Source of the DNA: an uncultured Gammaproteobacteria bacterium
GTDB taxonomy: Bacteria; Patescibacteriota; Patescibacteriia; Patescibacteriales; GWC2-42-12
NCBI GenBank assembly: GCA_964560005.1
Contig: CAZLKB010000001.1
Location: forward strand, 77,079-141,078
Direction of reading: 5' to 3'
Length of the DNA stretch: 64,000 nucleotides
Part shown: positions 1 to 64,000 of the stretch, in pieces
Layout: every line of letters begins with the position of its first letter
How positions within the stretch are numbered: the first letter of the stretch is position 1
Position numbers and translations under genes: made by a program
The notes under the pieces: model-generated
The model's input: only the letters and a program-made list of their open reading frames with translations
Database searches by the model: none
Told to the model about the DNA's origin: nothing

Positions 1-489
1 TTTAATTTTCGCGTCCGCGTATTTATTCGGATCTTTATCGTAGACATAATCAATATTGGAAAGATTGATGATGGTCTTAACGCCGTATTCCTGCGCCATC
101 ATGGTGGCAACATAGTCGGTTGACCGGCCGGGTTTCCAGCCCGAAGCCACAATAATATTCTTTTCGCTATACAGCCTGAAAGTGGGATTTTTAATAATCT
201 CTAAATTGGCCTGATCCCGAAAAATCGTACGAAGCAACTGGGCATTTAGCCTGGTAGCGTGGATACCCAGCCAGTCTAAGTCGTCTTTTTCAATTTTTAC
301 CACCCGGGAAGCCGCCGCCACATAATTTCTGGCCGTAATGCCGCCGCCGGCAATTAGAAAAAACTTACACCCCTGTTTAATCTTATCTAAAATTAAAGCG
401 CGGAATTTCTGTAAAAAATGCCAATCCACGCCTTCTGGCGGTACAATCAGCGACCCGCCGATGGAAATGATGTAAGTTTTATTTTTCAT
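1..489 (-). CDS. pyrH: UMP kinase, archaeal-type (N-terminal 163 codons; 3' end beyond window edge)
   Basis: Absent from ORF track because edge-truncated. Reverse translation from ATG (rc of 487-489) reads MKNKTYIISIGGSLIVPPEG..FFLIAGGGITARNY..ASGWKPGRSTDYVATMMA, matching amino-acid-kinase/PyrH motifs. Confidence 0.8.
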   Translation of the reverse strand, partial: MKNKTYIISIGGSLIVPPEGVDWHFLQKFRALILDKIKQGCKFFLIAGGGITARNYVAAASRVVKIEKDDLDWLGIHATRLNAQLLRTIFRDQANLEIIKNPTFRLYSEKNIIVASGWKPGRSTDYVATMMAQEYGVKTIINLSNIDYVYDKDPNKYADAKIK

Positions 490-496
490 ATTTTCT

Positions 497-567
497 ATTG
501 TCATTCCCGCGGAGGCACCCCGTTTTCTTTTTCTGCGCCGAGGTCTGCACCGAGGAGCAATCCAGAA
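497..567 (-). repeat. GC-rich hairpin repeat, long form, ending in GGGAATGACAAT
   Basis: The rc reads ..TTCTGGATTGCTCC..CCGCGGGAATGACAAT. GACAAT lies exactly 7 nt upstream of the pyrH ATG. Related copies are listed below. Confidence 0.6.
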
Positions 568-698
568 ACATTTTTAAATCATCTTCTATCTCTATTTTAT
601 CATTTACTGATTATTTTGTAAAAACTTATTTTGCCCTCCTTCCAAAGCCCGCCCGCCGGCAGAGGCAGGGAGGGTTTGGGATGTTATATTAATTAGAA

Positions 699-734
699 TA
701 AAAAAAGCGGCCCTGTCTTTTGACTTAAGCCGCT
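699..734 (-). terminator. Rho-independent terminator after dapB
   Basis: The rc reads AGCGGCTTAAGTC..GACAGGGCCGCT followed by a T-run. It starts 10 nt after the dapB stop. Confidence 0.6.
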
Positions 735-744
735 TGAATGATTA

Positions 745-1521
745 TTATTCAAGCCTGAGCACATCCTCCATGGAATACAAGCCTGGGGCTTCTCCAACTA
801 CCCACTTGACAGCGAGCAAAGCGCCGTTGGCGAATGTCTCGCGGCTCGATGCTTTGTGGGTAAGCTCTACCCGTTCGCCGTCTCCGGCGAAAATAACCGT
901 GTGATCGCCCACCACATCGCCCCCACGGACAGAGTGTATTCCAATTTCATTGCAATCACGCATGGTCGTATTACCCTCGCGGCCGGGGGTGGTATGAACC
1001 TTCAATCCTCGCTGTCGAGGGTAAACAGTGCTTCCGGAAAATTGCTGATTGCGAATCATGGAGAGGATTTGGGCCAACCTATTCGCCGTCCCGCTGGGTG
1101 CGTCCTTCTTAAGTCGATGGTGCATCTCAATAATTTCCAGGTCAAAACCCGGGCCAAGTAACTTCGCTGCCTGTCGCACCAAATAGAACAGCGTATTGAC
1201 GCCGACGGAAAAGTTCGAAGCCAACACGATCGGTATAGATTTGGCGTAATTATGAAATTCTGTTCGATCCTGAAGCGGCGGATTATGGCCAGTGGTGCCG
1301 ATAACCATGGCCTTGCCGGCGCCAGCGCACCATTCGACCAAACCAAGCGTTGCCCTAGGGGAGCTGAAGTCCACCACCACATCGGCCTGTCCGAGAACTG
1401 CCTCGATACTGTCTCCAATGTCAACTTGGCCAACTACTGTAATGTTCGGGTGATTAGGAACGCAATTAAGCAGTGCTCGTCCCATTCGTCCTTTGTATCC
1501 GGTTATAATTATTTTTGTCAT
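745..1521 (-). CDS. dapB: 4-hydroxy-tetrahydrodipicolinate reductase
   Basis: 258 aa. N-terminal Rossmann GYKGRMG and the DapB signature EIIEMHHRLKKDAPSGTA. ATG start confirmed. Confidence 0.9.
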   Translation of the reverse strand: MTKIIITGYKGRMGRALLNCVPNHPNITVVGQVDIGDSIEAVLGQADVVVDFSSPRATLGLVEWCAGAGKAMVIGTTGHNPPLQDRTEFHNYAKSIPIVLASNFSVGVNTLFYLVRQAAKLLGPGFDLEIIEMHHRLKKDAPSGTANRLAQILSMIRNQQFSGSTVYPRQRGLKVHTTPGREGNTTMRDCNEIGIHSVRGGDVVGDHTVIFAGDGERVELTHKASSRETFANGALLAVKWVVGEAPGLYSMEDVLRLE

Positions 1522-1547
1522 GACTAAGCTTTCGTTTTTGTTTGTTG

Positions 1548-1629
1548 TTTAAAGGGCATTTGCCGAGCCACAAGGCCTGGCACCCTCTTTTACTAAGCCT
1601 AAATTACCTTAAATTAAGGAAAAAAGCAA
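1548..1629 (-). promoter_or_regulatory. Duplicated promoter plus structured leader cassette, copy 1 (upstream of dapB)
   Basis: About 80 nt, nearly identical to 3449-3531. On the minus strand: TTGCTT (rc 1624-1629), 17 nt, TAATTT (rc 1601-1606), then hairpin GCCAGGCC-UUGU-GGCUCGGC. Confidence 0.45.
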
Positions 1630-1630
1630 T

Positions 1631-1745
1631 ACCAACAAATTTAACAAATTTGCTACAAATATTAAGAATAAAATAACAACTTTTTAGAAAGATAAAAAAA
1701 TATAAATTATTTGTATTATTTGTAGTCGATTTGTTGATTTGTGGA
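1631..1745. repeat. Long low-complexity inverted repeat (ACAAAT/ATTTGT theme)
   Basis: Left arm CCAACAAATTTAACAAATTTGCTACAAAT pairs with right arm ATTTGTAGTCGATTTGTTGATTTGTGG. Same theme as 6571-6690 and 24930-25025. Confidence 0.6.
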
Positions 1746-1749
1746 TGTA

Positions 1750-1786
1750 TAAAAAAAGCGGCCTAAGTCCAAAGACTTTAGCCGCT
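1750..1786 (-). terminator. Rho-independent terminator after the PRTase-like gene
   Basis: The rc reads AGCGGCTAAAGTC-TTTG-GACTTAGGCCGCT plus a T-run. Flanks are near-identical to the 699-734 terminator. Confidence 0.6.
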
Positions 1787-1831
1787 TGAGTATTTATTAT
1801 TCAGCCCGCTTGCTGGCGAGCCAGAATCTCC

Positions 1832-2668
1832 TTATTGCCCGCGCTGGTGGGCTAATTGTTCCTGCCAGAGCTGGCGAAAGTTGGGCTTACCGCCGATAGC
1901 TTCTGAACCCGCCCGGCAGTAAGGGCAAGTTTCCGCACCCGGCGGGTAGCTCGGAACATCGAACTTAAATAAGGCGCGAATCGGCGTGCCGCCGCTTAGC
2001 GCCCCGCTCTGACACCGGTCAACCATGAAGACCGCGTATGGCAGAAATTCAACATACTCCTCGTTCATTTTCACCACCGTCTGCTTAGTCTCAAAGGCGC
2101 TGCCGTCCGGAGTGGTGATCAGTTCGTTGGCCAGCAAAACCCTTGAACTATTCGGAATTTGGAACCGCCAAGCGCTAAGCTTGCCATCTTCCCCCTTTTC
2201 GACGAATCCGGCTCGCGCCCGAAGCTGACGGGCGATTTCGCTCCCCAAGGGGATGCCGGCTAAGGCTGCGGTCACCACCCAGTCAACCTGGCTAACCCAA
2301 CCCCGGCCATCAATGCAGTAATTAATCATCTGCGCCGCCAAAATCTCGCAGATATTAGTCTCGGCGAGAATTAATGAGCAGTTGATATAGATACCGCTGT
2401 GCAAGCCTGACCGCAGCTTCATATGAGGTGCGGTAGCACGAGGCTCGCCCAAGTACTCCCAGTAGCCGCCGGTTAAACCGGCGATATGGGCGAACTCGTT
2501 GCGAGTCATCCGACGGTCAGTGAAATGCACTGGCCTTAACTGTCTGATCCCGTGTAGACCAAAACTTAGAACTTCCTGCTCCATCACCTGTTTTGGAATT
2601 TCCCTAATTATCGCCGGCCCGCCAGGTTCAATTATCGGCGGCAAATTTATTTTGACTGTTTCTTTCAT
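1832..2668 (-). CDS. Phosphoribosyltransferase-fold protein (divergent PyrE-like?)
   Basis: 278 aa. PRPP-loop-like VLLANELITTPDGSAF. Lies immediately downstream of pyrF on the same strand. Confidence 0.5.
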   Translation of the reverse strand: MKETVKINLPPIIEPGGPAIIREIPKQVMEQEVLSFGLHGIRQLRPVHFTDRRMTRNEFAHIAGLTGGYWEYLGEPRATAPHMKLRSGLHSGIYINCSLILAETNICEILAAQMINYCIDGRGWVSQVDWVVTAALAGIPLGSEIARQLRARAGFVEKGEDGKLSAWRFQIPNSSRVLLANELITTPDGSAFETKQTVVKMNEEYVEFLPYAVFMVDRCQSGALSGGTPIRALFKFDVPSYPPGAETCPYCRAGSEAIGGKPNFRQLWQEQLAHQRGQ

Positions 2669-2707
2669 TGTTTTTTTTCTTTTCTTTGTAATGTTTCCAA
2701 TACTCCT

Positions 2708-3412
2708 TTAGTTCAGCGACGCGAGAATCTTCTCGGCCGCGGCTCGAGGATCCGGGTCTTCAGTGATCGGTCGGCCGATGACCAGCCAATTGGCGCCGTC
2801 CTGAATCGCCTGTTTCGGCGTGCCCGTTCGCTTCTGGTCTTGCGCCTCCGCTCCGGGCATTCGGATGCCCGGCGTTACCAATTGAATTTGAGCAGGCACT
2901 ATCTTCCGAACTGCCGCCACCTCTCTTGGCGAGCAAATCAAGCCGTCCAGTCCGGCAATAATAGCCAGTTTAGCGAGCCGTTCCACCTGTCCAAGGGGGT
3001 TATTGAAACCGATCGACTCCACTGCTTTGTGATCGAGGCTGGTGAGCATAGTAACGCCCAACACTAGGGGTGGAGGCTTCTCCATCCCCAAGGCTGTGGA
3101 TTGCGCTGCCTGTTTGGCGGCACTCATCATTTCTAGCCCGCCGCTGGCGTGCACGTTGAGCATACCGACGAAGAGCCTGGTCGCGGCTGCTACCGCTTTG
3201 GCCACTGTGTTCGGAATGTCGTGGAACTTCAGGTCCAAAAACAATAGACCCGCACCACCGGTCGCAACGCGAACCACCAAATTCGGTCCAGCGCTGGTAA
3301 ACAGTTCGCTACCGATCTTAAAACCACCCACCACCCCCTTGAGTTTTTCCACTAAGCTCAAGGCCTGTTCTGCTGTAGGCACATCAAGCGCCACTATAAT
3401 TGGATTTTTCAT
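2708..3412 (-). CDS. pyrF: Orotidine 5'-phosphate decarboxylase
   Basis: Motifs MKNPIIVALDV, LDLKFHDIPNTV and LVIGRPI. Start moved to the ATG at 3412 (aa 22 of the track ORF). Confidence 0.9.
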   Translation of the reverse strand: MKNPIIVALDVPTAEQALSLVEKLKGVVGGFKIGSELFTSAGPNLVVRVATGGAGLLFLDLKFHDIPNTVAKAVAAATRLFVGMLNVHASGGLEMMSAAKQAAQSTALGMEKPPPLVLGVTMLTSLDHKAVESIGFNNPLGQVERLAKLAIIAGLDGLICSPREVAAVRKIVPAQIQLVTPGIRMPGAEAQDQKRTGTPKQAIQDGANWLVIGRPITEDPDPRAAAEKILASLN

Positions 3413-3448
3413 AATCTTGCCTTTTCTTTCTGTTTCTGTGTTTTTTGT

Positions 3449-3531
3449 TTTAAAAGGGCATTTGCCGAGCCACAAGGCCCGGCACCCTCTTTTACTAAGC
3501 CTAAGTTACCTTAAATTAAGGAAAAATGCAA
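3449..3531 (-). promoter_or_regulatory. Duplicated promoter plus structured leader cassette, copy 2 (upstream of pyrF)
   Basis: On the minus strand: TTGCAT (rc 3526-3531), 17 nt, TAACTT (rc 3503-3508). The leader hairpin carries an A-to-G change that repairs the A.C mismatch seen in copy 1. Confidence 0.45.
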
Positions 3532-3540
3532 GGCACTAAT

Positions 3541-3622
3541 CTCGCAACTCATAGCTTATAACTCGTAGCTCAAGATGCAGAATTAAAGAAGTTATGAGCT
3601 ATGAGTTGCGAGTTACGAGCTA
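3541..3622. repeat. Long low-complexity inverted repeat (GAGCTA/CGAGTT theme)
   Basis: CTCGCAACTCATAGCTTATAAC pairs with GTTATGAGCTATGAGTTGCGAG. A second short pair, TAGCTC/GAGCTA, is interleaved with it. Confidence 0.55.
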
Positions 3623-3702
3623 CCAGACCTTGGCTGGACAAAAATAAAATTACATGATATACAATAAGGTTGGTTTGCTCTTTCTATTTGTAAATAAATT
3701 AG

Positions 3703-3763
3703 CAATCATTGCGGTTTTTAGCCTGCCCGCCGAGGAGGCGGGGTCTGTAAACTGCAATGATTG
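3703..3763 (+). repeat. GC-rich hairpin repeat variant (..GCAATGATTG)
   Basis: CAATCATTGCGG..CCTGCCCGCC-GAGGA-GGCGGGG..CTGCAATGATTG. It lies 50 nt upstream of the 3813 ATG. Confidence 0.45.
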
Positions 3764-3812
3764 TTGCAGACATAAATAAACAAACAAAAACACAGAAACT
3801 GAAAGGATAATA

Positions 3813-5438
3813 ATGAAACTAAAGAAAAAACCAGTACAGTTGATCGCCTCCGGTGATCTTCGCTTATCAGCCAACCAGGTCTGCTGGCCGGCTCAAAAAG
3901 CCATGGAAACGGCGCTCTGCATCGCCGTCAGAGACGAGGGCTATCAGGTATTCCGCGCTCATTCCTACGACTCGAAAACCCAGCACGGCTTCATCGCCTC
4001 GCAAAAGCAGGGCATGGAGGTCTTTAAAACGATTGACCCGACCGCGCCGCTCATCGTGGCCGAGGCCGTCTGGCAGTATTCTCACCACGTTCTGGCCGGC
4101 TTGACTACGCACCGTGGCCCGGTCCTCTTGGTCGCCAATTGGTCCGGAATGTGGCCCGGACTAGTCGGTATACTAAATCTGGCCGGCTCGCTTACCAAGG
4201 CCGACGTGAAATATTCCATGCTCTGGAGCGAAGACTTCCAGGACGATTATTTCAAAACCAGGCTCCGGCGCTGGCTCCGGACCGGCCGATGCACGCACGA
4301 CACTAGCCATGTTAGAGAACTGGCTAAGGTCAAACTTTACGCGAAAGCGCAACGGCTTGGCCGCAAGCTCGCCACCGATCTACTGCGTGACAAAGCCATT
4401 ATGGGCGTGTTTGATGAAGGCTGTATGGGCATGTTTAATGCCATCATCCCTGACCATCTGCTCCATGCCGTCGGCGTCTTCAAGGAGCACCTGTCGCAAT
4501 CGGCACTCTACGCCGAGATGCTAACTGTGCACGAAACTGATGCTCAGCATGTCTATGACTGGCTGCTAGCTAAAGGCATGAAGTTCCACACCGGCAGCGA
4601 CCAAGCCACCGAACTGACTGATAGCCAAATCCGTGGTCAGTGCGCCATGTATATCGCCGCAGTCCGCCTTGCCGATGATTTCGGCTGCGCCTGCATCGGC
4701 ATCCAATACCAGCAAGGCCTAAAAGACCTCTGCCCTGCCAGCGACCTGGCCGAAGGCATGCTTAATAACAGCGACCGTCCGCCGGTTAAATCACGCGACG
4801 GCAGTCGGATCCTGTTTGACGGCCAGCCGGTCGTGCACTTTAACGAAGTTGACGAGTGCGCCGGCCTGGACGGTCTCCTGATACAACGCGTACACCTAGC
4901 ACTCGATCAGCCGGTGGAAAACACCCTGCACGATCTGCGCTGGGGTGATACCGACAGATCCGGTGTTACGGGAGGAGCGTACATCTGGGTTTTTGAAATC
5001 AGCGGTTCGGCTCCGCCCGCGCACTTCATCAACGGCTGGGCCGGCGCCGAAGGTTTTCGCCAGCCGCCCATGTATTTCCCTAAAGGCGGCAGCACCTTGC
5101 GCGGCATCTCTAAACCCGGTGCAATCATCTGGTCGCGAATCTTCATCAAAGACGATGCCCTGCAAATGGACATCGGCCGCGGCGAAGTCGCCGAATTACC
5201 GCCCGGAGAAACCGAGCGCCGATGGAATGCCACCACTAAGGAGTGGCCCATCATGCATGCCGTCCTATATGGCATTACCCGTGATCAAATGATGGCCAGA
5301 CACAAGGCCAACCATATCCAAGTGGTCTATGCCACTGACGAAAATAGCGCCGACCAGTGCCTGGCGGTTAAGGCGGCCATGGCGGCCAAGCTGGGAATCA
5401 AAGTTCACGTCTGCGGAACCTTTCCCACGGTCGCATAA
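3813..5438 (+). CDS. L-fucose isomerase family protein
   Basis: 541 aa. The C-terminal half resembles FucI by eye ([40 protein letters not shown]). SD AAAGGA upstream. Leucines are mostly CTG/CTC. Confidence 0.6.
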
Positions 5439-5463
5439 AGTCAAAAAGAAAAAATCACAACCA

Positions 5464-5508
5464 AACACCGGTCCGAGAAGTTAAATTCTCGCCCGGTGTT
5501 CTTTTTTT
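5464..5508 (+). terminator. Rho-independent terminator
   Basis: AACACCGG..CCGGTGTT followed by T7. Confidence 0.6.
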
Positions 5509-5610
5509 ACATAAAAATCCCGAAAATAATTCGGAACTTTTAAATTGACGGCGAAGAATTAAAATAATAAAATATTAATAACAACAAAACCTCAAAAAAC
5601 GGAGGACAAA

Positions 5611-5838
5611 ATGGACCGCTTATTTCAACCGCCGTTGCCTTCTGCCGGTAAGGCAGAAGAGGCTAAATTCGGATTAGCCATAGGTGATTGGGTGCTGATC
5701 CGGGGAGATGGCCCCTTTAAAGGAGGGCACGGGTTTGTGCGCGCCTTCGCCGGTATGGCTGTCGGCGTCGACATCTACGATCAAAATTCTAAAGCCTGTG
5801 GTCTTTTATTTGACTCGGGCGATGTGCAAAAGGCCTGA
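5611..5838 (+). CDS. Hypothetical small protein
   Basis: 75 aa. GGAGGA SD 6 nt upstream and its own terminator downstream. Confidence 0.5.
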   Translation: MDRLFQPPLPSAGKAEEAKFGLAIGDWVLIRGDGPFKGGHGFVRAFAGMAVGVDIYDQNSKACGLLFDSGDVQKA

Positions 5839-5851
5839 TCAAGGCCGCCTC

Positions 5852-5894
5852 AGACCGAACGCGTTTAACTCAATAACGCGGATCGGTCTTTTAT
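5852..5894 (+). terminator. Rho-independent terminator
   Basis: AGACCGAACGCG..CGCGGATCGGTCT followed by TTTTATT. Confidence 0.5.
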
Positions 5895-5917
5895 TAATGT
5901 CGGGAGCTCAATAAAAA

Positions 5918-5968
5918 CTGTGCAGACAGAGACCCCGCGATGAACGCGGAGCAAGGATTGCTCCACCA
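5918..5968 (-). pseudogene. tRNA-Leu 3'-half-like fragment
   Basis: The rc reads GTGGAGCAATCC..CCGCGTTCATCGCGG..TGTCTGCACA. It shares GTGGAGCAATCC and GTCTGCACA with the adjacent tRNA-Leu(TAG). Confidence 0.35.
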
Positions 5969-5986
5969 TGTCTTTACAAAATTTTG

Positions 5987-6068
5987 TGCAGACGGAGAGA
6001 TTTGAACTCTCATGGATTGCTCCACTAGCTCCTAAGGCTAGCGCGTATACCAGTTCCGCCACGTCTGC
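5987..6068 (-). tRNA. tRNA-Leu(TAG)
   Basis: Manual cloverleaf: acceptor GCAGACG/CGTCTGC, anticodon loop CTTAGGA, 13-nt variable arm, T-arm GAGAG-TTCAAAT-CTCTC. No encoded CCA. Confidence 0.85.
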
Positions 6069-6155
6069 GTATTTTTTATCTTCAATTATTCTCTGCTTTT
6101 TGTCAATCATCCCGTTATTCCCATTATACCAAAAATTATGCTATTATAATAACAT

Positions 6156-6239
6156 AATGCGAATACTACAAAAAATATCCAAATACTACAAAAAGTAATT
6201 TATTCGTAGTATTCGCATATCATTTGTAGTATTTGGATT
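6156..6239. repeat. Four-box TACTACAAA module
   Basis: Two direct boxes (GCGAATACTACAAA, TCCAAATACTACAAA) are followed by two inverted boxes in the same order. It ends 9 nt before the ATG at 6248. Confidence 0.6.
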
Positions 6240-6247
6240 ATAACTTT

Positions 6248-6568
6248 ATGACTGATGACAAAACAATCTCTCAAACAGGCGCCGATCCGGATATTGAGGA
6301 AAATAAAACCGTTGCCGCCTTATCCTACATCTGGATCCTGTTTTTACTCCCATTAATCCTAAAAAGGGACTCAAAATTCTGCCAATTTCACGCCAAACAG
6401 GGTTTAATTCTCTTTATTCTTAGTTTTATCGCCTGGTTTCCTGTAATCGGCTGGTTAATCGGTTTAGCGATCTTGGTCGTCTCGGTAATTGGCATTATTA
6501 AAGCCTTGTCCGGAGAGCGATGGGAAATCCCTTTTATTTACGATTTGAGCAAAAAAATTAATTTATAA
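6248..6568 (+). CDS. Small membrane protein (DUF4870-like)
   Basis: AALSYIWILFLLPLIL..FHAKQGLILF pattern. Start moved from TTG (6233) to the ATG at 6248. Confidence 0.55.
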   Translation: MTDDKTISQTGADPDIEENKTVAALSYIWILFLLPLILKRDSKFCQFHAKQGLILFILSFIAWFPVIGWLIGLAILVVSVIGIIKALSGERWEIPFIYDLSKKINL

Positions 6569-6570
6569 AC

Positions 6571-6690
6571 CCCACAAATCAACAAATCAGCTACAAATAT
6601 TACAAATTTAATTTGCAGCATTAGTGTTTATTTACCGTATTTGCGTTTTATTTATTTGTATTATTAGTAGCCAATTCGTAGATTTGTGGG
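6571..6690. repeat. Long low-complexity inverted repeat (ACAAAT theme)
   Basis: CCCACAAATCAACAAATCAGCTACAAATATTACAAAT pairs with ATTTGTATTATTAGTAGCCAATTCGTAGATTTGTGGG. Confidence 0.6.
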
Positions 6691-6709
6691 ATATTAATAT
6701 TTTAAACTT

Positions 6710-9085
6710 ATGAACGCAAATAATTACATAAAATTTTTTGAGGAAACCACGATTAAAGATGTACCTATAGTAGGCGGCAAAAATGCCTCCTTGGGGGAAA
6801 TGTACAAAAACATGACCGGCCAAGGCGTAAAGGTACCCAATGGCTTCGCCACCACGGCCGAAGCCTATAATTATTTATTAGAGCAAACCGACCTTAAACA
6901 AGGCATAAAAAATCTTTTAGCCGGCCTGAACACCCATAATGTCACCGACTTAGGCAAGCGCGGCGCGGCGGTTAGAAAATTAATCATCGCCACGCCTTTC
7001 CCAGAAGATTTAAGCCAGGCTATAGCCAAAAGCTACCGAGAACTATCCCAATTTTATAAAACCGAAAATTTGCATGTCGCGGTCCGCTCCAGCGCCACGG
7101 CCGAGGATCTACCCGACGCCAGCTTTGCCGGACAGCAGGAAACCTTTTTAAATATCTCGGGCGAAGCCGAACTTCTCTTGGCGGTAAAAAAATGCATCGC
7201 ATCCTTATTTACCAACCGCGCCATCTCTTACCGCGTAGATAAAGGCTTTGATCATTTTAAAATCGCCCTGTCCGTGGGCGTGCAGAAAATGGTTCGGTCC
7301 GACCTGGCGGCTTCGGGCGTAATCTTTACCATTGATACTGAATCGGGTTTTAATAATGTGGTCTTAGTCAGCTCAATTTACGGCTTGGGCGAAAATATCG
7401 TGCAGGGTAAAGTCGATCCGGATGAATTTTATGTCTTTAAACCAACCAAAACTATAATTTCCCATAGCATCAGCCGTAAAAATATCAAGATGGTTTACCA
7501 AAATAACCCTAAACGTCCGGTTAAAGACGTAAAAGTCCCGGCGACTGATCAAAAACGCCAATCCATCACCGACGCGCAGGTATTAAAACTGGCCGACTGG
7601 GCCATGAAAATTGAAAAACATTATGGCCGAGCCATGGATATAGAATGGGCATTGGACGGCAAAGAAAATGAATTATATATTATTCAGGCACGGCCGGAAA
7701 CCATCCATTCGGTGCGCGATTACAGCGTAATTGAAGAATATGTAATGCAAAAAAAAGGTAAAATTATCTCTACCGGCCGAAGCGTGGGCAACCGCATCGG
7801 CGCCGGAGTCGCCAATCGGATCATGGCCATTAAAGATATCGCTAAATTCAAGCCGGGCGAGGTCCTGGTTACCGATATGACTGATCCGGACTGGGAGCCG
7901 ATCATGAAAATTGCATCGGCTATCGTTACTGATAAGGGCGGGCGCACCTGCCACGCGGCCATAGTTTCCCGCGAACTCGGCATCCCTTGTATTGTGGGCA
8001 CTGAAAATATCTCTCGAAAAGTTAAAACTGGCCAGGCTATTACGGTAAGCTGCGCTGAAGGCGATATGGGCTTCGTTTATGAAGGAAAAATACCGTTTAA
8101 AATCAATAAAACCAGCATTAAGAATTTGGGCAAGCCAAAAACTAAAATCATGATGAACATCGGCTCGCCCGATATTGCCTTTTCTTCATCTTTTATCCCC
8201 AACGACGGCGTCGGTTTGGCGCGCGAAGAATTTATTATCAACGACCAGATTAAAATCCACCCCCTGGCGCTGATTAATTACGCCAAGTTAAAAGACAAAA
8301 AAGCTAAGAAAAAAATTGACGAGCTAACCGCCGGCTACAAAGACAAAAAACAATACTATATTGATAAGCTGGCCGAGGGTATGGCCATAATCGCGGCCGC
8401 CTTTTATCCTAAAGATGTGATTATCAGATTCTCCGACTTTAAAACCAATGAATACGCCAACCTGATCGGCGGCTCGGCTTTTGAACCGGTGGAATCCAAC
8501 CCCATGATCGGCTGGCGCGGAGCTTCGCGCTATTACGCGCCGGAATTCAAGCCGGCTTTTGAACTGGAATGTATCGCTATAAAAAAGGTTCGGGAGGATA
8601 TGAAGCTGACCAACCTAAAAGCCATGGTGCCTTTTTGCCGCACCATAAAAGAAGCCGAGCAGGTTATAAAAATCATCGCCGATAACGGCCTGAAGCAAGG
8701 CGAAAATGATTTTGAATTATATTGCATGGTGGAAATACCGTCTAATGTCATTTTAGCCGATGAATTCGCCGAGCTTTACGACGGTTTTTCCATCGGTTCC
8801 AACGACCTGACTCAGTTGACGCTCGGAGTTGACCGCGACAGCGCGCTGGTGAGTAAAGTCTATGATGAGAATAATTTGGCCGTAAAAAAATTAATCAAGC
8901 TGGCGATTAAAACCGCCAAAGCATCCGGCATAAAAATCGGTATCTGCGGCCAAGCGCCCTCCGATTTCCCCGAGTTTGCCCAATTTCTGGTTGAATGCGG
9001 CATTGACAGTATCTCCCTAAACCCGGATACGGTCATAAAAACCACTTTAGCCATTTTGGAAACGGAAAAGAAGCTGGGAAAGTAA
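6710..9085 (+). CDS. ppsA: Phosphoenolpyruvate synthase (pyruvate, water dikinase)
   Basis: 791 aa. VGGKNASLGEM, phosphohistidine region GGRTCHAAIVSRELGIPCIVG, and a C-terminal PEP-utilizing domain. Confidence 0.95.
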   Translation: MNANNYIKFFEETTIKDVPIVGGKNASLGEMYKNMTGQGVKVPNGFATTAEAYNYLLEQTDLKQGIKNLLAGLNTHNVTDLGKRGAAVRKLIIATPFPEDLSQAIAKSYRELSQFYKTENLHVAVRSSATAEDLPDASFAGQQETFLNISGEAELLLAVKKCIASLFTNRAISYRVDKGFDHFKIALSVGVQKMVRSDLAASGVIFTIDTESGFNNVVLVSSIYGLGENIVQGKVDPDEFYVFKPTKTIISHSISRKNIKMVYQNNPKRPVKDVKVPATDQKRQSITDAQVLKLADWAMKIEKHYGRAMDIEWALDGKENELYIIQARPETIHSVRDYSVIEEYVMQKKGKIISTGRSVGNRIGAGVANRIMAIKDIAKFKPGEVLVTDMTDPDWEPIMKIASAIVTDKGGRTCHAAIVSRELGIPCIVGTENISRKVKTGQAITVSCAEGDMGFVYEGKIPFKINKTSIKNLGKPKTKIMMNIGSPDIAFSSSFIPNDGVGLAREEFIINDQIKIHPLALINYAKLKDKKAKKKIDELTAGYKDKKQYYIDKLAEGMAIIAAAFYPKDVIIRFSDFKTNEYANLIGGSAFEPVESNPMIGWRGASRYYAPEFKPAFELECIAIKKVREDMKLTNLKAMVPFCRTIKEAEQVIKIIADNGLKQGENDFELYCMVEIPSNVILADEFAELYDGFSIGSNDLTQLTLGVDRDSALVSKVYDENNLAVKKLIKLAIKTAKASGIKIGICGQAPSDFPEFAQFLVECGIDSISLNPDTVIKTTLAILETEKKLGK

Positions 9086-9145
9086 AAAATAATCCTGCTT
9101 AATACAAAATTTTTCTTGGTTTATAAGTTTTTCTGTTCCCTCCTA

Positions 9146-9208
9146 GATTTCCGCTTTCGTCCGCCTCGGCTTCGTTTTAAGGCGAGACGAGCAGGAATGA
9201 CAAAAAAA
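9146..9208 (+). repeat. GC-rich hairpin repeat, long form (..GCAGGAATGACAAAAAAA)
   Basis: Same architecture as 31078-31132 and 497-567. Confidence 0.5.
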
Positions 9209-9307
9209 GTAGAAAGTTCTACCACGCAGAATTGTTTGGGAAATTGAAAATTTAATCATTGAAAATTGTTTAAAAATTAAAAATTATAAAATTAAAAATT
9301 TTTTGTA

Positions 9308-10201
9308 ATGTTTAACTTTCTCCATACTTTCCACCCCTCCCCAATCCTAGTTAGTCTCGGACCAATCCATGTTTATTGGTATGGTTTTTTTATTGTCCTA
9401 GGAGTCTTAGCCGCCTTAACTGTCGCCATATACCTGGCCAAGTTTTATCAAATCAAAACTGATACCATGATTGACTTAGCTCTTTGGCTAGTGATCGGCG
9501 GCATTTTAGGCGCGCGCCTCTACGACATTTTCTTAGAATGGCCATACTTTTCCTCTCATCCCTTGGATATTCTTAAAATCTGGCAAGGCGGACTGGCAAT
9601 CCACGGCGGTATTATCGGCGGCGCCATTTCTCTATGGTTATTTACCCTGTTAAATCCGACGAAGTCGGCACCAAGTGATTTAACTGGGTTTACTAAAAAA
9701 GATAATCACAATTTCTGGCGGCTAGCCACTATCGCGGTTACCGCCTTGCCTCTGGCCCAAGCTTTCGGCCGCTGGGGCAATTACTTTAACCAGGAGCTGT
9801 TCGGCCGGCCTACAAGTTTGCCTTGGGGCATACCAATTGATCAAATTCACCGTCCCTGGCAATATTTAAATTACGACTATTTCCATCCTGCTTTTCTCTA
9901 TGAATCCATGGGCAATCTGCTTATTTTCATAATTCTTATTTCATTGCAAGTCTGGTTCATAAAAAAACAAAAACTTCTTGATTCTAACTTCTTGATTCTA
10001 ACTTCTTACTTCTTACTCTATTCCCTGCTCCGTTTTTCCACGGAATTTCTCAGAATTGACGCTACTCCGACCGTCTTGGGCTGGCGCTGGCCGCAACTGG
10101 TCAGCTTGTTTATTATTATTTCATGCTTGGCATATTTGGCTGTAAAAATTGGACGGAAAATTAGCTCAAACTCCAGCTCAAACTCCACTCTTGATAAATA
10201 A
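9308..10201 (+). CDS. lgt: Prolipoprotein diacylglyceryl transferase
   Basis: 297 aa. Motifs YWYGFFIVLG, GARLY, WQGGLAIHGG and FGRWGNYFNQELFG. Confidence 0.9.
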   Translation: MFNFLHTFHPSPILVSLGPIHVYWYGFFIVLGVLAALTVAIYLAKFYQIKTDTMIDLALWLVIGGILGARLYDIFLEWPYFSSHPLDILKIWQGGLAIHGGIIGGAISLWLFTLLNPTKSAPSDLTGFTKKDNHNFWRLATIAVTALPLAQAFGRWGNYFNQELFGRPTSLPWGIPIDQIHRPWQYLNYDYFHPAFLYESMGNLLIFIILISLQVWFIKKQKLLDSNFLILTSYFLLYSLLRFSTEFLRIDATPTVLGWRWPQLVSLFIIISCLAYLAVKIGRKISSNSSSNSTLDK

Positions 10202-10272
10202 ACAAGTCTATGCTAATATAATTAAATCCTAATTAAATTTATTAAAAATTACAAAATTAAAAATTATATCCT

Positions 10273-10536
10273 ATGCCAAATGCCAGAGCAGCTAAAAAAG
10301 CGGTGCGTAAATCAACCAAACTCAGAGAACGCAACATAAAAGTTGAAAATCATTTGAAAGACTTGATAAAAAAAAGCTATCGACTGATTGAGTCTAAAGC
10401 GAAAGATGCTAAAGACTTGGTCGCTAAGACCTTAACCGCCCTGGATAAGGCGGCGAAACAAGGCGTGATTAAAAAGAATACGCGCGATCGAAAGAAATCA
10501 AGGTTGCAAAAAAAATATAATCAAGCCTTTAAATAA
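10273..10536 (+). CDS. rpsT: 30S ribosomal protein S20
   Basis: 87 aa, basic, starting MPNARAAKKAVRKS. Confidence 0.9.
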   Translation: MPNARAAKKAVRKSTKLRERNIKVENHLKDLIKKSYRLIESKAKDAKDLVAKTLTALDKAAKQGVIKKNTRDRKKSRLQKKYNQAFK

Positions 10537-10589
10537 ATACATTAAGATTTTGTTTGATATCGCTCTTTAGAACGAACTATAGTTTAAAC

Positions 10590-10632
10590 AAAAATCCAGC
10601 CTAAATTAAAAAATTGAAGCTGGATTTTTGTT
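10590..10632 (+). terminator. Rho-independent terminator
   Basis: AAATCCAGC..GCTGGATTT followed by TTTGTT. Confidence 0.6.
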
Positions 10633-10694
10633 ATAAAGAAGACATAATATGCATATGGCTGGCTGAAATTAAAAATTTCCTCTTTTAAAAAACT

Positions 10695-10841
10695 TACCGG
10701 TTAAGCTGCTAGTTTTAAGCGCATGCAAAATCGTAGCAATTTTTTTTCTTAAAATTATCATTAAATAATTAAAATGAGAAAATTTTAAGAAAAAAATGCC
10801 CAGATTTTGTCTAAGTGAAAAACTAGCATCTTAACCGGGTA
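10695..10841 (+). repeat. Structured element, type B, copy B1
   Basis: Unique arms TACCGGTTAAGCTGCTAG / CTAGCATCTTAACCGGGTA enclose the core TTTTAAGCGCATGCAAAATCG..CAGATTTTGTCTAAGTGAAAAA. Confidence 0.7.
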
Positions 10842-10851
10842 CCAACCCTAA

Positions 10852-11895
10852 TCACATCCTCGCCACCAGCAAATTCAGCCCGGTAAGATAATCGCCTCGG
10901 CCCGACTTAACCAGATAGTCAATCTTTACCAATTGGCTAAAAATATTTTTTAGAGTTGCCAAATTAAAATTATTAGCCTGCGCCAGGCCTTTTTGTAAAA
11001 CAAAAGGGTGTAACTTAAGCTGATTGGCAATCTGGCGCTGGCTTAAGCCTAAATCCACCGCCTGCCTGATAGAAAGTAGTATTCTAAATTGCCTGATAAA
11101 CATATTTAATAGATAATGGCCGTCTAAACCGGACTCAACCAACTCTTCTAACAATTTTATAGCCAAGGCTCTGTTTTTTACGCTGATCGCATCGGTTAAG
11201 GAAAAAATGTTGTCGCTGAAATTTCCCCGTACTAAATTTTTTATATCGGATATATCAATTTCCACCGGCGATTCGGTTAACTTAGCCGTTGCCTTAAAGC
11301 TAATTAATTTATCTAGCTCGTTGCTTATCTGCCAGCCGTCCGAGCCCACCAAGCCAACCAGTAATTCGGCCGCCTTAAGGCTGATTTTACCGCCGCGTGA
11401 AACCACTTCTTTCTTCACCCAACCGGCTAATTCAGTATTGCTTAATAAATTGAAACTGCGGTAAGAATATTTTTGTTCGGCCAAAAATTTTAATAACCCG
11501 GACTGAACTTTGTTCAGCGGCTTATCTCGTCCGTCGGCGTCTATTAAAAACGGCAAAAAAACATTTTTTACTTTCTTCTCCCTGATGTTTGATTCCCAAA
11601 AAATAATAATATTATCCCCGTCCTTCTGGTTTTTATTTTTTAAATAATCCGATAATCTTTCAAGAATTTTCGCGTCTTTGTTGGCGAAAATATCTTCAAT
11701 TATAATTAAGCGCTTTTTAGAAAGCAGCGAGGCCGGACTAATGGCTTCGGCGATCTGAGAGAAAGTCGACTTGGCGCCGGCTAAAACTTTTAGCCCGCTG
11801 CCTGATTTATCTATTTCCCTGAGGTATTTTTCCTTAAGCTCGTTTAATTTTAAGCGGCTTCTAAAATTATCCTCGCCGTAAAGCAATATAATCAT
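10852..11895 (-). CDS. holA: DNA polymerase III subunit delta
   Basis: 347 aa, HolA-like N-terminus MIILLYGEDNFRSRLKLNELKEKY. Confidence 0.7.
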   Translation of the reverse strand: MIILLYGEDNFRSRLKLNELKEKYLREIDKSGSGLKVLAGAKSTFSQIAEAISPASLLSKKRLIIIEDIFANKDAKILERLSDYLKNKNQKDGDNIIIFWESNIREKKVKNVFLPFLIDADGRDKPLNKVQSGLLKFLAEQKYSYRSFNLLSNTELAGWVKKEVVSRGGKISLKAAELLVGLVGSDGWQISNELDKLISFKATAKLTESPVEIDISDIKNLVRGNFSDNIFSLTDAISVKNRALAIKLLEELVESGLDGHYLLNMFIRQFRILLSIRQAVDLGLSQRQIANQLKLHPFVLQKGLAQANNFNLATLKNIFSQLVKIDYLVKSGRGDYLTGLNLLVARM

Positions 11896-11944
11896 AAATC
11901 TTGTTAAAATACTAAAATTTTGTTAAACTTAAATTAGTATAGGA

Positions 11945-12118
11945 GCCGGGTGAAGTAGTTCATTTTGAGAGGCTCCTCGGTGCTTCTCTCGATGCCGAAA
12001 CAGCTAAACTGGGGCGAAATTGTAGTAATTTTTTGGAATTATCCGATCTGTGTTTGTCGGATAATTCCAAAAAATACCCAAATTTCGTCTAAGCGAAAAA
12101 TAAACTACTTCACCCGGC
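11945..12118 (+). repeat. Structured element, type B, copy B2
   Basis: Arms GCCGGGTGAAGTAGTTCA / TAAACTACTTCACCCGGC. Core TTTTGAGAGGCTCC..internal hairpin GGAATTATCCGA..TCGGATAATTCC..AAATTTCGTCTAAGCGAAAAA. Confidence 0.7.
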
Positions 12119-12165
12119 GAAAATATCATCTGTAAATTAATCTAATAACTATCAAAGTTCCATCT

Positions 12166-12339
12166 ATGCAAACCACCCAATGCCCGATCTGCTCAAGCGA
12201 CATTATTATTGAAGAAGGATCGGCGGAAAAAGATCTGGTCACCTGCTTAAACTGCGGTGTGGAGTTGGAAATCGTCACCCTGCACCCCCTGCTCTTAGAA
12301 CCGCTGGAAGAATCAACTGACGAAAAAAATATTGAATAA
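12166..12339 (+). CDS. Small zinc-ribbon protein (LysW-like), 57 aa
   Basis: Below the track size cutoff. MQTTQCPICSSDIIIEEGSAEKDLVTCLNCGVELEIVTLHPLLLEPLEE.. has two CxxC pairs. A terminator follows. Confidence 0.5.
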   Translation: MQTTQCPICSSDIIIEEGSAEKDLVTCLNCGVELEIVTLHPLLLEPLEESTDEKNIE

Positions 12340-12372
12340 AACCTAAATTTATAACTTTTGACGGTAGCCCCT

Positions 12373-12404
12373 AACAAAGCCGTAATGGCTTTGTTTTATT
12401 TTTA
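12373..12404 (+). terminator. Rho-independent terminator
   Basis: AACAAAGCC-GTAAT-GGCTTTGTT followed by TTATTTTT. Confidence 0.55.
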
Positions 12405-12483
12405 CCCTGTTAAATACGATTTGAGCCTATTTTATTGATCTTAAAATATAAGTATAGTACATACAAGTTAAAAAAATTTAAAA

Positions 12484-13830
12484 TTATTTAACAGGGTGAA
12501 CCCTCCTAACTTCCCTTTTAAATAAATTGCCTCTTTCTTTATAATTCTTAAACATACCAAAGCTGGCGCAGGCTGTGGATAATAATACAATATCACCCCT
12601 ACTGGCATTTTCTTTAGCGGTCCTCACGGCATCAACGATATTATCCACTATCTTCATTCTGTCTTTCTTAAACCCAATTTTTAATAGATCTTTTTTTATC
12701 CTTGATGTTGAATCGCCAGCCAGCAAGACAACAAATTTAACTCTATTCACAACCTCTTTAGCCAATTCCTTAAAATCCGCCCCCTTATCGGCTCCGCCCA
12801 GGAATAAAACTATGGGTTGGGTAAACGATTTTAAAGCGATAATGGTTGACTCCGGCGTGGTGGCGAAGCTATCATCATAATATTCAACGCCGTTCAACTC
12901 GCGTACCAATTCCAAGCGATGAGGCAAACCTTTAAAATTAGCCACTGCCTTTTCTATAAACTCCTGTTTTACGCCGATAATTTTCGCCACCTCAATCGCC
13001 GCCGCGACATTTTCCTTATTATGCTCGCCTACCAATTTTGACGGTAATTCTGACTTTTTAAAATACACAATCTTGGCTTTTGTATTTAATTCGTAATCCC
13101 TAATTCCTAATTCATAATTCAAAACCGCCTTTTCTCCGCTCTTTTGGTATTTCACAATATTCATTTTCGCTCCTCGGTATTCTTTTAATGTCCTGTGGTA
13201 ATTCGGATTATTCGGATCGGCCGGCGCTAAATGTTCGGGGTACAAATTAGTGATCACCGCAATCCGCGGGCTCGCCGTCATATCCTCAAGCTGAAAAGAT
13301 GATAACTCTAAGACTACCCAGTCGCTTTTTTTAATTTTATCAATAAAGGCGAACGGCGCCACGCCAATATTACCACCCAGCCAAACTTTTTTGCCGGCTC
13401 GTTTCAATATTTCATAAATCAAACTCGCGGTCGTACCCTTGCCCTTGGTTCCGGTGACGCCGATAATATTTTTAGTCGGGCAAAGATCAAAAAACAATTT
13501 TATAGGACTGGATAATATTGTGCCAGCTTTGATGGTTTGTTTAACGCCCGGGCAATCCATCGGCCAACCCGGAGAACGAAACAAAATATCAAATTTTTCC
13601 AAGCCTTGGTTAAATTTTTTACCTAGCTGCCAAAGAATATATGTCTCTATCATTGCGGGCTCGACCCGCAATCCAGCATTTTCTGTTTTCATCTTCACGC
13701 CCGTTCGCGCGTCGCAAACCGTTATCTCGCATTTCACTTTGTGCTTTAATAAATATCTAACCAAGGCTTGATTCTCAATACCCAGCCCTAAAATTCCAAT
13801 TTTTTTATTATTTAAATTATATAAATTCAT
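12484..13830 (-). CDS. murD: UDP-N-acetylmuramoylalanine--D-glutamate ligase
   Basis: 448 aa. N-terminal Rossmann GILGLGIENQA and P-loop GVTGTKGKGTT, with Mur ligase middle and C-terminal domains. Confidence 0.9.
   Translation of the reverse strand: MNLYNLNNKKIGILGLGIENQALVRYLLKHKVKCEITVCDARTGVKMKTENAGLRVEPAMIETYILWQLGKKFNQGLEKFDILFRSPGWPMDCPGVKQTIKAGTILSSPIKLFFDLCPTKNIIGVTGTKGKGTTASLIYEILKRAGKKVWLGGNIGVAPFAFIDKIKKSDWVVLELSSFQLEDMTASPRIAVITNLYPEHLAPADPNNPNYHRTLKEYRGAKMNIVKYQKSGEKAVLNYELGIRDYELNTKAKIVYFKKSELPSKLVGEHNKENVAAAIEVAKIIGVKQEFIEKAVANFKGLPHRLELVRELNGVEYYDDSFATTPESTIIALKSFTQPIVLFLGGADKGADFKELAKEVVNRVKFVVLLAGDSTSRIKKDLLKIGFKKDRMKIVDNIVDAVRTAKENASRGDIVLLSTACASFGMFKNYKERGNLFKREVRRVHPVK
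13646..13676 (-). repeat. GC-rich hairpin repeat copy inside the murD ORF (in frame)
   Basis: Sense strand GGATTGCGGGTCGAGCCCGCAATGATAG encodes GLRVEPAMI. It is near-identical to the intergenic copy at 29804-29829. Confidence 0.65.
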
Positions 13831-13851
13831 AAATTAAAATTTAGCAGTTAG

Positions 13852-13999
13852 CTAAAACTAATTATTTTTGAAGTGAGGACTGTTCGAGCCACCGCCAGTT
13901 CATAATATTCACACCAAAACAAAGCGTAAAAAGGGATAAATAATCTTTAAATAGCTTTCTGAAAGCGAGTGCCGCAACGAGAAAATAATTAGTTTTAGT
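13852..13999 (+). repeat. Structured element, type A, copy A1
   Basis: Arms CTAAAACTAATTATT / AATAATTAGTTTTAG. Core TTTGAAGTGAGGACTGTTCGAGCCACCGCC..GCGAGTGCCGCAACGAGAAAA. The right arm covers the polA stop codon. Confidence 0.7.
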
Positions 14000-16817
14000 T
14001 AACTGCAATATTCTCCATCTCCCCCCAATTATCCCCCTGCTTGGCGTCAACCACAATCGGCACTTTTAATTTTATAACATCTTCCATAATCTTTTTAATC
14101 TTTTCTGATACTTCGACAACCAAACCATCTTTGACCTCAAACACTAACTCATCATGCACCTGCAGCAACATCCGCACTGGCGCAATTTCTGATCCGCGTT
14201 CCTTCGCGTATAATTCGCTTATCATTCGTGCTACCCTGATCATGGCTATCTTAATTATATCGGCCGCTGTTCCTTGAAGCGGCGTATTGATCGCCATTCG
14301 TTCGGCTGATTTGCGCGCCTGGATGGCCGAAGAGTCAATCTCGGGTAGAAATCTTCTCCGGCCGAACAGAGTTTCAGTATAGCCCTTGGTCCTGGCTAAC
14401 GCAATAGTTTCATCAACAAATTCTTTTACGCCGCTATAGGCGATAAAATATTTTTCTATAAAATCTTTAGCCCGAGCATAAGGAATCTCCGCGCCTTGCG
14501 ATAGCCCGTGCGGCCCTTGGCCGTATAAAATGCCGAAATTAACCGCTTTGGCTTCCCTCCTTAATTCCGGAGTCACTTCTTCTGGTTTGATTTGATTAAT
14601 CTCCGCGGCGGTGGCTGTGTGAATATCTTCGCCCTGCTTAAAAGCGGTAATCAGTTTCTTATCGCCCGACATATGAGCCGCTAACCGCAGCTCTATCTGG
14701 GAATAATCAAGCGATAATAATTTATAACCCTGATCGGCCACGAACGCCCGCCTGATCCTCTTGCCCAATTCAGTCCTAATCGGAATATTCTGTAAATTCG
14801 GTTCGGTTGATGACAACCGCCCGGTAGCGGTTACGGCCTGATTAAAACTGGTATGCAACCGACCGGTTTTTAGATTAACCAGCTTTGGTAGAGACTCTAT
14901 GTAGGTCGTTGATAGTTTTGTCAGCTCGCGGTAGTCCTGGATTAAATCAATAATCGGATGCTGGCCTTTAAGCTTGGCTAACTCATCGGCCCCGGTAGAT
15001 AAGCCGGTTTTACCCTTGCTAATGCCAAGAGCCGGAATAGCCAATTTTTCAAACAAAATTTCGCGGAGTTGCTGGGTGGAATTTATGTTAAAATCCGAGC
15101 CGGCTAAATCATGAATCTTTTTTTCCAGCAAATGTATTTTTTTATCAACTTCGCGGCCGATATCGGCTAAAAATTCTTTATCAATTTTTATGCCGTTTAT
15201 TTCCATGACGGTTAGCACTAAAACCAAAGGCATTTCAATTTCGTAAAATAATTTATCAATCTTTTGTTTTTTTAATTCCGGCACTAATTTTTTTATTAAA
15301 CGATTGGTGAAGTCCGCGTCCTCGCAGGAATAATTATATAGTTTTTCCACCGCTACCTGGCTAAAACTGATTTTATCTTTGCCTCTGCCCAGTAAATCCT
15401 CTTTGGTAATTTTTTGATGATTAAAATAATTAAAAGTTACGGCATCTAAATTATGCTGGCGGCTGCCCGGATTAAGGAGGTACGAAGCTACCATGGAATC
15501 GGCCGCTACGCCTCTTACTATAACGCCTTGGCTGGCCATCACCTCAAGATCATATTTAATATTGTGCCCATACTTTTTTATTTTCTCATTCTCCATTATC
15601 GGCTTCAGCCTCTCCAGCCAAGCGTTACCGGCTTTTTTCTTATTCTGATAATCAAACAAATTACTTCTTGCTTCTGACTTCTTACTTCTAACTTCCAAAT
15701 AATAGGCTTCACCCGCCTGCCAGGAAAAACTTATACCTAAGAGCTCGGTATTGATCGGATCAAAATTCGCCGTTTCAGTGTCAAAGGTAAATTCCTTTTG
15801 CTTAGCCAGGGCTTTGAAAAAACTATTGAATTTTTTTTCACTATCCACCAGCTGGTAAGCAAATGATTCTAGATTTCTTTTGAATTTATCCTCTGCTTCA
15901 TAGTCTGGTTTTTTCTCTAAAGACTTTTTGGCGTCTTGCGCTAGGCCTTGCAGCCTGGGCAGGAGAGACTTGAAGTCCAGTTCATTAAACAGTTTTCCTA
16001 ATTTTTCCTGATCAAATTGGCCGAAACGCGCGTTTTTCAAATCAAAGTCAATTTCAGCATCGCGTTTTATAGTCGCTAAATCCTTACTCATGTAAGCATT
16101 GTCTTTATATTGAATTAGCAGTTCACGAATGCGATCTCTAATCTTGCCGGATTTAATGTTCAGGTAGACATTATCCAAAGTCTTAAAAGCTTGCAGCAGT
16201 TCAATCGCCGTCTTTTCGCCGATGCCCTTAACTCCGGGAATATTATCCGAAGGGTCGCCGCGCAAGGCTTTAAAATCAATCATCTGCCCGGGCTCAAGCC
16301 CGTATCTTTGCTTGACCGCCTTTTCGTCGTATATCATGGAGTCGGTTAAGCCGCGCTTCATGGTATAGACCTTGGTATGACCGTTAATCAACTGCAGAGT
16401 GTCCATATCGCCGGTAACAATAATTTTTTCAACCGCGCCGTCAACCAGACTGGCTAAAGTGCCGATTAGATCATCGGCTTCAAATCCGGCCAATTCAAAA
16501 ATCGGAATATTAAAGCCTCTGGCGATTTCCTTAACGCGGGGAATTTGCGCATACAATTCATCCGGCGCCTTGACTCTGGTGGCTTTATAGCCGGCGAATT
16601 GCTTATGGCGAAATGTCTTTTCCTTTCTATCTAAAGTTAAAACCACATATTCCGGTTTAAACTCGCGCAAAGCCTTTATTAGAACCGAGGTAAAGCCATA
16701 AACCGCGTTTATAATTTCGCCGGTCTTAGTGGTTAAGGGCGGCAAAGCGTGAAAACTCCGATGGATCAGCGCATTGCCGTCAATAATCATTAATGTTTCT
16801 TTTTGTTGTTTACTCAT
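13995..16817 (-). CDS. polA: DNA polymerase I
   Basis: 940 aa with 5'-3' exonuclease, 3'-5' exonuclease-like and family A polymerase domains (RRxAKxxNFGxxYG, QVHDELVFE). Confidence 0.95.
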   Translation of the reverse strand: MSKQQKETLMIIDGNALIHRSFHALPPLTTKTGEIINAVYGFTSVLIKALREFKPEYVVLTLDRKEKTFRHKQFAGYKATRVKAPDELYAQIPRVKEIARGFNIPIFELAGFEADDLIGTLASLVDGAVEKIIVTGDMDTLQLINGHTKVYTMKRGLTDSMIYDEKAVKQRYGLEPGQMIDFKALRGDPSDNIPGVKGIGEKTAIELLQAFKTLDNVYLNIKSGKIRDRIRELLIQYKDNAYMSKDLATIKRDAEIDFDLKNARFGQFDQEKLGKLFNELDFKSLLPRLQGLAQDAKKSLEKKPDYEAEDKFKRNLESFAYQLVDSEKKFNSFFKALAKQKEFTFDTETANFDPINTELLGISFSWQAGEAYYLEVRSKKSEARSNLFDYQNKKKAGNAWLERLKPIMENEKIKKYGHNIKYDLEVMASQGVIVRGVAADSMVASYLLNPGSRQHNLDAVTFNYFNHQKITKEDLLGRGKDKISFSQVAVEKLYNYSCEDADFTNRLIKKLVPELKKQKIDKLFYEIEMPLVLVLTVMEINGIKIDKEFLADIGREVDKKIHLLEKKIHDLAGSDFNINSTQQLREILFEKLAIPALGISKGKTGLSTGADELAKLKGQHPIIDLIQDYRELTKLSTTYIESLPKLVNLKTGRLHTSFNQAVTATGRLSSTEPNLQNIPIRTELGKRIRRAFVADQGYKLLSLDYSQIELRLAAHMSGDKKLITAFKQGEDIHTATAAEINQIKPEEVTPELRREAKAVNFGILYGQGPHGLSQGAEIPYARAKDFIEKYFIAYSGVKEFVDETIALARTKGYTETLFGRRRFLPEIDSSAIQARKSAERMAINTPLQGTAADIIKIAMIRVARMISELYAKERGSEIAPVRMLLQVHDELVFEVKDGLVVEVSEKIKKIMEDVIKLKVPIVVDAKQGDNWGEMENIAVN

Positions 16818-16922
16818 ACTGATATTACATCACAACAAACCGGATAAATCAACTAAAAAAATCAGGCTCTTTGATAACTATTGCCTGATTTACAAAATGT
16901 AGAGTTTTGGTTAAATTTATCT

Positions 16923-17363
16923 CTAAATAACCAAAAATATAAAAAATAATACTACCGCTAAGACGATTTCTTGCTTAGAAAAATAATTAATCGGGCCGCG
17001 CAAATTTACTTTTTTATACGGATAAAACGGGAAGTAATCCTGATCGTCCAGCGAATCTAAAATTAAGTGGCTTAAATATGCCGAGCCGAATATCAGGCCG
17101 ATCTTAAAATCAATCATTAGCATAATGCCGGAAACAGCCAGGAAAAAAAATACATTATGAAAATAATTTCTCTGGTTATTAATTAAAGAATTTTGCTTGG
17201 TCGTGGCTAAAATTATTTTTTTAAATTTTAATAAAACATGGTTGCGGTAAAAGGCGAAAAAATGATCTAAATCAACCGCTGTGGCGCCGATAAAGGCGAC
17301 CGTATAATTACCCGTTAATTTACCGATGATTAAACCGGCGGCCAGATGAGTAGGTATGAGCAT
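16923..17363 (-). CDS. Membrane-bound metal-dependent hydrolase (YdjM/DUF457-like)
   Basis: 146 aa. His/Asp pattern THL..DLDHF..HN..SHLILDSLDD across TM segments. Confidence 0.5.
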   Translation of the reverse strand: MLIPTHLAAGLIIGKLTGNYTVAFIGATAVDLDHFFAFYRNHVLLKFKKIILATTKQNSLINNQRNYFHNVFFFLAVSGIMLMIDFKIGLIFGSAYLSHLILDSLDDQDYFPFYPYKKVNLRGPINYFSKQEIVLAVVLFFIFLVI

Positions 17364-17390
17364 AGGTTTAGGATTTGATTAATACTTTTG

Positions 17391-17461
17391 TGGACCTGAG
17401 GGGAATCGAACCCCTATCTCCCGGATGCAAACCGGGTGCTCTACCATTAAGCTACAGGCCC
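17391..17461 (-). tRNA. tRNA-Ala(TGC)
   Basis: Acceptor GGGCCTG/CAGGTCC with G3:U70, anticodon loop TTTGCAT, T-arm AGGGG-TTCGATT-CCCCT. Confidence 0.9.
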
Positions 17462-17580
17462 CAAAAATTAATTTAAAATATTAAATTTTAAATTTAAAAT
17501 GAATGACAAATTAATTAATTTTAAATTTAGTCAATCAAAATTGATTTAAAATTTGTAATTTAAAATTTAAAATTTTGCTA

Positions 17581-17829
17581 TTATTTATATACTCTTAGCA
17601 ACGGCGATAACACCCAGTTTAAAAAACCGTTAATCATGTTGGTCATAATTAAAAAGCCGATAAAAATCGTAGCTAAACCGATAATTTTGTAACCCAGCCT
17701 GGAGCCGCCTTCAGTGCCTAAATGCCGCTCAAAAAATTCAATTCTGCCGAAAGAATTTAACATGGCCTCTGATTTAATCACGATCGCCACGCCGATTGCC
17801 AGTATAATCAGACCGATAATAATATACAT
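17581..17829 (-). CDS. Hypothetical small membrane protein
   Basis: 82 aa with two hydrophobic helices. ATG start. Confidence 0.4.
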   Translation of the reverse strand: MYIIIGLIILAIGVAIVIKSEAMLNSFGRIEFFERHLGTEGGSRLGYKIIGLATIFIGFLIMTNMINGFLNWVLSPLLRVYK

Positions 17830-17906
17830 AAAATTAATTTTTAAATTATATTTAGATATTAAAAATTATAATATTATTTAAAAATTAAAAATTACAAAAT
17901 TTAAAA

Positions 17907-19241
17907 TTACTTTAAGTAATTTAACGGATTATATTTCACGCCGTTTACTATATACTCAAAATGCAGGTGCGGGCCGGTGGAGTTGCCGGTTGAACCCATG
18001 GCGCCGATAGCTTCGCCCTTATCAACCTGTTCGCCTTTTTTAACATAAAACTTGGATAAATGCCCATAACGCGACTTTCGTCCGCCGCCGTGATCTATCA
18101 CAATCTGATTACCATAGCCTGTGCCCCAGCCGGCCACTTCAATGACGCCGGCATCGCAAGCGTAAATCGGCGTACCTTTCTTGTTGGCGATATCAATGGC
18201 GTGGTGGCGCCAAGAGAAATACTGCGTTAGTCGAGCGCCGACGGTCGGCCAAGCTAATTTATTGCTGATAATTGATTTTAAGCTTTCCGGCTTAAATAAA
18301 TCCATAATTGAAGCCGCCGAAGCGCTTGGTGCAGCTTGGCTGGAGGCAACATAAACCTTCCTGCCGCCCGGTATAATCAGCTTTTGGCCTACGGCCAGCA
18401 TTTCCGCGCTGGCTATCTTGTTGGCTTCTAAAATAACATTAACCTCAATGCCATATTTAGAGGCGACAGCAGCTAAAGTATCCCCGCGCTTAACGCTATG
18501 CGTTACTCCGGTCATCGGTAAAATAGCTAATTTGTTGCCCGGCCTGATTAAACTATAGGCGCTAAGGTTGTTTTCCCATAAGATGGTATTAACGCTGATG
18601 CCGAATTGAGCCGCAATCGTGCTGACGGTATCGCCGCTCTGCACCACATAATCAATCGTGCTTTCTCTCGGCCTTTGACCCCGGCTGGTAGCCGCCAGAC
18701 CCGGCTTGACGATCGCGCCGCCGCCTTGAGTATTGCCTTGAGTGTCCTCGAATAAAGCGCCTTCTTCCGGCGCGGCCATCTCCGCCGTTGGCTGGATTCT
18801 AACCGCGGTTAAATTATCCAAATAAGTCTGCTGAACCGGAGTAATAGTCGCCTCTTCATCAAAGTATTCCTCAATCAACTGGTCGGTTTCGCCGAATTCA
18901 CCGGATATTATTTCCGATAGAAAAGTCCTGCCGGTCATTTCTTGGGGCGATACCGCCTGGGTTTTTTGGGTTAAATTAAAAACCATGAAAAATATCGTCG
19001 CCGCCGCTACGACAACATGTATTAATTTTTGATTGACGAACAGAGCAAAGGATTTATTTTTAATGCCGCCGCTCCAACCTAAGCGTTTTATTACGGTTAA
19101 ATACAGCCGATACAGCCTAACGATTAATTTATAAAACAGAAAACGAAGCACCGACTTACCCGGCTTATATAGTAAGCTTACAAAAAAAGCGGTTGACAAC
19201 CTCTTTATAAAAATTAAAGAATTTATGAAAAATATCAGCAA
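17907..19241 (-). CDS. LysM-domain M23 family metallopeptidase
   Basis: Two LysM repeats (YVVQSGDTVSTIA, HSVKRGDTLAAVA) and M23 motifs HHAIDI..GSTGNSTGPHLHFE. The track start is TTG, so the true start is uncertain. Confidence 0.85.
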   Translation of the reverse strand: MLIFFINSLIFIKRLSTAFFVSLLYKPGKSVLRFLFYKLIVRLYRLYLTVIKRLGWSGGIKNKSFALFVNQKLIHVVVAAATIFFMVFNLTQKTQAVSPQEMTGRTFLSEIISGEFGETDQLIEEYFDEEATITPVQQTYLDNLTAVRIQPTAEMAAPEEGALFEDTQGNTQGGGAIVKPGLAATSRGQRPRESTIDYVVQSGDTVSTIAAQFGISVNTILWENNLSAYSLIRPGNKLAILPMTGVTHSVKRGDTLAAVASKYGIEVNVILEANKIASAEMLAVGQKLIIPGGRKVYVASSQAAPSASAASIMDLFKPESLKSIISNKLAWPTVGARLTQYFSWRHHAIDIANKKGTPIYACDAGVIEVAGWGTGYGNQIVIDHGGGRKSRYGHLSKFYVKKGEQVDKGEAIGAMGSTGNSTGPHLHFEYIVNGVKYNPLNYLK

Positions 19242-19376
19242 GTTTACCGATATTTTCTTAATATTTCTACTAATATTTTTGTTGGTTAAATATTATAATT
19301 AACATCGTTATATTAACATTTTCACCTGGCTTAGTCAACCTCAATAACTTATATGGATTGTCAATGACAAATAACA

Positions 19377-19410
19377 TAAAACAGCCCGGCGATACCTAGG
19401 CTGTTTTATT
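19377..19410. terminator. Bidirectional hairpin terminator
   Basis: AAAACAGCC..GGCTGTTTTATT, just downstream of the rnj stop. Confidence 0.5.
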
Positions 19411-19430
19411 AATCCGCTTTAAATTCGCGG

Positions 19431-21230
19431 TTACACTTTGATCACGACCGGTAATACCATGGGCCGGCGCTTAGTCTGGCCGAAAAGAAATTGGCCGATG
19501 TCATTTCTGATTTTATTCTTGATGTAGTCATCATCCGCCGGGGTGCGAGGATTATGATCTTTAACGATTTTCTTCACTTTCATCCTGGTTTTTTGAATTA
19601 ACTCTTTGTTTTCTTTCATATAGACGAAGCCGCGAGAGATAATGTCCGGATTGCCGATAGTGTCGCCGGTCTTGGAATCAATCGTGGCGATAATGACGAT
19701 CATGCCGTCTTCAGCCATAACCCGGCGATCCCGCAAAACGATGTTGGAAACATCGCCAACGCCCAAACCATCAACCATAACATAATCGGTTAAAACTTTA
19801 TCTTTGGTCAATTTACCTGAAACTCTGCCGTCAAGTTTAGAAAATTCAACAATTTGCCCGTTGTCGGCCACAAAAATTTTATCCTTGGGAATACCCACTT
19901 GCTCGGCCAGTTCGGCATGAGCCTGCAACATATAGTGATTGGCTTCTATGGGCATAAAATACTCCGGCTTGATTAAGCGCATCATTAATTTTAAGTCTTC
20001 CTGTTTGGCGTGGCCGCCGGCATGCACATCCATCATTTCATAGTTGATTACTTTAGCGCCTTGCCTGACTATAATATCTCTTAAGGTTTGAATTGTCCTT
20101 TCATTGCCCGGAATGACAGAGGAAGAAAAAATTACCGTATCGCCAGCTTTTAAATTAATACTGCGATGTTCGCCGTTAACCACCCGCATCAAAAAGGCGT
20201 TAGACTCGCCTTGCGCGCCGGTGCCGATGATAATAATTTTATTATCCGGCAAGCGGTTTAATTCATGATCTTCAACCAAGATTCTGGGGTTGAATTTAAG
20301 GTAGCCGATCTGGTGGGCGATTTCCACATTATCATTCATGCTCCGTCCCTGCAAGTTTATCCGGCGTCCGAATTTTTCCCCCAAGTCAAAAAGTTTCTGG
20401 ATGCGGCTTAGCTGCGAAGCGAAAGTGCCGATGATAATCCTGCCGTCCAATTTATCAAAAATACGGCTCATTTCATCGCCGATGGAAGACTCGCTAACCT
20501 GATAACCCGGATGAGTGGCATCGGTAGAGTCCGCCATGAGTAAGAGAACACCCCGGCCGCCGATTTGAGCGATGCGATTTAAATCCGCCGGCCTATCGTT
20601 GACCGGAGAATAGTCTATCTTAAAATCGCCCGAATGAATAATCGTGCCCACCGGCGTATGGATAATAACGGCGAAACAATCGGGAATGGAATGGTTCACC
20701 CTTAAGGTTTCCACTCGAAAATTTCTGCCTAACTGCAATTTTGAATCTTCATTAATTTCGGCGATGTTTAATTTCGGGCATTTATTGAATTCTTCCGCTC
20801 TTTTTCGGACTATGCCGGCCGTCAATTTCCCCATAAACATCGGCGGATTGCCTAACTTGCCCATTAGATGAGGAATGCCGCCGATATGGTCGTAATGGCC
20901 GTGAGTGATAATTACGCCCTTGATCATGTCGGTTTTATCTTCCAAATAGTTTACATTAGGAATGATGTAATCAATGCCCGGCATGTCTTCTTCCGGAAAC
21001 TGTAACCCCATGTCCACGATGATGATTTCTTTATCATACTCAAAAACGGTCATATTACGGCCGACTTCTTCCAAGCCGCCTAAGACTATGACCTTTAACC
21101 TGCTTTCAGGGTGAATTGCTGCCGTCGTTTTCATCGAATTGGATTCAAAACGCCCGGGAGCGAATTCCCTGCCTGTTCTGGCCAGACCGCCAGATTGCTT
21201 TCTAGCTCTTGATTTGTACTTTGTAATCAT
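19431..21230 (-). CDS. rnj: Ribonuclease J
   Basis: 599 aa. Metallo-beta-lactamase motif ITHGHYDHIGG and a beta-CASP region. An alternative start at 21134 is possible. Confidence 0.9.
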   Translation of the reverse strand: MITKYKSRARKQSGGLARTGREFAPGRFESNSMKTTAAIHPESRLKVIVLGGLEEVGRNMTVFEYDKEIIIVDMGLQFPEEDMPGIDYIIPNVNYLEDKTDMIKGVIITHGHYDHIGGIPHLMGKLGNPPMFMGKLTAGIVRKRAEEFNKCPKLNIAEINEDSKLQLGRNFRVETLRVNHSIPDCFAVIIHTPVGTIIHSGDFKIDYSPVNDRPADLNRIAQIGGRGVLLLMADSTDATHPGYQVSESSIGDEMSRIFDKLDGRIIIGTFASQLSRIQKLFDLGEKFGRRINLQGRSMNDNVEIAHQIGYLKFNPRILVEDHELNRLPDNKIIIIGTGAQGESNAFLMRVVNGEHRSINLKAGDTVIFSSSVIPGNERTIQTLRDIIVRQGAKVINYEMMDVHAGGHAKQEDLKLMMRLIKPEYFMPIEANHYMLQAHAELAEQVGIPKDKIFVADNGQIVEFSKLDGRVSGKLTKDKVLTDYVMVDGLGVGDVSNIVLRDRRVMAEDGMIVIIATIDSKTGDTIGNPDIISRGFVYMKENKELIQKTRMKVKKIVKDHNPRTPADDDYIKNKIRNDIGQFLFGQTKRRPMVLPVVIKV

Positions 21231-21332
21231 ACTTTCATTGTTTTTCCTCTGCGGCAGTAGCCGCAGTACGAATTGTTTATTAATTATTGAGAATTCGAAA
21301 ATCTAAAATCGACTTTCGAAAATTTTTTTATG

Positions 21333-21416
21333 TGCCGGAAAGAGGATTTGAACCTCCATGGGATTGCTCCCACAGCGCTCTGAACGCTGCGTGTATACCA
21401 ATTTCACCATTCCGGC
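21333..21416 (-). tRNA. tRNA-Leu(CAG)
   Basis: Acceptor GCCGGAA/TTCCGGC, anticodon loop TTCAGAG, 15-nt variable arm, T-arm GGAGG-TTCAAAT-CCTCT. Confidence 0.85.
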
Positions 21417-21433
21417 AATACAATTAATTATCT

Positions 21434-21823
21434 TTACCACTTTTTAATCTCGGGGTGAAAGTCAACTTGATAGGCTGGTATGCCTAAAAAAATCCCATAC
21501 TGTTTTACCTCGTCATATTGTTTTTTACTTTGCCTGTCGATAAAAAATACTTTTTGACGAAAAATAATATAATGATGAGAATTATTTTTAAAATCAGCGT
21601 ACCAGGAGTGGCGTGGATCAAGTGATTTGCTTAATTCTTCCGCTATTGGAGCGGCTTGATTTTCTAAAATTTCAACTGTATGTAAAGTCCAATGTTCAAC
21701 CCAAGGGGTTTTATGCCTTGCGGTAACTTTTTCAATTTTCGTCCTAATAATTTTTACTTTTTTCAAAACCTCTTTTTTCTCAAGACTCTCTTCAATTATG
21801 ACCCCAATGAAATTATTAGTCAT
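21434..21823 (-). CDS. Hypothetical protein
   Basis: Start moved to the ATG at 21823 (MTNNFIGVIIEE..), which removes the overlap with the upstream gene. Confidence 0.45.
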   Translation of the reverse strand: MTNNFIGVIIEESLEKKEVLKKVKIIRTKIEKVTARHKTPWVEHWTLHTVEILENQAAPIAEELSKSLDPRHSWYADFKNNSHHYIIFRQKVFFIDRQSKKQYDEVKQYGIFLGIPAYQVDFHPEIKKW

Positions 21824-21897
21824 ATTTGATCGTGCAAATGAACAAAAATTAATCCCAGCCCCGACTTTCCACATTATGCGATACGCATTATGCGCTT

Positions 21898-23820
21898 TTA
21901 CCAGACAATTTTTCTGCCTGTTTTCATATACCATTGATTAACATCGGCAAAACGATCGCTGGGTAAAATAATGCTTTTTACATTAAAGCCTTTAATATTT
22001 TTAGATTGAAGGTAGGTATAGTTGGGGCTATAAAGAAATATGGCCGGTTCATCCTCGGCAAGAATCTCCTGAAATTTTTTATATTTTTCCTGACGCACTT
22101 TTAGATCATTGGTCAGCCGGCCGTCTTCCAGCAATTTATCAACTTCCTTATTGCTGTAATCGGCGATATTTAAACCTCCCGGTCCGATTTGCGAAGAGTG
22201 CCAAAAAGGATAAGGGTCGGGATCGGCGCCGGTGATTTCACCGTAAAACAGCGCGGAAAAATTTCTATCCTTAATAATATCGGTTTGAATTTGATTGGCC
22301 GGCACCAGATTGATTATTGTTTTAATATTGACTGCCTGCCAAAATCCGGCGATTAACTCCGCCGTCCGGCTATATTCAGGGTTATCAACCGTAGTCAGCC
22401 TAATGGTTAAGTAATTATTATTTTTAATAAGCCACCGCCCGATTCCCATGTTTACTATGGCTTCGGCCTGTTTTTTAACCGCTTCATCTTCAGAAGTTGA
22501 ATCAGTCTTGGCTTTTTCAACATCCTCGCTCTTAATTTCCGCTATTTTCCAGCCGGCTTCAGTCAGCAATCGGCTGGAAGTGGCGACATCGTAATTATAT
22601 TTTTTGGTGTTATTATTATAGGCAAAACTATCCGGCAACACCGGCGAGTCAATCGCCCGGGCGTTACCGGCCATCACTTCGCTGATAATTTTATTCTTAT
22701 CAATCGCGTAAGCCAGGGCTTGACGCACTTTTTTATCCGCTAAATCCACATTTGATTTAGAATTGAAAAATACGGCTGATAATTTCGGCAAATTAAGATT
22801 GTAAAAACTCAAAGAATCTTGCGCTACCACTTCGCTTTTTGCCTGCTCGGGCAAATAGCTGATGCCGTTTATCAAACTGCTATTTAAAGCGGAAATTGAT
22901 TCGGTTAGATTGCCAAAAATCTTAAAGCTGAAATTAGTGATATGCGCCGGCCCGCCATAATATTCTTCATTGCTGATCAAATTATATGTTTTAATGTTGC
23001 CAGATTTATCCTTGATTAAAGATTTAAATTTATATCCGCCGGAACCGATCGGTTTTAGATTCAATTCCGCCAAACTCGCCGAGGCTGGCTCGATTTGCTG
23101 CCAAAGCTCCTCCGGCAGGATGCCGAAAGTTAAAAGGTCTAAAAATGCCGCGTAAGGTTCGGCTAAATTAAATTTAACCGTCTGTTCGTCTATTTTTTCA
23201 ATTTCCACGCCGGTAAAGCTGGTCCGTAAAGGAGATTTATATTGCGAGTTCTTAATCGCTTCAAAAGTAAAGACCACATCGTCGGCGGTTACCTTGCCGC
23301 CGTTGTGCCAAACGGCGTCGTTTCTGATTTTTAAAGTATAACTCTTGCTGTCTTCGCTTATTTTATAGCTTTCCGCCAGATCATTGGCCAACTGAGCGTT
23401 ATCTCCCCGTTTAAATAACGACGAGTAGACCAGGCTGGCGATATCGCTATCAACATCTGATACTATTGAATATAGAGGATTAATATATTTTATTGAACCG
23501 ACCACTCCTTCAGTGTACTCGCCGCCGTTCACCGGTATAATCTCTAAATGAGTTTTATAAAATCTGCCAGCTAAAAATAAAGAACTTAAAAGAATAACCA
23601 GCAAACAACTGCCGATGGTTAACCGTTCGGCTTGATTTAAATATTTTTTAACATATTTAAGCTGCTTGAAGCTGGGCCATCTTGATTTGGACAAAGAAAA
23701 AACCAATTTTTTATCTAACTCGGTTTGTGCCTGACCGCCCCTAAAAACAGGTTTTATCTTTTTGACAAACCGATTTAGGCTAAAGAAAAATTTTTTCAGC
23801 TTATAAAAAAATTGAGTCAT
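21898..23820 (-). CDS. ABC transporter substrate-binding protein, family 5 (peptide/nickel type), membrane-anchored
   Basis: 640 aa. N-terminal TM segment followed by a typical SBP_bac_5 pattern (AESYKISEDSKSYTLKIRNDAVWHNG). Confidence 0.8.
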   Translation of the reverse strand: MTQFFYKLKKFFFSLNRFVKKIKPVFRGGQAQTELDKKLVFSLSKSRWPSFKQLKYVKKYLNQAERLTIGSCLLVILLSSLFLAGRFYKTHLEIIPVNGGEYTEGVVGSIKYINPLYSIVSDVDSDIASLVYSSLFKRGDNAQLANDLAESYKISEDSKSYTLKIRNDAVWHNGGKVTADDVVFTFEAIKNSQYKSPLRTSFTGVEIEKIDEQTVKFNLAEPYAAFLDLLTFGILPEELWQQIEPASASLAELNLKPIGSGGYKFKSLIKDKSGNIKTYNLISNEEYYGGPAHITNFSFKIFGNLTESISALNSSLINGISYLPEQAKSEVVAQDSLSFYNLNLPKLSAVFFNSKSNVDLADKKVRQALAYAIDKNKIISEVMAGNARAIDSPVLPDSFAYNNNTKKYNYDVATSSRLLTEAGWKIAEIKSEDVEKAKTDSTSEDEAVKKQAEAIVNMGIGRWLIKNNNYLTIRLTTVDNPEYSRTAELIAGFWQAVNIKTIINLVPANQIQTDIIKDRNFSALFYGEITGADPDPYPFWHSSQIGPGGLNIADYSNKEVDKLLEDGRLTNDLKVRQEKYKKFQEILAEDEPAIFLYSPNYTYLQSKNIKGFNVKSIILPSDRFADVNQWYMKTGRKIVW

Positions 23821-23892
23821 TTAATAAAAACTTAAGCCGTCCTCCTAAAACTAGCCCTTGTCCGGTTAAATTACCGCCTACTCCGCTGATAT

Positions 23893-24117
23893 TTAACGGG
23901 CAGAGTATAACAAAACAACGGCTAACGAGATCGCGAAAAACAAAACGCCTAAAATTATAGTCAGAAAAAATAATTTTTTTTCAATACCCCGCTTTGTCCG
24001 ATAAATATTGCCGCCGCCGCCGAAAACGCCGGATAAGCCGACGCCGCGACTCTGCAAAAGAATCGCCAGCATAAGTAAAATAGCAATAACAATCTGAGCT
24101 ATTTGTATACTTTTCAT
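23893..24117 (-). CDS. secG: Preprotein translocase subunit SecG
   Basis: 74 aa, two TM segments with a glycine-rich loop LSGVFGGGGN. Confidence 0.75.
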   Translation of the reverse strand: MKSIQIAQIVIAILLMLAILLQSRGVGLSGVFGGGGNIYRTKRGIEKKLFFLTIILGVLFFAISLAVVLLYSAR

Positions 24118-24214
24118 AATAATGAGAATTTATCGGTATTATTAAGATTATGAGGATTAAAGACAGATTTATTTAACGGGATTCACCCTGTTAAATCCCT
24201 ACGGGAGGCAAAGC

Positions 24215-24568
24215 CTATTTAACGGTGTTAACCTGTTCTAAAATTTTAAGCAGAACGGTCTTATTATTAACCGCTAAATCGGCTAAAATTTTTCTGTCCA
24301 GTTCAATTTTATTTACTTTTAAGAGATGGATAAACTTGGAATAAGACAAGCCTTGCTCTTTGGCGAAAGCGCTGATTTTAATCTGCCACAAAGCTCGGTT
24401 ATCGCGCTTTTTTATCCTGCGGTCAAAATAGGCGTTAACTCCGGCCTTAATCACCGCCTCGCTGGCTCGGCGAATTAAATTCTTCCTGCCCCATTTATAG
24501 CCTTTAGCTCTTTTTAGCAAGTTTCTTCTCTTTTTAAGATGACTCTTGGCTCTCTTGACTCTTGGCAT
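24215..24568 (-). CDS. rplT: 50S ribosomal protein L20
   Basis: MPRVKRAKSHLKKRRNLLKRAKGY.. Confidence 0.95.
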   Translation of the reverse strand: MPRVKRAKSHLKKRRNLLKRAKGYKWGRKNLIRRASEAVIKAGVNAYFDRRIKKRDNRALWQIKISAFAKEQGLSYSKFIHLLKVNKIELDRKILADLAVNNKTVLLKILEQVNTVK

Positions 24569-24699
24569 AATAAATAATGAAAAATGTAAAAATCAAAGTT
24601 CAAAGTGACAATTTAAAAATGTAAAATGCTTTAATTTAAAATTTTTTAATTTTTAATTTTGCATTGTCATTTTCCATTTTGATTTTTTAATTTTTAACT
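24569..24699. repeat. AT-rich low-complexity inverted-repeat spacer (AAAATGTAAAAT / TGTCATTTT theme)
   Basis: Fills the whole rpmI-rplT gap. The right half TTTGCATTGTCATTTTCCATTTTGAT is shared with 33340-33444 and 63815-63955. Confidence 0.55.
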
Positions 24700-24897
24700 T
24701 TAGTTATATGGCATCAACTGCCTAATCACCCGATGTTCAGTGCTAGCTATACTAATATCACGGCGCTTACTGCGTGTAGTAACGCCGGATTCACGCGAAT
24801 TAAAATGGTCTTGTCCGCACTTTCTTTTTAAAATCTTGCCGGTTCTGGTTATTTTAAAACGTTTGACTGTGGCTTTATGAGTTTTTATTTTAGGCAT
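24700..24897 (-). CDS. rpmI: 50S ribosomal protein L35
   Basis: MPKIKTHKATVKRFKITRTGK... Start moved from GTG (24903) to the ATG at 24897. Confidence 0.9.
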   Translation of the reverse strand: MPKIKTHKATVKRFKITRTGKILKRKCGQDHFNSRESGVTTRSKRRDISIASTEHRVIRQLMPYN

Positions 24898-24929
24898 ACG
24901 CACATAAAATTAAATTGTCTTATAAATTT

Positions 24930-25025
24930 CCCACAAATATACAAATCGGATACAAATACAACGAATTCTTATTTAATAATCTTTACTAATTTGTATTATT
25001 CGTAGCTAATTCGTTGATTTGTGGG
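24930..25025. repeat. Long low-complexity inverted repeat (ACAAAT theme)
   Basis: CCCACAAATATACAAATCGGATACAAATAC pairs with ATTTGTATTATTCGTAGCTAATTCGTTGATTTGTGGG. It lies between infC and rpmI. Confidence 0.6.
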
Positions 25026-25093
25026 TTTTTTAATAAAAAACAGGTTAAAATACCTGATTTTCGCCTGCCTGTCCGGTAGGCAGGTATTTCCGA

Positions 25094-25651
25094 TTATTGT
25101 TTATTTATCAATATTATATTAAACCTTCCGCCTTGTTTTGTCAAGCCCTGCTCAATTTCCATGTTAAAGCCGGGGGTTTCTTTGAGTAAATAATAGAATT
25201 TTTTCATCATCTCTTCAGCCTTTTCCGGATGCTGGCGTTCCCTGCCTTTTAATATCAGTTCCAACTTTAATTTATCGCCTCGAGCTAGAAATTTCCTGGC
25301 TTGTTCAACCCTAAGGTCAAAATCATGCTGGCCGATTCTAACCGACAGCCTTAAGCCTTTAATTTCTATCTTTTTTTGCTTAACTTTTTGCTTTTGAGCC
25401 TCTTTTTCCTTTTCATATTTAAACTGCCCGTAATCTATGATTTTAACCACCGGCGGCTGAACTTTCGGGTTAACTTCCACTACATCCAAACCGGCTTCAA
25501 AAGCCAGCGCCAAGGCTTTGGCCGTAGGCATGACGCCGAGGCTCTGCCCGTTTTCATCAATCAAAAAAACTTCGGGTACGCGGATCTGCTGATTGACTCT
25601 GAATCTTTTTTTCTCTGACTCCGGCTTGGGCCGGTGATAAACTCGCCTCAT
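25094..25651 (-). CDS. infC: Translation initiation factor IF-3
   Basis: 185 aa. QIRVPEVFLIDENGQSLGV..VVKIIDYGQFKYE. Confidence 0.9.
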   Translation of the reverse strand: MRRVYHRPKPESEKKRFRVNQQIRVPEVFLIDENGQSLGVMPTAKALALAFEAGLDVVEVNPKVQPPVVKIIDYGQFKYEKEKEAQKQKVKQKKIEIKGLRLSVRIGQHDFDLRVEQARKFLARGDKLKLELILKGRERQHPEKAEEMMKKFYYLLKETPGFNMEIEQGLTKQGGRFNIILINKQ

Positions 25652-25895
25652 TGGTTGAATTATTAAATATTATATGTTATTTATACCTCAGAAACGGTTA
25701 AAAGTCAATTAAACTTTGACATAATATTTAAATAATGATAAGACGATGAAGGAAACCGAGATTGCCTTAGGTTTCTAGGTAATGAAGCGGACTAACAGCC
25801 CAGAAAGCGGGTTAGATCGTATCTCGTCTTGCCAGAAGTGAGACGGATGGAACAGACTCCCATTGCCAATTCCGGCAAACGAAAGATAAGTTAAC

Positions 25896-26513
25896 ATGTT
25901 CATTAAAGCAAAAATTAGGGGCATTCCCCTTTACACGCTCGCCCAGTCCGAGCTATTCCCGCAAATTAAAACCCTCGCCAGCTTGTGGAAAAACCTCAAC
26001 GGGGATAATCCAATAGGCCAGGCTAAACCCATGTATCCAACCATGCTTCTTGCGTGGCTAATGACTACTCTCGCCTTGCTCATATTTTTCGTTAAACCCC
26101 TGGAAAGCACCATCGGCGCAGGGATCTTAATACTTATCATAGGATTCTTCTTTTTCTCGTTAGCTATCCTAGCGCAACCTTGGAAATTCGTCAAAGCCGT
26201 CCGCCGGCTGGACCAATGCCTGGAGCAATTGCAAGACAACGGCATTGCCAGACTTCCTCACACCGGCGAGGAAATAGCGGCTTTTTTAAGGGAACGAATG
26301 ACTGGCATAGCGTATCTGGTCCTACTCTATGAACGAGAAGAAGGCCGTGGATCCGATAGCGCGGAAAAATGGCGCCAGTGTATGAAGAATCTGGGCTATG
26401 TCGCCGTAGAATTTGGCCTTAATTTCGGCCGGCACGATCCATACTACGAGGAAGCTGCGGCCCGGCTGGCCCGGGAAAAAATTTCTGCCGGTCCCGTACC
26501 GGTAAGCGCCTAA
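25896..26513 (+). CDS. Hypothetical membrane protein
   Basis: 205 aa with two central TM helices. Leucines mostly CTC/CTG. Hairpin terminators follow. Confidence 0.5.
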   Translation: MFIKAKIRGIPLYTLAQSELFPQIKTLASLWKNLNGDNPIGQAKPMYPTMLLAWLMTTLALLIFFVKPLESTIGAGILILIIGFFFFSLAILAQPWKFVKAVRRLDQCLEQLQDNGIARLPHTGEEIAAFLRERMTGIAYLVLLYEREEGRGSDSAEKWRQCMKNLGYVAVEFGLNFGRHDPYYEEAAARLAREKISAGPVPVSA

Positions 26514-26606
26514 TCGGCGCAAACAACACCACGCGGCGCGTTCACCATCTGAATCCGCCGCTTTTTTATTAAAAAAACAGCTCTTTTAAAGCTGTTTTTT
26601 TTAGAG

Positions 26607-26681
26607 TGGAGCGGGTAACGGGAATCGAACCCGTATATTCAGATTGGCAACCTGACGTACTAACCATTGTACTATACCCGC
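26607..26681 (-). tRNA. tRNA-Gly(GCC)
   Basis: Acceptor GCGGGTA/TACCCGC, loop TTGCCAA, discriminator U, CCA encoded. Confidence 0.9.
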
Positions 26682-26747
26682 CTACGCTTAAGCTTCGGCG
26701 GGCAAGCCCGCAAAAGTTAGCTGGCAATTTACATATTTGATCTTTAC

Positions 26748-26833
26748 TGGTGGCTCAGGTGGGAGTCGAACCCACATGCCCATAGGACGCAACATTTTAA
26801 GTGTTGTGCGTATACCAGTTCCGCCACTGAGCC
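26748..26833 (-). tRNA. tRNA-Leu(TAA)
   Basis: Acceptor GGCTCAG/CTGAGCC, loop CTTAAAA, long variable arm, CCA encoded. Confidence 0.9.
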
Positions 26834-26836
26834 ATT

Positions 26837-27307
26837 CTATTTTTTACGATTTCTGCCGCGATGCGTTGGTTTTAAACTATGGCAATTGGGACAAAGGATT
26901 CTTAAATTTTCTATTCTATTGTCGCGACTATCGCCATTTATATGATCGAGCTCTAACGGCAAACGCCCATCTGGTGAAACCCTTGCCCAACCACATTCTT
27001 CGCATCTAGGCAATTTTAATTTCTCTTTATATAATCTTTTCTTTAACTTATAGCTTTGAAAATTACTACCTTTGACCAATATTTTATCTAATGCAATTCT
27101 CGGGCTGCTAAAACCTGTTAATCCTTTGTTCCAGCCACGCCCTTTAAGATGGCTCGTATTTATTTTGAAAATAACCAAATATTTTTTTATTTGATTGTAA
27201 TTTCCACCAGCTAGTTTAAGCCCAAGTAATTTTAATACTTGTCTAACGCTGGTTGATTTTTTAACCGCTTCTTTTAACTGCCGTTCGGTCCAACTTTTTG
27301 TTCTCAT
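26837..27307 (-). CDS. HNH endonuclease
   Basis: C-terminal LELDHINGDSRDNRIENLRILCPNCH. Start moved from TTG to the ATG at 27307. The stop lies 3 nt before the tRNA-Leu(TAA) 5' end. Confidence 0.8.
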   Translation of the reverse strand: MRTKSWTERQLKEAVKKSTSVRQVLKLLGLKLAGGNYNQIKKYLVIFKINTSHLKGRGWNKGLTGFSSPRIALDKILVKGSNFQSYKLKKRLYKEKLKLPRCEECGWARVSPDGRLPLELDHINGDSRDNRIENLRILCPNCHSLKPTHRGRNRKK

Positions 27308-27390
27308 ATATAATATTATATCATAATGGTAATGATATAACAATATACATACTAATACGTATACCTGTTCTATCTTTTCAATAAGTCGAG

Positions 27391-27770
27391 TGGAGATGAG
27401 GGGAATTGAACCCCTGTCTAATAAACTTCTTAAAGCATATTTACAGATTAGATCGATTTGTTTTCTCGCTACCGCCGTAAAAACCGAACAAAATCGGCCG
27501 TAGCAGAGCTTATTTTTTAAGATAACCGATAAAGCGATCGATTATTCGAGCCTATGATTTTACACTCGTATCCGGCGTATAGGCGTCAGCCGGGCGAATG
27601 GTTGCGGCTATTAAGCGGCAACAGGGGCAAAGGCCGGCATTTTCCAAGAAAATGTCGCTTTGCTCAATAAGTTTTTGACACTTATTATTTTCGAGCGCGA
27701 TTAAAGTGACGGCTCGAGACGCACTCCTGAATGCTTTAAAAAAATTTTATTATCGATGCCTAGCATCCCC
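27391..27770 (-). ncRNA. ssrA: tmRNA (SsrA)
   Basis: The 5' GGGGATG pairs with the 3' CATCTCC (G3:U70). T-arm AGGGG-TTCAATT-CCCCT. The internal tag frame ends ..PAFAPVAA then TAA TAG (27608-27658). smpB is adjacent. Confidence 0.85.
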
Positions 27771-27774
27771 GGAA

Positions 27775-27916
27775 TAAAATTTTTAATTTTCAATTTTTAA
27801 TTTTTATACAATTTCCAACGATTTAATGATTAAATTTTCAAAATAAGTCGCTATCTGTTTATGTAATTGAAAATTAATCCATTGTTTGAAAATTGAAAAT
27901 TAGAAATTGAAAATTC
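27775..27916. repeat. AT-rich 7-nt-periodic inverted-repeat spacer (GAAAATT theme)
   Basis: TTAATTTTCAATTTTTAATTTTT on the left versus GAAAATTGAAAATTAGAAATTGAAAATT on the right. Confidence 0.55.
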
Positions 27917-28378
27917 TTACCGTTTTGTTAAGGTTCTTATTTGGCGGTCTAACTCTCTCTTTTTAATAACCCCTCTCTTGTCGTATTTCTTCCGCCCTTT
28001 GCCTATGCCGAATTCCAGCTTAATAAAACTATGCTTAGTATATATTTTTATGGGAACTAATGTCAAGCCTTGTTCGTCTTTTTTCCCCATCAGATAACCG
28101 ATTTCTTTCTTTTTTAAAAGCAATTTTCTGGAACGCAATGGGTCGTAGCCGGGGCGGTCGCCGGCAAACTTGTACAGAGGTATATGCGCATTAATCAAAT
28201 AAGCTTCGGGCAAGTTTTTTCCTCTCATCTTTTTGAAAGTCACATAACTGCCCTTTAGGCTTACATGCCCGGTTTTAATTGACTTTACTTCATAACCCAA
28301 TAGTACCAAGCCGGCTTCATAAGTTTCTTGGATGTCATAATCAAAATTCGCGCGTTTATTATAGGCCAGAGTGGGCAT
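27917..28378 (-). CDS. smpB: SsrA-binding protein
   Basis: 153 aa. NKRANFDYDIQETYEAGLVLLGYEVKSIK. Confidence 0.95.
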   Translation of the reverse strand: MPTLAYNKRANFDYDIQETYEAGLVLLGYEVKSIKTGHVSLKGSYVTFKKMRGKNLPEAYLINAHIPLYKFAGDRPGYDPLRSRKLLLKKKEIGYLMGKKDEQGLTLVPIKIYTKHSFIKLEFGIGKGRKKYDKRGVIKKRELDRQIRTLTKR

Positions 28379-28380
28379 AT

Positions 28381-28507
28381 GTAAAATTTTTAATTTTCAA
28401 TTTCTAATTTCTAAACAATCAACAAATGAATTAATTTCCAATTTATTTTGACATTGAAAATTGTATGATTAGAAATTGTTTGAAAATTGAGAATTGAAAA
28501 TTGAAAA
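28381..28507. repeat. AT-rich 7-nt-periodic inverted-repeat spacer (GAAAATT theme)
   Basis: TTAATTTTCAATTTCTAATTTCTAAAC on the left versus GTTTGAAAATTGAGAATTGAAAATTGAAAATT on the right. Confidence 0.55.
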
Positions 28508-29794
28508 TTACTTAACCACATTCCACTCCCTTAATTTCTCCATAACCTTTTTACCGGTTAAGTTATTAGCCACATAATCGCGGTATGACCGGCTCTTTAT
28601 CCTGTCGGCAATTTTTTGATCGCCCTGATATTGCTTTAAAACCTCTTCAATCGCTTTGTCTATATCATGTTCATGGGCTTGGATTTTTTCTAAATTCGCC
28701 ACTTCTCTGACGATTAAAGAAACCTTCACTCGCTTAACCGCGTCCGGCGTCATCTCCAGCATCATCTGCTCGCGGGTCTTTTTTAAGTGCAGTAAATAAT
28801 CTTCAAACTTACCGCCCTGTTTTTTCACGCCATACTCTAGTTCCGACATCATCACCTCGCCCTCATGCTTGATTAAAATCTCCGGTATCTCGCCGAATTT
28901 CGCGCCGGCGATTATTTTATCCAACATGGCGACTTCACTGGCTCGCTCTATTTCCTGCTTTTTTTCCGCCATCAGGCTTTTTTTAATATTACTCTTTAAT
29001 TCTTCCGCCGACTTTAAGCCGAACCCTTTAGCGAATTCTTCATTAACTTCCGGCAAGATCCGCTTATATATTTCTTTGACTTTAACCCTGAATTCGGCCA
29101 TTTTTCCGGCTAGGTTTTTATCATGGTGCTCGGCCGGATAGGGCAGGCTGAATTCTCGGACATCGTTTTTCTTCGCGTTAATAATCTGCTTATCAAAACC
29201 TGGAATAACATAATTTTTTCCGATAATCACGCTGGCGCCCTTGCCTTGGCCGCCTTCAACCGGAACTTTGTCTAAAAAAATCTCTATATCTAAAATTACC
29301 CGATTGCCGGCTTCGGCCGGAGCTTCGGAAATCGTTTCGCTGGCGCGCATTTCTCTTAATTCAGCTATTAATTTCTCCACTTCCTGGTCTTTAACTTCCG
29401 CCTCCGCCTCCTTTATTTTTAAATCTTTATATTTCCCCAGTTTGGTTTCGGGTAGCATGGTTAAAACTACTTTATACTCCATCGGATTATCGGGCGCGAG
29501 CTTAGTGATATTGATTTGCGGCTGGCCGACTATTTGTTCTTTCACATTATCTCTAATCGCCTTATCAGCGGTTTTATCAATGGCGATGCGCGCGGCTTCT
29601 TCTAATATCGTCATCTCGCCGATTTTAGCTTTTAAAATTTCGTACGGCGCCTTGCCCGGACGGAAGCCTTCAATTTTCACTTCCATAGAAACTTTTTCCG
29701 CTCCGCGCGAAACATACGGCTTAAACTCATCCGCCGTCAATTCCACGGTTAATTCAATTTGCGACTTACCTAGATCTTTTTTGGTTATGTTCAT
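28508..29794 (-). CDS. tig: Trigger factor
   Basis: 428 aa. N-terminal ribosome-binding motif GFRPGKAP and trigger factor domain order. Confidence 0.9.
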   Translation of the reverse strand: MNITKKDLGKSQIELTVELTADEFKPYVSRGAEKVSMEVKIEGFRPGKAPYEILKAKIGEMTILEEAARIAIDKTADKAIRDNVKEQIVGQPQINITKLAPDNPMEYKVVLTMLPETKLGKYKDLKIKEAEAEVKDQEVEKLIAELREMRASETISEAPAEAGNRVILDIEIFLDKVPVEGGQGKGASVIIGKNYVIPGFDKQIINAKKNDVREFSLPYPAEHHDKNLAGKMAEFRVKVKEIYKRILPEVNEEFAKGFGLKSAEELKSNIKKSLMAEKKQEIERASEVAMLDKIIAGAKFGEIPEILIKHEGEVMMSELEYGVKKQGGKFEDYLLHLKKTREQMMLEMTPDAVKRVKVSLIVREVANLEKIQAHEHDIDKAIEEVLKQYQGDQKIADRIKSRSYRDYVANNLTGKKVMEKLREWNVVK

Positions 29795-29803
29795 ATGTTA
29801 TAT

Positions 29804-29829
29804 TGTCATTGCGGGCTTAACCCGCAATC
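29804..29829 (-). repeat. GC-rich hairpin repeat, short form (GATTGCGGGTTAAGCCCGCAATGACAAT)
   Basis: GACAAT lies exactly 7 nt upstream of the tig ATG. Confidence 0.6.
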
Positions 29830-29832
29830 TAT

Positions 29833-30150
29833 TTATTTTTTTATCCAATATTTAGTTACCCATTTTTTAATAAACTCCTCTTCTAAATCAATCTTCTGAA
29901 TTTCGGCAATACCCGCCACTATTCCTAATACATCCGATAATTCCTTGGCCATTTCTTTTTTTGATATCTTTGTTGGTAAATATTTTGCCGGCCGGCATCT
30001 TCTATAGTGCAATAAATAAGACTGAACAAATTCTCCGACCTCTTCGGTTAATTTCAATAGTAAATAATCATTTGACAGCTTAATACCGTCTCTTTTTGAA
30101 TTACGCCGAATCACTTTGATCGCCTGTCTTTGCAATTGTTTAATATCCAT
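29833..30150 (-). CDS. MazG-like nucleotide pyrophosphohydrolase
   Basis: 105 aa with the LTEEVGEF and ELSDVLG helices typical of the all-alpha NTP-PPase fold. Confidence 0.55.
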   Translation of the reverse strand: MDIKQLQRQAIKVIRRNSKRDGIKLSNDYLLLKLTEEVGEFVQSYLLHYRRCRPAKYLPTKISKKEMAKELSDVLGIVAGIAEIQKIDLEEEFIKKWVTKYWIKK

Positions 30151-30170
30151 ATATTATTATTTCTATTTTA

Positions 30171-30197
30171 TTGTCATTCCCGCGTAGGCGGGAATCC
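30171..30197 (-). repeat. GC-rich hairpin repeat, short form (GGATTCCCGCCTACGCGGGAATGACAA)
   Basis: Perfect 7-bp stem TTCCCGC/GCGGGAA. It lies 19 nt upstream of the ATG at 30150. Confidence 0.6.
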
Positions 30198-30230
30198 AAG
30201 AGCGTGCCACAGGAATCATTTCATTGTCTT

Positions 30231-30959
30231 CTATCTTTTTCTAAAGACATACTCCCAATGTTTTGCTAATACATCGGCCGTAACGCTGGGCCTGCTATGT
30301 AAATCCTTATAAACTACTTCAAATCTGCTAAATAAATTTTCTACTTCTTGATCAGTAAAAAAGTGATGCGGGAGAAAACCGTCTTTCTGCTTAATATTTA
30401 TTTTTGTACCCGGCTCAAGCTCATCACCTGTTTGATACCTTGGATCATCAACGGAAGGCACGGAAAAAGCTAATAAACTTCCTTTTCTCAAAACTCTTCT
30501 TATGTCCTCAATCCATTTTCTAATTTGCTTCATGCGCCCATGCTCTACCACTAATGTTGATACAATTCCATCAAAATATTCATCTTGATAAGGCAACCCT
30601 TTATCTAAATCATTTATGAAAGTACGCATGGAAACATTACAATTTTTTAATATCCCTGTTTTTTTTATTACTTCATTTACTATCTCTATGGCTTCTTGTG
30701 AAATATCGAAAGACTCAATATGAATGCTCCGCTGACTTAATAAATTTTCTGCCATAAATATTGTGTGTCTACCGGTTCCACATCCAGCATCGAGCAATAC
30801 TAGAGTTTTTTTCTTCTCATGAAGCAGAAGATCTATGAACCTTTTCACGCATGGCATTATTTCGCGCTGAACAATACCAAGCTCCTTATAAATATTTTCC
30901 CATCCTTTATTATCAGTATATTTATCCGCCTGATTTAAATCTTGTTTAATATGTGTCAT
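30231..30959 (-). CDS. Class I SAM-dependent methyltransferase
   Basis: Motif I VLLDAGCGTGRH. Start moved from TTG to the ATG at 30959. Confidence 0.8.
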   Translation of the reverse strand: MTHIKQDLNQADKYTDNKGWENIYKELGIVQREIMPCVKRFIDLLLHEKKKTLVLLDAGCGTGRHTIFMAENLLSQRSIHIESFDISQEAIEIVNEVIKKTGILKNCNVSMRTFINDLDKGLPYQDEYFDGIVSTLVVEHGRMKQIRKWIEDIRRVLRKGSLLAFSVPSVDDPRYQTGDELEPGTKINIKQKDGFLPHHFFTDQEVENLFSRFEVVYKDLHSRPSVTADVLAKHWEYVFRKR

Positions 30960-31021
30960 AAAACAAGTTTTCAAATTTATCCGCTACTATCATTTATAAC
31001 ATATACCTACCATTAACTCAT

Positions 31022-31074
31022 GGATTGCGGGTCCCATACCTACCGGCAGGCAGGAAGCCCGCAATGACAAAAAA
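31022..31074 (+). repeat. GC-rich hairpin repeat (GGATTGCGGG..CCCGCAATGACAAAAAA)
   Basis: Plus-strand orientation, in tandem with the next copy. Confidence 0.55.
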
Positions 31075-31077
31075 TTC

Positions 31078-31132
31078 TGGATTCCCGCCTTCCCTCGGCA
31101 GGCTCGGGACAGGTCGCGGGAATGACAAAAAA
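31078..31132 (+). repeat. GC-rich hairpin repeat, long form (GGATTCCCGCC..GCGGGAATGACAAAAAA)
   Basis: Ends 10 nt before the 5' arm of element A2. Confidence 0.55.
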
Positions 31133-31142
31133 GTACAGTAAG

Positions 31143-31304
31143 CAGTGGGGTGAAATATGTTATTTTTTGAAACGAGGATTGTTTGAGCCACCACCAATTA
31201 ATGCAATTCACACCTAATAGTCTTTATAGCCACTGACAGTTTTATTTAAGCTAACATCTGGCGAGTGCCGCAGTGAAAAAAATTACATATTTCACCCCAC
31301 TGCC
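31143..31304 (+). repeat. Structured element, type A, copy A2
   Basis: Arms GCAGTGGGGTGAAATATGTTA / ATTACATATTTCACCCCACTGC. Core TTTTTTGAAACGAGGATTGTTTGAGCCACCACC..GGCGAGTGCCGCAGTGAAAAAA. Confidence 0.7.
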
Positions 31305-31315
31305 TTTTATATTTA

Positions 31316-33307
31316 CTAAATCAACAATCCAACAATAAGTAGAGCAACAATATTCAAAATCTTTATCATGGGATTTATCGCCGGACCGGCCGTATCTTTA
31401 TAAGGATCGCCGACCGTATCGCCGGTCACAGCCGCCTTATGAGCGTCCGAACCTTTACCGCCGAAATTCCCGTCTTCAATATATTTCTTGGCATTGTCCC
31501 AAGCCCCGCCGCCGGATGTCATGGAAATGGCCACAAAAATTCCCGTAATTATAGAACCCACCAATAATCCGCCTAAAGCTTCAACGCCTAAAATGAAGCC
31601 AACTAAAATTGGCGCGGCCACCGGTATCATGGCCGGAATTATCATTTCGCCGATAGCGGCCTTAGTAACGATATCAACGGTCTTGCCATAGTCCGGCTTG
31701 TCCGTGCCTTGCATAATACCCGGCTTGGCTTTAAATTGCGCGCGCACTTCTTCCACTACGGCTCCGGCCGCCCGGCCCACTGCTTTCATGGCTAAGGCGC
31801 CGAAATAATATGGCAATAGCCCGCCGATAAATAGGCCGGCTAGGACTCTGGGGTCATTAATTAAAAATTGATAAGTTTCAGGAAGACTATGAGTATAATC
31901 CGCGAACAAGACTAGGGCGGCTAAAGCGGCCGAACCGATGGCATAGCCCTTGGTCACGGCCTTAGTGGTATTGCCGACCGCGTCCAAAGGATCGGTTATA
32001 GCGCGAACTTCGTCGCCCATTTGAGCCATCTCGGCGATGCCGCCGGCATTGTCCGTAATCGGGCCGTAAGAATCAATCGTTACGATTATGCCGGCCATGG
32101 ATAGCATAGCCATGGCCGCGATAGCCACGCCGTAAATTCCGGCGAAACTGAAGGCGCCTAAAATCGCGGCCACAATCACCACCACCGGCCAAGCCGTTGA
32201 TTTCATAGACACGGCCAGCCCGGCAATGATATTGGTGCCATGGCCGGTTCGCGACGCTTCGGCAATATCTTTAACCGGCTGATAATCTTTTGAAGTATAG
32301 TATTCGGTTATCACTACCATGGCCGCGGTAACCGCTAAGCCGATGAGCGAGGCTAAATATAAATTCATCACGCTATAAGTTCCGTTATCCGCCATTAGCC
32401 ACTTGGTTATGGGGTAAAAGGTAATGGCGGCTAAAACGCCGCTAACGATTAATGCTTTATACAAGGCACCCATGATATTATTTTTTGCTCCCAGTTTTAC
32501 GAAGAAACTGCCGATGATTGAGGCAATGATTGAGGCCGCTCCTATCACTAAAGGATAGAGTACCGCGTTGCCGAAACCGGCGAACAGCAATGAACCGAGG
32601 ATCATGGTGGCGATGCAAGTAACCACATAAGTTTCAAACAGGTCGGCCGCCATGCCGGCGCAATCGCCCACATTATCGCCCACATTATCGGCGATCACGG
32701 CAGGGTTTCTCGGGTCGTCTTCCGGTATGCCGGCTTCAACCTTGCCGACTAAGTCCGCGCCCACATCAGCCGCCTTAGTAAAAATACCGCCGCCTAGGCG
32801 GGCAAAAATTGAAATTAAAGAACCGCCGAAGCCCAAGCCGATTAAAGCGTGGGTGTCTTTGGTAATGAAATAAAATCCGGCAGTGCCCAGAAGCGCCAGG
32901 CCAACCACCAGCATACCGGTAATATTGCCTCCCTGAACCGCTACCTTCAGCGCCTTAGCTAGCCCGCCCTTGGCCGCTTCAGCCGTTCTGACATTAGCGC
33001 GCACGGAAATATTCATGCCGATATAGCCGGTTAAGGCGGATAAAAACGCGCCGATTAAAAAAGCCAGCGCCATGGTCCAGCCTAATTTAGGTATAAAGCC
33101 CATGATTAAAAAAAGCACAGCCGCCACGACCGCGATAGTTTTATACTGGCGGTTTAAATAAGCTTTGGCGCCATCCTGAATCGCCTTAGCGATGGCTTGC
33201 ATTTTTTCGTTTCCGGCAGGCAAGCGCAAAATAATTCTGATTAGAATCGCGCCATAAATTATGGCGAGCGCCGCGGCGCCGAAAATCAACAGAGTGATTG
33301 AGGTCAT
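31316..33307 (-). CDS. hppA: Membrane-integral (V-type) inorganic pyrophosphatase
   Basis: 663 aa, polytopic. Motifs [18 protein letters not shown] and DNAGGIAEM. Confidence 0.95.
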
Positions 33308-33339
33308 AAATTTAAAGTTAATTTTAGCTTTTAAATCTT

Positions 33340-33444
33340 ATATAATGTAAAATTTAAAAATCAAAATGCAAAATGACAGTTTAAAATGTAAAATTAATAA
33401 TTTTTAATTTTGCATTGTCATTTTACATTTTGAGATTTACATTT
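33340..33444. repeat. AT-rich low-complexity inverted-repeat spacer (AAAATGTAAAAT theme)
   Basis: AATCAAAATGCAAAATGACAG versus TTTGCATTGTCATTTTACATTTTGAG. It fills the hppA-nusA gap. Confidence 0.55.
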
Positions 33445-34887
33445 TTAACTTTTCTTCTTGCTCTTTTTTTTCTTACCCTCAACCGCCAGTTCAGTCTTAG
33501 CTTCCGCCGGACTAACCGCGGTTTCTGCCTTCACTTCTTTTTCAACTTCCGCTTCCGGTTTTATCTCAGCCGCCTTTTCGGCCTCGACTACGGGTTCTTC
33601 TGTCTTCACTTCCGCCTTAGGCGCTTCTTCCGCTTTCACTACCGTACCCTTTTCTCCGACAATATCCAATTTCCAGCCGGTTAAGCGCGCCGCCAGCCTG
33701 ACATTCTGCCCTTCTCGGCCGATGGCTAAAGATAGCTGGTCTTCCACCACTTTTACCATTGCCCTCTTCTCTTCATTATTGAGCTCAACGCCAATAACTT
33801 TAGCCGGCGCTAAGGCCTGAGCGATAAATTTGGCGATATCTTCATTATATTCAATAATATCGATTTTTTCCCCGCCCAGCTCGCTGATGATGGTCTGAAT
33901 TCTCGCCCCTCTCTGCCCTACGCAGGAACCGATCGGGTCGACATTTTCCCCGACCGCGAAAACCGCTACTTTGGAACGATTACCTGCCTCGCGCGCCACG
34001 GCCTTTATTTCCACCAGCCCGTTGGAGATTTCCGGAATTTCCAGATAAAATACTTTTTTTAATATTTCATCCGAAGTTCTGGATAAAATAATTTCCGGGC
34101 CGCGGGAGGTCGTGCCGACATATTTTACGTAAACTTTTATCCGATCGCCCGGGCGGTATCTTTCATTCATAATTTGCTCTTCGGCCGGTAAAACGCCGAC
34201 CGCCTTGCCCAAATCAACTAAAACTATCCGGCCTTCGCGTCGCTGAACCACGCCGGCCACTACTTCATTCTCCTTATCTTTAAATTCGCTAAAAATCATC
34301 TCCCTCTCGGCTTCTCTTAATTTCTGAATGATAACCTGCTTGGCGGTTTGCGCGGCCATGCGGCCGTATTCCGCCGGCGGACTTAACTTGGTTTTTATCA
34401 CATCGCCGACCTTGGCCGTCTTTTTAATTAAAACAGCATCTTTAATTTGCAACTCGGTCTTAGGGTTGAATTTCCTCGCCTCTTCCACTGGCACTTCGCC
34501 CGATCCAATTTCAGCCACGGCCGCAACTTTAGCTCCGTTCTCGGGCATTACCTTAGTTTCTAATTTTTCTTCCTTAATTTTTAATTTTGAATTTTTAATT
34601 TTTAATTTTTCTTCGCCATCATCTCCAGTTATCGGCTTTAGACTACCCTCAGTTTTCACCTCTTCCGTCTCTTCTATTTCTGGCATATCCTCTACCACGG
34701 TTTTAACGTCAAAAACTTTGGATTTAGCCGTTTCCGGATCAAATTCTACCTTAATGTTCTGGTTTTTTTCGCCGAAATCTTTTCGGTAAGCCGCGGCCAA
34801 AGCCGACTCAATGGTTTCTAAAACCGCCTGATAGCTTAAATTTTTCTCTTCACAAATTTGCTTAATAGCATTAGTTATATCAGACAT
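33445..34887 (-). CDS. nusA: Transcription termination/antitermination factor NusA with acidic/lysine-rich C-terminal tail
   Basis: S1 plus two KH domains (GVVQRREGRIVLVDLG, GSCVGQRGARIQ, AIGREGQNVRLAARLTGW). Start moved from TTG to the ATG at 34887. Confidence 0.9.
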   Translation of the reverse strand: MSDITNAIKQICEEKNLSYQAVLETIESALAAAYRKDFGEKNQNIKVEFDPETAKSKVFDVKTVVEDMPEIEETEEVKTEGSLKPITGDDGEEKLKIKNSKLKIKEEKLETKVMPENGAKVAAVAEIGSGEVPVEEARKFNPKTELQIKDAVLIKKTAKVGDVIKTKLSPPAEYGRMAAQTAKQVIIQKLREAEREMIFSEFKDKENEVVAGVVQRREGRIVLVDLGKAVGVLPAEEQIMNERYRPGDRIKVYVKYVGTTSRGPEIILSRTSDEILKKVFYLEIPEISNGLVEIKAVAREAGNRSKVAVFAVGENVDPIGSCVGQRGARIQTIISELGGEKIDIIEYNEDIAKFIAQALAPAKVIGVELNNEEKRAMVKVVEDQLSLAIGREGQNVRLAARLTGWKLDIVGEKGTVVKAEEAPKAEVKTEEPVVEAEKAAEIKPEAEVEKEVKAETAVSPAEAKTELAVEGKKKKSKKKS

Positions 34888-34930
34888 ATTGTTTTGATAA
34901 TTTATTAATTTATTACTCAACTTATTATAT

Positions 34931-35008
34931 AATCCAAATACTACAAAAATTATCCGAATATTACAAATACTTTTTGTAGTATTTGAATAATTTTTGTAGT
35001 ATTCGCAT
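34931..35008. repeat. Four-box TACTACAAA module
   Basis: TCCAAATACTAC, CCGAATATTAC, GTAGTATTTGA, GTAGTATTCGC. It lies 44 nt upstream of the nusA ATG. Confidence 0.6.
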
Positions 35009-35165
35009 TATACTAAAGAAAAAGGCTAGTTTGAATTTAATCAACTAGCCTTAGTATCTATATACTAGCATTATATAATATAGAAGTCAACAATTTTTTT
35101 CCCCCTTAATAAAAGGGAATGAAGGGAGATTTATGCCTTCTAATTCAAGTTAAAATAAAATATAT

Positions 35166-35630
35166 TCATTTCCTAAACATTCTAGGTAAGAACATGGGCA
35201 CTTTCTTTTTATATTCAACATAATCATTACCGAATTTCTCCAGCAGCACCTTTTCTTCTAACCGCATCCAATAAAACATTACTAAGGTCAGCCAGATCAC
35301 GCTAGTTAAGACGGCGAGGGTGGGCCAAAATAAAAAGATGCCCCAGGCTAAGACGATATCGGAAGCGTAGATCGGGTGCCTGACTACGCTGTAAACTCCA
35401 AGCTGTATTAATTTTTCTGTTTTTTCGGCACTTAAATAGGCTTGGCGGTTAAGATAAATGGACAAAGAGAAAAAGTACATCCAGTAGAGCACGGCGGAGA
35501 TAACTAAAATATAAGTCAAAACATTTTGTGCCATCACCGCTTCGGCCGGAACCAGCCAAAGTATCAGCGCTACGCCAGAAATAATTATCAGCCACATCAG
35601 CGCCGGACTGACGAATTTTTTGTTAATCAT
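35166..35630 (-). CDS. Isoprenylcysteine carboxyl / phospholipid methyltransferase family membrane protein
   Basis: 154 aa with VRHPIYASDIV and EEKVLLEKFG motifs. Confidence 0.65.
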   Translation of the reverse strand: MINKKFVSPALMWLIIISGVALILWLVPAEAVMAQNVLTYILVISAVLYWMYFFSLSIYLNRQAYLSAEKTEKLIQLGVYSVVRHPIYASDIVLAWGIFLFWPTLAVLTSVIWLTLVMFYWMRLEEKVLLEKFGNDYVEYKKKVPMFLPRMFRK

Positions 35631-35705
35631 ATAATTACTCCCCCTTGATACCCGCCTGACTGAACAGTCATTCGGGCGGGAAGGGGGCTAGGGGGATTTT
35701 CCCTG

Positions 35706-35975
35706 TTATTTATTTTTCCAAAATTTATCCGCCTCATTCTCCATTTTCGTCAATCTGGTGTAATAATCGCCGAATTCATTTAAATGCGCCCAGGCGATTT
35801 TACCGGTCATGGCCAAATCATCGTCGGTGACATTGGTTCGACCGTCTACCAGGCCATGCTCTAGTTCCACATGAAGCCCTTGCGCGAATTCCTCAATCTT
35901 AGTTTCGGCCCAATTTATGCCGATCTGATCGCCGATTTTCTTCGCTTCTTCATTTGTAAAAAATTTTTTTGTCAT
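35706..35975 (-). CDS. Hypothetical protein
   Basis: 89 aa, ATG start, acidic, no recognised motif. Confidence 0.45.
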   Translation of the reverse strand: MTKKFFTNEEAKKIGDQIGINWAETKIEEFAQGLHVELEHGLVDGRTNVTDDDLAMTGKIAWAHLNEFGDYYTRLTKMENEADKFWKNK

Positions 35976-36005
35976 AGAAAGTTATTTATAAATTATCTCG
36001 CTAAT

Positions 36006-36148
36006 GGCAATCGGGGGAAAATTTGTTTTGAGCGCATACAAAATTGTATTATTTTTTCTTAAAATTATCCAGACCAATTTAATAAAATTTTAAGAAAAAA
36101 TACACAAATTTTGTCGTAAGCGAAAAACAATTTTTTCCACCGATTGTC
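36006..36148 (+). repeat. Structured element, type B, copy B3
   Basis: Arms GGCAATCGGGGGAAAATTTG / CAATTTTTTCCACCGATTGTC. Core TTTTGAGCGCATACAAAATTGTA..ACAAATTTTGTCGTAAGCGAAAAA. Confidence 0.7.
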
Positions 36149-36154
36149 GTCTTA

Positions 36155-37180
36155 TTATGGAATAATCCGTAGATTTGTGGGGCCGACTGCCAACTGCCCG
36201 CAAGCCGCCTTGATATCTTGACCGAACCTATATCTTTCGGTCACATCAATCTTTTGATCCCTTAAAGTTTTCTTAAAATCGAAAATTCTCTTGGCCGGCG
36301 ACGGTTGAAATTCAGCTGTTGGATTATAGGCGATTAAATTTACGAAGAATAACGGCGGGTCTATCTTCTTGAGCAACATCGCTAATTCTAAGGCTTGTTC
36401 CTCGGAATCGTTAAAGCCGTCAATCATTAAATATTCAATCATCGCGCGGCGGCCGGTTTGTTCTAAATAATTATTCAATTCCGCCATTACTTCATCCAGC
36501 GGATATTTTTTATTTGCCGGAATTATTTGGGCGCGCAATTCGTCCGACGGCGCGTGCAGGGATAAAGCCAAATTGATTTGCATTTTTTCCTTGGCCATTT
36601 TTTTTATACCGCTGGTCACGCCAATGGTTGAAATGGAAATATGGCGCGCGCCGATATTTAAACCGTCTTTGTCATTAAGCATCCTAATAGCCGCCAGGAC
36701 ATTTTCGTAGTTTAAAAACGGCTCGCCCATGCCCATAAAAACGATATTGGTAACACGACTGTCTTTCTTTTTCAAAGCTCGGGCAAAAAACAAAACCTGC
36801 TCAACGATCTCGGCTACTGTCAAATTTCTCTTAAAACCCATCTTGCCGGTGGCGCAGAATAAACAGCCCAGCGGACAACCAACCTGCGAAGAAACGCAAA
36901 CCGTATTGCGGCCATCCGCATGATTTAACAAAACCGTTTCAATTTTTAAACCGTCGGCTAAATATATTAAAGCCTTAACCGAATCAGCTTCTTTACTCTT
37001 AACAATTTCGGCTTCAATCGCTAAAGAAGATTTTTGATTTAATTGCTCTCTTAGCGCCAAAGGCATAATAGTCGCTTGATTCCAGTCATCTATCAAATCA
37101 ATAAAAATCGCGCGCTTAGCCTGTTTCAGCCTAAACTTGGGTTCATCTTTCAACAGGTATTCTAATTTTTCTAAATTCAT
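36155..37180 (-). CDS. rlmN: 23S rRNA/tRNA (adenine-C2)-methyltransferase, radical SAM
   Basis: CVSSQVGCPLGCLFCATG and GMGEPFLNY. Start moved from TTG (37228, inside element B4) to the ATG at 37180. Confidence 0.9.
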   Translation of the reverse strand: MNLEKLEYLLKDEPKFRLKQAKRAIFIDLIDDWNQATIMPLALREQLNQKSSLAIEAEIVKSKEADSVKALIYLADGLKIETVLLNHADGRNTVCVSSQVGCPLGCLFCATGKMGFKRNLTVAEIVEQVLFFARALKKKDSRVTNIVFMGMGEPFLNYENVLAAIRMLNDKDGLNIGARHISISTIGVTSGIKKMAKEKMQINLALSLHAPSDELRAQIIPANKKYPLDEVMAELNNYLEQTGRRAMIEYLMIDGFNDSEEQALELAMLLKKIDPPLFFVNLIAYNPTAEFQPSPAKRIFDFKKTLRDQKIDVTERYRFGQDIKAACGQLAVGPTNLRIIP

Positions 37181-37193
37181 ATTTTTACTAGTT

Positions 37194-37339
37194 GGCATGG
37201 GGAGGGCGGGCATTTTAAGTGAATACAAAATTGTATTATTTTTTTATTAAAATTGCTCATAATATAAATATATAGACAATTTTAATAAAAAAATACTCAA
37301 ATTTTGTCCTGAACGAAAAATGCCCGCCCTTCCCATGCC
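37194..37339 (+). repeat. Structured element, type B, copy B4
   Basis: Arms GGCATGGGGAGGGCGGGCA / TGCCCGCCCTTCCCATGCC. Core TTTTAAGTGAATACAAAATTGTA..CAAATTTTGTCCTGAACGAAAAA. An orphan 3' core follows at 37340-37364. Confidence 0.7.
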
Positions 37340-37385
37340 AAATTTCGTCTTAAGCGAGAAAAAGACCTATTTGTCCCGCAACGGT

Positions 37386-38273
37386 TTACGGCTGTAAAAT
37401 ATCTTCGGTTCTGCCGTTTACCGATATTATAACGCTTTCCACCGTGGAAAATTGTTTTAAAGTCTGAATTATTTGCGCTCGTATCGCCGAAACGCGGCAC
37501 GACCCGCCCATGCCCTCTTCCATAGTCTGGTCAAAATCAACTTTTGCCACTCCGTTTTCTATGGTCAGTTTCTGAATTTTCACGCCCGGATTAATACTGG
37601 TTGAATAACTATCGGTTTTTTCTTGATCCGACGGCCCTTTTAACAGCTCTTCTAAGGCCGCCCGCGCCACGGCTGTGGTTTTGGCAACCTGGCGATCAAC
37701 CGGGAAAACTTTATTGCATGAAATCTCCGGATCTAAATTATTATTGTTAAAAAACGCCTTTACGGTTATAGTCTGGCTCGGATTAATTACTACCGGCATT
37801 TCTATCCTTTTGTCATATTCGGGCAAACCGGAGGGATTGTCATTTTTCAATATCAGCTTGCCGGTAGTGGTGGCCGTTGCTTGGTAATTTATTTCTCCTT
37901 TAAACGGCACAAATTTTTCTGTCATCCAATCGCTTTGCGCCTGAACATAGCTTTGGCCTAAAATATTTCCCTGATCATCAATCAGTTCAACCGGAAAACT
38001 TGCTTCAAAAAACCAATTGCCTCTGGCCTGCCCTTCTACGGTTAAGGGGCTATTAACCGCCTGGTTTACTTTTGGATTTGTCACCAGTACTTCGTCCGGC
38101 TGTTTCTGATCGCCGCAAACCGTGGTTGGCTGCGGCGCGCTGGGCTGGCCATGTTTAACCCACTGGCCGTCTTGGCAGATCCAAGTATCTTCCGGCCCGC
38201 TTAAGAACCGAACGCCAAGCACCGCAATTATTAACACTACGACCACTAAACCAATAATTTTTAATGTTTTCAT
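37386..38273 (-). CDS. Membrane-anchored GerMN-domain protein
   Basis: 295 aa with an N-terminal TM segment. C-terminal GerMN-like AVARAALEELLKGPS..GVAKVDF.. Confidence 0.6.
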   Translation of the reverse strand: MKTLKIIGLVVVVLIIAVLGVRFLSGPEDTWICQDGQWVKHGQPSAPQPTTVCGDQKQPDEVLVTNPKVNQAVNSPLTVEGQARGNWFFEASFPVELIDDQGNILGQSYVQAQSDWMTEKFVPFKGEINYQATATTTGKLILKNDNPSGLPEYDKRIEMPVVINPSQTITVKAFFNNNNLDPEISCNKVFPVDRQVAKTTAVARAALEELLKGPSDQEKTDSYSTSINPGVKIQKLTIENGVAKVDFDQTMEEGMGGSCRVSAIRAQIIQTLKQFSTVESVIISVNGRTEDILQP

Positions 38274-38309
38274 ATTTTTATTATTTAATTATTTTCAATA
38301 TCCTTTATG

Positions 38310-38789
38310 TTAAATTCTTAATTTTTTTAACTGTTCAATAAATATATTCATTTTTTCGACGAACGAGCCATCGGCGACTTCTTTGGAAAATAACACTGTT
38401 GAGGCCGCGGCCGATGAGCCCAGTAATTCCTCAATACCCTCTATGGCTTTGCTGACACCTCTGCCGCCTTGAGTTAAAAATATCGCGAACTTTTTAATTC
38501 CGCTTTTTTCTTTGGATAAATATGCTCTGATCGGCGACGACATATGGCCGGCCCAATTCGGGGTGCCAATAACCACCAAATCATAATTACTCGGATTATA
38601 TTTAGTCGCCATGATCTCCGGCAACATCTTTTTCATTGCCTCTTTGCCCGACCTTAAATAACCTAAGACGCCGGCGCGGCTTTTAATATCGCCGACTTTT
38701 TCCCTGTCGCAGGCTAAAACTTTAGAAATTTCCAGAGCCGCTTTTTCGGTCAGCCCGGTTCTTGAATAATAGACTAATAATATTGTCAT
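38310..38789 (-). CDS. Flavodoxin-family protein
   Basis: MTILLVYYSRTGLTEKAA and VVIGTPNW motifs. Confidence 0.7.
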   Translation of the reverse strand: MTILLVYYSRTGLTEKAALEISKVLACDREKVGDIKSRAGVLGYLRSGKEAMKKMLPEIMATKYNPSNYDLVVIGTPNWAGHMSSPIRAYLSKEKSGIKKFAIFLTQGGRGVSKAIEGIEELLGSSAAASTVLFSKEVADGSFVEKMNIFIEQLKKLRI

Positions 38790-38850
38790 ATGATTTATTT
38801 TATGCTAGTCTATATTATAATGAAAATATAATAATTACAAGACTAAAATT

Positions 38851-39372
38851 ATGTTTTATTTTATTGCTTTTGCCTTTCTGCTTTTAATGCCTCTAGCGGC
38901 GGCTAAGGCGATGGTGCCGATCTGCATCGTCTGCACGGCGGCCGTAAGCGCCGGAGTAGGCCTTTCCCGCTGGCTGGGAGTTGACGACACGATTACCGGT
39001 TTATGGATCGGCGGCCTGACGCTATCGGTCGCCTTATGGACGATAAATTGGCTGACTAAAAAAAATATAAAATTTTTTGGCCGCCAACCCCTGATTGTTG
39101 CCTCCTATTACGCTTTATTACTCTGGCCACTATATCATTATAACATGATTGGCCACCCCTTGAACAAATTATGCGGAACCGATAAACTCTTGATGGGTAT
39201 AACGGTCGGTTCTATCGGTTTTATTGGCGCCATTCTGCTTAATGAATACCTTAAGAAAAAAAATAATGGCAAGGTTTATTTCCCTTTCCAAAAAGTTGTT
39301 ATACCGGTTGGCCTGCTAGCCGTTCTAAGTTTGGCCTTCTACCTAATCTGCGCGCTTAATATATTAAATTAA
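38851..39372 (+). CDS. Hypothetical membrane protein
   Basis: 173 aa with about five hydrophobic segments. Confidence 0.5.
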   Translation: MFYFIAFAFLLLMPLAAAKAMVPICIVCTAAVSAGVGLSRWLGVDDTITGLWIGGLTLSVALWTINWLTKKNIKFFGRQPLIVASYYALLLWPLYHYNMIGHPLNKLCGTDKLLMGITVGSIGFIGAILLNEYLKKKNNGKVYFPFQKVVIPVGLLAVLSLAFYLICALNILN

Positions 39373-39377
39373 ATCAT

Positions 39378-39974
39378 ATGGCAATAAATAATTATCAGGA
39401 ATTAGTCAATAAAATAGACAATTTAAAAAAACAGGATAAAATGGACCTGTCTAGCGATCAGGATCTGTCAATCGCTATCATGAACTTAATCAGTATTGAA
39501 GAGCATTTCTTCTTTACCGGCATAAAAACCGGAAAGAATAGCTACTTTGATTTGCTGAACCAGGTGCGTTCCATGCGCAAAGAACTTTTGAAAAAAATTA
39601 TTAAAGACTATGAAGGCGAAGTCTGGTGCATTTCCAAGCATCTTCTGGCCGCCAGCATGCGCTTAATGGAAGTCGGCACTAAAGCGCTGGGGCAAGGGAA
39701 AAAAGAAGAGGCCGAAGATCTATTTAAAAAAGCCTTTGATTTATACTCGCTTTTCTGGGCGGTCAATATGGGCATGATTAACACCGACGGCATCAAAAAA
39801 ATTGACGATAACATGCTGAGCGCTTCGGCGAGCTCCCCTCGGCCTGAGCTCGGGACGAAGGCAACACCAGGTAAAAAAGATGAAAGTAAAACCGGCCCAG
39901 TCACCGGACAAGCAGGCCTAATGGGAAAATTTTCCGCTATTGTTAAAAAGGTGATTGACTGCTGTATTGAATAA
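39378..39974 (+). CDS. Hypothetical protein
   Basis: 198 aa. Tightly coupled to the preceding ORF (5-nt gap). Confidence 0.5.
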   Translation: MAINNYQELVNKIDNLKKQDKMDLSSDQDLSIAIMNLISIEEHFFFTGIKTGKNSYFDLLNQVRSMRKELLKKIIKDYEGEVWCISKHLLAASMRLMEVGTKALGQGKKEEAEDLFKKAFDLYSLFWAVNMGMINTDGIKKIDDNMLSASASSPRPELGTKATPGKKDESKTGPVTGQAGLMGKFSAIVKKVIDCCIE

Positions 39975-39984
39975 TTTTAAAACA

Positions 39985-40167
39985 AAGGGAGTCTAAAATA
40001 TTTAATTTTTGAAGTGAGGACTGTTTGAGCCCCCACCATTTTTTCTCCTTATGGCCCAAACTATTAGAAATTTCAATTTTTTATATTTATTTTACTTTTA
40101 CATGAGTACTTAAAAAATGGTGTGGGCGAGTTCCGCAACGAAAAAATTAATTATTTTAGACTCCCTT
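39985..40167 (+). repeat. Structured element, type A, copy A3
   Basis: Arms AAGGGAGTCTAAAATATTTAA / TTAATTATTTTAGACTCCCTT. Core TTTTTGAAGTGAGGACTGTTTGAGCCCCCACC..GGTGTGGGCGAGTTCCGCAACGAAAAAA. Confidence 0.7.
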
Positions 40168-40207
40168 AAGAACATAAGTTTACCAAGTTTAAAAAACAAC
40201 CCCTAAT

Positions 40208-41500
40208 TTATTCGGGGTTATTTTTTTTAAATAATTTTAACCAATTGGGATGGTCTTTGACTAATTGTATAATAACTCTAAAAACCAAAATTAAAAATGT
40301 CAGCCAAAATAACCCCAGCGCGTAACCGGCGATACAATCGCTAAACCAATGCGCTTTTAAATAAATTCTTGAAAAACCGACGAGCAAGATAAAAAACATA
40401 CTGCCTGAAACGGCCAGATATTTTAACCATTTATTATTAATCTTTTCCAAGAAGAAAAACAAGGCCAAAGAAAAAAAGATTATAGCCATTAACGAGTGCT
40501 GGCTGGGGAAGCTCAGGCCGGTTTCTAAAACCAGGCCGCCGGCCGGCCTGGGGCGATTAACCAGCAATTTGGTGATTGCCCCAAGAATCAAGCCGCCGGC
40601 CGTGCTTAATAAAATCAGGCTGGACCAATACCACTGCCGTTTAATGAAAAAATAGACCGCAGCTATCAAGGTAATGGCAAACAATACTTCCGGGCTGAAA
40701 ATGTTGGAAATAAAAATCATCAATTTGTCGAGCGCGGGCCGCCAAGCTTGCTGGATATTGGCGGTTAACCAAAGATCAAATCTATAGGTTGATTCTCGGT
40801 CGAAATAATCTTCAACCATCTTGGAAAAAACATAAATGGATAAGCCGTTTAAAATCAAATAATAAAGGTGGTATTTGGCGAAAATATGTTTTGTCTTATT
40901 AAGAAAACTATAGCCTAGAATAATTAAAATTATAGTAATGACGGCGGCTAAAATAAATCTGCCGAAATATTTAGAAGCAGTCTCAAAACTTTGCCCGAAA
41001 ATATAACCGACCAATACTGATGAACCGGCCCAGGCCGCTCCGCCGATGACGGCGAAGAAGGCAAATCTGGAGAATTTAATCCGGGAAATTCCGGCGGTGA
41101 AGGCTGACACCGCTCGGACAAACGGGCTAAAGCGGCCGATGATTAGAGCCTTGCCGGCGTGTTCCCGCACCAAGTTTTTTGTTTTTTCATACCTGGCCGG
41201 ATTAAGAAAAAAATATTTGCCATAACGGATAATAAAATCATTGCCGAACTGCCGGCCGATAGCATAAGCCAAAAAATCTCCGGATACGGCGCCCAAAAAG
41301 GCGACGAATATGGCCGCGTCCAATCTGAAGATGCCGAGATAGACCATAAAACCGCTTAAAAAAACTACCGCGTGACCCGGGAAAAAACCGCCGATGATCG
41401 GCAGGCTTTCAACCATGGCCGAGAGGAATAAAACCAAATAACCCCAATGATCAATCAGGGGAAGAGGCAAATTTAAAATAAAATCATTAATGGTTGACAT
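40208..41500 (-). CDS. DedA-family / PAP2 phosphatase fusion membrane protein
   Basis: N-terminal DedA pattern (WGYLVLFLSAMVESLPIIG). The C-terminal part has all three PAP2 motifs: KLLVNRPRP, PSQHS and SRIYLKAHWFSD. Confidence 0.75.
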   Translation of the reverse strand: MSTINDFILNLPLPLIDHWGYLVLFLSAMVESLPIIGGFFPGHAVVFLSGFMVYLGIFRLDAAIFVAFLGAVSGDFLAYAIGRQFGNDFIIRYGKYFFLNPARYEKTKNLVREHAGKALIIGRFSPFVRAVSAFTAGISRIKFSRFAFFAVIGGAAWAGSSVLVGYIFGQSFETASKYFGRFILAAVITIILIILGYSFLNKTKHIFAKYHLYYLILNGLSIYVFSKMVEDYFDRESTYRFDLWLTANIQQAWRPALDKLMIFISNIFSPEVLFAITLIAAVYFFIKRQWYWSSLILLSTAGGLILGAITKLLVNRPRPAGGLVLETGLSFPSQHSLMAIIFFSLALFFFLEKINNKWLKYLAVSGSMFFILLVGFSRIYLKAHWFSDCIAGYALGLFWLTFLILVFRVIIQLVKDHPNWLKLFKKNNPE

Positions 41501-41518
41501 TGAGGTTTATGATAACTT

Positions 41519-42025
41519 TTATATAAACCTGCTGAATCTTTCTTTAGTCGCGCCGCAAATCGGACAAACATCCGGCGCCCCGTCGCGGGCGCAGATATAG
41601 CCGCAAACTTCGCAGCGCCAAACCGGGTGGCTTAAATTATCTAATTTTTTATTCTCGTTGTTCATATTTTTAATTCTTTGTTCTTTTGACGGCCTTCGCT
41701 CCGGAATCGACTTTATCTTTTCTTTATTTTCATAGACCTTTTTTGAAACATACAAACCGCAGACGCAAGCGCCGAATTCGGCCACATCGGCATCGCGATA
41801 ATAACAAGGGCAAATAATATCCAAATCCTCAAGTTTGACTCCCGAGGCCAAGCGGCAAGGGCAAGATTGATAGCCGTATCTTTTTTCGTTAAACAGCAAG
41901 CCCTTAAGTATGCCTTTAGCGTATTTTTCGTCGTGATTAAAATAGTAACCGCGCTTCCGGTTGCTTAAAACCAGCTGATTATAATAATTATCTACTTCAT
42001 TTTTTGCGTTCTGGTTATTGTCCAT
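41519..42025 (-). CDS. Ferredoxin-thioredoxin-reductase catalytic-subunit-like protein fused to a rubredoxin-type zinc ribbon
   Basis: CPCR..CPCYY..CVCGLY cysteine pattern plus C-terminal WRCEVCGY..CPICGATKERF. Confidence 0.65.
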   Translation of the reverse strand: MDNNQNAKNEVDNYYNQLVLSNRKRGYYFNHDEKYAKGILKGLLFNEKRYGYQSCPCRLASGVKLEDLDIICPCYYRDADVAEFGACVCGLYVSKKVYENKEKIKSIPERRPSKEQRIKNMNNENKKLDNLSHPVWRCEVCGYICARDGAPDVCPICGATKERFSRFI

Positions 42026-42311
42026 TTATTTTTCTTAATTTTTCTTCGTCAAAACCGATAATAATATCCTCGCTGTTATTAATTATTACTGTAGGGAAAG
42101 AGGTGCTCTGGTGATATCGCCACATGGCTTCATGAGCTTCTTCCCGATCTCGGCCAAATAACAAATCAACATCAAGATAACTATATTCTAACCCGAGTTC
42201 GCTTAATAAGGCTTTGGTTTTTTTACACCAAAGGCAAGTGCTTAAAGTAAAAAGCATAATTTCTTTTACTTTTTTCCCGGATACTTTTTTTATATTTGAT
42301 TGATAAGACAT
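42015..42311 (-). CDS. Glutaredoxin-like protein
   Basis: 98 aa. CLWC active site in a thioredoxin-fold context. Overlaps the downstream FTR-like gene by 11 nt. Confidence 0.7.
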   Translation of the reverse strand: MSYQSNIKKVSGKKVKEIMLFTLSTCLWCKKTKALLSELGLEYSYLDVDLLFGRDREEAHEAMWRYHQSTSFPTVIINNSEDIIIGFDEEKLRKINGQ

Positions 42312-42386
42312 AAGCTGATGATTGATGGCCGATAAATCTCTTTGACTTTAGTATAAATCAGATTAACATATAATTCAATCGGCCTT

Positions 42387-43328
42387 CTATTTAATCTTGC
42401 ATGCTTTTTTAAGCTCCGCTAAATCGTCTGCGGTAATCTGATTGTTCCCGCTTTCATTTAATCTATACATAATCGCCTCGGGGTTGTTTAAATGTTCCAG
42501 GCCTAAGGCATGACCCAGCTCGTGCGCCAAGACTCTGACTAACTGCTCCTTAGTATCAAATTGATAGATATTGATCCTTTGGCCGGATTGATCGCTCACA
42601 TATTCCCCCTCTTGGAATTCACCGGTAGTTTTCTCGCCGATATTATTATAATTACTGACATTTAAATTAAGCTCGTAGATTAAGCGATTTATGACGCTGG
42701 CTGCCGCGTTAATATTTTCTACGGTTTTATTGATTATCTCCTGTTTCTGTTTAATTTTTTCCACTAAGTTATTTAAATTTTTTCTCTCCTCGTCCAGTAT
42801 GGCGAATTCATCTGGTGTGGCTCCGCCGCGCCGGTTGGCCGCCTTGACCTCGTCTTCATAATCAGCCTTCTGCTCCTCGAAATATTTTATTAAACTGTCA
42901 ATCTCGGTTTTTTGCGCTTGGTAGGTTTTATTAAAGGCGTTGTATTTACTTTTTAAAGTTTCATAAGTAGCCTGATCGCTATGTATCTCTATGCCTAATT
43001 TTTTTAATTTATCCGTGGCTTCCTGCCGCGAATCGTAAATTAGATTTATACTTAAGGCGCCGCTTTCAGTAAAAGCGAATAATTTCTTATTAAGCGGCTT
43101 CTCCCAGATCTCAGCCGCCCGGCTTATGGCTTTTAATAAATCATCTCGGCTGACGCCAAATTCTTCATCGAGATTATGGACGGTATACTTGATTGATTCG
43201 CCGCAGGGGCTGACTATTTTATTTAAATTGCTGATCGCCAGCTTAATATCGGCTTCAAAATATAAAACCAAACCGGTAACTAGCGCCAGGATTAATAGAT
43301 ATTGGGCTATTTTATAAAAAACTTTCAT
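42387..43328 (-). CDS. Membrane-anchored metzincin (matrixin-like) zinc protease
   Basis: HELGHALGLEH followed by the Met-turn AIMY. N-terminal TM segment and a coiled-coil-like middle. Confidence 0.7.
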   Translation of the reverse strand: MKVFYKIAQYLLILALVTGLVLYFEADIKLAISNLNKIVSPCGESIKYTVHNLDEEFGVSRDDLLKAISRAAEIWEKPLNKKLFAFTESGALSINLIYDSRQEATDKLKKLGIEIHSDQATYETLKSKYNAFNKTYQAQKTEIDSLIKYFEEQKADYEDEVKAANRRGGATPDEFAILDEERKNLNNLVEKIKQKQEIINKTVENINAAASVINRLIYELNLNVSNYNNIGEKTTGEFQEGEYVSDQSGQRINIYQFDTKEQLVRVLAHELGHALGLEHLNNPEAIMYRLNESGNNQITADDLAELKKACKIK

Positions 43329-43570
43329 ATATTAATCTAGACAGTTGGCTTAGTATCTAAAAACTATCATAAAACCGTTTATTTTTCAATGAATAAGACG
43401 ACGGCTTGTTCTAAGACTGAATTTTAATCGGATAATCCAAAGGTTTTATTTGAATTTGCACTTTCTAAATAATAAGGTAGAATAGAAATATAGGAGAAAA
43501 AGACACTTGCCTGGAAAACGCTCAATGTGATGAATAATGTCACGGCGTAAAAGCAATATTTAAATTGATT

Positions 43571-44620
43571 ATGAGAAAAATTATTTTTCTTTTCATAGTT
43601 GCTGTTATAGTTTATTCGCCGCAGGCCGCCAGCGGCGCGCATTACGCCGGGGCAGCCGTCGGTTATATACTTTTACAGGTTGAAGCCAACGGCGAGGCTT
43701 GGTATGTTTATCCGACTAACGGCAAAGCCTACTACTTGGGCCGTCCAGCTGACGCTTTTAAGATTATGAAGACGCTGGCCCTCGGCGCCAAGCATGATTT
43801 TGTGGCGAACACGGAGATTTTTCCCGAAAGGCTGTCCGGCCTGATCCTCTTAGATGTGGAAAATAACGGCGAAGCCTATTATATTTACCCGGGCGACAGA
43901 AAAAAATATTACTTGGGCCGGCCGGCTGACGCTTTTCGCATTATGCGCGAACTTGGCCGCGGCATAACCAATGCTGATTTAGCCAATATTCCCGTGGGCG
44001 TAATCGGAGAACCGATTGCCGATTTTGCTGTCCACGAAAAAATCCTTATAAACAATGTGCCTTTTACCTCGCAGGCGCCTTTCGGCGACTGGGCGGATCA
44101 ACGCCAGCAGGACGGCTGTGAAGAAGCCTCGGCTCTAATGGCGGTCAAATGGGCGCGCGGCCAGAGCTTAACTAAGGATGAAGCCTTGAAAGAAATAACC
44201 GGCATGTCTGATTGGCTCTTAAAAAATTACGGCGAATACCGCGACATCTCTACGCAAAACATGATTGATTGGATTTTTAAAGACTATTTTAATTATAATA
44301 AAGCAGTCTTAGTCCACGAAATAACCGTAAATGATATTATCCAGGAGTTGGCCAAGGGCAATCTGGTGCTTACTCCGATGAACGGCCAAATAATGCATAA
44401 CCCTAACTATAAACATCCGGGACCGCCGAGGCACATGATAGTTATCCGCGGCTACGATCCGGCGGCAAAAAAATTTATCACCAACGACCCGGGGACCAGA
44501 AACGGTGAACTTTACCGCTACGACGCTACCGTGCTTTATGAGGCTATCCGCGACTATCCCACCGGCTACCACGAAATCATTGCCGAAATAAAAAAAACCA
44601 TGATCATTGTTAGCAAATAA
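43571..44620 (+). CDS. Secreted C39-like peptidase-domain protein
   Basis: Signal peptide, two GEAWYVYP..YYLGRPADAF repeats, then VPFTSQAPFGDW..DGCEEAS. Start moved from TTG to the ATG at 43571. Confidence 0.6.
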   Translation: MRKIIFLFIVAVIVYSPQAASGAHYAGAAVGYILLQVEANGEAWYVYPTNGKAYYLGRPADAFKIMKTLALGAKHDFVANTEIFPERLSGLILLDVENNGEAYYIYPGDRKKYYLGRPADAFRIMRELGRGITNADLANIPVGVIGEPIADFAVHEKILINNVPFTSQAPFGDWADQRQQDGCEEASALMAVKWARGQSLTKDEALKEITGMSDWLLKNYGEYRDISTQNMIDWIFKDYFNYNKAVLVHEITVNDIIQELAKGNLVLTPMNGQIMHNPNYKHPGPPRHMIVIRGYDPAAKKFITNDPGTRNGELYRYDATVLYEAIRDYPTGYHEIIAEIKKTMIIVSK

Positions 44621-44654
44621 ACTGAATTTTTTCCTTTGTATTTTAAATTAACAC

Positions 44655-44684
44655 AAAACCGCCAATCTACGGCGGTTTTGTTAT
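44655..44684. terminator. Bidirectional hairpin terminator
   Basis: AAAACCGCC-AATCTAC-GGCGGTTTT between convergent genes. Confidence 0.6.
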
Positions 44685-44763
44685 TTATCAGTTGAAACAA
44701 ATATTTGGATCCCTTATAAATTTATCCACTAAGCAGACAAATGGCCAAACAAAATTCGCGAAA

Positions 44764-46215
44764 TTAGACTTTACCCAAATCCAAGTAATCATCAAATTTT
44801 ATTTCTTTAACGAAGTCCGGCATATGGCTAACCATAATCATAGCGCCTTCATACTGATTAATCGCCTTGGCGATTACGGGCAAATGGCGAAAATTAATAT
44901 GATTGGTCGGCTCGTCTAAAATTAAGAGCCCGGGCTGCATCAGCTTTAAACGAGCGAAAGATAATAATCCCTTTTGCCCTTCAGACAGCTCGTTGACTTT
45001 ACGACCCATTAAGTCTCCGCCGATTAAAAATCCGGCGGCGATTGATCTCATGGTTTGCGAGTCGGTGCCTTGCGCCAGGACGCTTGAAAGCGAATCAAAA
45101 ACCGTTTGGCTAAAGTCCAAATTGGCAAAATCCTGGCTATAATAGCCCACGCGCGCCTGATCCAAAATTTTCGCCTGTTCATTTTTATTGGCGACCAGCG
45201 AGCGTAAAAATGTGCTCTTGCCTACGCCGTTCGGGCCGGTAACTAAGAGATGCGTCCCCTGGCGGATGACCTTATCCACTGCTTTTATTATCGGCTCATG
45301 ATTATGGATAACTTTGACGGCGTTAATTCTAACAATATCGCCGACAATTTCTTGTTTAATAATTTTAAACTCTCTAATGGTTTTATCTTCTTGCCTGACA
45401 TCTACCATCTCCTCTTCAAGCTCGGCGGTTTCATCTTTAAGCTTTTTAGCCAGCTTGCGCATTTTGCCGCCCTTATAGGCGAAAAAATTCACCTTCTCTT
45501 TGCGATCTATAATCTGCTTTTTGAGCTGGGCGTTTTTCCGCTGCTCGCGCAAAACCCTTTCGGCGATTTCTTCCACCACCGAGTAATAATCGCCGACATA
45601 GGTCTCGATTTTACGAGTAAAAATATCCAGATATATTACGCCCTCGGTAAAACAATTTAAAAAATCCGCGTCGTGAGAAATTACTATCACGGTTTTATCA
45701 TACATAACTAAAAATTCAACTAGATGGTCTATCCCCGGGCGATCAAGATTGTTGGTCGGTTCATCTAATAGAAGAATGTCCGGATCTTGGATTAGGGCGA
45801 AAGCTAATAATAGCCTGGCTTGCTGTCCGCCGGAAAGATCGCCTACCCGTTTGTCCATCGCCACCTCTAAGTTCACGGCTGATAAAACTTTGGCAATCCT
45901 GCTGGCTATATTAGCCGGCGCCACGGCGAAAGCTTTAATAAAATATTCTTTTATGGATAGGCTGAAATTTTCCCGCGCCATTACCTGGCGAGCGGTAGCG
46001 ATAGTGGCTCCGCCGGTAATGCCTATCCTGCCGGAGGCTGGTTTTAACTCTCCCATGATTAAAGCAAAAATCGAGCTCTTACCCGCTCCATTCTGGCCCA
46101 TTAAAGTAATTTTGGAATTTTTTCGTACGCTAAAACTAGCCTGGTCCAAAATAGGCTTATTGTGCTCGTATTCAAAGCTGACTTCGTCAAACCGTAAAAT
46201 TACTTCCTCGGCCAT
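44764..46215 (-). CDS. ABC-F family ATPase
   Basis: Two ABC cassettes (GQNGAGKSS, GPNGVGKST), a linker, and no TM domain. Confidence 0.85.
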   Translation of the reverse strand: MAEEVILRFDEVSFEYEHNKPILDQASFSVRKNSKITLMGQNGAGKSSIFALIMGELKPASGRIGITGGATIATARQVMARENFSLSIKEYFIKAFAVAPANIASRIAKVLSAVNLEVAMDKRVGDLSGGQQARLLLAFALIQDPDILLLDEPTNNLDRPGIDHLVEFLVMYDKTVIVISHDADFLNCFTEGVIYLDIFTRKIETYVGDYYSVVEEIAERVLREQRKNAQLKKQIIDRKEKVNFFAYKGGKMRKLAKKLKDETAELEEEMVDVRQEDKTIREFKIIKQEIVGDIVRINAVKVIHNHEPIIKAVDKVIRQGTHLLVTGPNGVGKSTFLRSLVANKNEQAKILDQARVGYYSQDFANLDFSQTVFDSLSSVLAQGTDSQTMRSIAAGFLIGGDLMGRKVNELSEGQKGLLSFARLKLMQPGLLILDEPTNHINFRHLPVIAKAINQYEGAMIMVSHMPDFVKEIKFDDYLDLGKV

Positions 46216-46310
46216 ATAAAATAAAAAAGGCGCCGATTACGCCGTTAGTTTCAGCATAGCATGTTATTTTAAAAAGTCCAGGTCAAAGACCATCCTCTGA
46301 TTTTTCTTGG

Positions 46311-46339
46311 TTGCAAAAATATTCAAATTTTTTTATACT
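46311..46339 (+). promoter_or_regulatory. Candidate sigma70-type promoter giving a leaderless greA mRNA
   Basis: TTGCAA (46311-46316), 17 nt, TATACT (46334-46339), then 6 nt to the ATG at 46346. Confidence 0.4.
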
Positions 46340-46345
46340 TAACCA

Positions 46346-46843
46346 ATGAGAATACCAATCAGAAAACCCGGCAAATATACCCACCTCAAACCCGACCAGT
46401 ATATTACCGAAGAAAAATATAATGAGCTGAAAAATAAGCTGGATCGTCTTAAATTTAACCGTCCGCGCCTGGCTAGCGAGGTTAAACGGCTGGCTGAATT
46501 CGGGGACTTTTCGGAAAACGCGGAGTATCAAATCGCCAAAGGCAGCCTTAGGGGCATGAATCAAAAAATTTTAGAGATAGAAGACCATCTAAGGCGCGCC
46601 GTGATAATCAAGCCGGTTAATAATTCAGGCAAAATACGGTTAGGCTGCAGCGCCACCGTGGAAATTGATGGCCGGGAAAGGACCTACTTGATCCTGGGCT
46701 CTGCGGAGACCAATCCCGGGCGAGGCGTAATTTCCCATAACTCGCCCATCGGTGCGAGCTTGATGGGCAAAAAAATCGGCGATAAAATAAAAATTAAATT
46801 AGCTGATAAAATGGTCGAATGTAAAATTATCAAGATTGAATAA
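46346..46843 (+). CDS. greA: Transcription elongation factor GreA
   Basis: 165 aa. EFGDFSENAEYQIAKG coiled-coil tip and a C-terminal FKBP-like domain. Confidence 0.85.
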   Translation: MRIPIRKPGKYTHLKPDQYITEEKYNELKNKLDRLKFNRPRLASEVKRLAEFGDFSENAEYQIAKGSLRGMNQKILEIEDHLRRAVIIKPVNNSGKIRLGCSATVEIDGRERTYLILGSAETNPGRGVISHNSPIGASLMGKKIGDKIKIKLADKMVECKIIKIE

Positions 46844-46887
46844 TAAATAATTAGTCATCAGTAATATTTTATTATTAAAATGTAATT

Positions 46888-47181
46888 ATGGAAAAAGAAA
46901 TGAAATCAAACCAAAGTGAAAGCGAATTTTTATCAACATTTTCTGAAGCAGTCAATAATCCGCCATCCTCAGAAAACTTAAAAAATTTAATCGAGATGGA
47001 GAACGGTCCGCGAAGAGATGCTCTGCTCTTGGCTTATTGCGTTGGTCATGGAAAAAATGAAATGAAATTTGGCACCTTTCCCAAACAAGAGGTCGTTAAC
47101 TCTGAACTAAAGGCTTTCGAATCTCTAGTTGAGCGTCAAGCTAGTCCCTTGGAGCGGCAGCTACTCGAAAACAAAATTTAA
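46888..47181 (+). CDS. Hypothetical protein
   Basis: 97 aa, ATG start, no recognised motif. Confidence 0.4.
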   Translation: MEKEMKSNQSESEFLSTFSEAVNNPPSSENLKNLIEMENGPRRDALLLAYCVGHGKNEMKFGTFPKQEVVNSELKAFESLVERQASPLERQLLENKI

Positions 47182-47247
47182 AACAAATTAATAATCATAA
47201 AATCTGCCTATATCGAAAATTTTTATCATTTAATAAACCACTAAGCC

Positions 47248-47276
47248 CAGTATAAATTATCTTATAATTTATACTG
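47248..47276. terminator. Perfect 13-bp palindrome between convergent genes
   Basis: CAGTATAAATTAT-CTT-ATAATTTATACTG. Confidence 0.45.
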
Positions 47277-47279
47277 TTT

Positions 47280-47765
47280 CTAAATATCCTTGGACTTCAT
47301 TTGTTCATAATTTCTCTTTTTTCCTAAAGGCTCCCGATCATGGCCAGTTTGCTTTTTATATTCCTCGCTGGCTTCTTTAGTAATCATATAAACGCGGCTG
47401 GCTTCGCCCTTTTTGACTACCACGCCCTTGGTGCCGCCCGGTATTTCAAACCAAGTTTTCTTTTCGTAGCCTCGTTCAATCGGGATCTTAACCGTTTCGG
47501 GATGCAAATAGTCCCACTTGCCTTGCTTTAAAGATTCTTCTCTGGCCCAGCCGGTTTTTGGCAATTTTACATTTTCGTCGTTATTGCCCCAAAGAATTAA
47601 TTGCTCGCCGTCTTTTCCGGCAACCGGCAGGACCGCTTCTTTTTGCCAAAAAAATGATTCAATCTTTCCGGTTGTTTTAAATCTCTTAATTAATTCCGGC
47701 GAATAATACTTCTTCAATTCCCGCTCCGGAATATTTTTTATTCTAAAACCCACTCCGCCGCACAT
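47280..47765 (-). CDS. SRAP (SOS-response-associated peptidase)-like protein, short and divergent
   Basis: Starts MCGG (Cys2). WGNN..GWAREES, IPIERGYEK and GHDREP align by eye with the YedK motifs WG..NARVET, ADGWFEW and IHDRRP. Confidence 0.55.
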   Translation of the reverse strand: MCGGVGFRIKNIPERELKKYYSPELIKRFKTTGKIESFFWQKEAVLPVAGKDGEQLILWGNNDENVKLPKTGWAREESLKQGKWDYLHPETVKIPIERGYEKKTWFEIPGGTKGVVVKKGEASRVYMITKEASEEYKKQTGHDREPLGKKRNYEQMKSKDI

Positions 47766-47820
47766 AGGTTGAAAAGTTAATTTACATTTATTATAAATTG
47801 TGCTAATTGCAGAGGTAAAG

Positions 47821-47916
47821 TTTTGGCTAAATTTATTTATTTTTGAAGCGAGGACTGACCGGCCGGCACATAATGAATTTGATCCGCAGCGAAAAAATAA
47901 ATGAATTTAGCCAAAA
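47821..47916 (+). repeat. Structured element, type A, minimal copy A4
   Basis: Arms TTTTGGCTAAATTTATTTAT / ATAAATGAATTTAGCCAAAA. Core TTTTGAAGCGAGGACTGACCGGCCGGCAC..GATCCGCAGCGAAAAAA. Confidence 0.7.
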
Positions 47917-47961
47917 CTATAATCATCAGCTAACACAATCCATATTTATATTATACCATTA

Positions 47962-49170
47962 TTACCCCACTTTCCTAAAGCCGATTCTATCTTTGGCCAG
48001 ACTCTCCATGCCGAACATCCGACCGCGCACCACCGTATATTCGCCGTACTTGTCATTAATCTTATCCAAGGCGCGGCTTAAATCTTTCTTAGCCAGATTA
48101 TCCTCAAAGAGCGACATCTGGCCGGTGACTGACGACAGAGAGCCTACCGAAACCGCCAGCATCCGCACCGGCAGAATGAGCTCGGCTTTTTCTAAAATTT
48201 GATTGGCGTGTTTAAATATTTCTTCGGTCCTAAACATCCTTTCTTTGGTTTTAAAACTCTTAAAATAGCCACCCTCTCTTAAATACGACCAGCCGACCTG
48301 CAGACTTTCCGCCTCCATCTCGCTGTCTCGCAGGCGCCTGCCGGTTTTTTCGCATAATTTATAGAGCACGCCGCCTAAATATTTTTTGTCGGTCGTGCGC
48401 TTAGGCAGGCAATAGGAATGGCCGATTGACTTGGGCGCGGGCGCGCCTTGGTTCACTCGGCTAATCTCTAGTCCGTTAACATTGGCCCAGAGATAATAGC
48501 CGTAGCGCCCTAAGCTCCGCCTTATTTTATCCTGGCTGTAATTTCTTAGATCAAGTAAATTTTTAATTCCCAGTAAATTCAGCCGCGCCTCCAGCCGCGT
48601 ATTTATTCCCCAAGCATCGCACAAGGGCCTGTCGCGCAGCAATCCCGCCAGTTTATTTTGATCTTCTATGACTAAGATACTTTTCTTCGGCGCCACATCG
48701 CCGGCGAATTTAGCTAAAAATTTCGTCCAGGAAATTCCGATTGAGCAGCTTAACCATTCTCCGGCCTCTGCTTTTATCCTCGCTTGTATTTTTTCCGCCA
48801 AACGAACGGCTTGATTAAAATCTTTTACCCAGCCGCTTAAATCAAGAAAGGCTTCGTCAATGCTATACGGTTCAACCGTACCGCTATAGCTTCCCAAAAT
48901 ATCAAAAATCTTTTCCGTGGTGGAGCGGTACTTGGCCGGTTCATTTTCTACCAGGATTACTCTGGGATCCAATTTTTTTGCTTCGTTCACTCGGCAGCCG
49001 GTTCTGATGCCGCGCGCCTTAGCTTCTACGGATGAAGCAATAATACAGCCGCCGGGAGAAAGATAAGAACAAACGCCAACCGCTCGACCTCTTAAAAATG
49101 GATTGGCCTGCTGCTCCACCGACGCGAAATAGCTATTCATATCAATATGCAATATAATTTTATTTTTCAT
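47962..49170 (-). CDS. dinB: DNA polymerase IV (Y-family)
   Basis: 402 aa. ILHIDMNSYFASVEQ and SIDEAFLD motifs. Confidence 0.9.
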   Translation of the reverse strand: MKNKIILHIDMNSYFASVEQQANPFLRGRAVGVCSYLSPGGCIIASSVEAKARGIRTGCRVNEAKKLDPRVILVENEPAKYRSTTEKIFDILGSYSGTVEPYSIDEAFLDLSGWVKDFNQAVRLAEKIQARIKAEAGEWLSCSIGISWTKFLAKFAGDVAPKKSILVIEDQNKLAGLLRDRPLCDAWGINTRLEARLNLLGIKNLLDLRNYSQDKIRRSLGRYGYYLWANVNGLEISRVNQGAPAPKSIGHSYCLPKRTTDKKYLGGVLYKLCEKTGRRLRDSEMEAESLQVGWSYLREGGYFKSFKTKERMFRTEEIFKHANQILEKAELILPVRMLAVSVGSLSSVTGQMSLFEDNLAKKDLSRALDKINDKYGEYTVVRGRMFGMESLAKDRIGFRKVG

Positions 49171-49205
49171 ATACTATCCAAACTATCAAGGCTTGGCTAA
49201 AAAAA

Positions 49206-49454
49206 TCAACCGTCAAAAAATAATTCCTGGAGGCGCCAGCTTAAATCGCGGGTAAAAAAGGCCAAGCGAAAATAATTTACTTTATCCGAAACGCTGAAAT
49301 AATAAATTTTATCATTGCCGCTCTTTTCCTTGTGCACTAAATTCAATTTTTCTATACGATAAGTTTTGCCGCGCCATTTAAAAAAGGTGGGCATGACTTT
49401 ATGTTGAGCAAAATTAACTGAAACCTCAATTGGTTCATTTACTTTTTCCAGCAT
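49206..49454 (-). CDS. Hypothetical small protein, first gene of the dinB transcription unit
   Basis: 82 aa. ATG start 30 nt downstream of a canonical promoter. Confidence 0.45.
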   Translation of the reverse strand: MLEKVNEPIEVSVNFAQHKVMPTFFKWRGKTYRIEKLNLVHKEKSGNDKIYYFSVSDKVNYFRLAFFTRDLSWRLQELFFDG

Positions 49455-49481
49455 AATTTTAGGGTAAGTTATTACTTCTAT

Positions 49482-49509
49482 ATTATAGCGAACAAAAAGC
49501 GAAAGTCAA
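49482..49509 (-). promoter_or_regulatory. Canonical sigma70-type promoter
   Basis: On the minus strand: TTGACT (rc 49504-49509), 16 nt, TATAAT (rc 49482-49487). Confidence 0.5.
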
Positions 49510-49516
49510 GCCTACC

Positions 49517-49546
49517 AAAAAACCGCTGATTTATAGCGGTTTTTTG
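49517..49546. terminator. Bidirectional hairpin terminator
   Basis: AAAAAACCGCT-GATTTAT-AGCGGTTTTTT. Confidence 0.6.
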
Positions 49547-49615
49547 TTTGCTTATTAGAAAATGTTGCTCCTTTATGGACCTATCTTACAAATTGAAAAT
49601 TATTGTTCCCGATTA

Positions 49616-50986
49616 TTAATCTCGAGCCACACTGTACCAATCAATCTTACGCGACACCGTCATAACCAGCGCTAAGATGGCTAACAGCCCGAGCGAACCG
49701 ACCAGCAAAGAATAATCCTCCAACTGTAATATCACGAAAATAAAGCCATAGACAAAAGTAAGAATCAGCGCCTCCAGTAAGGCCGGCCGCCAGGCTTTAA
49801 AGATTGACTTTGAATACAAGGTAATTAAACCGATAATCGTCAGAGCCGATAAAAGATAGGCGGTTTTAAAGCCGAGATATTCGGAAATAGATAAGAGTAA
49901 GAGATAGAATAAAGCCAGGGCTAAGCCGATTAAAATATATTGAAGCGGATGCACGCGCGAGCCGCGCATCGCTTCGTAAAAAAATAGCACCAGAAAAGTC
50001 AGAGATAAAAGCATAATCGCATATTTAAGGGCTCGAACGATTTCCTGATATTCATCAGCCGGAACCAATAATCTTACGCCGAAATTACCCTGATTGATGA
50101 CGCCGGCCTGGGAAATCGCCGGCATCTTTTCACTAAAGCTCGTCTGCATCATCGGTTCTACCGCTCCTAATTGGCCTAAAAACTTTTGCGGATAACTGCG
50201 ATTGAGTTCTAAGACTTTCCACTTAGCCGTAAAACCGGCCTGATTGATCGTATGGCTTTCCGGTAAGAAAGCGCCCTGGAAACTGGGGTCGGCCCAAGCC
50301 GAACTTACTTCTACTTGGGTAGCGCGCCCTAAGGGAGCGAAATAAAGATCTCGGCTGCCATTAAGCGATAGGGTTATTTTAAAATTCTCGCCGCTGTTAT
50401 TACTCTGGCTTAAATCTATGTCGGCATTGATTCCTATCGCCACCACATCACCGGTTTTAACCCCCGGATTAAACGGCTGCTTTTTATTTCCCCATTCCAA
50501 ATCAAGATTCTCTTTAATGCCGCGCGTATCCGGAATGCCCAAAGTCACAAAGGCTTGCTTATATAGAATATCGTCTTTGGCAATATCCCACTTGGAAAAA
50601 TCCGGGGCCAAAAATCGGCCGCTGATTTCCAGGTTGGCATTATACACCACCACCTCATAAATCCCGCGCTGGCGCTTTTCCGGATCAACCATGCCTTTAA
50701 TATTTAATTCTTCGGGCAAAAAATGGGCATAACGAATCGTCTCGTCAATCACCGTGCCTTCAGAGGTAATTCGTTCAACCTTATCTTTATACGGTATGGA
50801 TAAGATCGGACCGGTTATGGTCTGCTCATTGCCCCACTTGCCGCTGACTTCTCGGAAAGCTTCGTCCTGGCGGCTTTCCCTCTCATTGGTTAAAAACGCG
50901 ATCAGGCCGATCGGGATCATTAGGATCGCGATCAAAAAACCGATCACGAATAATTTTAAAGACAAAGATGTTCTGATGTTTAGCAT
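49616..50986 (-). CDS. creD: Cell envelope integrity protein CreD
   Basis: CreD-like N-terminus (ERESRQDEAFREVSGKWGNEQ) and a C-terminal multi-TM block. Start moved from GTG to the ATG at 50986. Confidence 0.75.
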   Translation of the reverse strand: MLNIRTSLSLKLFVIGFLIAILMIPIGLIAFLTNERESRQDEAFREVSGKWGNEQTITGPILSIPYKDKVERITSEGTVIDETIRYAHFLPEELNIKGMVDPEKRQRGIYEVVVYNANLEISGRFLAPDFSKWDIAKDDILYKQAFVTLGIPDTRGIKENLDLEWGNKKQPFNPGVKTGDVVAIGINADIDLSQSNNSGENFKITLSLNGSRDLYFAPLGRATQVEVSSAWADPSFQGAFLPESHTINQAGFTAKWKVLELNRSYPQKFLGQLGAVEPMMQTSFSEKMPAISQAGVINQGNFGVRLLVPADEYQEIVRALKYAIMLLSLTFLVLFFYEAMRGSRVHPLQYILIGLALALFYLLLLSISEYLGFKTAYLLSALTIIGLITLYSKSIFKAWRPALLEALILTFVYGFIFVILQLEDYSLLVGSLGLLAILALVMTVSRKIDWYSVARD

Positions 50987-51047
50987 ATATTTTCTCTTTA
51001 GTATTATTGCTTTCACCTTAGCACCTTAATCTTGGCTTAGCAATGGT

Positions 51048-51242
51048 TTAGTTATCAAAATTAAAAGCTCCGTAAGCGCAATTTTTCACGCAAAGGCCGC
51101 AAGTTATACATTTTTCTTGGTCAATTTCCGGAGCGTTAAAACCACGCTGGCTAATAGCGCCGACCGGGCAAACGCCAATAAGCGGACAAGGGTGGTCCTG
51201 AGGGCATTTTTCTTTATTAGCTATAATTTTTTTTCCTTCCAT
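51048..51242 (-). CDS. Small 4Fe-4S ferredoxin-like protein
   Basis: 64 aa from the ATG at 51242. CPLIGVCPVGA and CITCGLCVKNC. Confidence 0.55.
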   Translation of the reverse strand: MEGKKIIANKEKCPQDHPCPLIGVCPVGAISQRGFNAPEIDQEKCITCGLCVKNCAYGAFNFDN

Positions 51243-51433
51243 AAATTTATTTTTTATCTCTTTTAAAATAATAAGCCGCGTGCCAGAGGGTATGAAAAAT
51301 TGATACCAGTAAAAATGCCCAGCCGAAAACAAAGTGCCAATAGCTAATAATTAACCTCTAAGCCTGGACACCAGCGAATCCTTCCAATTATAGAAATAAG
51401 ATCCCTTGTAGAGCTATTTTAAATCAAAATTCC

Positions 51434-51934
51434 TTATTGAGCTTCCGTATTTCCCGCGTTCGGATTCGGGTCGTTAGGATCCGGACATTCGCCGTCAAAA
51501 TTGGACTCCATATTGCAATAAGTGCCATCGCTTCGTTTGCACATCGGGACCGGCGTGTCTAAGCCTTCAACTTGTCCGCCGGTAATGGCGCAATAAACCT
51601 CGGCGTCATTTACATAGCCGGTAATTTTTACTCCGCCAACCGGACATTGGCCGCGTAAGAGCGCCCACTCTTCGCATTGCCGGTTGTCTTCAAAAAGGCA
51701 GACGCCGTATTCGCCTTTTTTATTTTTTCTAATTTCAATCTTACCGCCTTTTTCCGCGCAATTAACGGATGCCGGATTGGCTAAATTAGCGCTTGGCTCA
51801 CCGGCGGTTTTATTAGCTTCAACTTCCGGAGCGCTTTTCCCGGCGGTGTCCAGCGGTTGGCTGGTAACGGAATTTTGGCAACCGGTTAAAATTAAAATTA
51901 AACCGGAGCCGAGAATTAAGAATCCTTTCATCAT
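51434..51934 (-). CDS. Lipoprotein with DUF333-like domain
   Basis: Lipobox LTGC. NPASVNCAEKGG..YGVCLFEDNRQCEEWALLRGQCP. Confidence 0.65.
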   Translation of the reverse strand: MMKGFLILGSGLILILTGCQNSVTSQPLDTAGKSAPEVEANKTAGEPSANLANPASVNCAEKGGKIEIRKNKKGEYGVCLFEDNRQCEEWALLRGQCPVGGVKITGYVNDAEVYCAITGGQVEGLDTPVPMCKRSDGTYCNMESNFDGECPDPNDPNPNAGNTEAQ

Positions 51935-51990
51935 AATATTGGTAAAAAATTATTAGCTGTTTTAGACTTTCTCCATTAATCACTCTTACT

Positions 51991-52953
51991 TTAATATACC
52001 AGACTAAAAATATTAAATAAATAGCCGATCATGATAATTCCCAGCGCCACAATGCCGAAAAAAATGGCCAATAATTTCATGGTCATAACCTTTTTGAGCA
52101 TAATCGCTTCCGGTAATGACAGCCCGGCTATGGCCATCATAAAAGCCAGCGCCGTGCCTAGAGGAATGCCTTGGGCGGCCAGGGCGAAAACGATCGGCAC
52201 TAGCGTGGAGCAGCCGGCATAAATCGGAATGCCGATTAAAGTGGCGATCGGCACGGCCAAAACCGAATTGATGCTAAGATATCGGCTAAAAAAATCCGCC
52301 GGAACATAGCCGTGAATGGCGGCGCCTACGGCAACGCCGATAGCAATGACCAGCCAAAGTTTTTTAAAGGTTTTAAAACTCTCATTAAGCGAATATTGAA
52401 TTTTCCCTTCAAGGCTCTTGGGCAGATATTCGGGTGATAAGCTTTCGCCGGCAATTTGGTCAAATTTTATAATTATTTCTTTTTCCAGTTTCATTCTTCC
52501 CAATATCAGCCCGGCGGTTATTCCTAAAATAATTCCGGCCAAAGCGTAAAGCGCGGCGATTTTCCAGCCGAAGGTTCCGCCCATCAGCACGAAGACGACT
52601 TCATTAACCAAGGGGGAGGTGATAATAAAAGAAAAAGCGATGCCCAGCGGTACTTCCGCCTTTAAAAATCCGATGAAAATGGGAATTGACGAGCAGGAGC
52701 AAAATGGCGTAACCGCCCCGAGAATTGAAGCGGAGAGATTGCCCGCGCCGAATCTCTGCTTGGCGAACAGCTCTTTAAGCCGGTGCGGCGCCAAAAAAGT
52801 GCGGATAAAAGCGATGACCGCGATAATAATCAAAACCAGCAGGTATATTTTAACCGTATCGTACACAAAAAAATTAATACTGCCGCCCAGTTTCGAGGCT
52901 GAATCAAAATTGAAAATGGAATACACCAGCCACTCGGAAAATCGCTGAATCAT
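51991..52953 (-). CDS. Permease (COG0701/ArsP-like)
   Basis: 320 aa, polytopic, with the FCSCSSIP motif. Confidence 0.7.
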   Translation of the reverse strand: MIQRFSEWLVYSIFNFDSASKLGGSINFFVYDTVKIYLLVLIIIAVIAFIRTFLAPHRLKELFAKQRFGAGNLSASILGAVTPFCSCSSIPIFIGFLKAEVPLGIAFSFIITSPLVNEVVFVLMGGTFGWKIAALYALAGIILGITAGLILGRMKLEKEIIIKFDQIAGESLSPEYLPKSLEGKIQYSLNESFKTFKKLWLVIAIGVAVGAAIHGYVPADFFSRYLSINSVLAVPIATLIGIPIYAGCSTLVPIVFALAAQGIPLGTALAFMMAIAGLSLPEAIMLKKVMTMKLLAIFFGIVALGIIMIGYLFNIFSLVY

Positions 52954-52991
52954 AATTTAAGATTAAAATAAATTTAGTTTTTAATTAAATT

Positions 52992-53288
52992 CTAACAACA
53001 GCTCCCGCTTTTGCCGCCGCAACAGCCGCCGGCGCTTTCCTCGTCGTTAGAATCGCACTCCCCTCCGCCTGCCTGCGCAGGCAGGCCGCAGCCGCAGCCG
53101 CCGGCCTTATTATCGGTTTTAAAAACATTCTTCATAAAATTGACTGCGGAAAATTCTTGCTTGATATTCCTTGACTGGCATTTCGGGCAAGAAAATTTTT
53201 CACTCTTAGCCTCTTCTTTTTCCTTAATGGTCGCTTTGATGTCAAACGAATTGCCGCAAGCCGAACATTTGTAAGCGTAGGTCGCCAT
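52992..53288 (-). CDS. FmdB-type zinc-ribbon protein with Cys/Gly-rich tail
   Basis: MATYAYKCSACGNSF..CPKCQS. The tail is GGCGCG..GGCCGGKSGSCC. Confidence 0.6.
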   Translation of the reverse strand: MATYAYKCSACGNSFDIKATIKEKEEAKSEKFSCPKCQSRNIKQEFSAVNFMKNVFKTDNKAGGCGCGLPAQAGGGECDSNDEESAGGCCGGKSGSCC

Positions 53289-53316
53289 AAATTTTTTAAT
53301 TAATGAATTAAGTTAT

Positions 53317-53589
53317 TTATTTATCTAAAATATCCTCTAATAATTTTTTCGCGCTTAATAACCCTTTTTTGTTTAGAGAATAATATACCCACTTGCCCTC
53401 TTTACGGTCCGCGATCAAACCATTTTCTCGCAAAATACTTAAGTGATGAGAAGCCAAGTTTTGAGGCAAGTCCAGTCTTTTAAAAATATTGCAAACGCAT
53501 TTTTCTCCCGAGGCTAAATAGTCAACAATTCTAAAACGAATATCGTTTCCTAAAACGCAGAACAAGTCGGATGATTTATTGGTTAACAT
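53317..53589 (-). CDS. ArsR/SmtB family transcriptional regulator
   Basis: 90 aa. CVCNIFKRLDLPQNLASHHLSILRENGLI. Confidence 0.85.
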   Translation of the reverse strand: MLTNKSSDLFCVLGNDIRFRIVDYLASGEKCVCNIFKRLDLPQNLASHHLSILRENGLIADRKEGKWVYYSLNKKGLLSAKKLLEDILDK

Positions 53590-53752
53590 AATAACATATC
53601 AAATTATATTGATATGTTATCCTATCTTTATCTTTTAGTCAAACTCATCATATTTTATATCCCTATTATTAAAAAAATACCCTAATTCCAGAGTATTTTT
53701 TATCGCCGATTAAGTAGAAGCTTAGATGGCTGATCGTGCCGGTGCTGAAAAA

Positions 53753-53947
53753 TTATTTATCAAAAATAAACAGCTCGTCAAGGCCGATTTTTAAAACCTG
53801 GGCGATGTTATGAGCCAGCTTTAAAGAAGGATTATATTTTCCCTGTTCAAGAAAAACGATGGTTTCGCGCCTAACCCCGGCTTGGCGCGCCAGTTCTTCC
53901 TGGGTTAAATCATAACGGGCTCTCAATTCTTTTATTTTATTCTTCAT
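53753..53947 (-). CDS. XRE-family helix-turn-helix regulator
   Basis: 64 aa. [23 protein letters not shown]. Confidence 0.85.
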
Positions 53948-53956
53948 GGCTTAAAA

Positions 53957-54337
53957 TTATTTTCCCAGCTTCTGAAAATATTTGAAAATTAGGCTATAAA
54001 AAATTAACAAGGCGCAAATCGCGTAAGCCAGAGTTGAACCGATGGCTTCATAAAGCGGATTTTGGCCGCGCCGGGCGAATAAAACAATAATAACAACCGC
54101 GGCCATCGCGCTGAAAACCGATAGGGCGTATCTGGCGGCTTTACCGGCGATTTCATAATCCCTCTCGTCTTCCAGCACTTCTTTAACCTGCTTTTTCAGC
54201 GCGCGCAGAACCAGGATGAAAGTTAAAATTGCCGCCACGGGCAAAATGTAATTGCCTAAAGTTATGGAGAGCGAGACGATCGCGCCGATCAGCGCGGCGG
54301 CGATCAGTCGGTAAACTAAAAATCTTTTGGCTGTCAT
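53957..54337 (-). CDS. Membrane protein (DUF2178-like), partner of the XRE regulator
   Basis: 126 aa with four TM helices, directly upstream of the small XRE gene. Confidence 0.5.
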   Translation of the reverse strand: MTAKRFLVYRLIAAALIGAIVSLSITLGNYILPVAAILTFILVLRALKKQVKEVLEDERDYEIAGKAARYALSVFSAMAAVVIIVLFARRGQNPLYEAIGSTLAYAICALLIFYSLIFKYFQKLGK

Positions 54338-54541
54338 AAGTTTGATTTAATTATTAATATCTTAATGTTATATAATTCTAACATTATTGTCAAGCCCATT
54401 TGACGGCGCGGCAAAACCTAGCCATCTTTGTTGACATAAATTAATACTGGTGATATAAAATAATGTTAGTTTCGCTCCTTAAATTCAGTCAACATTTTTG
54501 GAATCACAATAGTTAATAAACAACCAAACGAAAGGAAGCTT

Positions 54542-55006
54542 ATGTTTACCGAAATTATCAGAGTTGGGCGACTTCAGAACAAAGAAGTCAATAAAAAGGT
54601 GTTGGAGGATATAAACCGACTGCTCAAGAAACAGCGGCAAGACGCGAAATCAATAACCGAAGAGCATCTTCTTGAGTGCATGGGAAAAATGGGGGTCGTC
54701 GTCGCCTGGGATGACAACGAACATGTAGTCGGCCTGGGGGTGCTTACGCAATCAGGAGGTCTCAACTTCTCTTGTGCTGAAATCCGTCATCTAATAATTA
54801 GCGACGGACAGGACATCTTGGCGGTCGGCGTGCGCATTGTGACCGCCCTCCGCGACATTTACCTACACGGAATTGAATACATTGACGCTGGAGTGTGGGT
54901 GCAGGACGAGGAAATAAAGAATGTCTTTACCGCGCTCGGCTTTAAGGAAAAACCGGGAAGCCGATTCCGCCTACGGACAAATCATCAGCGTAGATTGCAA
55001 TCATAG
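54542..55006 (+). CDS. Hypothetical protein (possible GNAT-like fold)
   Basis: 154 aa. SD AGGAAG upstream, C-terminal ..FTALGFKEK, and a strong terminator downstream. Confidence 0.45.
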   Translation: MFTEIIRVGRLQNKEVNKKVLEDINRLLKKQRQDAKSITEEHLLECMGKMGVVVAWDDNEHVVGLGVLTQSGGLNFSCAEIRHLIISDGQDILAVGVRIVTALRDIYLHGIEYIDAGVWVQDEEIKNVFTALGFKEKPGSRFRLRTNHQRRLQS

Positions 55007-55037
55007 CCCCGCGACAACATTTGCGGGGCTTTTTTTA
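55005..55037 (+). terminator. Rho-independent terminator
   Basis: AGCCCCGC..GCGGGGCT followed by T7. Confidence 0.65.
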
Positions 55038-55154
55038 TACACAAAAACAGGCTTAAAGCCTGTTTTCAACTTTTAGGGTCCCTTATGGAGCTATCTTATA
55101 ACTAATAAATTTTTTAATAATAATTAATTTTATAGAATTATTTTTTAAGATAAA

Positions 55155-55577
55155 TTACAGTAAGTCTCTTTCGATAGCCAGGGCAATACATTTTTTTATA
55201 GCTTTCTCGTTGGTAGCGTTGGCCCGCCAGTCACAATAATCTTCGACAATAATATGATTTGTTGTTTTGTCTACTCTTGTATAGCCAGCACATAATTTAC
55301 TCGAAGATATTCCTGCTTGAACCTGCATATCTAAATGGTGAGATCCTATGTAAATATTAAAATTTTCCATATTGACAGAAATAGCAAGAGGAGAACCTTT
55401 TTTAAGAATCTTAATTATTTCCATTTTATTACCATGCTGGCCAGGCAAACAAACAGTTTTATAAACAGAGGGGTCTGTTTCTAGAGATGCGTCCAATTTA
55501 TGATCAATATTATCTTCTAAGTTTCGGCTTCTTAGATTAGGATCTTCGTCTGGATTATTAAAATTTTTCTCAATCAT
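55155..55577 (-). CDS. Hypothetical protein
   Basis: Start moved from TTG to the ATG at 55577. No recognised motif. Confidence 0.4.
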   Translation of the reverse strand: MIEKNFNNPDEDPNLRSRNLEDNIDHKLDASLETDPSVYKTVCLPGQHGNKMEIIKILKKGSPLAISVNMENFNIYIGSHHLDMQVQAGISSSKLCAGYTRVDKTTNHIIVEDYCDWRANATNEKAIKKCIALAIERDLL

Positions 55578-55827
55578 AATATTTGTCTTCCTTAACAAAA
55601 ATTAAATAAAATATGAATATACCTGAATAAAAATTTTTATACTTTCATTTTACCACTTTCCCCAAATTAGTTCTAACCTCCCATTCCCCTATAGAAAAAC
55701 TGCCCTTACGTGAGGGCAGTTTTTTATTGGGTCGCGTAGTGGAGGATATCGGAACTATTTTAAAGAATACCACTATTAATATCGACATTCCAGATTTAAT
55801 TAAAATAAAATAAATTTAACCATAACA

Positions 55828-56775
55828 AACAGTTAGGTGATATAAAGGATATGGAACAAATTTAGTATAATTAAATTGTGAAGCAATTTAATTATAACTA
55901 TAATTTGCATCCATATGCTCAAATTAAAATTAGATTTTAACGACCGGCAGCTGCAAACTAAATTACGAAAGATTGTTTTTAAAAATGGCCGGTTAAAATG
56001 CCCCCGTTGCGGTTCGTTCATAATTAGGAAGGTTAAATCGGAGAAAAGATATTACTGCAAACGCTGCCGTAAAAAGTTTTCTGCTTTGTCATCCAGCTGG
56101 CTGAAAAATATCAAAATACCTTTGTCTCAATTTACTGTTTTATTACAGCTCTGGTTGAAAGGTTACGGTGTGGCTGAAGCCAATGAACTGACTAAGGTAT
56201 CAGTGCCAACTATTAGGAAATATTACAGTTTGTTTAGGTTAAATATCGTAAAATCCATTGATTTTAAAGCAGAAAACAACGTTCAGGTCGACGAAGCCTA
56301 TTTCGGCAGGTTTCGCAAAGACGGAAACATCTATCATAGCTGGAGGACTTATCATTCACCACCCAAGACCTGCGTCGCCGGCATCGGTTGCCCGGTTAAC
56401 GGGCAATTAGCTACCAGGGTGATAGAAGGAACCAAGGGAGAAAAGATCAGGCGGTTTATTCGTGAACAGGTTCCAACCAACATCCATGTTTATTCTGACG
56501 GCAGTTATATCTATACCAATCTGCGCCAGGACTATCATCACACTTCGCAAACCCATGATCTGGGATTTGAAAACGCCTATTACATCGAATCTTGCTGGTC
56601 CTGGATGAAAAGAAAACTGTTTAAACAATACCACCATTTCCACAAAAAGAATGCCGTAGATTATGTGTCAGAATTGACCTGGCGATTTAACACAAGAAAA
56701 ATGCAGAAAAATGCCTTAGATTATTTACAAAAATCACTTTGACTGTTCCACATCCTTTACATGACCCAAACAGTT
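55828..56775 (+). mobile_element. IS1595-family insertion sequence
   Basis: Imperfect terminal inverted repeats: AACAGTTAGGTGATATAAAGGATATGGAACA (55828-55858) versus the rc of 56744-56775, AACTGTTTGGGTCATGTAAAGGATGTGGAACA. One transposase ORF lies between them. Confidence 0.65.
55915..56742 (+). CDS. IS1595-family transposase
   Basis: N-terminal zinc ribbon CPRCGS..CKRCRKKF and DDE region VQVDEAYFG..VYSDGSYIY..ESCWSWMKR. Confidence 0.8.
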   Translation: MLKLKLDFNDRQLQTKLRKIVFKNGRLKCPRCGSFIIRKVKSEKRYYCKRCRKKFSALSSSWLKNIKIPLSQFTVLLQLWLKGYGVAEANELTKVSVPTIRKYYSLFRLNIVKSIDFKAENNVQVDEAYFGRFRKDGNIYHSWRTYHSPPKTCVAGIGCPVNGQLATRVIEGTKGEKIRRFIREQVPTNIHVYSDGSYIYTNLRQDYHHTSQTHDLGFENAYYIESCWSWMKRKLFKQYHHFHKKNAVDYVSELTWRFNTRKMQKNALDYLQKSL

Positions 56776-56843
56776 GACAAAATAATTTTATTATGTTATT
56801 ATATTCTGTTCAAATACAAAAACAAACAAAAACGGAGGTTACT

Positions 56844-57053
56844 ATGAATAATTGGAAAGCGACCTGTCTGAGCTGTGGGCGACAGTATGAGGTTGAAGCT
56901 CTTTCAGAATCTGCAGCCATTGAAGCTGCTAAAGCGAAGCATGAACGCGAGATGCAACATATCACAGTGTTGCGCTGTGACCAGGGACCTGTGATAAATC
57001 ATGCTTTCAATTTAACTCATCCGGCGCACCCGTGCGCACCGAAAAAATGGTAG
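56844..57053 (+). CDS. Hypothetical small protein
   Basis: 69 aa from the ATG at 56844. GGAGG SD 6 nt upstream and a strong terminator downstream. Confidence 0.5.
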   Translation: MNNWKATCLSCGRQYEVEALSESAAIEAAKAKHEREMQHITVLRCDQGPVINHAFNLTHPAHPCAPKKW

Positions 57054-57078
57054 GAGAATTTCTCCGCAGAAGTCACAA

Positions 57079-57118
57079 TGGCCGGCCTCATGTTGAAATA
57101 TGAGGCCGGCCACTTTTT
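57079..57118 (+). terminator. Rho-independent terminator
   Basis: TGGCCGGCCTCAT..ATGAGGCCGGCCA followed by CTTTTT. Confidence 0.65.
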
Positions 57119-57172
57119 AAAAAAACCGCTTATTTATAGCTGTTTTGTGTTCACTAAATTAACAAGTCGCTG

Positions 57173-57245
57173 GGTGAGATATGGGAATTGAACCCATGAT
57201 GCGAGTACCACAAACTCGCGTGATAACCACTTCACTAATCTCACC
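57173..57245 (-). tRNA. tRNA-His(GTG) with encoded G-1
   Basis: G-1 plus acceptor GTGAGAT/ATCTCAC, discriminator C, loop TTGTGGT, T-arm ATGGG-TTCAATT-CCCAT. Confidence 0.85.
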
Positions 57246-57252
57246 ATAATAT

Positions 57253-57723
57253 TTAAAAATCTTCGTTATGGTCATGCACTAACCAGTGGCAATTTCTGCA
57301 CAACCAAACTAGATTATTTAAATTCGTATTCTTTCTATTTTTATCAATGTGATGTGCTATGATTACTCTTTTATCCGTCAACCCGCATTTTTCACAAATT
57401 ATTTTTCTCCCGGACTTAATCAACTTATTTCTATAAACATGCTCACCGCCTTGCCAAAGATAATGATTTTCTCCCGAGTACACACCGTTCCGCCACTTAG
57501 TCTGGCAGGATTTACTACAGAAAAATTTACCACTCCTAGATCCTTCTATGTCCTTAGGCATCTTCCAAGTCTTTTTACCGCAAATATCACAATTTACATA
57601 CTTACCCTTCCTTCTTGATATGTCGGCACATTTACGAGAACAGTTCTTACCCCATCCCAACTTCAGATGATTGGGTTTCACATAAAATTCCTTATTGCAA
57701 ATTTTACATTTTATCTGAGGCAT
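57253..57723 (-). CDS. HNH endonuclease with N-terminal multi-CxxC zinc fingers
   Basis: IIAHHIDKNRKNTNLNNLVWLCRNCHWLVH. The stop lies 7 nt before the tRNA-His 5' end. Confidence 0.8.
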   Translation of the reverse strand: MPQIKCKICNKEFYVKPNHLKLGWGKNCSRKCADISRRKGKYVNCDICGKKTWKMPKDIEGSRSGKFFCSKSCQTKWRNGVYSGENHYLWQGGEHVYRNKLIKSGRKIICEKCGLTDKRVIIAHHIDKNRKNTNLNNLVWLCRNCHWLVHDHNEDF

Positions 57724-57875
57724 CCCTTAACTATACCACCCAAACCCCAAAATGTAAAACAATAGAGTTGTGGTATCATCTAATGCACTACCCTCATACT
57801 TTCTTTTTTCTTTAAACAAAAGTTGCCTCATCGGCAACTTTTATAATATAACAGAATTTGCTAAAAAGTCAACCT

Positions 57876-58406
57876 CTATCGTACTGTCGCCGCTACCTTT
57901 TTCTCTCTATATAATAACGCCAGACTGGCCTCGTAAGCTCCCACCAAGACTCCGGTATAGAACAAATCCCCTAATAGGCTGTTCCTAAAAAATGGTATGG
58001 CCATAATATATGATTGCATCAGACCGGCAAAATTATGCGCATAGAGCGAACCGAATGCCCAAACCGCTCCGTTGGTTGCCAGATAAAAGATAACACTGCC
58101 TAAAATCGTGCCGCCTAAAATCGTGCCGACTTTCTTGTTCCGCCTCACCCATAAGCCGATTAATGCCGTAAGCGCCAAACCGGCATAAACCGAAAGCATG
58201 ATGGGCAGGCTGTAAAAACCGATAAAAATATCACTAAACAGCATGGCCGCTAACGGCAAGACAATCGCCCATTTTTTCGGCAGATACAGCCCGGAAAAAA
58301 TCGCGATGGCGCCGATGGGCGCGAAGTTGGCCGGATGCGGCAGAAATCTGGCCGCGATGCCCAAAGTAATTAAAATAAAAGCGGGTAATAACTTTTTCAT
58401 GTTCAT
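57876..58406 (-). CDS. Small polytopic membrane protein, candidate vitamin-transporter substrate component
   Basis: 176 aa with about six TM segments. Last gene behind the cobalamin-riboswitch-like leader. Confidence 0.45.
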   Translation of the reverse strand: MNMKKLLPAFILITLGIAARFLPHPANFAPIGAIAIFSGLYLPKKWAIVLPLAAMLFSDIFIGFYSLPIMLSVYAGLALTALIGLWVRRNKKVGTILGGTILGSVIFYLATNGAVWAFGSLYAHNFAGLMQSYIMAIPFFRNSLLGDLFYTGVLVGAYEASLALLYREKKVAATVR

Positions 58407-58488
58407 ATAATTTTATTTAATTCGTAATAATTCGCGTCTAATTCGTTATTTCCATTATACCAGAAAATTCGATAATTTCAATACAAAA

Positions 58489-60156
58489 TTATAAACTAAC
58501 TCCACTATATGCAATAGCCCGAACAGTGTCCCAATCTAAAGCCGATTTCGGCAGATACTTATATACTTTTACGAACACACCAATACCTGCCTGCTCCAGA
58601 CTAAAATCGCGGCTGGCCGGCCGTAAGCCATAAGCCATTAGATCAATCGCTTCTTTATCATTAGTATTTTCCATATCCGCCTCTCGGCCATAGACTTTTT
58701 TAAACTCCGCTTTAGCTCTTGCTTCTGCCGCCGAATTGACCGTTGAAGGTAGCTGATTATTGCTGATTTTTATAATATTTTCCCAGTCAGTTTGAGTTTC
58801 CGGCGTATAACCAAAGGTTGACTTAAAAGAATTGAGCACACCGGCGCGCTCGCCCGCGCCTAACCTGGCGGTGCCAGGAGTTCCCTGCGCTATGAAATCA
58901 GGCGTCTGGCCGCTGATAATGCCGGCGGCTTCCGCGGCAGCACTGTCTAATAATTGCTCGGCCGAAGAGCTGGCGATTTTTACGCCCAATACTTCAGCCT
59001 CTAAATCAGCTTGATCGCCGACATCGGAAACCGGTTTAATACTTTCAACGGTTTCCGCCTCCGGCGCGACGCAAGCTCTCTTTCTCTCCGCATCTTGCTC
59101 GGCCGTTAAAGTGCAATTTACCGGAAAAATTGTTAGAACATTTCTATATTGCCAATTGTCAACGCAAGTATTTTGCCAAATGTCATATTCTACGCTCCGG
59201 CAGTCAACTGGAATAAAAATTCCGCCGCCGCCGGAAGACGGAGCCGGGTCCGGAGCGGGAATTTGATCCGGAATCGGCTGAGGAATATCATAATAGCCGA
59301 TGGGAAAACTCTTGCCGGCCAGAGCGATAACCGCGTATGGCGTCATAGCCTTATTATTAAACTCCGGATTGCCGCTAGGATCCATCCACCAAAAACCGCC
59401 GTCCGCGCCATCTTGCAATAATTGTAAATGAGTTAACGGACTATTGCCATTTTTTATCCAAGCGGCTGGCTGCTCGCCGATTCTATAAATAGCGGAGATT
59501 ACCCAGGCGTCAGAGCCGGAATCGCTGGCCGTGCCCCAGACCGGATCGTTCATAAACCCGCCATCGTCGTTTTGCCGAGTATGGAGAAAGGCAACGGCGT
59601 TAGTGATAACCGCGCTACCCGCATCCAGCCCCATTTCTAAAAGCGCCATTACAGCCGCGGCCGTGTCATTACTGCCGCTTGAGCCGCCGACCGCGTAGCC
59701 CCAGCCGCCATCGGCATTTTGATTGGCCAATAAAAAATCCTTGGCCGCGATCGCTTCAGCCGAGCCTGTCTTTTTGATTGAGGCCAAAGCTAAAATAGAC
59801 CAGATATCGTCGTTTAATAAAGTGGCGTCGCCCATTTGGGTGCCGTCATAGTAGGATTGTAATTTGGCGACATAATCAATACTGCCAAAAGTGGTTGGGT
59901 TTTCCCCGGCCGCGGCCAAAGCTAAAATAGTTTTGGCATAATCATTGGTCGGATTAAAGCCTCCTTCAGCTACGCTTTTCAGATGATCAATCGGCACGCC
60001 GGTTTCGCCGGCCGCGACTAGAGCCTGGGTAATCCAGGCGTCCGGAGTTTGGTTTTTTAAATAATCCACGGCTTCCGGTAGGCCCGCCGAGGCGGCGTTA
60101 GGCAGATAGATTGCTACAAGCGCAAAAAATAAAATTAAAAAAATTTTTGTTTTCAT
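58489..60156 (-). CDS. Secreted protein with prenyltransferase/terpene-cyclase-like alpha/alpha-toroid repeats
   Basis: Signal peptide MKTKIFLILFFALVAIYLPNAASA. Repeats QNADGGWGY, RQNDDGGF and QDGADGGFWW. The track ORF extends to 60195. Confidence 0.55.
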   Translation of the reverse strand: MKTKIFLILFFALVAIYLPNAASAGLPEAVDYLKNQTPDAWITQALVAAGETGVPIDHLKSVAEGGFNPTNDYAKTILALAAAGENPTTFGSIDYVAKLQSYYDGTQMGDATLLNDDIWSILALASIKKTGSAEAIAAKDFLLANQNADGGWGYAVGGSSGSNDTAAAVMALLEMGLDAGSAVITNAVAFLHTRQNDDGGFMNDPVWGTASDSGSDAWVISAIYRIGEQPAAWIKNGNSPLTHLQLLQDGADGGFWWMDPSGNPEFNNKAMTPYAVIALAGKSFPIGYYDIPQPIPDQIPAPDPAPSSGGGGIFIPVDCRSVEYDIWQNTCVDNWQYRNVLTIFPVNCTLTAEQDAERKRACVAPEAETVESIKPVSDVGDQADLEAEVLGVKIASSSAEQLLDSAAAEAAGIISGQTPDFIAQGTPGTARLGAGERAGVLNSFKSTFGYTPETQTDWENIIKISNNQLPSTVNSAAEARAKAEFKKVYGREADMENTNDKEAIDLMAYGLRPASRDFSLEQAGIGVFVKVYKYLPKSALDWDTVRAIAYSGVSL

Positions 60157-60202
60157 AAAATTAATTATTTTATTATTAAAATTATTTATTTTCATATTTT
60201 AT

Positions 60203-60244
60203 TGTTGTCATTGCGAGGAGCCCGTACTCGGGCGACGCGGCAAT
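60203..60244 (-). repeat. GC-rich hairpin repeat variant (..CTCGCAATGACAACAA)
   Basis: The rc reads ATTGCCGCGTCGCCCGAGTACGGGCTCCTCGCAATGACAACAA. Confidence 0.5.
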
Positions 60245-60266
60245 TTCATTAACGGGGTAGAATAAA

Positions 60267-60818
60267 TTAAAAACTTTTTTTCTCATACTTCCATTCTATA
60301 ACATCATTATTTTTTAATTTATAATATGACACGCCGACTTGAGCCGGTTGGCCGTTAACATAATATAGCCAATTTTTACCGGCCGGGTCATTCTTAACGC
60401 CATTAATTTCTTCAATGAAAAACCCCAGTCTGGAATAATCACGACTCTTAAAATCAATTTTATTCTGCTCTTTTAACAACCGCATTAAATCATAGACCGT
60501 GCTATCCGGGGAAACTTGCGCTTCATATTTAACTCCGCTGATTGCTAGATTGGCTAAAATTTTCTTGTTCGGCTCGGACGCCGGAGCTTTGGCTTGGTCC
60601 TGATTTAGCGCTCGTTCATTTTCTTGAGCCGCCTGCTCAGCCGATTTAGTAATGATTTTAGCCTGATTAAGCGCATTTGCTAAACCGCCGGGCGCGTCAT
60701 TACCGGCCAAGGACATTAAACCTACTTCACTGTTTGTCAAATGCTTCACGGTTGAAACGCCAACCCAGGCTAATAGCAGAAAAACTAAAAAAAATATGGC
60801 TAAATTTTTTACTTTCAT
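60267..60818 (-). CDS. Membrane-anchored DUF4430-domain protein (transcobalamin beta-domain-like)
   Basis: C-terminal TVYDLMRLL..GFFIEEINGVKNDPAGKNWLYYVNGQPAQVGVSYYKLKNNDVIEWKY. Start taken at the ATG at 60818. The upstream ATG at 60836 lies inside a repeat. Confidence 0.7.
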   Translation of the reverse strand: MKVKNLAIFFLVFLLLAWVGVSTVKHLTNSEVGLMSLAGNDAPGGLANALNQAKIITKSAEQAAQENERALNQDQAKAPASEPNKKILANLAISGVKYEAQVSPDSTVYDLMRLLKEQNKIDFKSRDYSRLGFFIEEINGVKNDPAGKNWLYYVNGQPAQVGVSYYKLKNNDVIEWKYEKKSF

Positions 60819-60831
60819 ATAATCTATCGCC

Positions 60832-60856
60832 GTCATCCCCGCGAAAGCGGGGATCC
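60832..60856 (-). repeat. GC-rich hairpin repeat, short form (GGATCCCCGCTTTCGCGGGGATGAC)
   Basis: 7-bp stem TCCCCGC/GCGGGGA. Overlaps the longer track ORF start. Confidence 0.55.
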
Positions 60857-60960
60857 AGAAATGCTTAATTACGAAAAACCCGCCCTGCTTCGAGCGGATC
60901 CGATAAATTTAACATTATTAAATTTATTTTCTTTGCTCGAAGAATAACTATATAAGTTAG

Positions 60961-61052
60961 TTATCAGCGTTCTGGCTTGTTCCCCCACCATCTTGGTGAA
61001 GGACATTACAGTTGCGGCACAGCGCCGGGTTTACACCGGACTTTCCTGATAA
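60961..61052 (-). promoter_or_regulatory. Cobalamin riboswitch-like aptamer (compact form)
   Basis: Minus strand: P1 TTATCAG/CTGATAA. Core GGAAAGTCCGGTGTAAACCCGGCGCTGTGCCGCAACTGTAA and B12-box-like AAGCCAGAACGCTG. Confidence 0.7.
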
Positions 61053-61068
61053 CTATTGTTGTTTCTAT

Positions 61069-61096
61069 ATTATATAACTTTTGTAGAAAGAGTCAA
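61069..61096 (-). promoter_or_regulatory. Canonical sigma70-type promoter for the riboswitch operon
   Basis: On the minus strand: TTGACT (rc 61091-61096), 16 nt, TATAAT (rc 61069-61074). The predicted start is about 10 nt before P1. Confidence 0.5.
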
Positions 61097-61100
61097 TCAG

Positions 61101-61172
61101 TACGCCCAGGGGGAATCGAACCCTCATATCCAGCTTAGAAGGCTGGTGTTCTATCCATTGAACTATGGGCGC
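61101..61172 (-). tRNA. tRNA-Arg(TCT)
   Basis: Acceptor GCGCCCA/TGGGCGT (G1.U72), loop CTTCTAA, T-arm GAGGG-TTCGATT-CCCCC with one mismatch. Confidence 0.8.
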
Positions 61173-61211
61173 AAATTTAAATATGGTTTTAGATTCACTT
61201 CACTTTAGAAA

Positions 61212-61276
61212 GAGCTGGTGTTCCCCGCCCGAACGTACCGTTCGGTACGGGCGGGTATCCATTGAACTATGGGCGC
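61212..61276 (-). pseudogene. tRNA-Arg 5'-half copy interrupted by a 32-nt GC palindrome
   Basis: GCGCCCATAGTTCAATGGATA, then the insert at 61224-61255, then GAACACCAGC. Identity to the intact gene ends in the anticodon loop and there is no T-arm. Confidence 0.5.
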
Positions 61277-61412
61277 AAATAAAATAAAATTGCCTAAGAT
61301 AGGCAATAACCCAATCTTAACGGCTAAAACTTAATTTGTCAAAAGAAAATGAAATGAATTGAAAATTAAAACACTGAAAATTCATTGAAAATTGATACTT
61401 GAAAATTAAAAA

Positions 61413-62336
61413 TTATTTCTTCCTCCTCCCATGAAACGCCTTATGCACGTCCCTTAGTTGCTGATCGGTGATATGAGTATAAACTTGGGTGGTAGTGATG
61501 GAGGAGTGCCCGAGCATGGCCTGCACGCTCCTTATGTCCGCGCCGTTCATCAGTAAATCGGTGGCATAGCTATGGCGCATGGTGTGAGGGGTAACCTGCT
61601 TGGTGATGCCGGCTACCTTGGCATATTTTTGCACTAACCGTTGCACGCTTCTCGGTGTAAGCCCCTCTTCTTTTTCGCGTCCGCCTGAAGCTTTGTCATG
61701 GCTGATAAATAAATAGGGATTAATATCATGCCTGACTTTTAAATAATCTTCAATTGAATGCCTGGCCTCGTCGGATAAAAACACTACGCGCAGTTTAGAA
61801 CCTTTTCCTCGCACCGTGAATTCATCTTTTTTTAAATTAATGTTTTCAATTTTTAATTTACATAATTCGGAAACGCGAAGCCCGGTGGAAAAAAACAATT
61901 CTAAAATCGCTTTATCTCGTTTTCTGATAATTTCCGGCAGTTCAATCTTAAACGGCGCCTCCAATATCCGCTCCAAGTCAGAGCCTTCTAAAAAATCTAC
62001 CTGCCTTTGCTGCTGCTTAGCCAATTCCACTTTTTCCGGCTCTAAAGATTTTATGTCGGTCTTCACCAGATATTTTAAAAACCCGCGCAGAGCGATTAAA
62101 TGATAATTTTGCGTATTTTTTTTCAAACCCTTATTTTCATCGCTTCCCAGTCTATTTAAAAATAAGCGGTATTTATGCACTAATTCTTTGCTAATTTTAG
62201 CCGGTGTGCTTACCCCCGCCTCTTTGGCGAAGGCGGCAAATCTATTTAAATAAAAATCATAATTATCAGTAGTATTGCGCGACAAACCCTTTTCCACCTC
62301 CATATATTCAATAAATTGTTTTATATATTTTTCCAT
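61413..62336 (-). CDS. Tyrosine recombinase, XerC/XerD family
   Basis: RHSYATDLL..LGHSSITTTQVYTH catalytic region. Start moved from TTG (62357) to the ATG at 62336. Confidence 0.85.
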   Translation of the reverse strand: MEKYIKQFIEYMEVEKGLSRNTTDNYDFYLNRFAAFAKEAGVSTPAKISKELVHKYRLFLNRLGSDENKGLKKNTQNYHLIALRGFLKYLVKTDIKSLEPEKVELAKQQQRQVDFLEGSDLERILEAPFKIELPEIIRKRDKAILELFFSTGLRVSELCKLKIENINLKKDEFTVRGKGSKLRVVFLSDEARHSIEDYLKVRHDINPYLFISHDKASGGREKEEGLTPRSVQRLVQKYAKVAGITKQVTPHTMRHSYATDLLMNGADIRSVQAMLGHSSITTTQVYTHITDQQLRDVHKAFHGRRKK

Positions 62337-62348
62337 AGGATCTATATG

Positions 62349-62488
62349 GCCGGACAAAGGTTTTAGTTTTGAGCGGCTCCTCTGTGCTTTCCTCGGAGCT
62401 AAAAAGGGGACGAGGGAGAAATTGTTGCATTTTTTAATTAAAAATGCCCAAATTTCGTCTAAGCGAAAAACTAAAACCTTTGTCCGGC
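62349..62488 (+). repeat. Structured element, type B, copy B5
   Basis: Arms GCCGGACAAAGGTTTTAG / CTAAAACCTTTGTCCGGC. Core TTTTGAGCGGCTCC..AAATTTCGTCTAAGCGAAAAA. Confidence 0.7.
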
Positions 62489-62639
62489 GTATTTAACTCA
62501 TTGTTTCTACTCTCATTTTACGACACCTTGCATTATTTGGCAATTAATGTTATCATTGCGTAGTAAGTTTAATTACTAATTAATAACCCTATCTTGGTTA
62601 GAGACTTGTCGCCTCTTACTCGGTTAGGGACACGAAACC

Positions 62640-63050
62640 ATGTTAGATAGAAAAGCCAAGCAAAAAATCATTAATCGGTTCAAGGTTCATGAAACCGATA
62701 CCGGCTCATCGCAAGTGCAGATCGCCATTTTAACCGAAGAAATCAAGCAGTTAAGCAATCATTTAAAGAACCACAAAAACGACCATTCTTCCAGGCGCGG
62801 ACTGTTAAAAAAAGTCAGCGAAAGAAGGCGCTTATTAAAATATTTGCAAAAAGAAGACGGCAAGGCCTTTGACGAACTGGCAAAGAATTTAAAATTGAAA
62901 ATTGCCAAAAAAATGATTGAAGATGAAGAAGCTAGGCAAAAAATTGAAGATGAAATTATCGCCAAACAGGAATTAAAAGCCGAAGCGGCCGAAGCGGCCG
63001 AAGAAGAGAGAGTAAAGGCTGACCATAAAAACAAAGAGGATGAAGAATAA
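62640..63050 (+). CDS. rpsO: 30S ribosomal protein S15 with a 45-aa Glu/Lys/Ala-rich C-terminal extension
   Basis: HETDTGSSQVQIAILTEEIKQLSNHLKNHKNDHSSRRGLLK. Confidence 0.9.
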   Translation: MLDRKAKQKIINRFKVHETDTGSSQVQIAILTEEIKQLSNHLKNHKNDHSSRRGLLKKVSERRRLLKYLQKEDGKAFDELAKNLKLKIAKKMIEDEEARQKIEDEIIAKQELKAEAAEAAEEERVKADHKNKEDEE

Positions 63051-63056
63051 CAATAT

Positions 63057-63143
63057 AATCCAAATACTACAAAAAGTACGCGAATACTACAAATGTTTTA
63101 GAATTATTTCGTAGTATTTGGATATAATTTGTAGTATTCGCAT
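63057..63143. repeat. Four-box TACTACAAA module
   Basis: ATCCAAATACTACA, GCGAATACTACAAAT, CGTAGTATTTGGAT, ATTTGTAGTATTCGC. It ends 9 nt before the ATG at 63152. Confidence 0.6.
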
Positions 63144-63151
63144 TATAATAT

Positions 63152-63649
63152 ATGATAAAACACAAAGAACAGAGAGTCGGCATTTTGGTAGATGTCTCCA
63201 ATATGTACCACAGCGCCAAGAATCTTTATAAAAGAAGAGTTAATTTTAAAGAAGTATTAAAAACGGCCGTGGCCGGCAGAAAATTAATCCGGGCGACCGC
63301 TTATGTTATTAAAACCGAGAATGAAGAAGGCAACGCTTTTTTCGAAGCTTTAAGCCAGCAGGGCTTTGAAGTTAAAATGAAAGATCTGCAAATTTTTCCC
63401 GGCGGCGCTAAAAAAGCCGATTGGGATGTAGGCATCGCGGTTGACGCCATTAAACTGGCGGAAAAACTGGATGTAGTGGTTTTAATAACCGGTGATGGCG
63501 ACTATATACCTTTAGTAAATTATTTACAGAATACCAAGGGCTGCTTGGTGGAAGTCATGGCTTTCCGCCAGACTACTTCTTCAAAACTCATAGAAGAAGC
63601 GGACGACTTCACCAACTTAAGCGAAGATAAAAAGTATTTATTAAAATAA
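63152..63649 (+). CDS. NYN-domain (LabA-like) protein
   Basis: 165 aa. RVGILVDVSNMY..ADWDVGIAVDA..VVLITGDGDYIPLV. Confidence 0.8.
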   Translation: MIKHKEQRVGILVDVSNMYHSAKNLYKRRVNFKEVLKTAVAGRKLIRATAYVIKTENEEGNAFFEALSQQGFEVKMKDLQIFPGGAKKADWDVGIAVDAIKLAEKLDVVVLITGDGDYIPLVNYLQNTKGCLVEVMAFRQTTSSKLIEEADDFTNLSEDKKYLLK

Positions 63650-63650
63650 A

Positions 63651-63745
63651 AACAACGAATTAAAACACGAATTTAAAACGAATCAAACGAATAAACTCAA
63701 AATAATTCGTGTTAATTCGTAAAAATTCGCGATAAATTCGCATTT
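63651..63745. repeat. Low-complexity inverted repeat (ACGAAT/ATTCGT theme)
   Basis: AACACGAATTTAAAACGAATCAAACGAAT versus ATTCGTGTTAATTCGTAAAAATTCGCG. Confidence 0.5.
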
Positions 63746-63814
63746 AATTAACGCTTGACCGATAGATACATAGTGCTGTGAGCCATAACTCATAGTCCTA
63801 CAACCTGTTGGCCA

Positions 63815-63955
63815 AGCAGAAAAATGTAAAGTTAAAATCTCAAAATTAAAAATGACAATGAAAAGTTTAAAATGGTTAAATTTAAAATTATTTAATTTTA
63901 CATTTTAAACTGTCATTTTCCATTTTGATTTTTACATTTTACATTACTTGAGAAA
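63815..63955. repeat. AT-rich low-complexity inverted-repeat spacer (AAAATGTAAA theme)
   Basis: AAAAATGACAATGAAAAGTTTAAAATG versus CATTTTAAACTGTCATTTTCCATTTTGAT. Confidence 0.5.
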
Positions 63956-63958
63956 CAT

Positions 63959-64000
63959 ATGAATAAAGAACAAATGTTTAGTACCGAGTGGCTTGGCCGC
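63959..64000 (+). CDS. Start of an ORF, possibly polynucleotide phosphorylase (14 codons only)
   Basis: MNKEQMFSTEWLGR. The call rests only on rpsO-pnp synteny. Confidence 0.25.
   Translation, partial: MNKEQMFSTEWLGR

Follow-up and report, generated by a model that had tools for sequence, protein, structure and literature searches.

A hairpin of probable CGTC-tagged REP type lies in frame within murD of a patescibacterial genome and probably resides there as a tolerated passenger

The murD gene studied here carries in its reading frame a short hairpin that is probably a copy of a dispersed CGTC-tagged REP-type family, of the superfamily that holds Neisseria dRS3/NTS, SRM and the Rickettsia elements RPE-4 and RPE-6. 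It probably resides in the gene with turnover, as a passenger that the enzyme tolerates. We present below the gene and the hairpin, the other copies in the window (the whole 64-kb stretch of DNA that was analysed), the comparison with orthologues and the relation to known repeat families.

Results

The murD gene and its hairpin

The features of the gene and of the hairpin are as follows.

12484..13830, minus strand: murD, UDP-N-acetylmuramoyl-L-alanine--D-glutamate ligase, intact 448-aa ORF
13648..13675, plus strand (antisense to murD): murD hairpin, intragenic, CGTC-type REP/SRM-like, built as tag-arm-loop-arm-tail
13648-13651, plus strand: degenerate tag TATC
13652-13659, plus strand: left arm ATTGCGGG
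13660-13664, plus strand: loop CTCGA
13665-13672, plus strand: right arm CCCGCAAT
13673-13675, plus strand: tail CCA

The ORF product retains all domains and invariant motifs in its 448 aa; Pfam MurD-like_N, Mur_ligase_M and Mur_ligase_C are all present in the murD homologues, and PDB MurD structures match the protein at E values of 1e-56 to 1e-41. An earlier note on this DNA had described a palindrome within murD encoding GLRVEPAMI, and this reading is confirmed: on the sense (minus) strand the hairpin region is GCT GGA TTG CGG GTC GAG CCC GCA ATG ATA GAG, translated A-G-L-R-V-E-P-A-M-I-E (MurD residues 52-62, with GLRVEPAMI at 53-61). Its place between ITVCDAR and FDILFRSPGWP, in a region of variable length, also holds (MurD orthologues range from 422 to 503 aa and vary in length at this connector). 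Alignment of orthologues and mapping onto structure, which the note had proposed, assign the segment to the connector joining strands beta2 and beta3 of the N-terminal Rossmann-like domain. In the AF2 model (pLDDT 83.7) it lies between predicted helices 45-51 and 58-64, and residues 51-60 have the lowest confidence of the whole protein. The site aligns to the same connector in PDB MurD structures with gaps of just 3-7 residues, and the net length effect of the hairpin, measured against native-type relatives and solved MurD structures, is about +5 to +7 residues. The peptide encoded by the repeat takes the place of most of the beta2-beta3 connector more than it extends it.

At the RNA level, no other 31-nt stretch of the murD mRNA has a local structure as stable as the hairpin (-14.7 kcal/mol; the mean is -2.8 with sd 2.8), and 10/10 of the best windows in the folding analysis overlap it. 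Rfam has no family at this position.

Copies of the family in the window

The pattern ATTGCGGG-N5-CCCGCAAT occurs exactly twice in the window at 0 mismatches, in murD and beside tig, and its chance expectation is just 0.49 matches even with 3 mismatches tolerated. When hairpins were counted by structure (GTC, a stem of at least 7 bp, then C), 5 were found in the window versus 0.24 expected (maximum 2 in 100 dinucleotide shuffles). Besides the murD hairpin there are five intact copies, all intergenic, which have their stem, tail and flank architecture in common with it; they are listed here with one neighbouring ORF.

29804..29831, plus strand: tig-side copy TGTC-ATTGCGGG-CTTAA-CCCGCAAT-CTA, intergenic, with the stem of the murD copy
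29833..30150, minus strand: MazG-like ORF of 105 aa, with weak MazG likeness
30172..30198, plus strand: CGTC-1/NTS-type copy TGTC-ATTCCCGC-GTAG-GCGGGAAT-CCA, intergenic
31023..31068, minus strand: long-loop copy GTC-ATTGCGGG-26 nt-CCCGCAAT-C, intergenic, between a methyltransferase gene and an H+-PPase gene
31080..31126, minus strand: long-loop copy GTC-ATTCCCGC-27 nt-GCGGGAAT-C, in tandem with the 31023..31068 copy
60831..60858, plus strand: copy CGTC-ATCCCCGC-GAAA-GCGGGGAT-CCAG, in the 5'-UTR between an AdoCbl riboswitch and a DUF4430 gene

The tig-side copy lies 4 nt past the stop of the ORF at 29833-30150 and 10 nt ahead of the tig start codon (29794); this ORF is flanked by the copies at 29805 and 30173, which have the same orientation. 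As the earlier note had it, the tig-side and murD copies have an identical stem; 2/5 loop bases and the flanks differ. The copy at 30172..30198 is identical over 28 nt, loop included, to an element within murD of a relative (P0019/L091), and long-loop forms, judged at the protein level, also lie inside MurD of relatives P0028 and P0035. A perfect 19-bp inverted repeat at 12028-12075 was considered as a second in-frame palindrome and rejected, being intergenic.

The hairpin in orthologues and in other DNA

Nucleotide differences between the murD element of the window and the orthologous copies are confined to loop and tag, and 27 nt are identical in five relatives whose MurD identity is 64-72% (L083, L084, L087, L088, L089). 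Same-residue codon identity reaches 110/110 in the hairpin versus 2601/4614 (56%) in the rest of murD, and the hairpin is the top window of the gene. The earlier note had held that the same peptide written in divergent codons by close relatives without the intergenic family would speak against a repeat; we found the opposite, the GLRVKPAMT relatives using identical codons. In L081 and L003 the element has four substitutions and the stem is still perfect, every change being compensated, while the stem of L086 is A:T-compensated and that of L085 is broken and decaying. A short form, GAA TTG CCG GTT, occurs in L001, L002, L005 and L006 and resembles the left arm; from its sequence, such a form may possibly be a half-deleted remnant. 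Relatives without the hairpin are also without the peptide.

The GLRVKPAMT relatives have intergenic family copies in the same loci as their murD hairpins. The DNA of the clade holds 44 family copies in 844 kb, including inverted doublets in L005, L011, L019, L032 and L084 that are spaced 30-50 nt apart and REPIN-like. Within genes the element is found in both orientations and in at least three reading frames. Many unrelated organisms known from metagenomes carry an identical 26-mer, with the CTCGA loop variant among them, and the same sequence is mostly intergenic both in the window and in organisms of 33-71% GC.

The MurD connector as a hot spot

Across relatives, the connector site contains differing family members, other palindromes and decayed copies; at least five palindrome types and also tandem arrays occur there. 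Palindromes were verified in the DNA at this site in 9/43 species-representative loci, and in the MurD tree the orthologue classes intermingle. L022, L028 and L013/L014 have unrelated perfect palindromes at this position, and hairpin-free relatives have either a native-type KKELxEKYxELKKxKNI or a short EIKNKLPV form. The near-isogenic strains P0013 and P0019 carry different elements at the site, although their sequences agree to about 99% once two patches are set aside; the difference is a patch of about 400 nt with about 56 mismatches that covers the site, and the surrounding 3 kb are near-identical. Filled and empty states are cleanly comparable at two other MurD sites (L084 versus L006), including a 63-nt doublet. 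Among the orthologues compared, none has a truly empty connector site (site 1) and otherwise identical flanks, and for this reason we infer the insertion event at the murD site from family identity. The connector is thus a hot spot at which palindromic repeats have repeatedly settled, been swapped and eroded, a phenomenon that goes beyond a single insertion. Site alleles are exchanged by homologous recombination, the tract of about 400 nt being a mosaic.

These data bear on a rival explanation, in which the hairpin is a functional cis-element of murD; selection would keep it for its structure in mRNA or DNA, through which it would tune translation, co-translational folding, transcription or the stability of the mRNA, the peptide being secondary. 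It would account for the hairpin being the strongest local structure of the mRNA, for the complete codon identity across diverged orthologues, for the fully compensated stems of L081 and L003 and the A:T-compensated stem of L086, and for the unrelated perfect palindromes of L022, L028 and L013/L014, as if any hairpin served. We nevertheless consider it improbable, since many relatives are hairpin-free at the site (native-type or short form), some copies are decaying (L085), near-isogenic strains have entirely different elements, and the element, which occurs within genes in either orientation and in several frames, is mostly intergenic here and in organisms of very different GC content. The codon-perfect conservation and the compensatory changes would fit selection for the hairpin itself as well.

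Relation to CGTC-tagged REPs, NTS/SRM and RPE

CGTC-tagged REPs, divided into families CGTC-1 to -4 (Di Nocera, De Gregorio and Rocco 2013, BMC Genomics 14:522, PMC3733652), are defined by a CGTC tag, with TGTC and CCTC as accepted variants, a stem of 8-9 bp that opens with two A-T pairs, a loop of 4 nt in family 1 and 5 nt in families 2-4, and mostly a CCA tail. They are multi-copy, dispersed, predominantly intergenic, often arranged as inverted dimers, and not associated with tyrosine transposase (RAYT) genes; Neisseria dRS3 belongs to them, as do the intragenic RPE-4 and RPE-6 of Rickettsia conorii (CGTC-4 and CGTC-1 elements, respectively), and published intragenic peptides, such as WMPGTRPGMT and VIPGLDPGIH...DGRVKPGHD, have about 9-30 residues encoded by the repeat (PMC3733652).

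The murD hairpin agrees with this definition in most respects. The arms ATTGCGGG and CCCGCAAT form a perfect 8-bp stem whose first two pairs are A-T; the loop is of 5 nt in murD and of 4 nt in the copies at 30173 and 60832, the long loops at 31023 and 31080 being atypical; the tail is CCA in the murD, 30173 and 60832 copies and CTA in the 29805 copy; and in the window and the 844 kb of clade DNA the elements are dispersed, mostly intergenic and in part inverted doublets. The tag of the window's murD copy, TATC, is one change away from TGTC and has the triplet ATC where the family has GTC. The window's intergenic copies are tagged TGTC or CGTC, and in the orthologous murD copies (L083, L084, L087, L088, L089) GTC is preceded by T or C. 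The label "REP-like" of the earlier note was therefore right and can be sharpened to the CGTC-tagged REP definition, with flanks resembling those of SRM (PMC11893778). Its proposal that in-frame colonisation by repeats, as in Rickettsia, also occurs in this lineage is supported by an in-frame repeat at a loop position of an intact gene, as in RPE. Since RPE-4 and RPE-6 belong to the CGTC REPs by published assignment (PMC3733652), the Rickettsia analogy would be a family relationship, beyond mere resemblance. In the literature we found no description of intragenic CGTC REPs for Patescibacteria.

NTS/dRS3 and SRM repeats have recently been linked with SsnA, a GIY-YIG single-stranded-DNA nuclease (Nat Commun 2025;16:2388, PMC11893778). 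That article gives the NTS consensus as CGTCATTCCCGCGMAVGCGGGAATCYRG and the degenerate SRM motif as HGTCWYN(0-2)YYVSBRHN(0-5)WNVSBRGN(0-2)RNCYNB; it describes the C after the palindrome as critical for binding and the three upstream nt as critical for cleavage, and Ssn as a single-domain GIY-YIG protein (cd10448) whose gene is often flanked by SRM. Neisseria NTS is recognised by the Ssn-type nuclease as a single-stranded DNA hairpin, with strand-specific binding and cleavage, as established experimentally. Of all sites in the window, only the copy at 60831..60858 conforms to the degenerate SRM motif in full; the 30173 copy deviates just at the last base. When the motif is read against the sequence, the GCGGG-stem elements deviate at the YY positions, and the murD copy falls outside it at HGTC, where it has ATC. 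The palindrome is directly followed by the C, at 13673; its upstream triplet reads ATC in the window copy, GTC in the orthologues.

Neither the 64-kb window nor the surroundings of the hairpins in about 0.8 Mb of the relatives' DNA yielded a candidate partner gene, be it GIY-YIG/Ssn, RAYT or another. A GIY-YIG motif search of the window ORFs gave no match, and Pfam scans of 20 small window ORFs gave no nuclease and no transposase, including Y1. The ORF at 29833-30150 was rejected as an Ssn/GIY-YIG gene, its product being weakly MazG-like, and the ORFs between hairpin pairs in CPR loci, also rejected as partner candidates, encode ordinary membrane or unknown proteins. On two metagenomic contigs (L126 and L150), the murD-type sub-family stands on both sides of small GIY-YIG genes that have PF01541 as their only domain; tblastn of these two hairpin-flanked proteins against the DNA of CPR relatives gave just weak matches to tRNA-linked genes. 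GIY-YIG ORFs are also present in L011, L021 and L025, within duplicated tRNA 3' halves and without these hairpins as flanks.

A classical REP/REPIN mobilised by RAYT, an IS200/IS605-type Y1 transposase, as in E. coli and Pseudomonas and with no GIY-YIG connection, would fit the general architecture, a GC-rich hairpin with an oriented unpaired tag, as well as the REPIN-like inverted doublets of the relatives. We hold this to be highly improbable, as the tag is (C/T)GTC and not GTAG, the published CGTC repeats lack an association with tyrosine transposases (PMC3733652), no Y1 transposase is among the scanned window ORFs, and the murD sub-family itself flanks GIY-YIG genes in L126 and L150. That the palindrome is native MurD coding sequence, like the intergenic repeat by chance or convergence, is effectively refuted: the segment is just about 5-7 residues longer than the native connector, but 16/16 stem bases match the intergenic copy, loop length and tail fit the family, the same 26-mer with its CTCGA variant occurs in unrelated metagenomic contigs, and orthologues differ at the site by whole elements and not by point substitutions.

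Discussion

The family resident in murD resembles the CGTC REPs in its 8-bp stem, its loop of 4 or 5 nt, its CCA tail and, apart from the window's murD copy with TATC, its (C/T)GTC tag; as here, CGTC REPs are mostly intergenic near gene ends, form inverted doublets and in some cases lie wholly within ORFs, and their published peptides resemble WIPAxAGMT, GLRVKPAMT and VIPAKAGI of this lineage. CGTC REPs were reported from five phyla, Patescibacteria/CPR not among them, murD is absent from the list of intragenic cases, and the reuse of one essential-gene site by several element types with allele exchange, seen here, is not described there (PMC3733652). As for NTS, the copy at 30172-30198 and many copies of the relatives essentially are the NTS core GTCATTCCCGCG-MAV-GCGGGAATC, the 5-nt-loop variant parallels NTSvar, and the oriented upstream GTC flank and the C after the palindrome are also found in this family. 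Sequence mosaicism around the repeats is likewise shared with this lineage, and the NTS-ssnA-NTS arrangement can be likened to the GIY-YIG genes of L126 and L150 bracketed by the murD-type sub-family. In contrast to Neisseria, where the ssn gene is known, none was found in the DNA of this lineage that was examined (the window and the relatives' loci). In-frame intragenic copies and Patescibacteria have no mention in the text of PMC11893778.

With RPE, the murD hairpin has in common the in-frame insertion at a loop position of a functional gene. RPE are palindromic repeats that keep the frame of the working genes they enter, many of them essential, and that map to the surface of the protein, which tolerates them. 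RPE-1, reportedly described by Ogata and colleagues around 2000, is much longer, about 100-150 bp with 30-50 encoded residues, and differs from a simple tagged hairpin. Whereas RPE copies are described as ancient and decaying along with their host genes, the cores here are nucleotide-identical across diverged orthologues and turnover is rapid. The GTAG REP/REPIN elements of E. coli and Pseudomonas share the short GC-rich hairpin, the unpaired orientation tag, the inverted doublets and the high copy number; they differ in tag (GTAG versus CGTC here) and in the RAYT association, not found here.

We favor the reading of the murD copy as a tolerated passenger. Translated as about 9 residues in one of its open reading frames, it would survive because the connector loop is structurally permissive and the element is free of stop codons in most frames. 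Its uniform, intact core would reflect recent acquisition, conversion from other copies or a constraint at the DNA level; neutral vertical descent would not explain this uniformity, nor would a requirement of the MurD protein. By analogy with Neisseria, a small GIY-YIG (Ssn-type) nuclease would recognise the family as a single-stranded DNA hairpin (GTC form GTCATTGCGGGCTTGACCCGCAATCC), and the ATC in place of GTC in the window copy may weaken cleavage. It is conceivable, though rather unlikely, that intragenic CGTC/SRM hairpins are active sites for an Ssn-type ssDNA nuclease or another hairpin-recognising enzyme, seeding or delimiting short recombination tracts in these ultra-small bacteria, which scavenge DNA and are probably competent. 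In that case, permissive loops in murD and other essential genes would act as cassette-like hot spots at which alleles with different elements are continually exchanged. Such nuclease-seeded recombination would explain why the cores are perfect even where the genes have diverged, why the classes intermix on the tree and why near-isogenic strains differ by the 400-nt mosaic tract.

To conclude, reading the murD hairpin as a passenger of the CGTC type extends in-frame intragenic repeats of this kind, so far known mainly from Proteobacteria and best from Rickettsia, to the Patescibacteria (CPR), and links those of CPR, through their sequence, with the NTS/SRM-Ssn system that has recently been characterised. 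In the annotation of CPR proteins, odd peptides like GLRVKPAMT, WIPAxAGMT, VIPAKAGI and ...ARND are to be taken as repeat-derived and not as lineage-specific protein features, and part of the length variation among CPR orthologues is repeat-derived as well. With its many independent fillings, decay states and recombination tract, the MurD connector is a natural experiment, usable for studying the tolerance, homogenisation and loss of selfish hairpins within an essential enzyme, and murD copies could mark strain-level recombination.

Results

The murD hairpin and its family in the window

The hairpin lies antisense to murD, and related copies stand elsewhere in the window:

12484-13830, minus strand: murD, ORF of 448 aa
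13648-13675, plus strand TATC-ATTGCGGG-CTCGA-CCCGCAAT-CCA: murD hairpin
29805-29829: intergenic family copy, same 8-bp stem as the murD copy, loop CTTAA, 4 nt past the stop of ORF 29833-30150, shortly before tig
30176, 31024 and 31081: further family hairpins with the same flanks, from a scripted search (ATT + 5-nt GC-rich stem ... AAT)
60831-60858: family hairpin matched by the published SRM motif

The coding strand at the hairpin, GCT GGA TTG CGG GTC GAG CCC GCA ATG ATA, encodes A-G-L-R-V-E-P-A-M-I (MurD residues 52-61); the hairpin is the most stable 31-nt local fold of the entire murD mRNA (-14.7 kcal/mol versus a mean of -2.8, sd 2.8). The hairpin and the matching intergenic copy near tig described in the earlier note were both borne out; they share an identical 8-bp stem and are the only two places in the window with the exact stem pattern and a 5-nt loop. 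Intact copies, defined as GTC followed by a perfect stem of at least 7 bp and a C, number five in the window versus 0.24 (maximum 2) in dinucleotide shuffles. Family flanks are kept ((T/C)GTC upstream, CCA downstream), the stem alternates between GCGGG and CCCGC with pairing preserved, and in two window copies the loop spans 26-27 nt. The murD hairpin is the sole copy in the window within a gene and the sole one with GTC changed to ATC; among the 15 perfect GC-rich hairpins of the window, five are in coding sequence, and of these it is the only family member.

Two same-orientation family hairpins (29805-30196) bracket a 105-aa ORF (29833-30150) that is MazG-like (E 2.5e-4 for Pfam MazG, narrowly short of the threshold) and was rejected as a partner nuclease; the layout resembles repeat-gene-repeat, but without a nuclease gene. 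The hairpin at 60831-60858 lies in a 5'-UTR, between an AdoCbl (B12) riboswitch (Rfam RF01482, 52.4 bits; 60919-61072, minus strand) and the downstream DUF4430 gene. Read on the minus strand, its tag is ATGAC and provides that gene's first in-frame ATG, so that mechanical ORF calling prepends 'MTAIDY' to the likely true start MKVKNL.

Most genes of the window lie on the minus strand, with GC skew negative throughout; a tmRNA gene (27388-27770; Rfam, 118 bits) and seven tRNAs (Rfam; 5987, 17391, 21333, 26610, 26751, 57173 and 61101) are all on that strand. The intergenic stretch separating holA from a divergent Zn-ribbon (LysW-like) gene holds a perfect 19-bp inverted repeat (ATTTTTTGGAATTATCCGA ... 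TCGGATAATTCCAAAAAAT, core 12028-12075) inside a larger one (CCGGGTGAAGTAGTT ... AACTACTTCACCCGG, 11935-12125), for which Rfam gave no match above noise. Two other AT-rich inverted-repeat families (ATAATCCAAATACTACAAA... and ACAAAATTGTATTATTTTTT...) recur between genes, at 6154-6241, 34929-34991 and 63054-63147, and also at 36038-36114 and 37225-37307.

Family identity and known systems

CGTC-tagged REPs have an unpaired CGTC/TGTC tag, an 8-9 bp stem starting with two A-T pairs, a loop of 4 or 5 nt and a CCA tail; dimers are frequent and there is no dedicated transposase (Di Nocera et al. 2013, PMC3733652). The window elements match this definition feature by feature, as does the murD copy save for its degenerate tag. 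The analogy with Rickettsia palindromic elements that the earlier note had drawn is apt, since Neisseria dRS3 and R. conorii RPE-6 are CGTC-1 elements and RPE-4 is CGTC-4 (PMC3733652). Copies wholly within ORFs are known in several species, and the supplementary peptide list includes WMPGTRPGMT and VIPGLDPGIH...DGRVKPGHD; murD is absent from it (PMC3733652).

Small GIY-YIG nucleases, whose genes typically have the motif at their flanks, bind and cut the 28-nt NTS (CGTCATTCCCGCGMAVGCGGGAATCYRG), its 5-nt-loop variant and the broader Ssn-related motifs (SRMs), but only in single-stranded form; binding depends critically on the C that follows the palindrome and cleavage on the 3 nt upstream, and in Neisseria this Ssn system trims incoming transforming DNA (PMC11893778). 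Many intergenic copies in relatives' loci are the NTS core itself (e.g. GTCATTCCCGCGCAGGCGGGAATC in L005 and L083). The GCGGG-stem elements and the murD copy fail the published SRM regular expression, and the ATC tag suggests that the window's murD copy may be a poor cleavage substrate.

A metagenome scan for GTCATTGCGGG-N5-CCCGCAATCC gave at least 120 stretches, on contigs of 33-71% GC. Among the matches listed, 65 of 93 copies had a CTTGA loop and 10 had CTCGA, the loop of the window's murD copy; the latter is thus a family variant and not decay. In two of the 80 metagenomic loci fetched (L150 and L126), the GCGGG-stem sub-family stands on both sides of a single-domain GIY-YIG ORF of ~100 aa, matching the Ssn architecture described in the literature. 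Neither the 64-kb window nor the surroundings of hairpins in Patescibacteria (CPR) loci yielded a GIY-YIG gene or other candidate partner, nor was there a Y1 transposase among the window ORFs scanned. Small single-domain GIY-YIG genes directly after a tRNA gene (L011 1-570, followed by a duplicated tRNA 3' half; L021 5100-5600; L025 1700-2200) resemble miniature tRNA-targeting mobile elements; they have no relation to the hairpin family.

Place in the protein

In E. coli MurD, the loop Asp35-Thr36-Arg37 touches the substrate's UDP moiety; the residues that the hairpin encodes start ~10 residues past R42, the putative equivalent of Arg37. An AlphaFold model built on a 60-sequence alignment (pLDDT 83.7 overall) is least confident at residues 51-60 (mean 49), a block flanked by two predicted helices, 45-51 and 58-64. 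Solved MurD structures (3LK7, 7SY9) align straight across the site with gaps of only 3-7 residues; the repeat residues thus replace the connector from beta2 (its D-x-R end) to beta3, forming no large extra loop, with a net gain of ~5-7 residues. The invariant Mur-ligase motifs are all intact.

Orthologues at the MurD site

The nearest MurD proteins come from the Kuenenbacteria/Falkowbacteria neighbourhood of Patescibacteria; their identity does not exceed 73%, and they have 422-503 aa. Between ...CEITVCDxR and WQLGK... they fall into discrete classes:

Sequence classes at the MurD site
N[AT]GLRV[KE]PAMT (the query's type)
GTGSRVKPGMT
WIPAxAGMT
...RRLLR..ARND
IHELPLRKN-type
tandem combinations of the classes above
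short form xEIKNKLPV

The wider clade has a native-looking form, RSKKELGEKYxELKKxKNIxWQLG. At the DNA level we compared 43 murD loci (at least 50% identity) from the clade's species-representative genomes, and 11 database relatives. Five loci (L083, L084, L087, L088, L089) have exactly GGA TTG CGG GTC AAG CCC GCA ATG ACA, while L081 and L003 have GGA TCC CGG GTC AAG CCC GGG ATG AC, four substitutions that leave the stem perfect. The stem is A:T-compensated in L086 and broken in L085, L012 (TGGATTCCCGC-TTTC-GCGGGAATGACAAAAAAG) has the window's other stem variant, and L016 and L030 each hold two elements in opposite orientation. Unrelated perfect palindromes occupy the same place in other genera: L022 (~4219-4254, TTTTGCGGGAACGCGCCATGGCGCGTTCCCGCAAAA), L013/L014 (L013 ~3060-3105, CAAATTTTTGAAGGCGAACAAACGTTTGTCCGCCTTCAAAGATTTG) and L028 (~10133-10160, GTAGAGGCGCATAATTATGCGTCTCTAC), the last starting with GTAG and possibly a GTAG-type REP.

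The same peptide written in divergent codons, which the earlier note had named as speaking against an inserted repeat, was not seen: in the six sequences with an intact GCGGG hairpin, codons for the same residue were identical in 110/110 cases over the nine hairpin codons, versus 56% (2601/4614) in the rest of murD, and no other 9-codon window of murD reaches this conservation. An unambiguously empty hairpin site was not found among the orthologues examined. The short form in L005 (GAA TTG CCG GTT) matches the left arm GGA TTG CGG GTC at 9/12 positions, which is only suggestive of a deletion remnant.

Turnover and recombination

In a neighbour-joining MurD tree built after masking the site, site classes were thoroughly interspersed; deep branches were unsupported, and close pairs were therefore used as evidence for turnover. 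The relatives' proteins P0013 and P0019 (locus L091) have 92.9% identity across the aligned positions as a whole and ~99% outside two short patches, and their strains differ at ~10 positions over ~3 kb of shared contig. The hairpin site holds GATTGCTTCG...CTCGCAATGACA in P0013, and TGGATTCCCGCCTACGCGGGAATGACAAAG together with a duplicated right arm in P0019; the first 28 nt of the P0019 element, loop included, are identical to the window's intergenic copy 30172-30198. A patch of ~400 nt in the 5' part of murD, with ~56 mismatches and several indels, has the signature of an imported recombination tract; besides the hairpin site it spans a second palindrome site, just past SPGWP. The variable patch after SPGWP (L090 ~1270-1330, L091 ~370-420) holds another palindrome, CCCCCTTTGATAAAGGGGG, encoding P-L-I-K-G, and is of unequal length in the two near-isogenic strains.

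Loci L084 and L006 (84.5% protein identity) give a clean filled-versus-empty comparison at two further MurD sites: L084 has a 63-nt inverted doublet (GTCATTCCCGCGAAGGCGGGAATCCAG-AAT-TCTGGATTCCGGGTCAAGACCGGAATGAC, 21 codons) after the P-loop helix, absent in L006, and a second doublet of 34 codons after CPGI. The L084 gene (10001-11479) has three separate repeat insertions, the two doublets and one at the hairpin site, all absent or reduced in L006 (10001-11311), and both genes have a low-complexity SIFNFQFSIFK stretch (TCAATTTTCAATTTTCAATTTTC...) of variable length. Across 844 kb of clade DNA we counted 44 intact elements, mostly intergenic, with several inverted doublets (30-50 nt spacing); in-ORF copies were in murD and one other gene.

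Discussion

The murD hairpin is probably a CGTC-type REP/SRM-like element that resides in frame within a permissive connector of MurD. Its persistence is probably explained by a connector loop that tolerates replacement and an element mostly open for translation; depending on the loop, four or five of its six reading frames are open, and three of these are actually seen in genes. The main alternative, a selected cis-acting structure in murD, is improbable given that hairpin-free relatives exist, that the element occurs in both orientations and that near-isogenic strains have swapped elements. A REP mobilised by a RAYT is somewhat less probable still, and chance resemblance is very improbable.

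In-frame intragenic CGTC-REPs are known already. What is new is the phylum, as full-text literature searching found no CPR description of intragenic CGTC-REPs. Also new are that several palindrome families crowd onto a single connector of an essential enzyme, that diverged orthologues are uniform at the nucleotide level there, and that there is direct evidence for allele exchange. From the literature and the L126 and L150 contigs, we tentatively consider that an Ssn-type nuclease might recognise the family in this lineage.

Perfect cores in diverged genes, compensated variants matching other family members, copies that are decayed or possibly half-deleted, and the recombination tract jointly point to recurrent renewal and loss of the element, and fit neither neutral vertical descent nor a MurD requirement.

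Follow-up and report, generated by a model that had tools for sequence, protein, structure and literature searches.

The window analysed here, a stretch of 64,000 nucleotides from an ultra-small bacterium of the Patescibacteria, carries a small gene, HNH1, lodged in a run of stable-RNA genes on the minus strand. The minus-strand gene order at this locus begins with tig (28508-29794), followed by smpB (27917..28378; Pfam SmpB, E 1.2e-46), which is the upstream neighbour of the run and our synteny anchor. The tmRNA gene (27388..27770; Rfam RF00023, 118 bits, and ARAGORN) is the first gene of the run, so that the full order reads smpB, tmRNA, HNH1, tRNA-Leu, tRNA-Gly, terminator. The gene order around smpB is common to the related loci L001, L002, L006, L008 and L018, and the closest relatives of the HNH1 locus are Patescibacteria with a Falkowbacteria-like label (SmpB identity 90%).

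The HNH1 open reading frame (26837..27307, minus strand, 156 aa) starts with ATG at 27307-27305 and ends with TAG at 26839-26837. Three nucleotides, AAT (26834..26836, minus strand, read from the sequence), lie between this stop codon and position +1 of the tRNA-Leu(UAA) gene (26748..26833, minus strand), the downstream partner and presumed target gene of HNH1. The last gene of the run, tRNA-Gly(GCC) (26607..26681, minus strand), is conserved in relatives and follows after a further 66 nt. ARAGORN and Rfam agree on both tRNA genes, and the two spacings given in the initial annotation hold; the RNase P cut that it placed at the stop codon is predicted 3 nt after the stop in the window. A terminator-like hairpin with an A-tract before it and a T-tract after it (26571..26601, minus strand; -13.8 kcal/mol, z -4.4) had no equally stable counterpart among 200 shuffled sequences and is likely to be the end of the transcription unit. 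In related loci, the HNH1 stop codon lies 0-10 nt before the tRNA in 60 of 123 cases; in 56 others the first in-frame stop overlaps position +1 of the tRNA (4 loci) or is situated inside the tRNA gene (52 loci), and in nine of these 52 it is the anticodon TAA itself.

HNH1 belongs to the HNH endonuclease superfamily by score as well as by its metal-core residues, with matches to Pfam HNH (PF01844, 28.7 bits against a cut-off of 21.4) and HNH_3 (PF13392, 27.8 bits against 24.8). PHROG 10822, annotated as 'HNH endonuclease', matches it over the full length (E 1.5e-42), and its best PADLOC model is 'HEase' (homing endonuclease). In the HNH1 family (27 sequences) the residues C102, C105, D121, H122, N134, C139, C142 and H143 are invariant and cover the HNH catalytic set together with both C-x-x-C zinc pairs. 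The dN/dS ratios of the family, 0.02-0.10, were obtained with synonymous sites that are saturated even between HNH1 proteins 91% identical. Alignment and substitution pattern together show an intact HNH and zinc site that is under strong purifying selection. The AlphaFold2 model (mean pLDDT 78.7) consists of an N-terminal three-helix domain and the HNH core; its fold matches are confined to the HNH cores of McrA, Cap5 and the Gme nickase. Sequence and fold searches gave no solved-structure match for the N-terminal domain, a generic three-helix bundle.

Upstream of the gene, the promoter scan predicts a sigma-70-like promoter, TTGTTA-17-TATAAT with a TG extension (27315..27343, minus strand, 10 of 12 matches). 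From the end of its -10 box to the ATG there are 7 nt, and the corresponding spacing is 6-7 nt in 45 related loci. Since, in addition, only 3 of 123 loci have a Shine-Dalgarno-like motif, the mRNA is predicted to be leaderless. The suggestion that these endonucleases use tRNA promoters is thus not borne out, as the cassette has a conserved promoter-like sequence of its own.

Further upstream lies a degenerate copy of the tRNA-Leu D-arm (GATAGAACAGGTATACGTA; 27356..27374, minus strand), recognized by local alignment to positions 13-25 of the tRNA in the window. It includes the heptamer GGTATAC (27359-27365, minus strand), the 5' arm of a family-wide inverted repeat whose 3' arm corresponds to CATTACC (27328..27334, minus strand); in the window the two arms are weakly complementary and the repeat is degenerate. 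Across the family, 86 of 120 loci have the D-loop heptamer GGTAnAC at about -70 to -40, with a peak at -60 to -51; the corresponding figure for the controls is 8-22. Its complement follows about 31 nt downstream in 49 of 120 loci, against none in the controls. The arms flank the -35 box. In an alignment of 50 sequences (A3), the arms pair in 78% of cells, and sliding the partner lowers this to 33-45%; the covariation, 0.20 against 0.15, is modest, and none of 500 shuffles reached a value as high. The inverted repeat around the -35 box probably has a regulatory role, acting either as an operator or, in read-through transcripts, as a hairpin that blocks translation.

Occurrence of HNH1 and HNH2 beside tRNA genes

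Profiles of both HNH families run over the whole window detected HNH1 and one further gene, HNH2. Each abuts one of the seven tRNA genes of the window on the same strand, an arrangement with a chance of roughly 6e-4 for one gene by a rough estimate.

Relatives of HNH1 number more than 5,000 at 90% clustering and, where named, are nearly all from Patescibacteria. A scan of reference genomes, one genome per species, recovered at least 591 carriers, of which the best 80, from many lineages, were examined. Among these, tRNA-Leu(taa) is the next same-strand feature in all 79 loci with downstream DNA. A tRNA-Cys(gca) gene is usually found 55-190 nt upstream of HNH1 relatives; in the lineage of the window tmRNA takes its place. 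A profile census in which redundant loci were counted gave 132 HNH1 genes at Leu(taa), 25 HNH2 genes at His(gtg) and about six genes elsewhere. These positions show that, throughout Patescibacteria, the site goes with a single tRNA identity, and on this evidence the placement of HNH1 and HNH2 beside tRNA genes is not a matter of chance. The survey of HNH-tRNA adjacency proposed in the initial annotation therefore revealed strong enrichment, for HNH1 and, in three lineages, for HNH2.

HNH2 (57253..57723, minus strand, 156 aa) ends with TAA at 57255-57253, 7 nt before the encoded G-1 (57245) of tRNA-His(GUG) (57172..57245, minus strand; ARAGORN, Rfam and reading of the sequence; the programs give 57172-57244, without G-1). 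It combines a cysteine-rich N-terminal half with repeated C-x2-C motifs and an HNH core. Its Pfam HNH score of 19.1 bits is just below the cut-off, and it matches phage HNH families in PHROGs (PHROG 1271, E 2e-14). The two proteins had been described as unrelated genes in the same arrangement; the arrangement stands, whereas their relationship has to be revised, since they align, within the HNH core only, with 31% identity over 77 aa (E 8e-6). HNH2 too is preceded by a promoter-like sequence, TTTACA-17-TATAGT with a TG extension (57730..57758, minus strand, promoter scan), 6 nt before the ATG, and the same layout, TTTACA...TAtaaT, is present in L098 and L118. In three further lineages, every HNH2 relative lies directly beside tRNA-His(gtg), the gap being -4 to +11 nt, often with tRNA-Arg(tct) directly upstream. 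More distant members of the family are located at tRNA-Arg(tct) in L181 and at tRNA-Ser(tga) in L079. HNH2 is absent from all five tRNA-His genes met incidentally; in three of the HNH2-free sites (L062, L132, L197) tRNA-Arg(tct) lies 3-15 nt upstream. HNH2 is the same kind of element as HNH1, a second cassette at tRNA-His(GUG).

Occupied, empty and decayed sites

A metagenome search was carried out with a pattern lying wholly within the anticodon arm of tRNA-Leu(UAA), and the resulting sample of loci is therefore blind to the presence of HNH1. The 103 informative loci comprise 39 with a full HNH1, three that retain its C-terminal third only and 61 that are empty; occupied and empty loci do not differ in GC range. 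Many empty sites have tRNA-Cys and tRNA-Leu 3-70 nt apart. The empty locus L137 is particularly close to the window (SmpB 84% identical): its tmRNA, tRNA-Leu and tRNA-Gly genes form an intact run without an HNH gene, 146 nt separate tmRNA from tRNA-Leu, and this tRNA-Leu differs from that of L001 at one position. L137 is nested among occupied relatives, which include L001, L018 and L019, and the occupied loci L002, L006 and L008 are more distant from the window than it is (SmpB 72-74%). In a second lineage, recognized by a shared tmRNA tag, L206 is occupied, and L146 and L196 are empty with tmRNA 40 and 13 nt from tRNA-Leu(taa), respectively. The comparison of loci with and without the gene, suggested in the initial annotation as a check, thus revealed variable presence. 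Neither of the two outcomes named there as refuting the idea was observed.

Decayed copies were also found: L150 has an internal deletion, L142 a deletion with frameshifts, and L229 is interrupted. The same slot is taken in L197 by a LAGLIDADG gene that ends 10 nt before the tRNA and in L184 by a GIY-YIG gene with an internal stop; L098 carries a GIY-YIG gene abutting tRNA-Arg(tct). These comparisons show that orthologous tRNA-Leu(UAA) sites are occupied, empty or hold decayed copies, and that unrelated homing-endonuclease families share the slot of HNH1. A constant insertion site, presence or absence among close relatives and decayed copies are among the features expected of free-standing homing genes, and HNH1 has these three.

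One pair of loci bears on movement. The HNH1 proteins of L083 and L095 are 93% identical (dS 0.77), yet their tRNAs are merely 73% identical; by eye, the similarity begins near the upstream heptamer and none is visible beyond the HNH stop codon. This pattern shows one clear case of transfer, in which the cassette would have moved without its tRNA. The pairwise correlation between HNH1 identity and tRNA identity (rho 0.09) is uninformative because of saturation.

At the level of the whole family a different picture emerges. HNH1 of the window is 91% identical to that of L001, a pair for which SmpB shows 82% and IF3 85%, and 67% identical to that of L206, with SmpB at 59%; its conservation equals or exceeds that of SmpB, IF3 and Tig. 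HNH1 clusters also mostly follow host synteny. Conservation of this order, comparable to that of housekeeping neighbours, together with clustering by synteny, fits long vertical retention better than frequent homing. Long vertical retention thus appears to dominate, with room left for some host benefit.

Relatives in phages and the SegB precedent

Full-length homologues of HNH1 are common in phages (35-51% identity). In Citrobacter phage Michonne, the HNH gene (gp141) ends 1 nt before tRNA-Leu(tag) within a tRNA array; in GodonK, D69 and S-CRM01 the HNH reading frame overlaps the next tRNA by 10-15 nt, and in PEi26 an HNH match that is not annotated stops 8 nt short of tRNA-Met and has tRNA-Leu directly upstream. 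In IMG/VR, tRNA genes are found within 3 kb of 57 of 64 distinct HNH1 relatives; tRNA-Leu(taa) is directly downstream in nine of the 64 and directly upstream, mostly by 60-90 nt, in 14. These placements tie the whole HNH1 family to tRNA arrays and above all to tRNA-Leu. The phage proteins of PHROG 10822 (Michonne gp141, GodonK gp149, S-CRM01 g201, D69) are the same two-domain protein as HNH1, with 35-45% identity over the full length. They share with it a stop codon close to the tRNA that follows (-15 to +8 nt) and a frequent tie to tRNA-Leu; unlike in HNH1, no single tRNA is found downstream (Leu(tag), Glu, Met and others occur there), and tRNA-Leu often precedes the gene. The Patescibacteria clade is distinct from the viral copies (at most 51% identity). 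No HNH1 copy more than 51% identical was detected in the viral contigs of IMG/VR; consequently, no phage vector has been identified.

A close parallel is T4 SegB, a free-standing endonuclease whose gene lies in a tRNA operon and is present or absent among relatives (PMC2330249). The segB gene is transcribed together with the tRNAs, its reading frame adjoins the next tRNA and 5' maturation of that tRNA cuts at the stop codon, while a hairpin at the 5' end of the reading frame has been proposed to limit expression or translation (PMC2330249). SegB cuts many tRNA genes at the conserved T-psi-C motif (PMC2330249). HNH1 has the same layout, being situated in a stable-RNA operon with the end of its reading frame at the 5' end of the next tRNA. 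The differences lie elsewhere: SegB is a phage-borne GIY-YIG enzyme without a nearby promoter of its own and acts on many tRNA genes, whereas HNH1 is encoded on a bacterial chromosome, contains HNH domains only and no GIY-YIG catalytic domain, has its own promoter-like sequence, and belongs, like HNH2, to a family tied to one tRNA identity. The arrangement suggests that HNH1 would work like SegB, outside the SegB protein family. For other phage-borne endonuclease reading frames in a tRNA cluster, lowered expression through processing of the primary transcript has also been proposed; we liken HNH1 to them by description only. By analogy, HNH1 is the chromosomal counterpart of T4 SegB and of the HNH genes of phage tRNA clusters.

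A further parallel concerns biochemistry. I-HmuI of phage SPO1 joins an HNH core to a DNA-binding module of the helix-turn-helix type; its gene lies within an intron, and its domains follow a different order from those of HNH1. HNH nickases of the I-HmuI type nick both the occupied and the empty allele, and the same behaviour would explain why an immunity polymorphism is missing at HNH1 sites.

HNH genes of phage tRNA clusters have been mentioned in general terms (PMC6409571), and homing endonucleases in such clusters are already known. Our literature searches for an HNH-tRNA link in Patescibacteria returned nothing specific, and we found no earlier description of chromosomal HNH families specific for a tRNA identity in this group.

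A probable homing cassette and its alternatives

Taken together, HNH1 is most probably a free-standing homing-endonuclease cassette, encoding a putative enzyme specific for the tRNA-Leu(UAA) gene. That selfish endonucleases reside at tRNA loci had been proposed at the outset, and the idea gains support from the decayed copies, the shared slot, the L083/L095 transfer and the phage relatives in tRNA arrays. The cassette would comprise a promoter and a leaderless reading frame of 156 codons with essentially no 3' UTR, set at the 5' edge of tRNA-Leu(UAA). The enzyme would bind the tRNA-Leu(UAA) region of a cassette-free allele, which could arrive on DNA acquired from a phage or a relative, and then nick or cut it. 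Repair from the occupied allele would copy the cassette, with tRNA-Cys or tmRNA serving as the left homology arm and tRNA-Leu as the right one.

Transcription of HNH1 would begin at its own promoter and yield one leaderless RNA in which the mRNA is joined to tRNA-Leu and tRNA-Gly. Such co-transcription followed by RNase P cutting is inferred here; T4 segB provides a published case (PMC2330249). Cleavage at tRNA +1 would release an HNH1 mRNA with a tail of 0-10 nt and, in 56 of 123 loci, one without an intact stop codon. Such trimming would keep the level of the nuclease low, as proposed for T4 segB (PMC2330249).

A comparison of tRNA-Leu sequences from occupied and empty sites revealed no systematic difference between them, so that self-protection would need either a nicking enzyme or very low expression. 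The D-loop change GGTATAC versus GGTAGAC was considered as a protection of occupied alleles and rejected, its frequencies being equal in occupied and empty loci. Two other types of element were likewise discarded. An intron-encoded homing endonuclease (group I or II) does not fit an intact tRNA gene in a window without any Rfam intron family, and the lack of any Rfam match in the cassette rules out a group I intron or other known RNA there. An integrase-mediated tRNA/tmRNA island does not fit a cassette with a single gene and a repeat that, where present, copies the 5' part of the tRNA.

Several other explanations deserve consideration. It is possible, in our opinion unlikely, that the unit as a whole has ceased to be purely selfish and now serves tRNA-Leu(UAA) as a semi-domesticated module of expression and quality control. 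If so, the HNH1 promoter would drive tRNA-Leu, the protein would be kept at housekeeping-level conservation, and the stop-less mRNA of the 56 loci would feed the neighbouring smpB-tmRNA system. The dosage of the nuclease would then be coupled to tRNA processing and ribosome rescue. Leu-UAA, His-GUG, Arg-UCU and Ser-UGA would each have a dedicated endonuclease lineage, and tRNA operons would be the chief setting for selfish DNA in such minimal genomes.

Unlikely as well is domestication as a host gene, in which host selection keeps HNH1 for a cellular task, be it one linked with tRNA-Leu(UAA) or one in DNA uptake and recombination, or because the cassette promoter drives tRNA-Leu, the empty sites marking lineages in which it is dispensable. 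The low dN/dS, with its saturated dS, is compatible with such a role, as are a conservation at or above that of SmpB, IF3 and Tig, the presence in at least 591 reference genomes, clusters that largely track synteny and a conserved promoter upstream of an essential tRNA. However, HNH1 is missing from about 60% of the sampled loci, including that of a close relative of the window, pseudogenised copies exist, unrelated homing-endonuclease families occupy the same slot, and the relatives of HNH1 are typical phage homing endonucleases.

Very unlikely is an element that enters the tRNA-Leu gene itself close to nucleotide 27 and carries in either a replacement for the 5' part or an entire tRNA. The displaced 5' fragment would be left upstream, as with tRNA-targeting islands though on the 5' side, and the direct repeats would allow precise loss. 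This scenario would account for the clear copies of tRNA-Leu nucleotides 1-27 (17-25 nt long) found upstream of the promoter in about 11 loci, for the longer tRNA-like copies in L018, L049, L008, L066 and L091, and for the D-loop heptamer in 86 of 120 loci; moreover, the L018 fragment sits where the 5' end of the tRNA lies in the empty loci L166 and L137. Yet, although the tRNA of the same locus ranks well as a match to the upstream fragment (median 11th percentile), it is seldom the best one. The distances from tRNA-Cys to the heptamer in occupied loci and from tRNA-Cys to the D-loop in empty loci have overlapping yet different distributions, and in several loci the heptamer is merely 3-9 nt from tRNA-Cys, too close to accommodate a full tRNA 5' part. 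L083 and L095 share the cassette, yet their tRNAs differ, the 5' part included, and an integrase is absent. Finally, a restriction-like or defence nuclease of the McrA, ZorE or Cap5 type placed beside tRNAs by accident was rejected as hardly credible, since the resemblance to these proteins is limited to a core of about 50 aa (NCBIfam ZorE 23 bits against a cut-off of 600) and no partner genes are found among neighbours consisting of smpB, tmRNA and tRNAs; moreover, the best PADLOC model is a homing endonuclease and the tRNA-specific placement is far beyond chance.

Work on homing endonucleases of tRNA clusters has dealt with phages such as T4 and T5; the homing cassette favoured here would bring them to cellular chromosomes and to a whole bacterial radiation. 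The relation is that of one endonuclease family to one tRNA identity, with an occupancy of about 40% and with occupied, empty and decayed alleles at hand, and it suggests that the recognition sequence of the enzyme lies in or beside the tRNA-Leu(UAA) gene. It would also explain the recurrence of small 'HNH endonuclease' genes in genome bins of Patescibacteria, whose annotation calls for caution, as reading frames of the HNH1 type often extend into the tRNA gene. Such a cassette may offer a natural system for studying how a selfish nuclease persists in tiny genomes that are thought to rely on the uptake of external DNA.

Insertions and possible insertions around the tmRNA and tRNA-Leu(taa) genes

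In L008, a related locus from another genome or metagenome, and likewise in L009-L017, the Rfam alignment spreads the full tmRNA model across 693 nt (3152-3844 in L008), and the gene therefore has an insertion of approximately 310 nt. This insertion, which lies directly 5′ of the cassette of HNH1 (the HNH endonuclease-type gene preceding tRNA-Leu(UAA) in the window), contains an 86-aa GIY-YIG ORF (3398-3658), and may represent an intron or intervening sequence carrying its own endonuclease. The L008 tmRNA with its insertion was not detected by ARAGORN.

In some relatives, the tmRNA is separated from the tRNA-Leu region by a gene for a '23S rRNA-intervening sequence protein' (Pfam PF05635; approximately 3500-3930 in L018; also in L166), which is bordered by short AAATCG/GATTT-type repeats. 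Judged by eye, the spacer of L137, an allele without an HNH gene, appears to retain only a remnant of it.

The spacer between tRNA-Cys and tRNA-Leu(taa) is 885 nt long in L186 and L226, and part of it, reading GGACTAC...GGGTATCTAATCC, looks by eye like a reverse-complemented version of the conserved site near position 806 of 16S rRNA. No rRNA was called in this spacer by Rfam at the gathering score. The 16S-like stretch could mean that the contig is chimeric or that a piece of rRNA gene has entered the slot immediately 5′ of the tRNA gene.

Exceptions and C-terminal extensions among HNH1 relatives

Two loci, L160 and L211, depart from the rule that HNH1 relatives precede tRNA-Leu(taa): the tRNA gene lies upstream of the HNH1-like gene, in L160 within a tight Val-Leu-Leu tRNA array, and no tRNA was detected 3′ of the HNH1-like gene in either locus. 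Four database proteins of alignment A1 (P0021, P0045, P0074 and P0079) carry C-terminal extensions (e.g. ...GSVAERHTRNT) that are the translated 5′ half of tRNA-Leu, with the TAA of the anticodon as their stop. In P0021 the N-terminal domain is also duplicated.

Other tRNA loci of the window

The spacing from tRNA-Arg(tct) to tRNA-His(gtg) is 3-15 nt in other Patescibacteria. In the window, the two are separated by an AdoCbl riboswitch (60919-61072) and three genes (DUF4430, prenyltransferase/cyclase-like and DUF6580), in the interval 57876-61172 (minus strand), and then by HNH2, the second HNH gene. A short way 5′ of tRNA-Arg there is a gene for a tyrosine recombinase (61413-62357). An IS1595-family transposase gene, identified by domain matches (DDE_Tnp_IS1595 and zinc ribbon; 55915-56742, plus strand), is located approximately 430 nt past the tRNA-His 3′ end and is encoded on the strand opposite to this tRNA.

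Between an SBP_bac_5 gene and tRNA-Leu(cag) lies a 129-aa ORF (21434-21823, minus strand), which ends 17 nt 5′ of the tRNA and had no matches in Pfam, PHROGs, NCBIfam or PADLOC. It is absent from the related loci L001, L002 and L005, where 12-101 nt separate the end of the SBP_bac_5 gene from the tRNA. This ORF may be a further example of cargo occupying the slot 5′ of a tRNA gene.

Follow-up and report, generated by a model that had tools for sequence, protein, structure and literature searches.

Type A, one of two related hairpin families present in about eight copies (types A and B) in a 64-kb window, by which we mean the whole stretch of DNA analysed, is a widespread, uncatalogued hairpin repeat of Parcubacteria-group (CPR) bacteria, namely Falkowbacteria and their relatives. 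The genomes of CPR/Patescibacteria are tiny, and their intergenic regions are very short. Our leading explanation, which we hold tentatively and at somewhat less than an even chance, is that type A is a mobile hairpin repeat with a core that functions as a single folded strand, RNA being likelier than ssDNA. The family reverses the conservation pattern usual among bacterial repeats, with an invariant centre and variable ends.

The four type A copies claimed in a sequence-only reading of this DNA were all present, all on the + strand, with the cores as described. Exact matches to the 5′ core TTTTGAARYGAGGAYTG numbered exactly four, all on the + strand (13866, 31165, 40007, and 47841), and the 3′ core GAGTKCCGCARYGARAAAA was exact in A1–A3 and had three mismatches in A4; none of 100 shuffles reached five matches. 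A full covariance-model scan of the 64-kb window revealed no further type A copy. The locations given earlier stood, and only the ends had to be moved, by 1–8 nt. A1 spans 13844..14006 (+; 77.3 bits with the covariance model; 86-nt apical class), with a 3′ arm overlapping the polA stop codon (ORF 13995-16817(-)). A2 spans 31142..31303 (+), as delimited by the core match and the paired arms. A3 (39985..40167, +; 79 bits) belongs to the 107-nt apical class, which is marked by a 16-bp stem (CCCCCACCA/UGGUGUGGG) and the conserved motif AUGKCCCAA in the loop. A4 (47819..47918, +; 75.1 bits) is a short variant without the UUUGA..GAG junction, as is the copy at L022:2017-2123. Each of the four copies is closed by an inverted repeat of 26–38 nt, and their + strand folding z-scores ranged from −5.5 to −7.7 against shuffled sequence.

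In A2, the 5′ arm of the outer stem P1 (GCAGTGGGGTGAAATATGTTATTTTTT; 31142..31168, +) ends in the invariant T-run and pairs, with one U.U mismatch, with the 3′ arm (31277..31303, +), which begins with the invariant A-run. The 5′ core (31169..31186, +; an exact pattern match) consists of the GAA loop, AC (covarying P2), G, A, GGAT (P3), TG, the TTT bulge, and GA, and its columns are invariant or nearly so across both the 34 and the 82 sequences compared below. It leads into an apical variable domain (31187..31262, +) that is opened by GCC/GGC and belongs to the 84–88-nt class together with A1, L003, L049, L007, and others. The 3′ core (31263..31276, +), placed by pattern match and alignment, runs GA-G, T, GCC (P3), G, C, bulged A, GT (P2), and GA. 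The two covarying pairs proposed earlier were borne out, being GU/AC in A1 and A3, AC/GU in A2, and GC/GC in A4. Other details were revised: the first internal loop, read before as GAA/GA(A), is indeed a GAA/GA loop but has a 3x2 (5′ GAA / 3′ GA) rather than a 3x3 layout, and the outer arms are complementary but not fully unique to each copy, being diverged forms of a loose consensus, GCAGTTGGCTAAAATTAGTAATTTTT. The second junction, UGAG...CGAG, was seen in A1–A3, where it is followed by 2, 3, and ~16 pairs, respectively (essentially none had been assigned to A1); A4 and the variant at L022:2017 have no such inner GA junction.

Across the family, the minimal form is ~90 nt long (e.g., L050). 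The outer stem P1 comprises 22–27 bp whose sequence drifts while its pairing is kept, and its inner end is the invariant U5/A5 run. The core is almost invariant and asymmetric, 5′ UUUUU-GAA-RY-G-A-GGAY-UG-UUU-GA facing 3′ GA-G-U-UCC-G-C-(A)-RY-GA-AAAAA. Moving inward from P1, the layers are the 5′ GAA / 3′ GA loop, the two covarying P2 pairs, a G-C pair with a bulged A, and an A.G mismatch; inside the A.G lie GGAY with G(U)UCC, UG, a UUU bulge, GA...GA around a covarying helix, and a terminal loop. The core holds two tandem-G.A junctions, of which the inner one appears k-turn-like. In one subfamily (L041:1232, L021:6112, L084:3262, and L131:5494), the GAA/GA loop is replaced by a C-G pair and a 2x1 loop, so this loop is not essential.

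The apical module is exchangeable and extends from a 2-bp helix with a triloop (from 3 nt) up to ~110 nt. Members of a 107–108-nt apical class (A3, L001, L006, L012, and others) share a 16-bp stem and have the conserved motif AUGUCCCAA in their loop. Mini-ORFs on either strand of this class were considered and rejected, as neither their stops nor Shine-Dalgarno sequences were conserved in our reading of the alignment. The 84–88-nt class (A1, A2, L003, L007, L049, and others) is conserved in length and in the short motifs AGCTA and TTTA, and no consensus secondary structure was found for it.

The pairing is supported by covariation. RNAalifold assigned 32 pairs to 34 short forms, 23 of them with double-sided changes, and a covariance model built from these forms recovered 83 sense-strand copies. 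In an alignment of 82 distinct copies fitted to the model, in which the 5′ core had been ascertained by pattern and the 3′ core and stems had not been so selected, 95.6% of the pair cells were paired, compared with 71.6% when partners were shuffled (none of 500 shuffles reached the observed value) and 33–52% when partners were slid. Double-sided changes numbered 592 in this alignment, and the two P2 pairs were distributed as GC69/AU7/GU6 and CG38/UA37/UG2. Six additional copies were found by the covariance model alone, outside the ascertainment by the 5′ core pattern. The covarying structure first read from the window copies was supported. No pseudoknot or tertiary covariation was detected in type A.

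The mismatches in the stems carry a strand signature. When isolated mismatches in the outer stem were counted on the core-sense strand, ignoring the relatedness of the copies, 48 were of the G.U type (31 without the loop-adjacent position) versus 14 of the A.C type; the apical stems displayed no such bias (4 versus 3). The type A element strand is C-rich relative to the gene strand, and a deamination bias on the gene strand is expected to produce an excess opposite to that observed. In addition, the GA...GA motifs are purine-rich on the core-sense strand only and read as U.C/C.U on the gene strand. The G.U-type excess and the restriction of the GA/GA junctions to this strand together indicate that the + strand is the single strand under constraint.

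This signature bears directly on the idea that type A is a cis-acting hairpin in operon mRNA, formed by the gene strand (the − strand in the window) and serving as an intercistronic site of RNase III processing or a 3′ stabiliser in the manner of REP/BIME, ERIC, or Correia elements. Such a role would suit elements placed 5–40 nt from ORF ends between co-directional genes, a placement that means that the gene-strand version is certainly transcribed wherever operons are, and the ~26-bp stem can form on either strand (the − strand MFE of the window copies ranges from −31 to −54 kcal/mol). On the gene strand, however, the G.U pairs turn into C.A mismatches and the GA/GA junctions are lost to U.C/C.U; moreover, a plain hairpin would need no invariant asymmetric core, and no U-run follows the hairpin on either strand. 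We therefore regard the mRNA hairpin as quite unlikely.

Nor did type A copies resemble independent sRNA genes, in that they lacked a fixed-distance promoter and a terminator. At the window copies, no consistent sigma-70 or terminator sites were found, A1 alone having a sigma-70-like site at chance level, and no upstream motif was conserved among type A copies (<0.5 bit per position). A T-run within ≤12 nt after the stem was seen in 8 of 67 copies on the + strand and in 9 of 67 on the − strand, a pattern that does not qualify as intrinsic termination. Two GC-hairpin/GACAAAAA repeats upstream of A2 (31020..31132, +) had been suggested as a promoter. This suggestion did not survive: the GC-hairpin/GACAAA repeat is a separate, dispersed repeat family rather than part of type A and occurs independently, on both strands, elsewhere in the window and at other loci. 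It also precedes the orthologous elements in L099 and L131.

The distribution of the family was assessed by pattern searches. The combined 5′ and 3′ core pattern retrieved six true copies and one chance match from metagenome-assembled genomes (MAGs), and the MAGs with type A are named Falkowbacteria, Parcubacteria group, or Patescibacteria group. The closest named relatives of the pyrophosphatase encoded in the window are likewise Parcubacteria-group and Falkowbacteria MAG proteins. The 5′ core alone matched at least 120 metagenome contigs (groundwater); almost all complete matches also had the 3′ core GAGUUCCGCARYGA, which had not been part of the search, and a paired outer stem, and they represent 68–71 distinct type A sequences. 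IMG/VR viral contigs yielded zero true copies, and a phage origin of type A was rejected on this basis. The earlier claim of a novel family was upheld: no Rfam 15 model, including those for hammerhead, twister, hatchet, pistol, HDV, 6S, Y RNA, and SRP, gave a match at gathering thresholds or relaxed E-values, the only hits being sub-threshold matches to generic pre-miRNA hairpins on both strands. No published description of type A or type B elements was found in the literature searched.

Comparison of orthologous sites showed that type A copies are gained and lost between related genomes, so that type A behaves as an insertional repeat and not as a fixed gene. Three syntenic loci (66 kb), picked via the pyrophosphatase and not via the repeat, yielded no strong copy in two cases and one in the third, against A2, A3, and three type B copies in the matching part of the window. 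The site directly downstream of the pyrophosphatase stop is occupied in the window by a long form of type A (A2), in L099 by a short form with other P2 pairs and a compensated stem, and in L131 by type B; L129 has only other repeats there, and L130 has a 17-nt spacer. Truncated and nested copies also exist, and in one metagenome lineage, 97-nt segments (stem and core) at different loci are 99–100% identical, this inner 97 nt being more alike than the outer shell. Type A is thus small, non-coding, and multi-copy, with the insertion polymorphism that characterises a MITE.

The lineage with these near-identical 97-nt segments has an extra outer layer, composed of 13-bp terminal inverted repeats (TIRs; CAGGACTTACGCG/CGCGTAAGTCCTG) and an asymmetric loop. 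Exact AT-rich direct repeats of 5–7 bp flank 12 of the 15 shell-type copies (null mean 1.5, maximum 6). Because of these 13-bp TIRs and 5–7 bp target-site duplications (TSDs), the shell-type lineage is a MITE. In the 52 copies without an outer shell, including A1, A2, and A4, there was no TSD excess at the stem base, and neither the window copies nor the other non-shell copies had outer inverted repeats. The ~0.9 Mb of fetched loci contained no TIR pair 0.6–3 kb apart that would mark an autonomous IS with the same ends, and no cognate transposase for type A was found in them. Insertion of the core into a pre-existing palindrome was rejected, since no empty arm-palindromes occurred in ~1 Mb; the arms therefore appear to belong to the element. 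A single "solo shell" (L112:2020-2092) looks like a deletion derivative.

Type A is also retained over long times. In three pairs of loci flanked on each side by homologous genes (64–84% protein identity), the element has been kept, its arms differing at 6–14 of 26 positions and yet still paired, with an unchanged core; between A2 and the L099 element, the P2 pairs have been swapped from AC/GU to GU/AC. These observations help to weigh the proposal that type A is a purely selfish palindromic MITE devoid of structural function, its identity being kept by recent spread, gene conversion, and arm-to-arm correction. The TIRs and TSDs, the bursts of identical copies, the truncated and nested copies, and the strong differences in copy number between relatives are all as this proposal would have them, and the greater likeness of the inner 97 nt than of the outer shell fits conversion. 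What it leaves unexplained is that the core stays near-invariant in many genomes and also at old orthologous sites with up to 50% change in the arms, that the window copies have no TIR or TSD and yet have intact stems, that the G.U excess is strand-specific and opposite to the expected deamination bias, and that a strong orientation bias attaches to the core but not to the asymmetric shell. On balance, we give a purely selfish origin little credence.

The orientation bias is most readily seen relative to the neighbouring genes. Type A copies are always intergenic, usually 5–40 nt from ORF ends, and with the core taken as +, the flanking genes are arranged (−,−) in 34 cases, (+,+) in 5, (+,−) in 5, and (−,+) in 1, so that 34 of 45 copies are antisense. 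The neighbours themselves are diverse housekeeping genes with no enriched family (in the window, murD-like, polA, holA, tig, smpB, nusA, H+-PPase, RNase J, and IF3). An associated protein family was considered and rejected, given this diversity and the housekeeping nature of the window ORFs; no partner protein for the core was found among the neighbour genes. Within the MITE lineage, the core occurs in both orientations with respect to the asymmetric shell, some paralogous copies having it inverted, and is antisense to the genes in both. As the core's orientation varies relative to the shell and is nevertheless antisense to genes, the orientation rule applies to the core rather than the transposon shell. 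A radical-SAM gene (70% identity) has a core at its 3′ end in both L037 and L044, in sense orientation in the former and antisense in the latter. Only one core orientation was seen among five near-identical contigs that came from different samples, and an invertible switch between L020 and L027 was rejected, since these are different loci with a common sequence of only ~190 bp. The GC skew of the element strand is negative in 58 of 68 loci, and GC skew confounds gene direction with replication direction. Since the two are inseparable in these data, the orientation bias could be replication-linked.

A replication link is part of the alternative in which type A is an ssDNA structure, its + strand hairpin being the substrate of a recombinase or an HUH/Y1-type enzyme (as for integron attC sites, REPINs, and IS200/IS605 ends) and its copies surviving mainly where the active strand is the rarely exposed leading-strand template. 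Much of the pattern can be read this way, including presence/absence and type swapping at one site, the orientation bias common to types A and B with the negative element-strand skew in those 58 of 68 loci, the lack of a promoter or terminator, a variable terminal structure and bulged bases that recall attC, and the cores that are inverted with respect to the outer shell or at one gene end. The minimal forms, with GNA triloops closed by C-G, add to this list. Their commonest apical hairpins (GCGAAGC, GCGTAGC, and GCGCAGC) are not predicted to fold as RNA and presumably correspond to the exceptionally stable DNA mini-hairpins of the GCGAAGC type, a combination that favours ssDNA. The alternative is weakened by the fact that the sole lineage with a visible mobility mechanism uses double-stranded TIRs and TSDs, for which the core is not needed. 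Furthermore, no integrase, Y1, or HUH gene was found among the 30 window ORFs scanned, no neighbour family was enriched, R′/R″ boxes were absent, and the flanking genes are housekeeping; long retention with a constrained core at orthologous sites would also be hard to explain for silent recombination sites. We judge the ssDNA account, both as to the enzyme substrate and as to the survival of copies on the leading-strand template, to be unlikely, albeit a serious competitor.

Within the folded-single-strand reading, we lean slightly towards RNA over ssDNA. This preference follows from the visible mobility, which employs double-stranded TIRs and does not need the core, and from the GA-bracketed helices with a 3-nt bulge, which are typical of RNA protein-binding motifs.

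The window also contains a second family, type B, which is widespread and appears in the same vehicle with a different core. The earlier suggestion that types A and B are related proved sound, as both have the architecture arm, TTTT, GA-loop core, AAAA, arm. The type B consensus is [arm]TTTT-GAGCGCATACRAAATTGT-[AT-rich hairpin]-CCAAATTTYGTC(G)TAAGCGA-AAAA[arm′]. Four copies are present in the window, all on the + strand: B1 (11945..12118) has the same arm/TTTT...AAAA/arm layout and an extra inserted domain; B4 (36008..36146), which had been missed before, has the consensus core GAGCGCATACAAAATTGT ... CAAATTTTGTCGTAAGCGA; B2 (37192..37341) is directly followed by an extra partial type B 3′ half (~37339-37365); and B3 (62349..62488) was recognised by its inverted repeat and the type B consensus. 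The flanking genes of type B are (−,−) in 7 of 10 cases, the same antisense bias as for type A. Type B can occupy a type A site, as seen downstream of the pyrophosphatase in L131. Orthology between the arms of this L131 element and those of A2 was rejected, their similarity being no better than that to unrelated copies.

For our preferred reading, that of a mobile hairpin repeat with a core acting as folded RNA, we propose the following scheme. The core would be recognised in a folded, single-stranded form, on the strand opposite the operons. Because type A has no promoter or terminator of its own, the hypothetical + strand RNA would have its origin in antisense or read-through transcription. 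In this form, the core might serve as a recognition module for a trans-acting factor, such as a binder of tandem-GA/k-turn structures, RNase III with the ~26-bp stem as its substrate, or both. Selection would disfavour the sense orientation because it would place the active fold inside operon mRNAs. Type B would represent a second core in the same kind of vehicle, under the same orientation rule.

Avoidance of the sense orientation would also be expected if the repeat carried a new small self-cleaving ribozyme, which would cut operon mRNAs. The ~25 invariant nucleotides, concentrated in the internal loops and junctions of a rod-like fold, its association with mobile repeats, and its strong antisense bias are in keeping with such an activity; as no known ribozyme model matches, it would necessarily belong to a new class. 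Set against these features, the candidate fold has no detected pseudoknot or tertiary covariation, the GAA/GA loop is replaceable, and the orientation rule is shared by the unrelated type B core, all of which makes a ribozyme very improbable. A broader and speculative proposal, which we consider unlikely, is that an RNA system specific to CPR bacteria has types A and B as its two cores. Its common vehicle, made up of the long terminal stem, the U5/A5 run, and the GA junction, would combine a k-turn-like protein handle or a new self-cleaving catalytic core with exchangeable apical modules, would spread through streamlined genomes as a MITE, and would be kept antisense to operons because the folded RNA is active, whether bound by a dedicated protein, processed like a pre-miRNA or shRNA, or self-cleaving.

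The reversed conservation pattern, the compensatory evolution at orthologous sites, and the strand rule point to an unrecognised strand-specific interaction, RNA–protein or ssDNA–enzyme, in a phylum that is uncultivated. Should the core prove to be an RNA handle or a ribozyme, type A would constitute a new class of ncRNA with hundreds of natural variants for structural work; action at the DNA level would make it a structured recombination or replication-oriented element of a new kind. Either way, type A is useful for marking variable gene islets in genomes like those of Falkowbacteria, and it is a candidate entry for Rfam or ISfinder.

Among known systems, bacterial MITE-like palindromic repeats include the Correia elements of Neisseria, the enterobacterial ERIC/IRU, and the pneumococcal BOX/RUP elements. 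Like these, type A is small (90–200 bp), non-coding, multi-copy, and intergenic, often lying within operons; it forms long hairpins that are present or absent between relatives, with TIRs and TSDs in one sublineage, and shares with BOX a modular interior of variable length. Unlike MITEs, it has variable arms and a conserved centre, the reverse of their arrangement; TIRs and TSDs are missing from most copies, among them all four in the window, and the core bears a strand-specific signature and a strong antisense orientation. REP/REPIN elements are similarly hairpin-forming intergenic repeats with vertical persistence and compensatory stem changes. REPINs, however, consist of two conserved REP units around a variable spacer, whereas type A arms drift, are not conserved units, and surround a conserved core without a GTAG-type REP head. 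No RAYT was seen among the ORFs scanned in the 64-kb window.

Integron attC sites resemble type A in being imperfect palindromes between genes whose structure is conserved over the sequence of their arms, in their bulged bases and variable terminal structure, and in having a folding strand that is antisense to genes. Type A differs in having no R″/R′ boxes, no attI, and no integrase among the ORFs scanned, in its core housekeeping neighbours, and in its 45-nt sequence-invariant core, which has no attC counterpart. The boxes R″ (RYYYAAC) and R′ (GTTRRRY) were not found at the stem base; the arms have GTTGGC on the 5′ side and GCCAAC on the 3′ side, an opposite arrangement that is not conserved.

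With kink-turns (Kt-7, box C/D, and L7Ae or YbxF sites), type A shares the succession of a 5′ stem, a UUU bulge, GA, a covarying helix, a 3′ GA, and a stem, and a second GA/GA loop closes its outer stem. It departs from them in that the pair abutting the 3-nt bulge is G.G unless a 5-nt loop is assumed, the columns concerned being all invariant, and in that its NC helix can shrink to 2 bp and a triloop. A relation to the TIGR-Tas stem arrays of CPR bacteria, in which a tandem array beside a Nop-domain Tas gene contains dual spacers flanked by box C/D motifs (PMC12045711), was rejected, as type A copies are solitary and dispersed and no Nop-domain ORF was present among those scanned. Of the known kinds, bacterial MITE-like palindromic repeats and k-turn-containing RNAs come closest; what is new here is that variable ends are combined with an invariant centre, that the two cores are interchangeable, and that the strand rule is strict.

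In the window, the pyrophosphatase gene and tig are separated by an insert (29833-31316) containing a methyltransferase gene, a MazG-like ORF, the type A hairpin repeat copy A2 and two GC hairpins. At L130 (11992-12010), an outside locus selected through pyrophosphatase, the pyrophosphatase gene adjoins tig without this insert. A3, another type A copy (39985-40167), flanks a block of two plus-strand ORFs and flavodoxin, and this block is missing in L130 and in L129, a second locus selected in the same way. In these comparisons of the window with L129 and L130, the edges of variable gene islets are marked by repeats.

An independent dispersed family consists of GC-rich hairpin repeats with terminal GACAAAAA (reverse complement TTTTTGTCATTCCCGCG...CGGGAATCC). 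These repeats are present in the window at 31020-31075, 31080-31132 and about 497, 9191 and 30170, and outside it at L010, L035, L046, L056, L099, L129 and L131. They cluster in intergenic hot spots shared with other repeats, and at L056 one is nested within the apical domain, the exchangeable inner module, of a type A copy.

A second hairpin-repeat family, type B, is also widespread and has a conserved core of its own (GAGCGCATACRAAATTGT ... CAAATTTYGTC(G)TAAGCGA). Type B shows internal covariation of G/A with C/T, and its orientation is antisense, as in type A. All window copies lie on the plus strand: B1 (11945-12118), B2 (37192-37341, with an incomplete 3' half following at about 37339-37365), B3 (62349-62488) and B4 (36008-36146), the last of which was absent from the sequence-only reading. 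An additional domain, which could potentially form a pseudoknot, is inserted in B1 and B3. Outside the window, type B was found at L037, L073, L080, L091, L102 and L131 (12031-12096 and about 1222-1333). A third hairpin repeat family (6157-6218, 34928-35012 and 63042-63139) is based on AATACTACAAAAA / TTTTTGTAGTATT inverted repeats (inverted-repeat search entries I1, I6, I13 and I25).

The apical domains of A3, L012, L034, L094, L105 and L111 share a conserved loop motif, AUGUCCCAA, which forms the start of short, non-conserved mini-ORFs of 10-20 codons; some copies of these domains carry AAGGAG-N5-ATG on the opposite strand. In neither case is the conservation sufficient to call the feature coding.

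Type A copies with an outer MITE shell occur at L016, L017, L018, L020, L027, L030, L031, L050, L053 and L112. In about half of them the core has the reverse orientation within the asymmetric shell, as if it flips between stem arms of 23-26 bp. Two partial type A copies lie at L014, one broken exactly at the junction between TTTTT and GAA.

Elsewhere in the window, a small HNH endonuclease ORF (26837-27343, minus strand) has a tRNA cluster on one side and the tmRNA gene (27388-27770) on the other. An AdoCbl riboswitch (60919-61072, minus strand) directly adjoins tRNA-Arg (61100-61172) and lies upstream of an ORF at 60267-60836; its Rfam score of 52.4 is just above the gathering score of 50.
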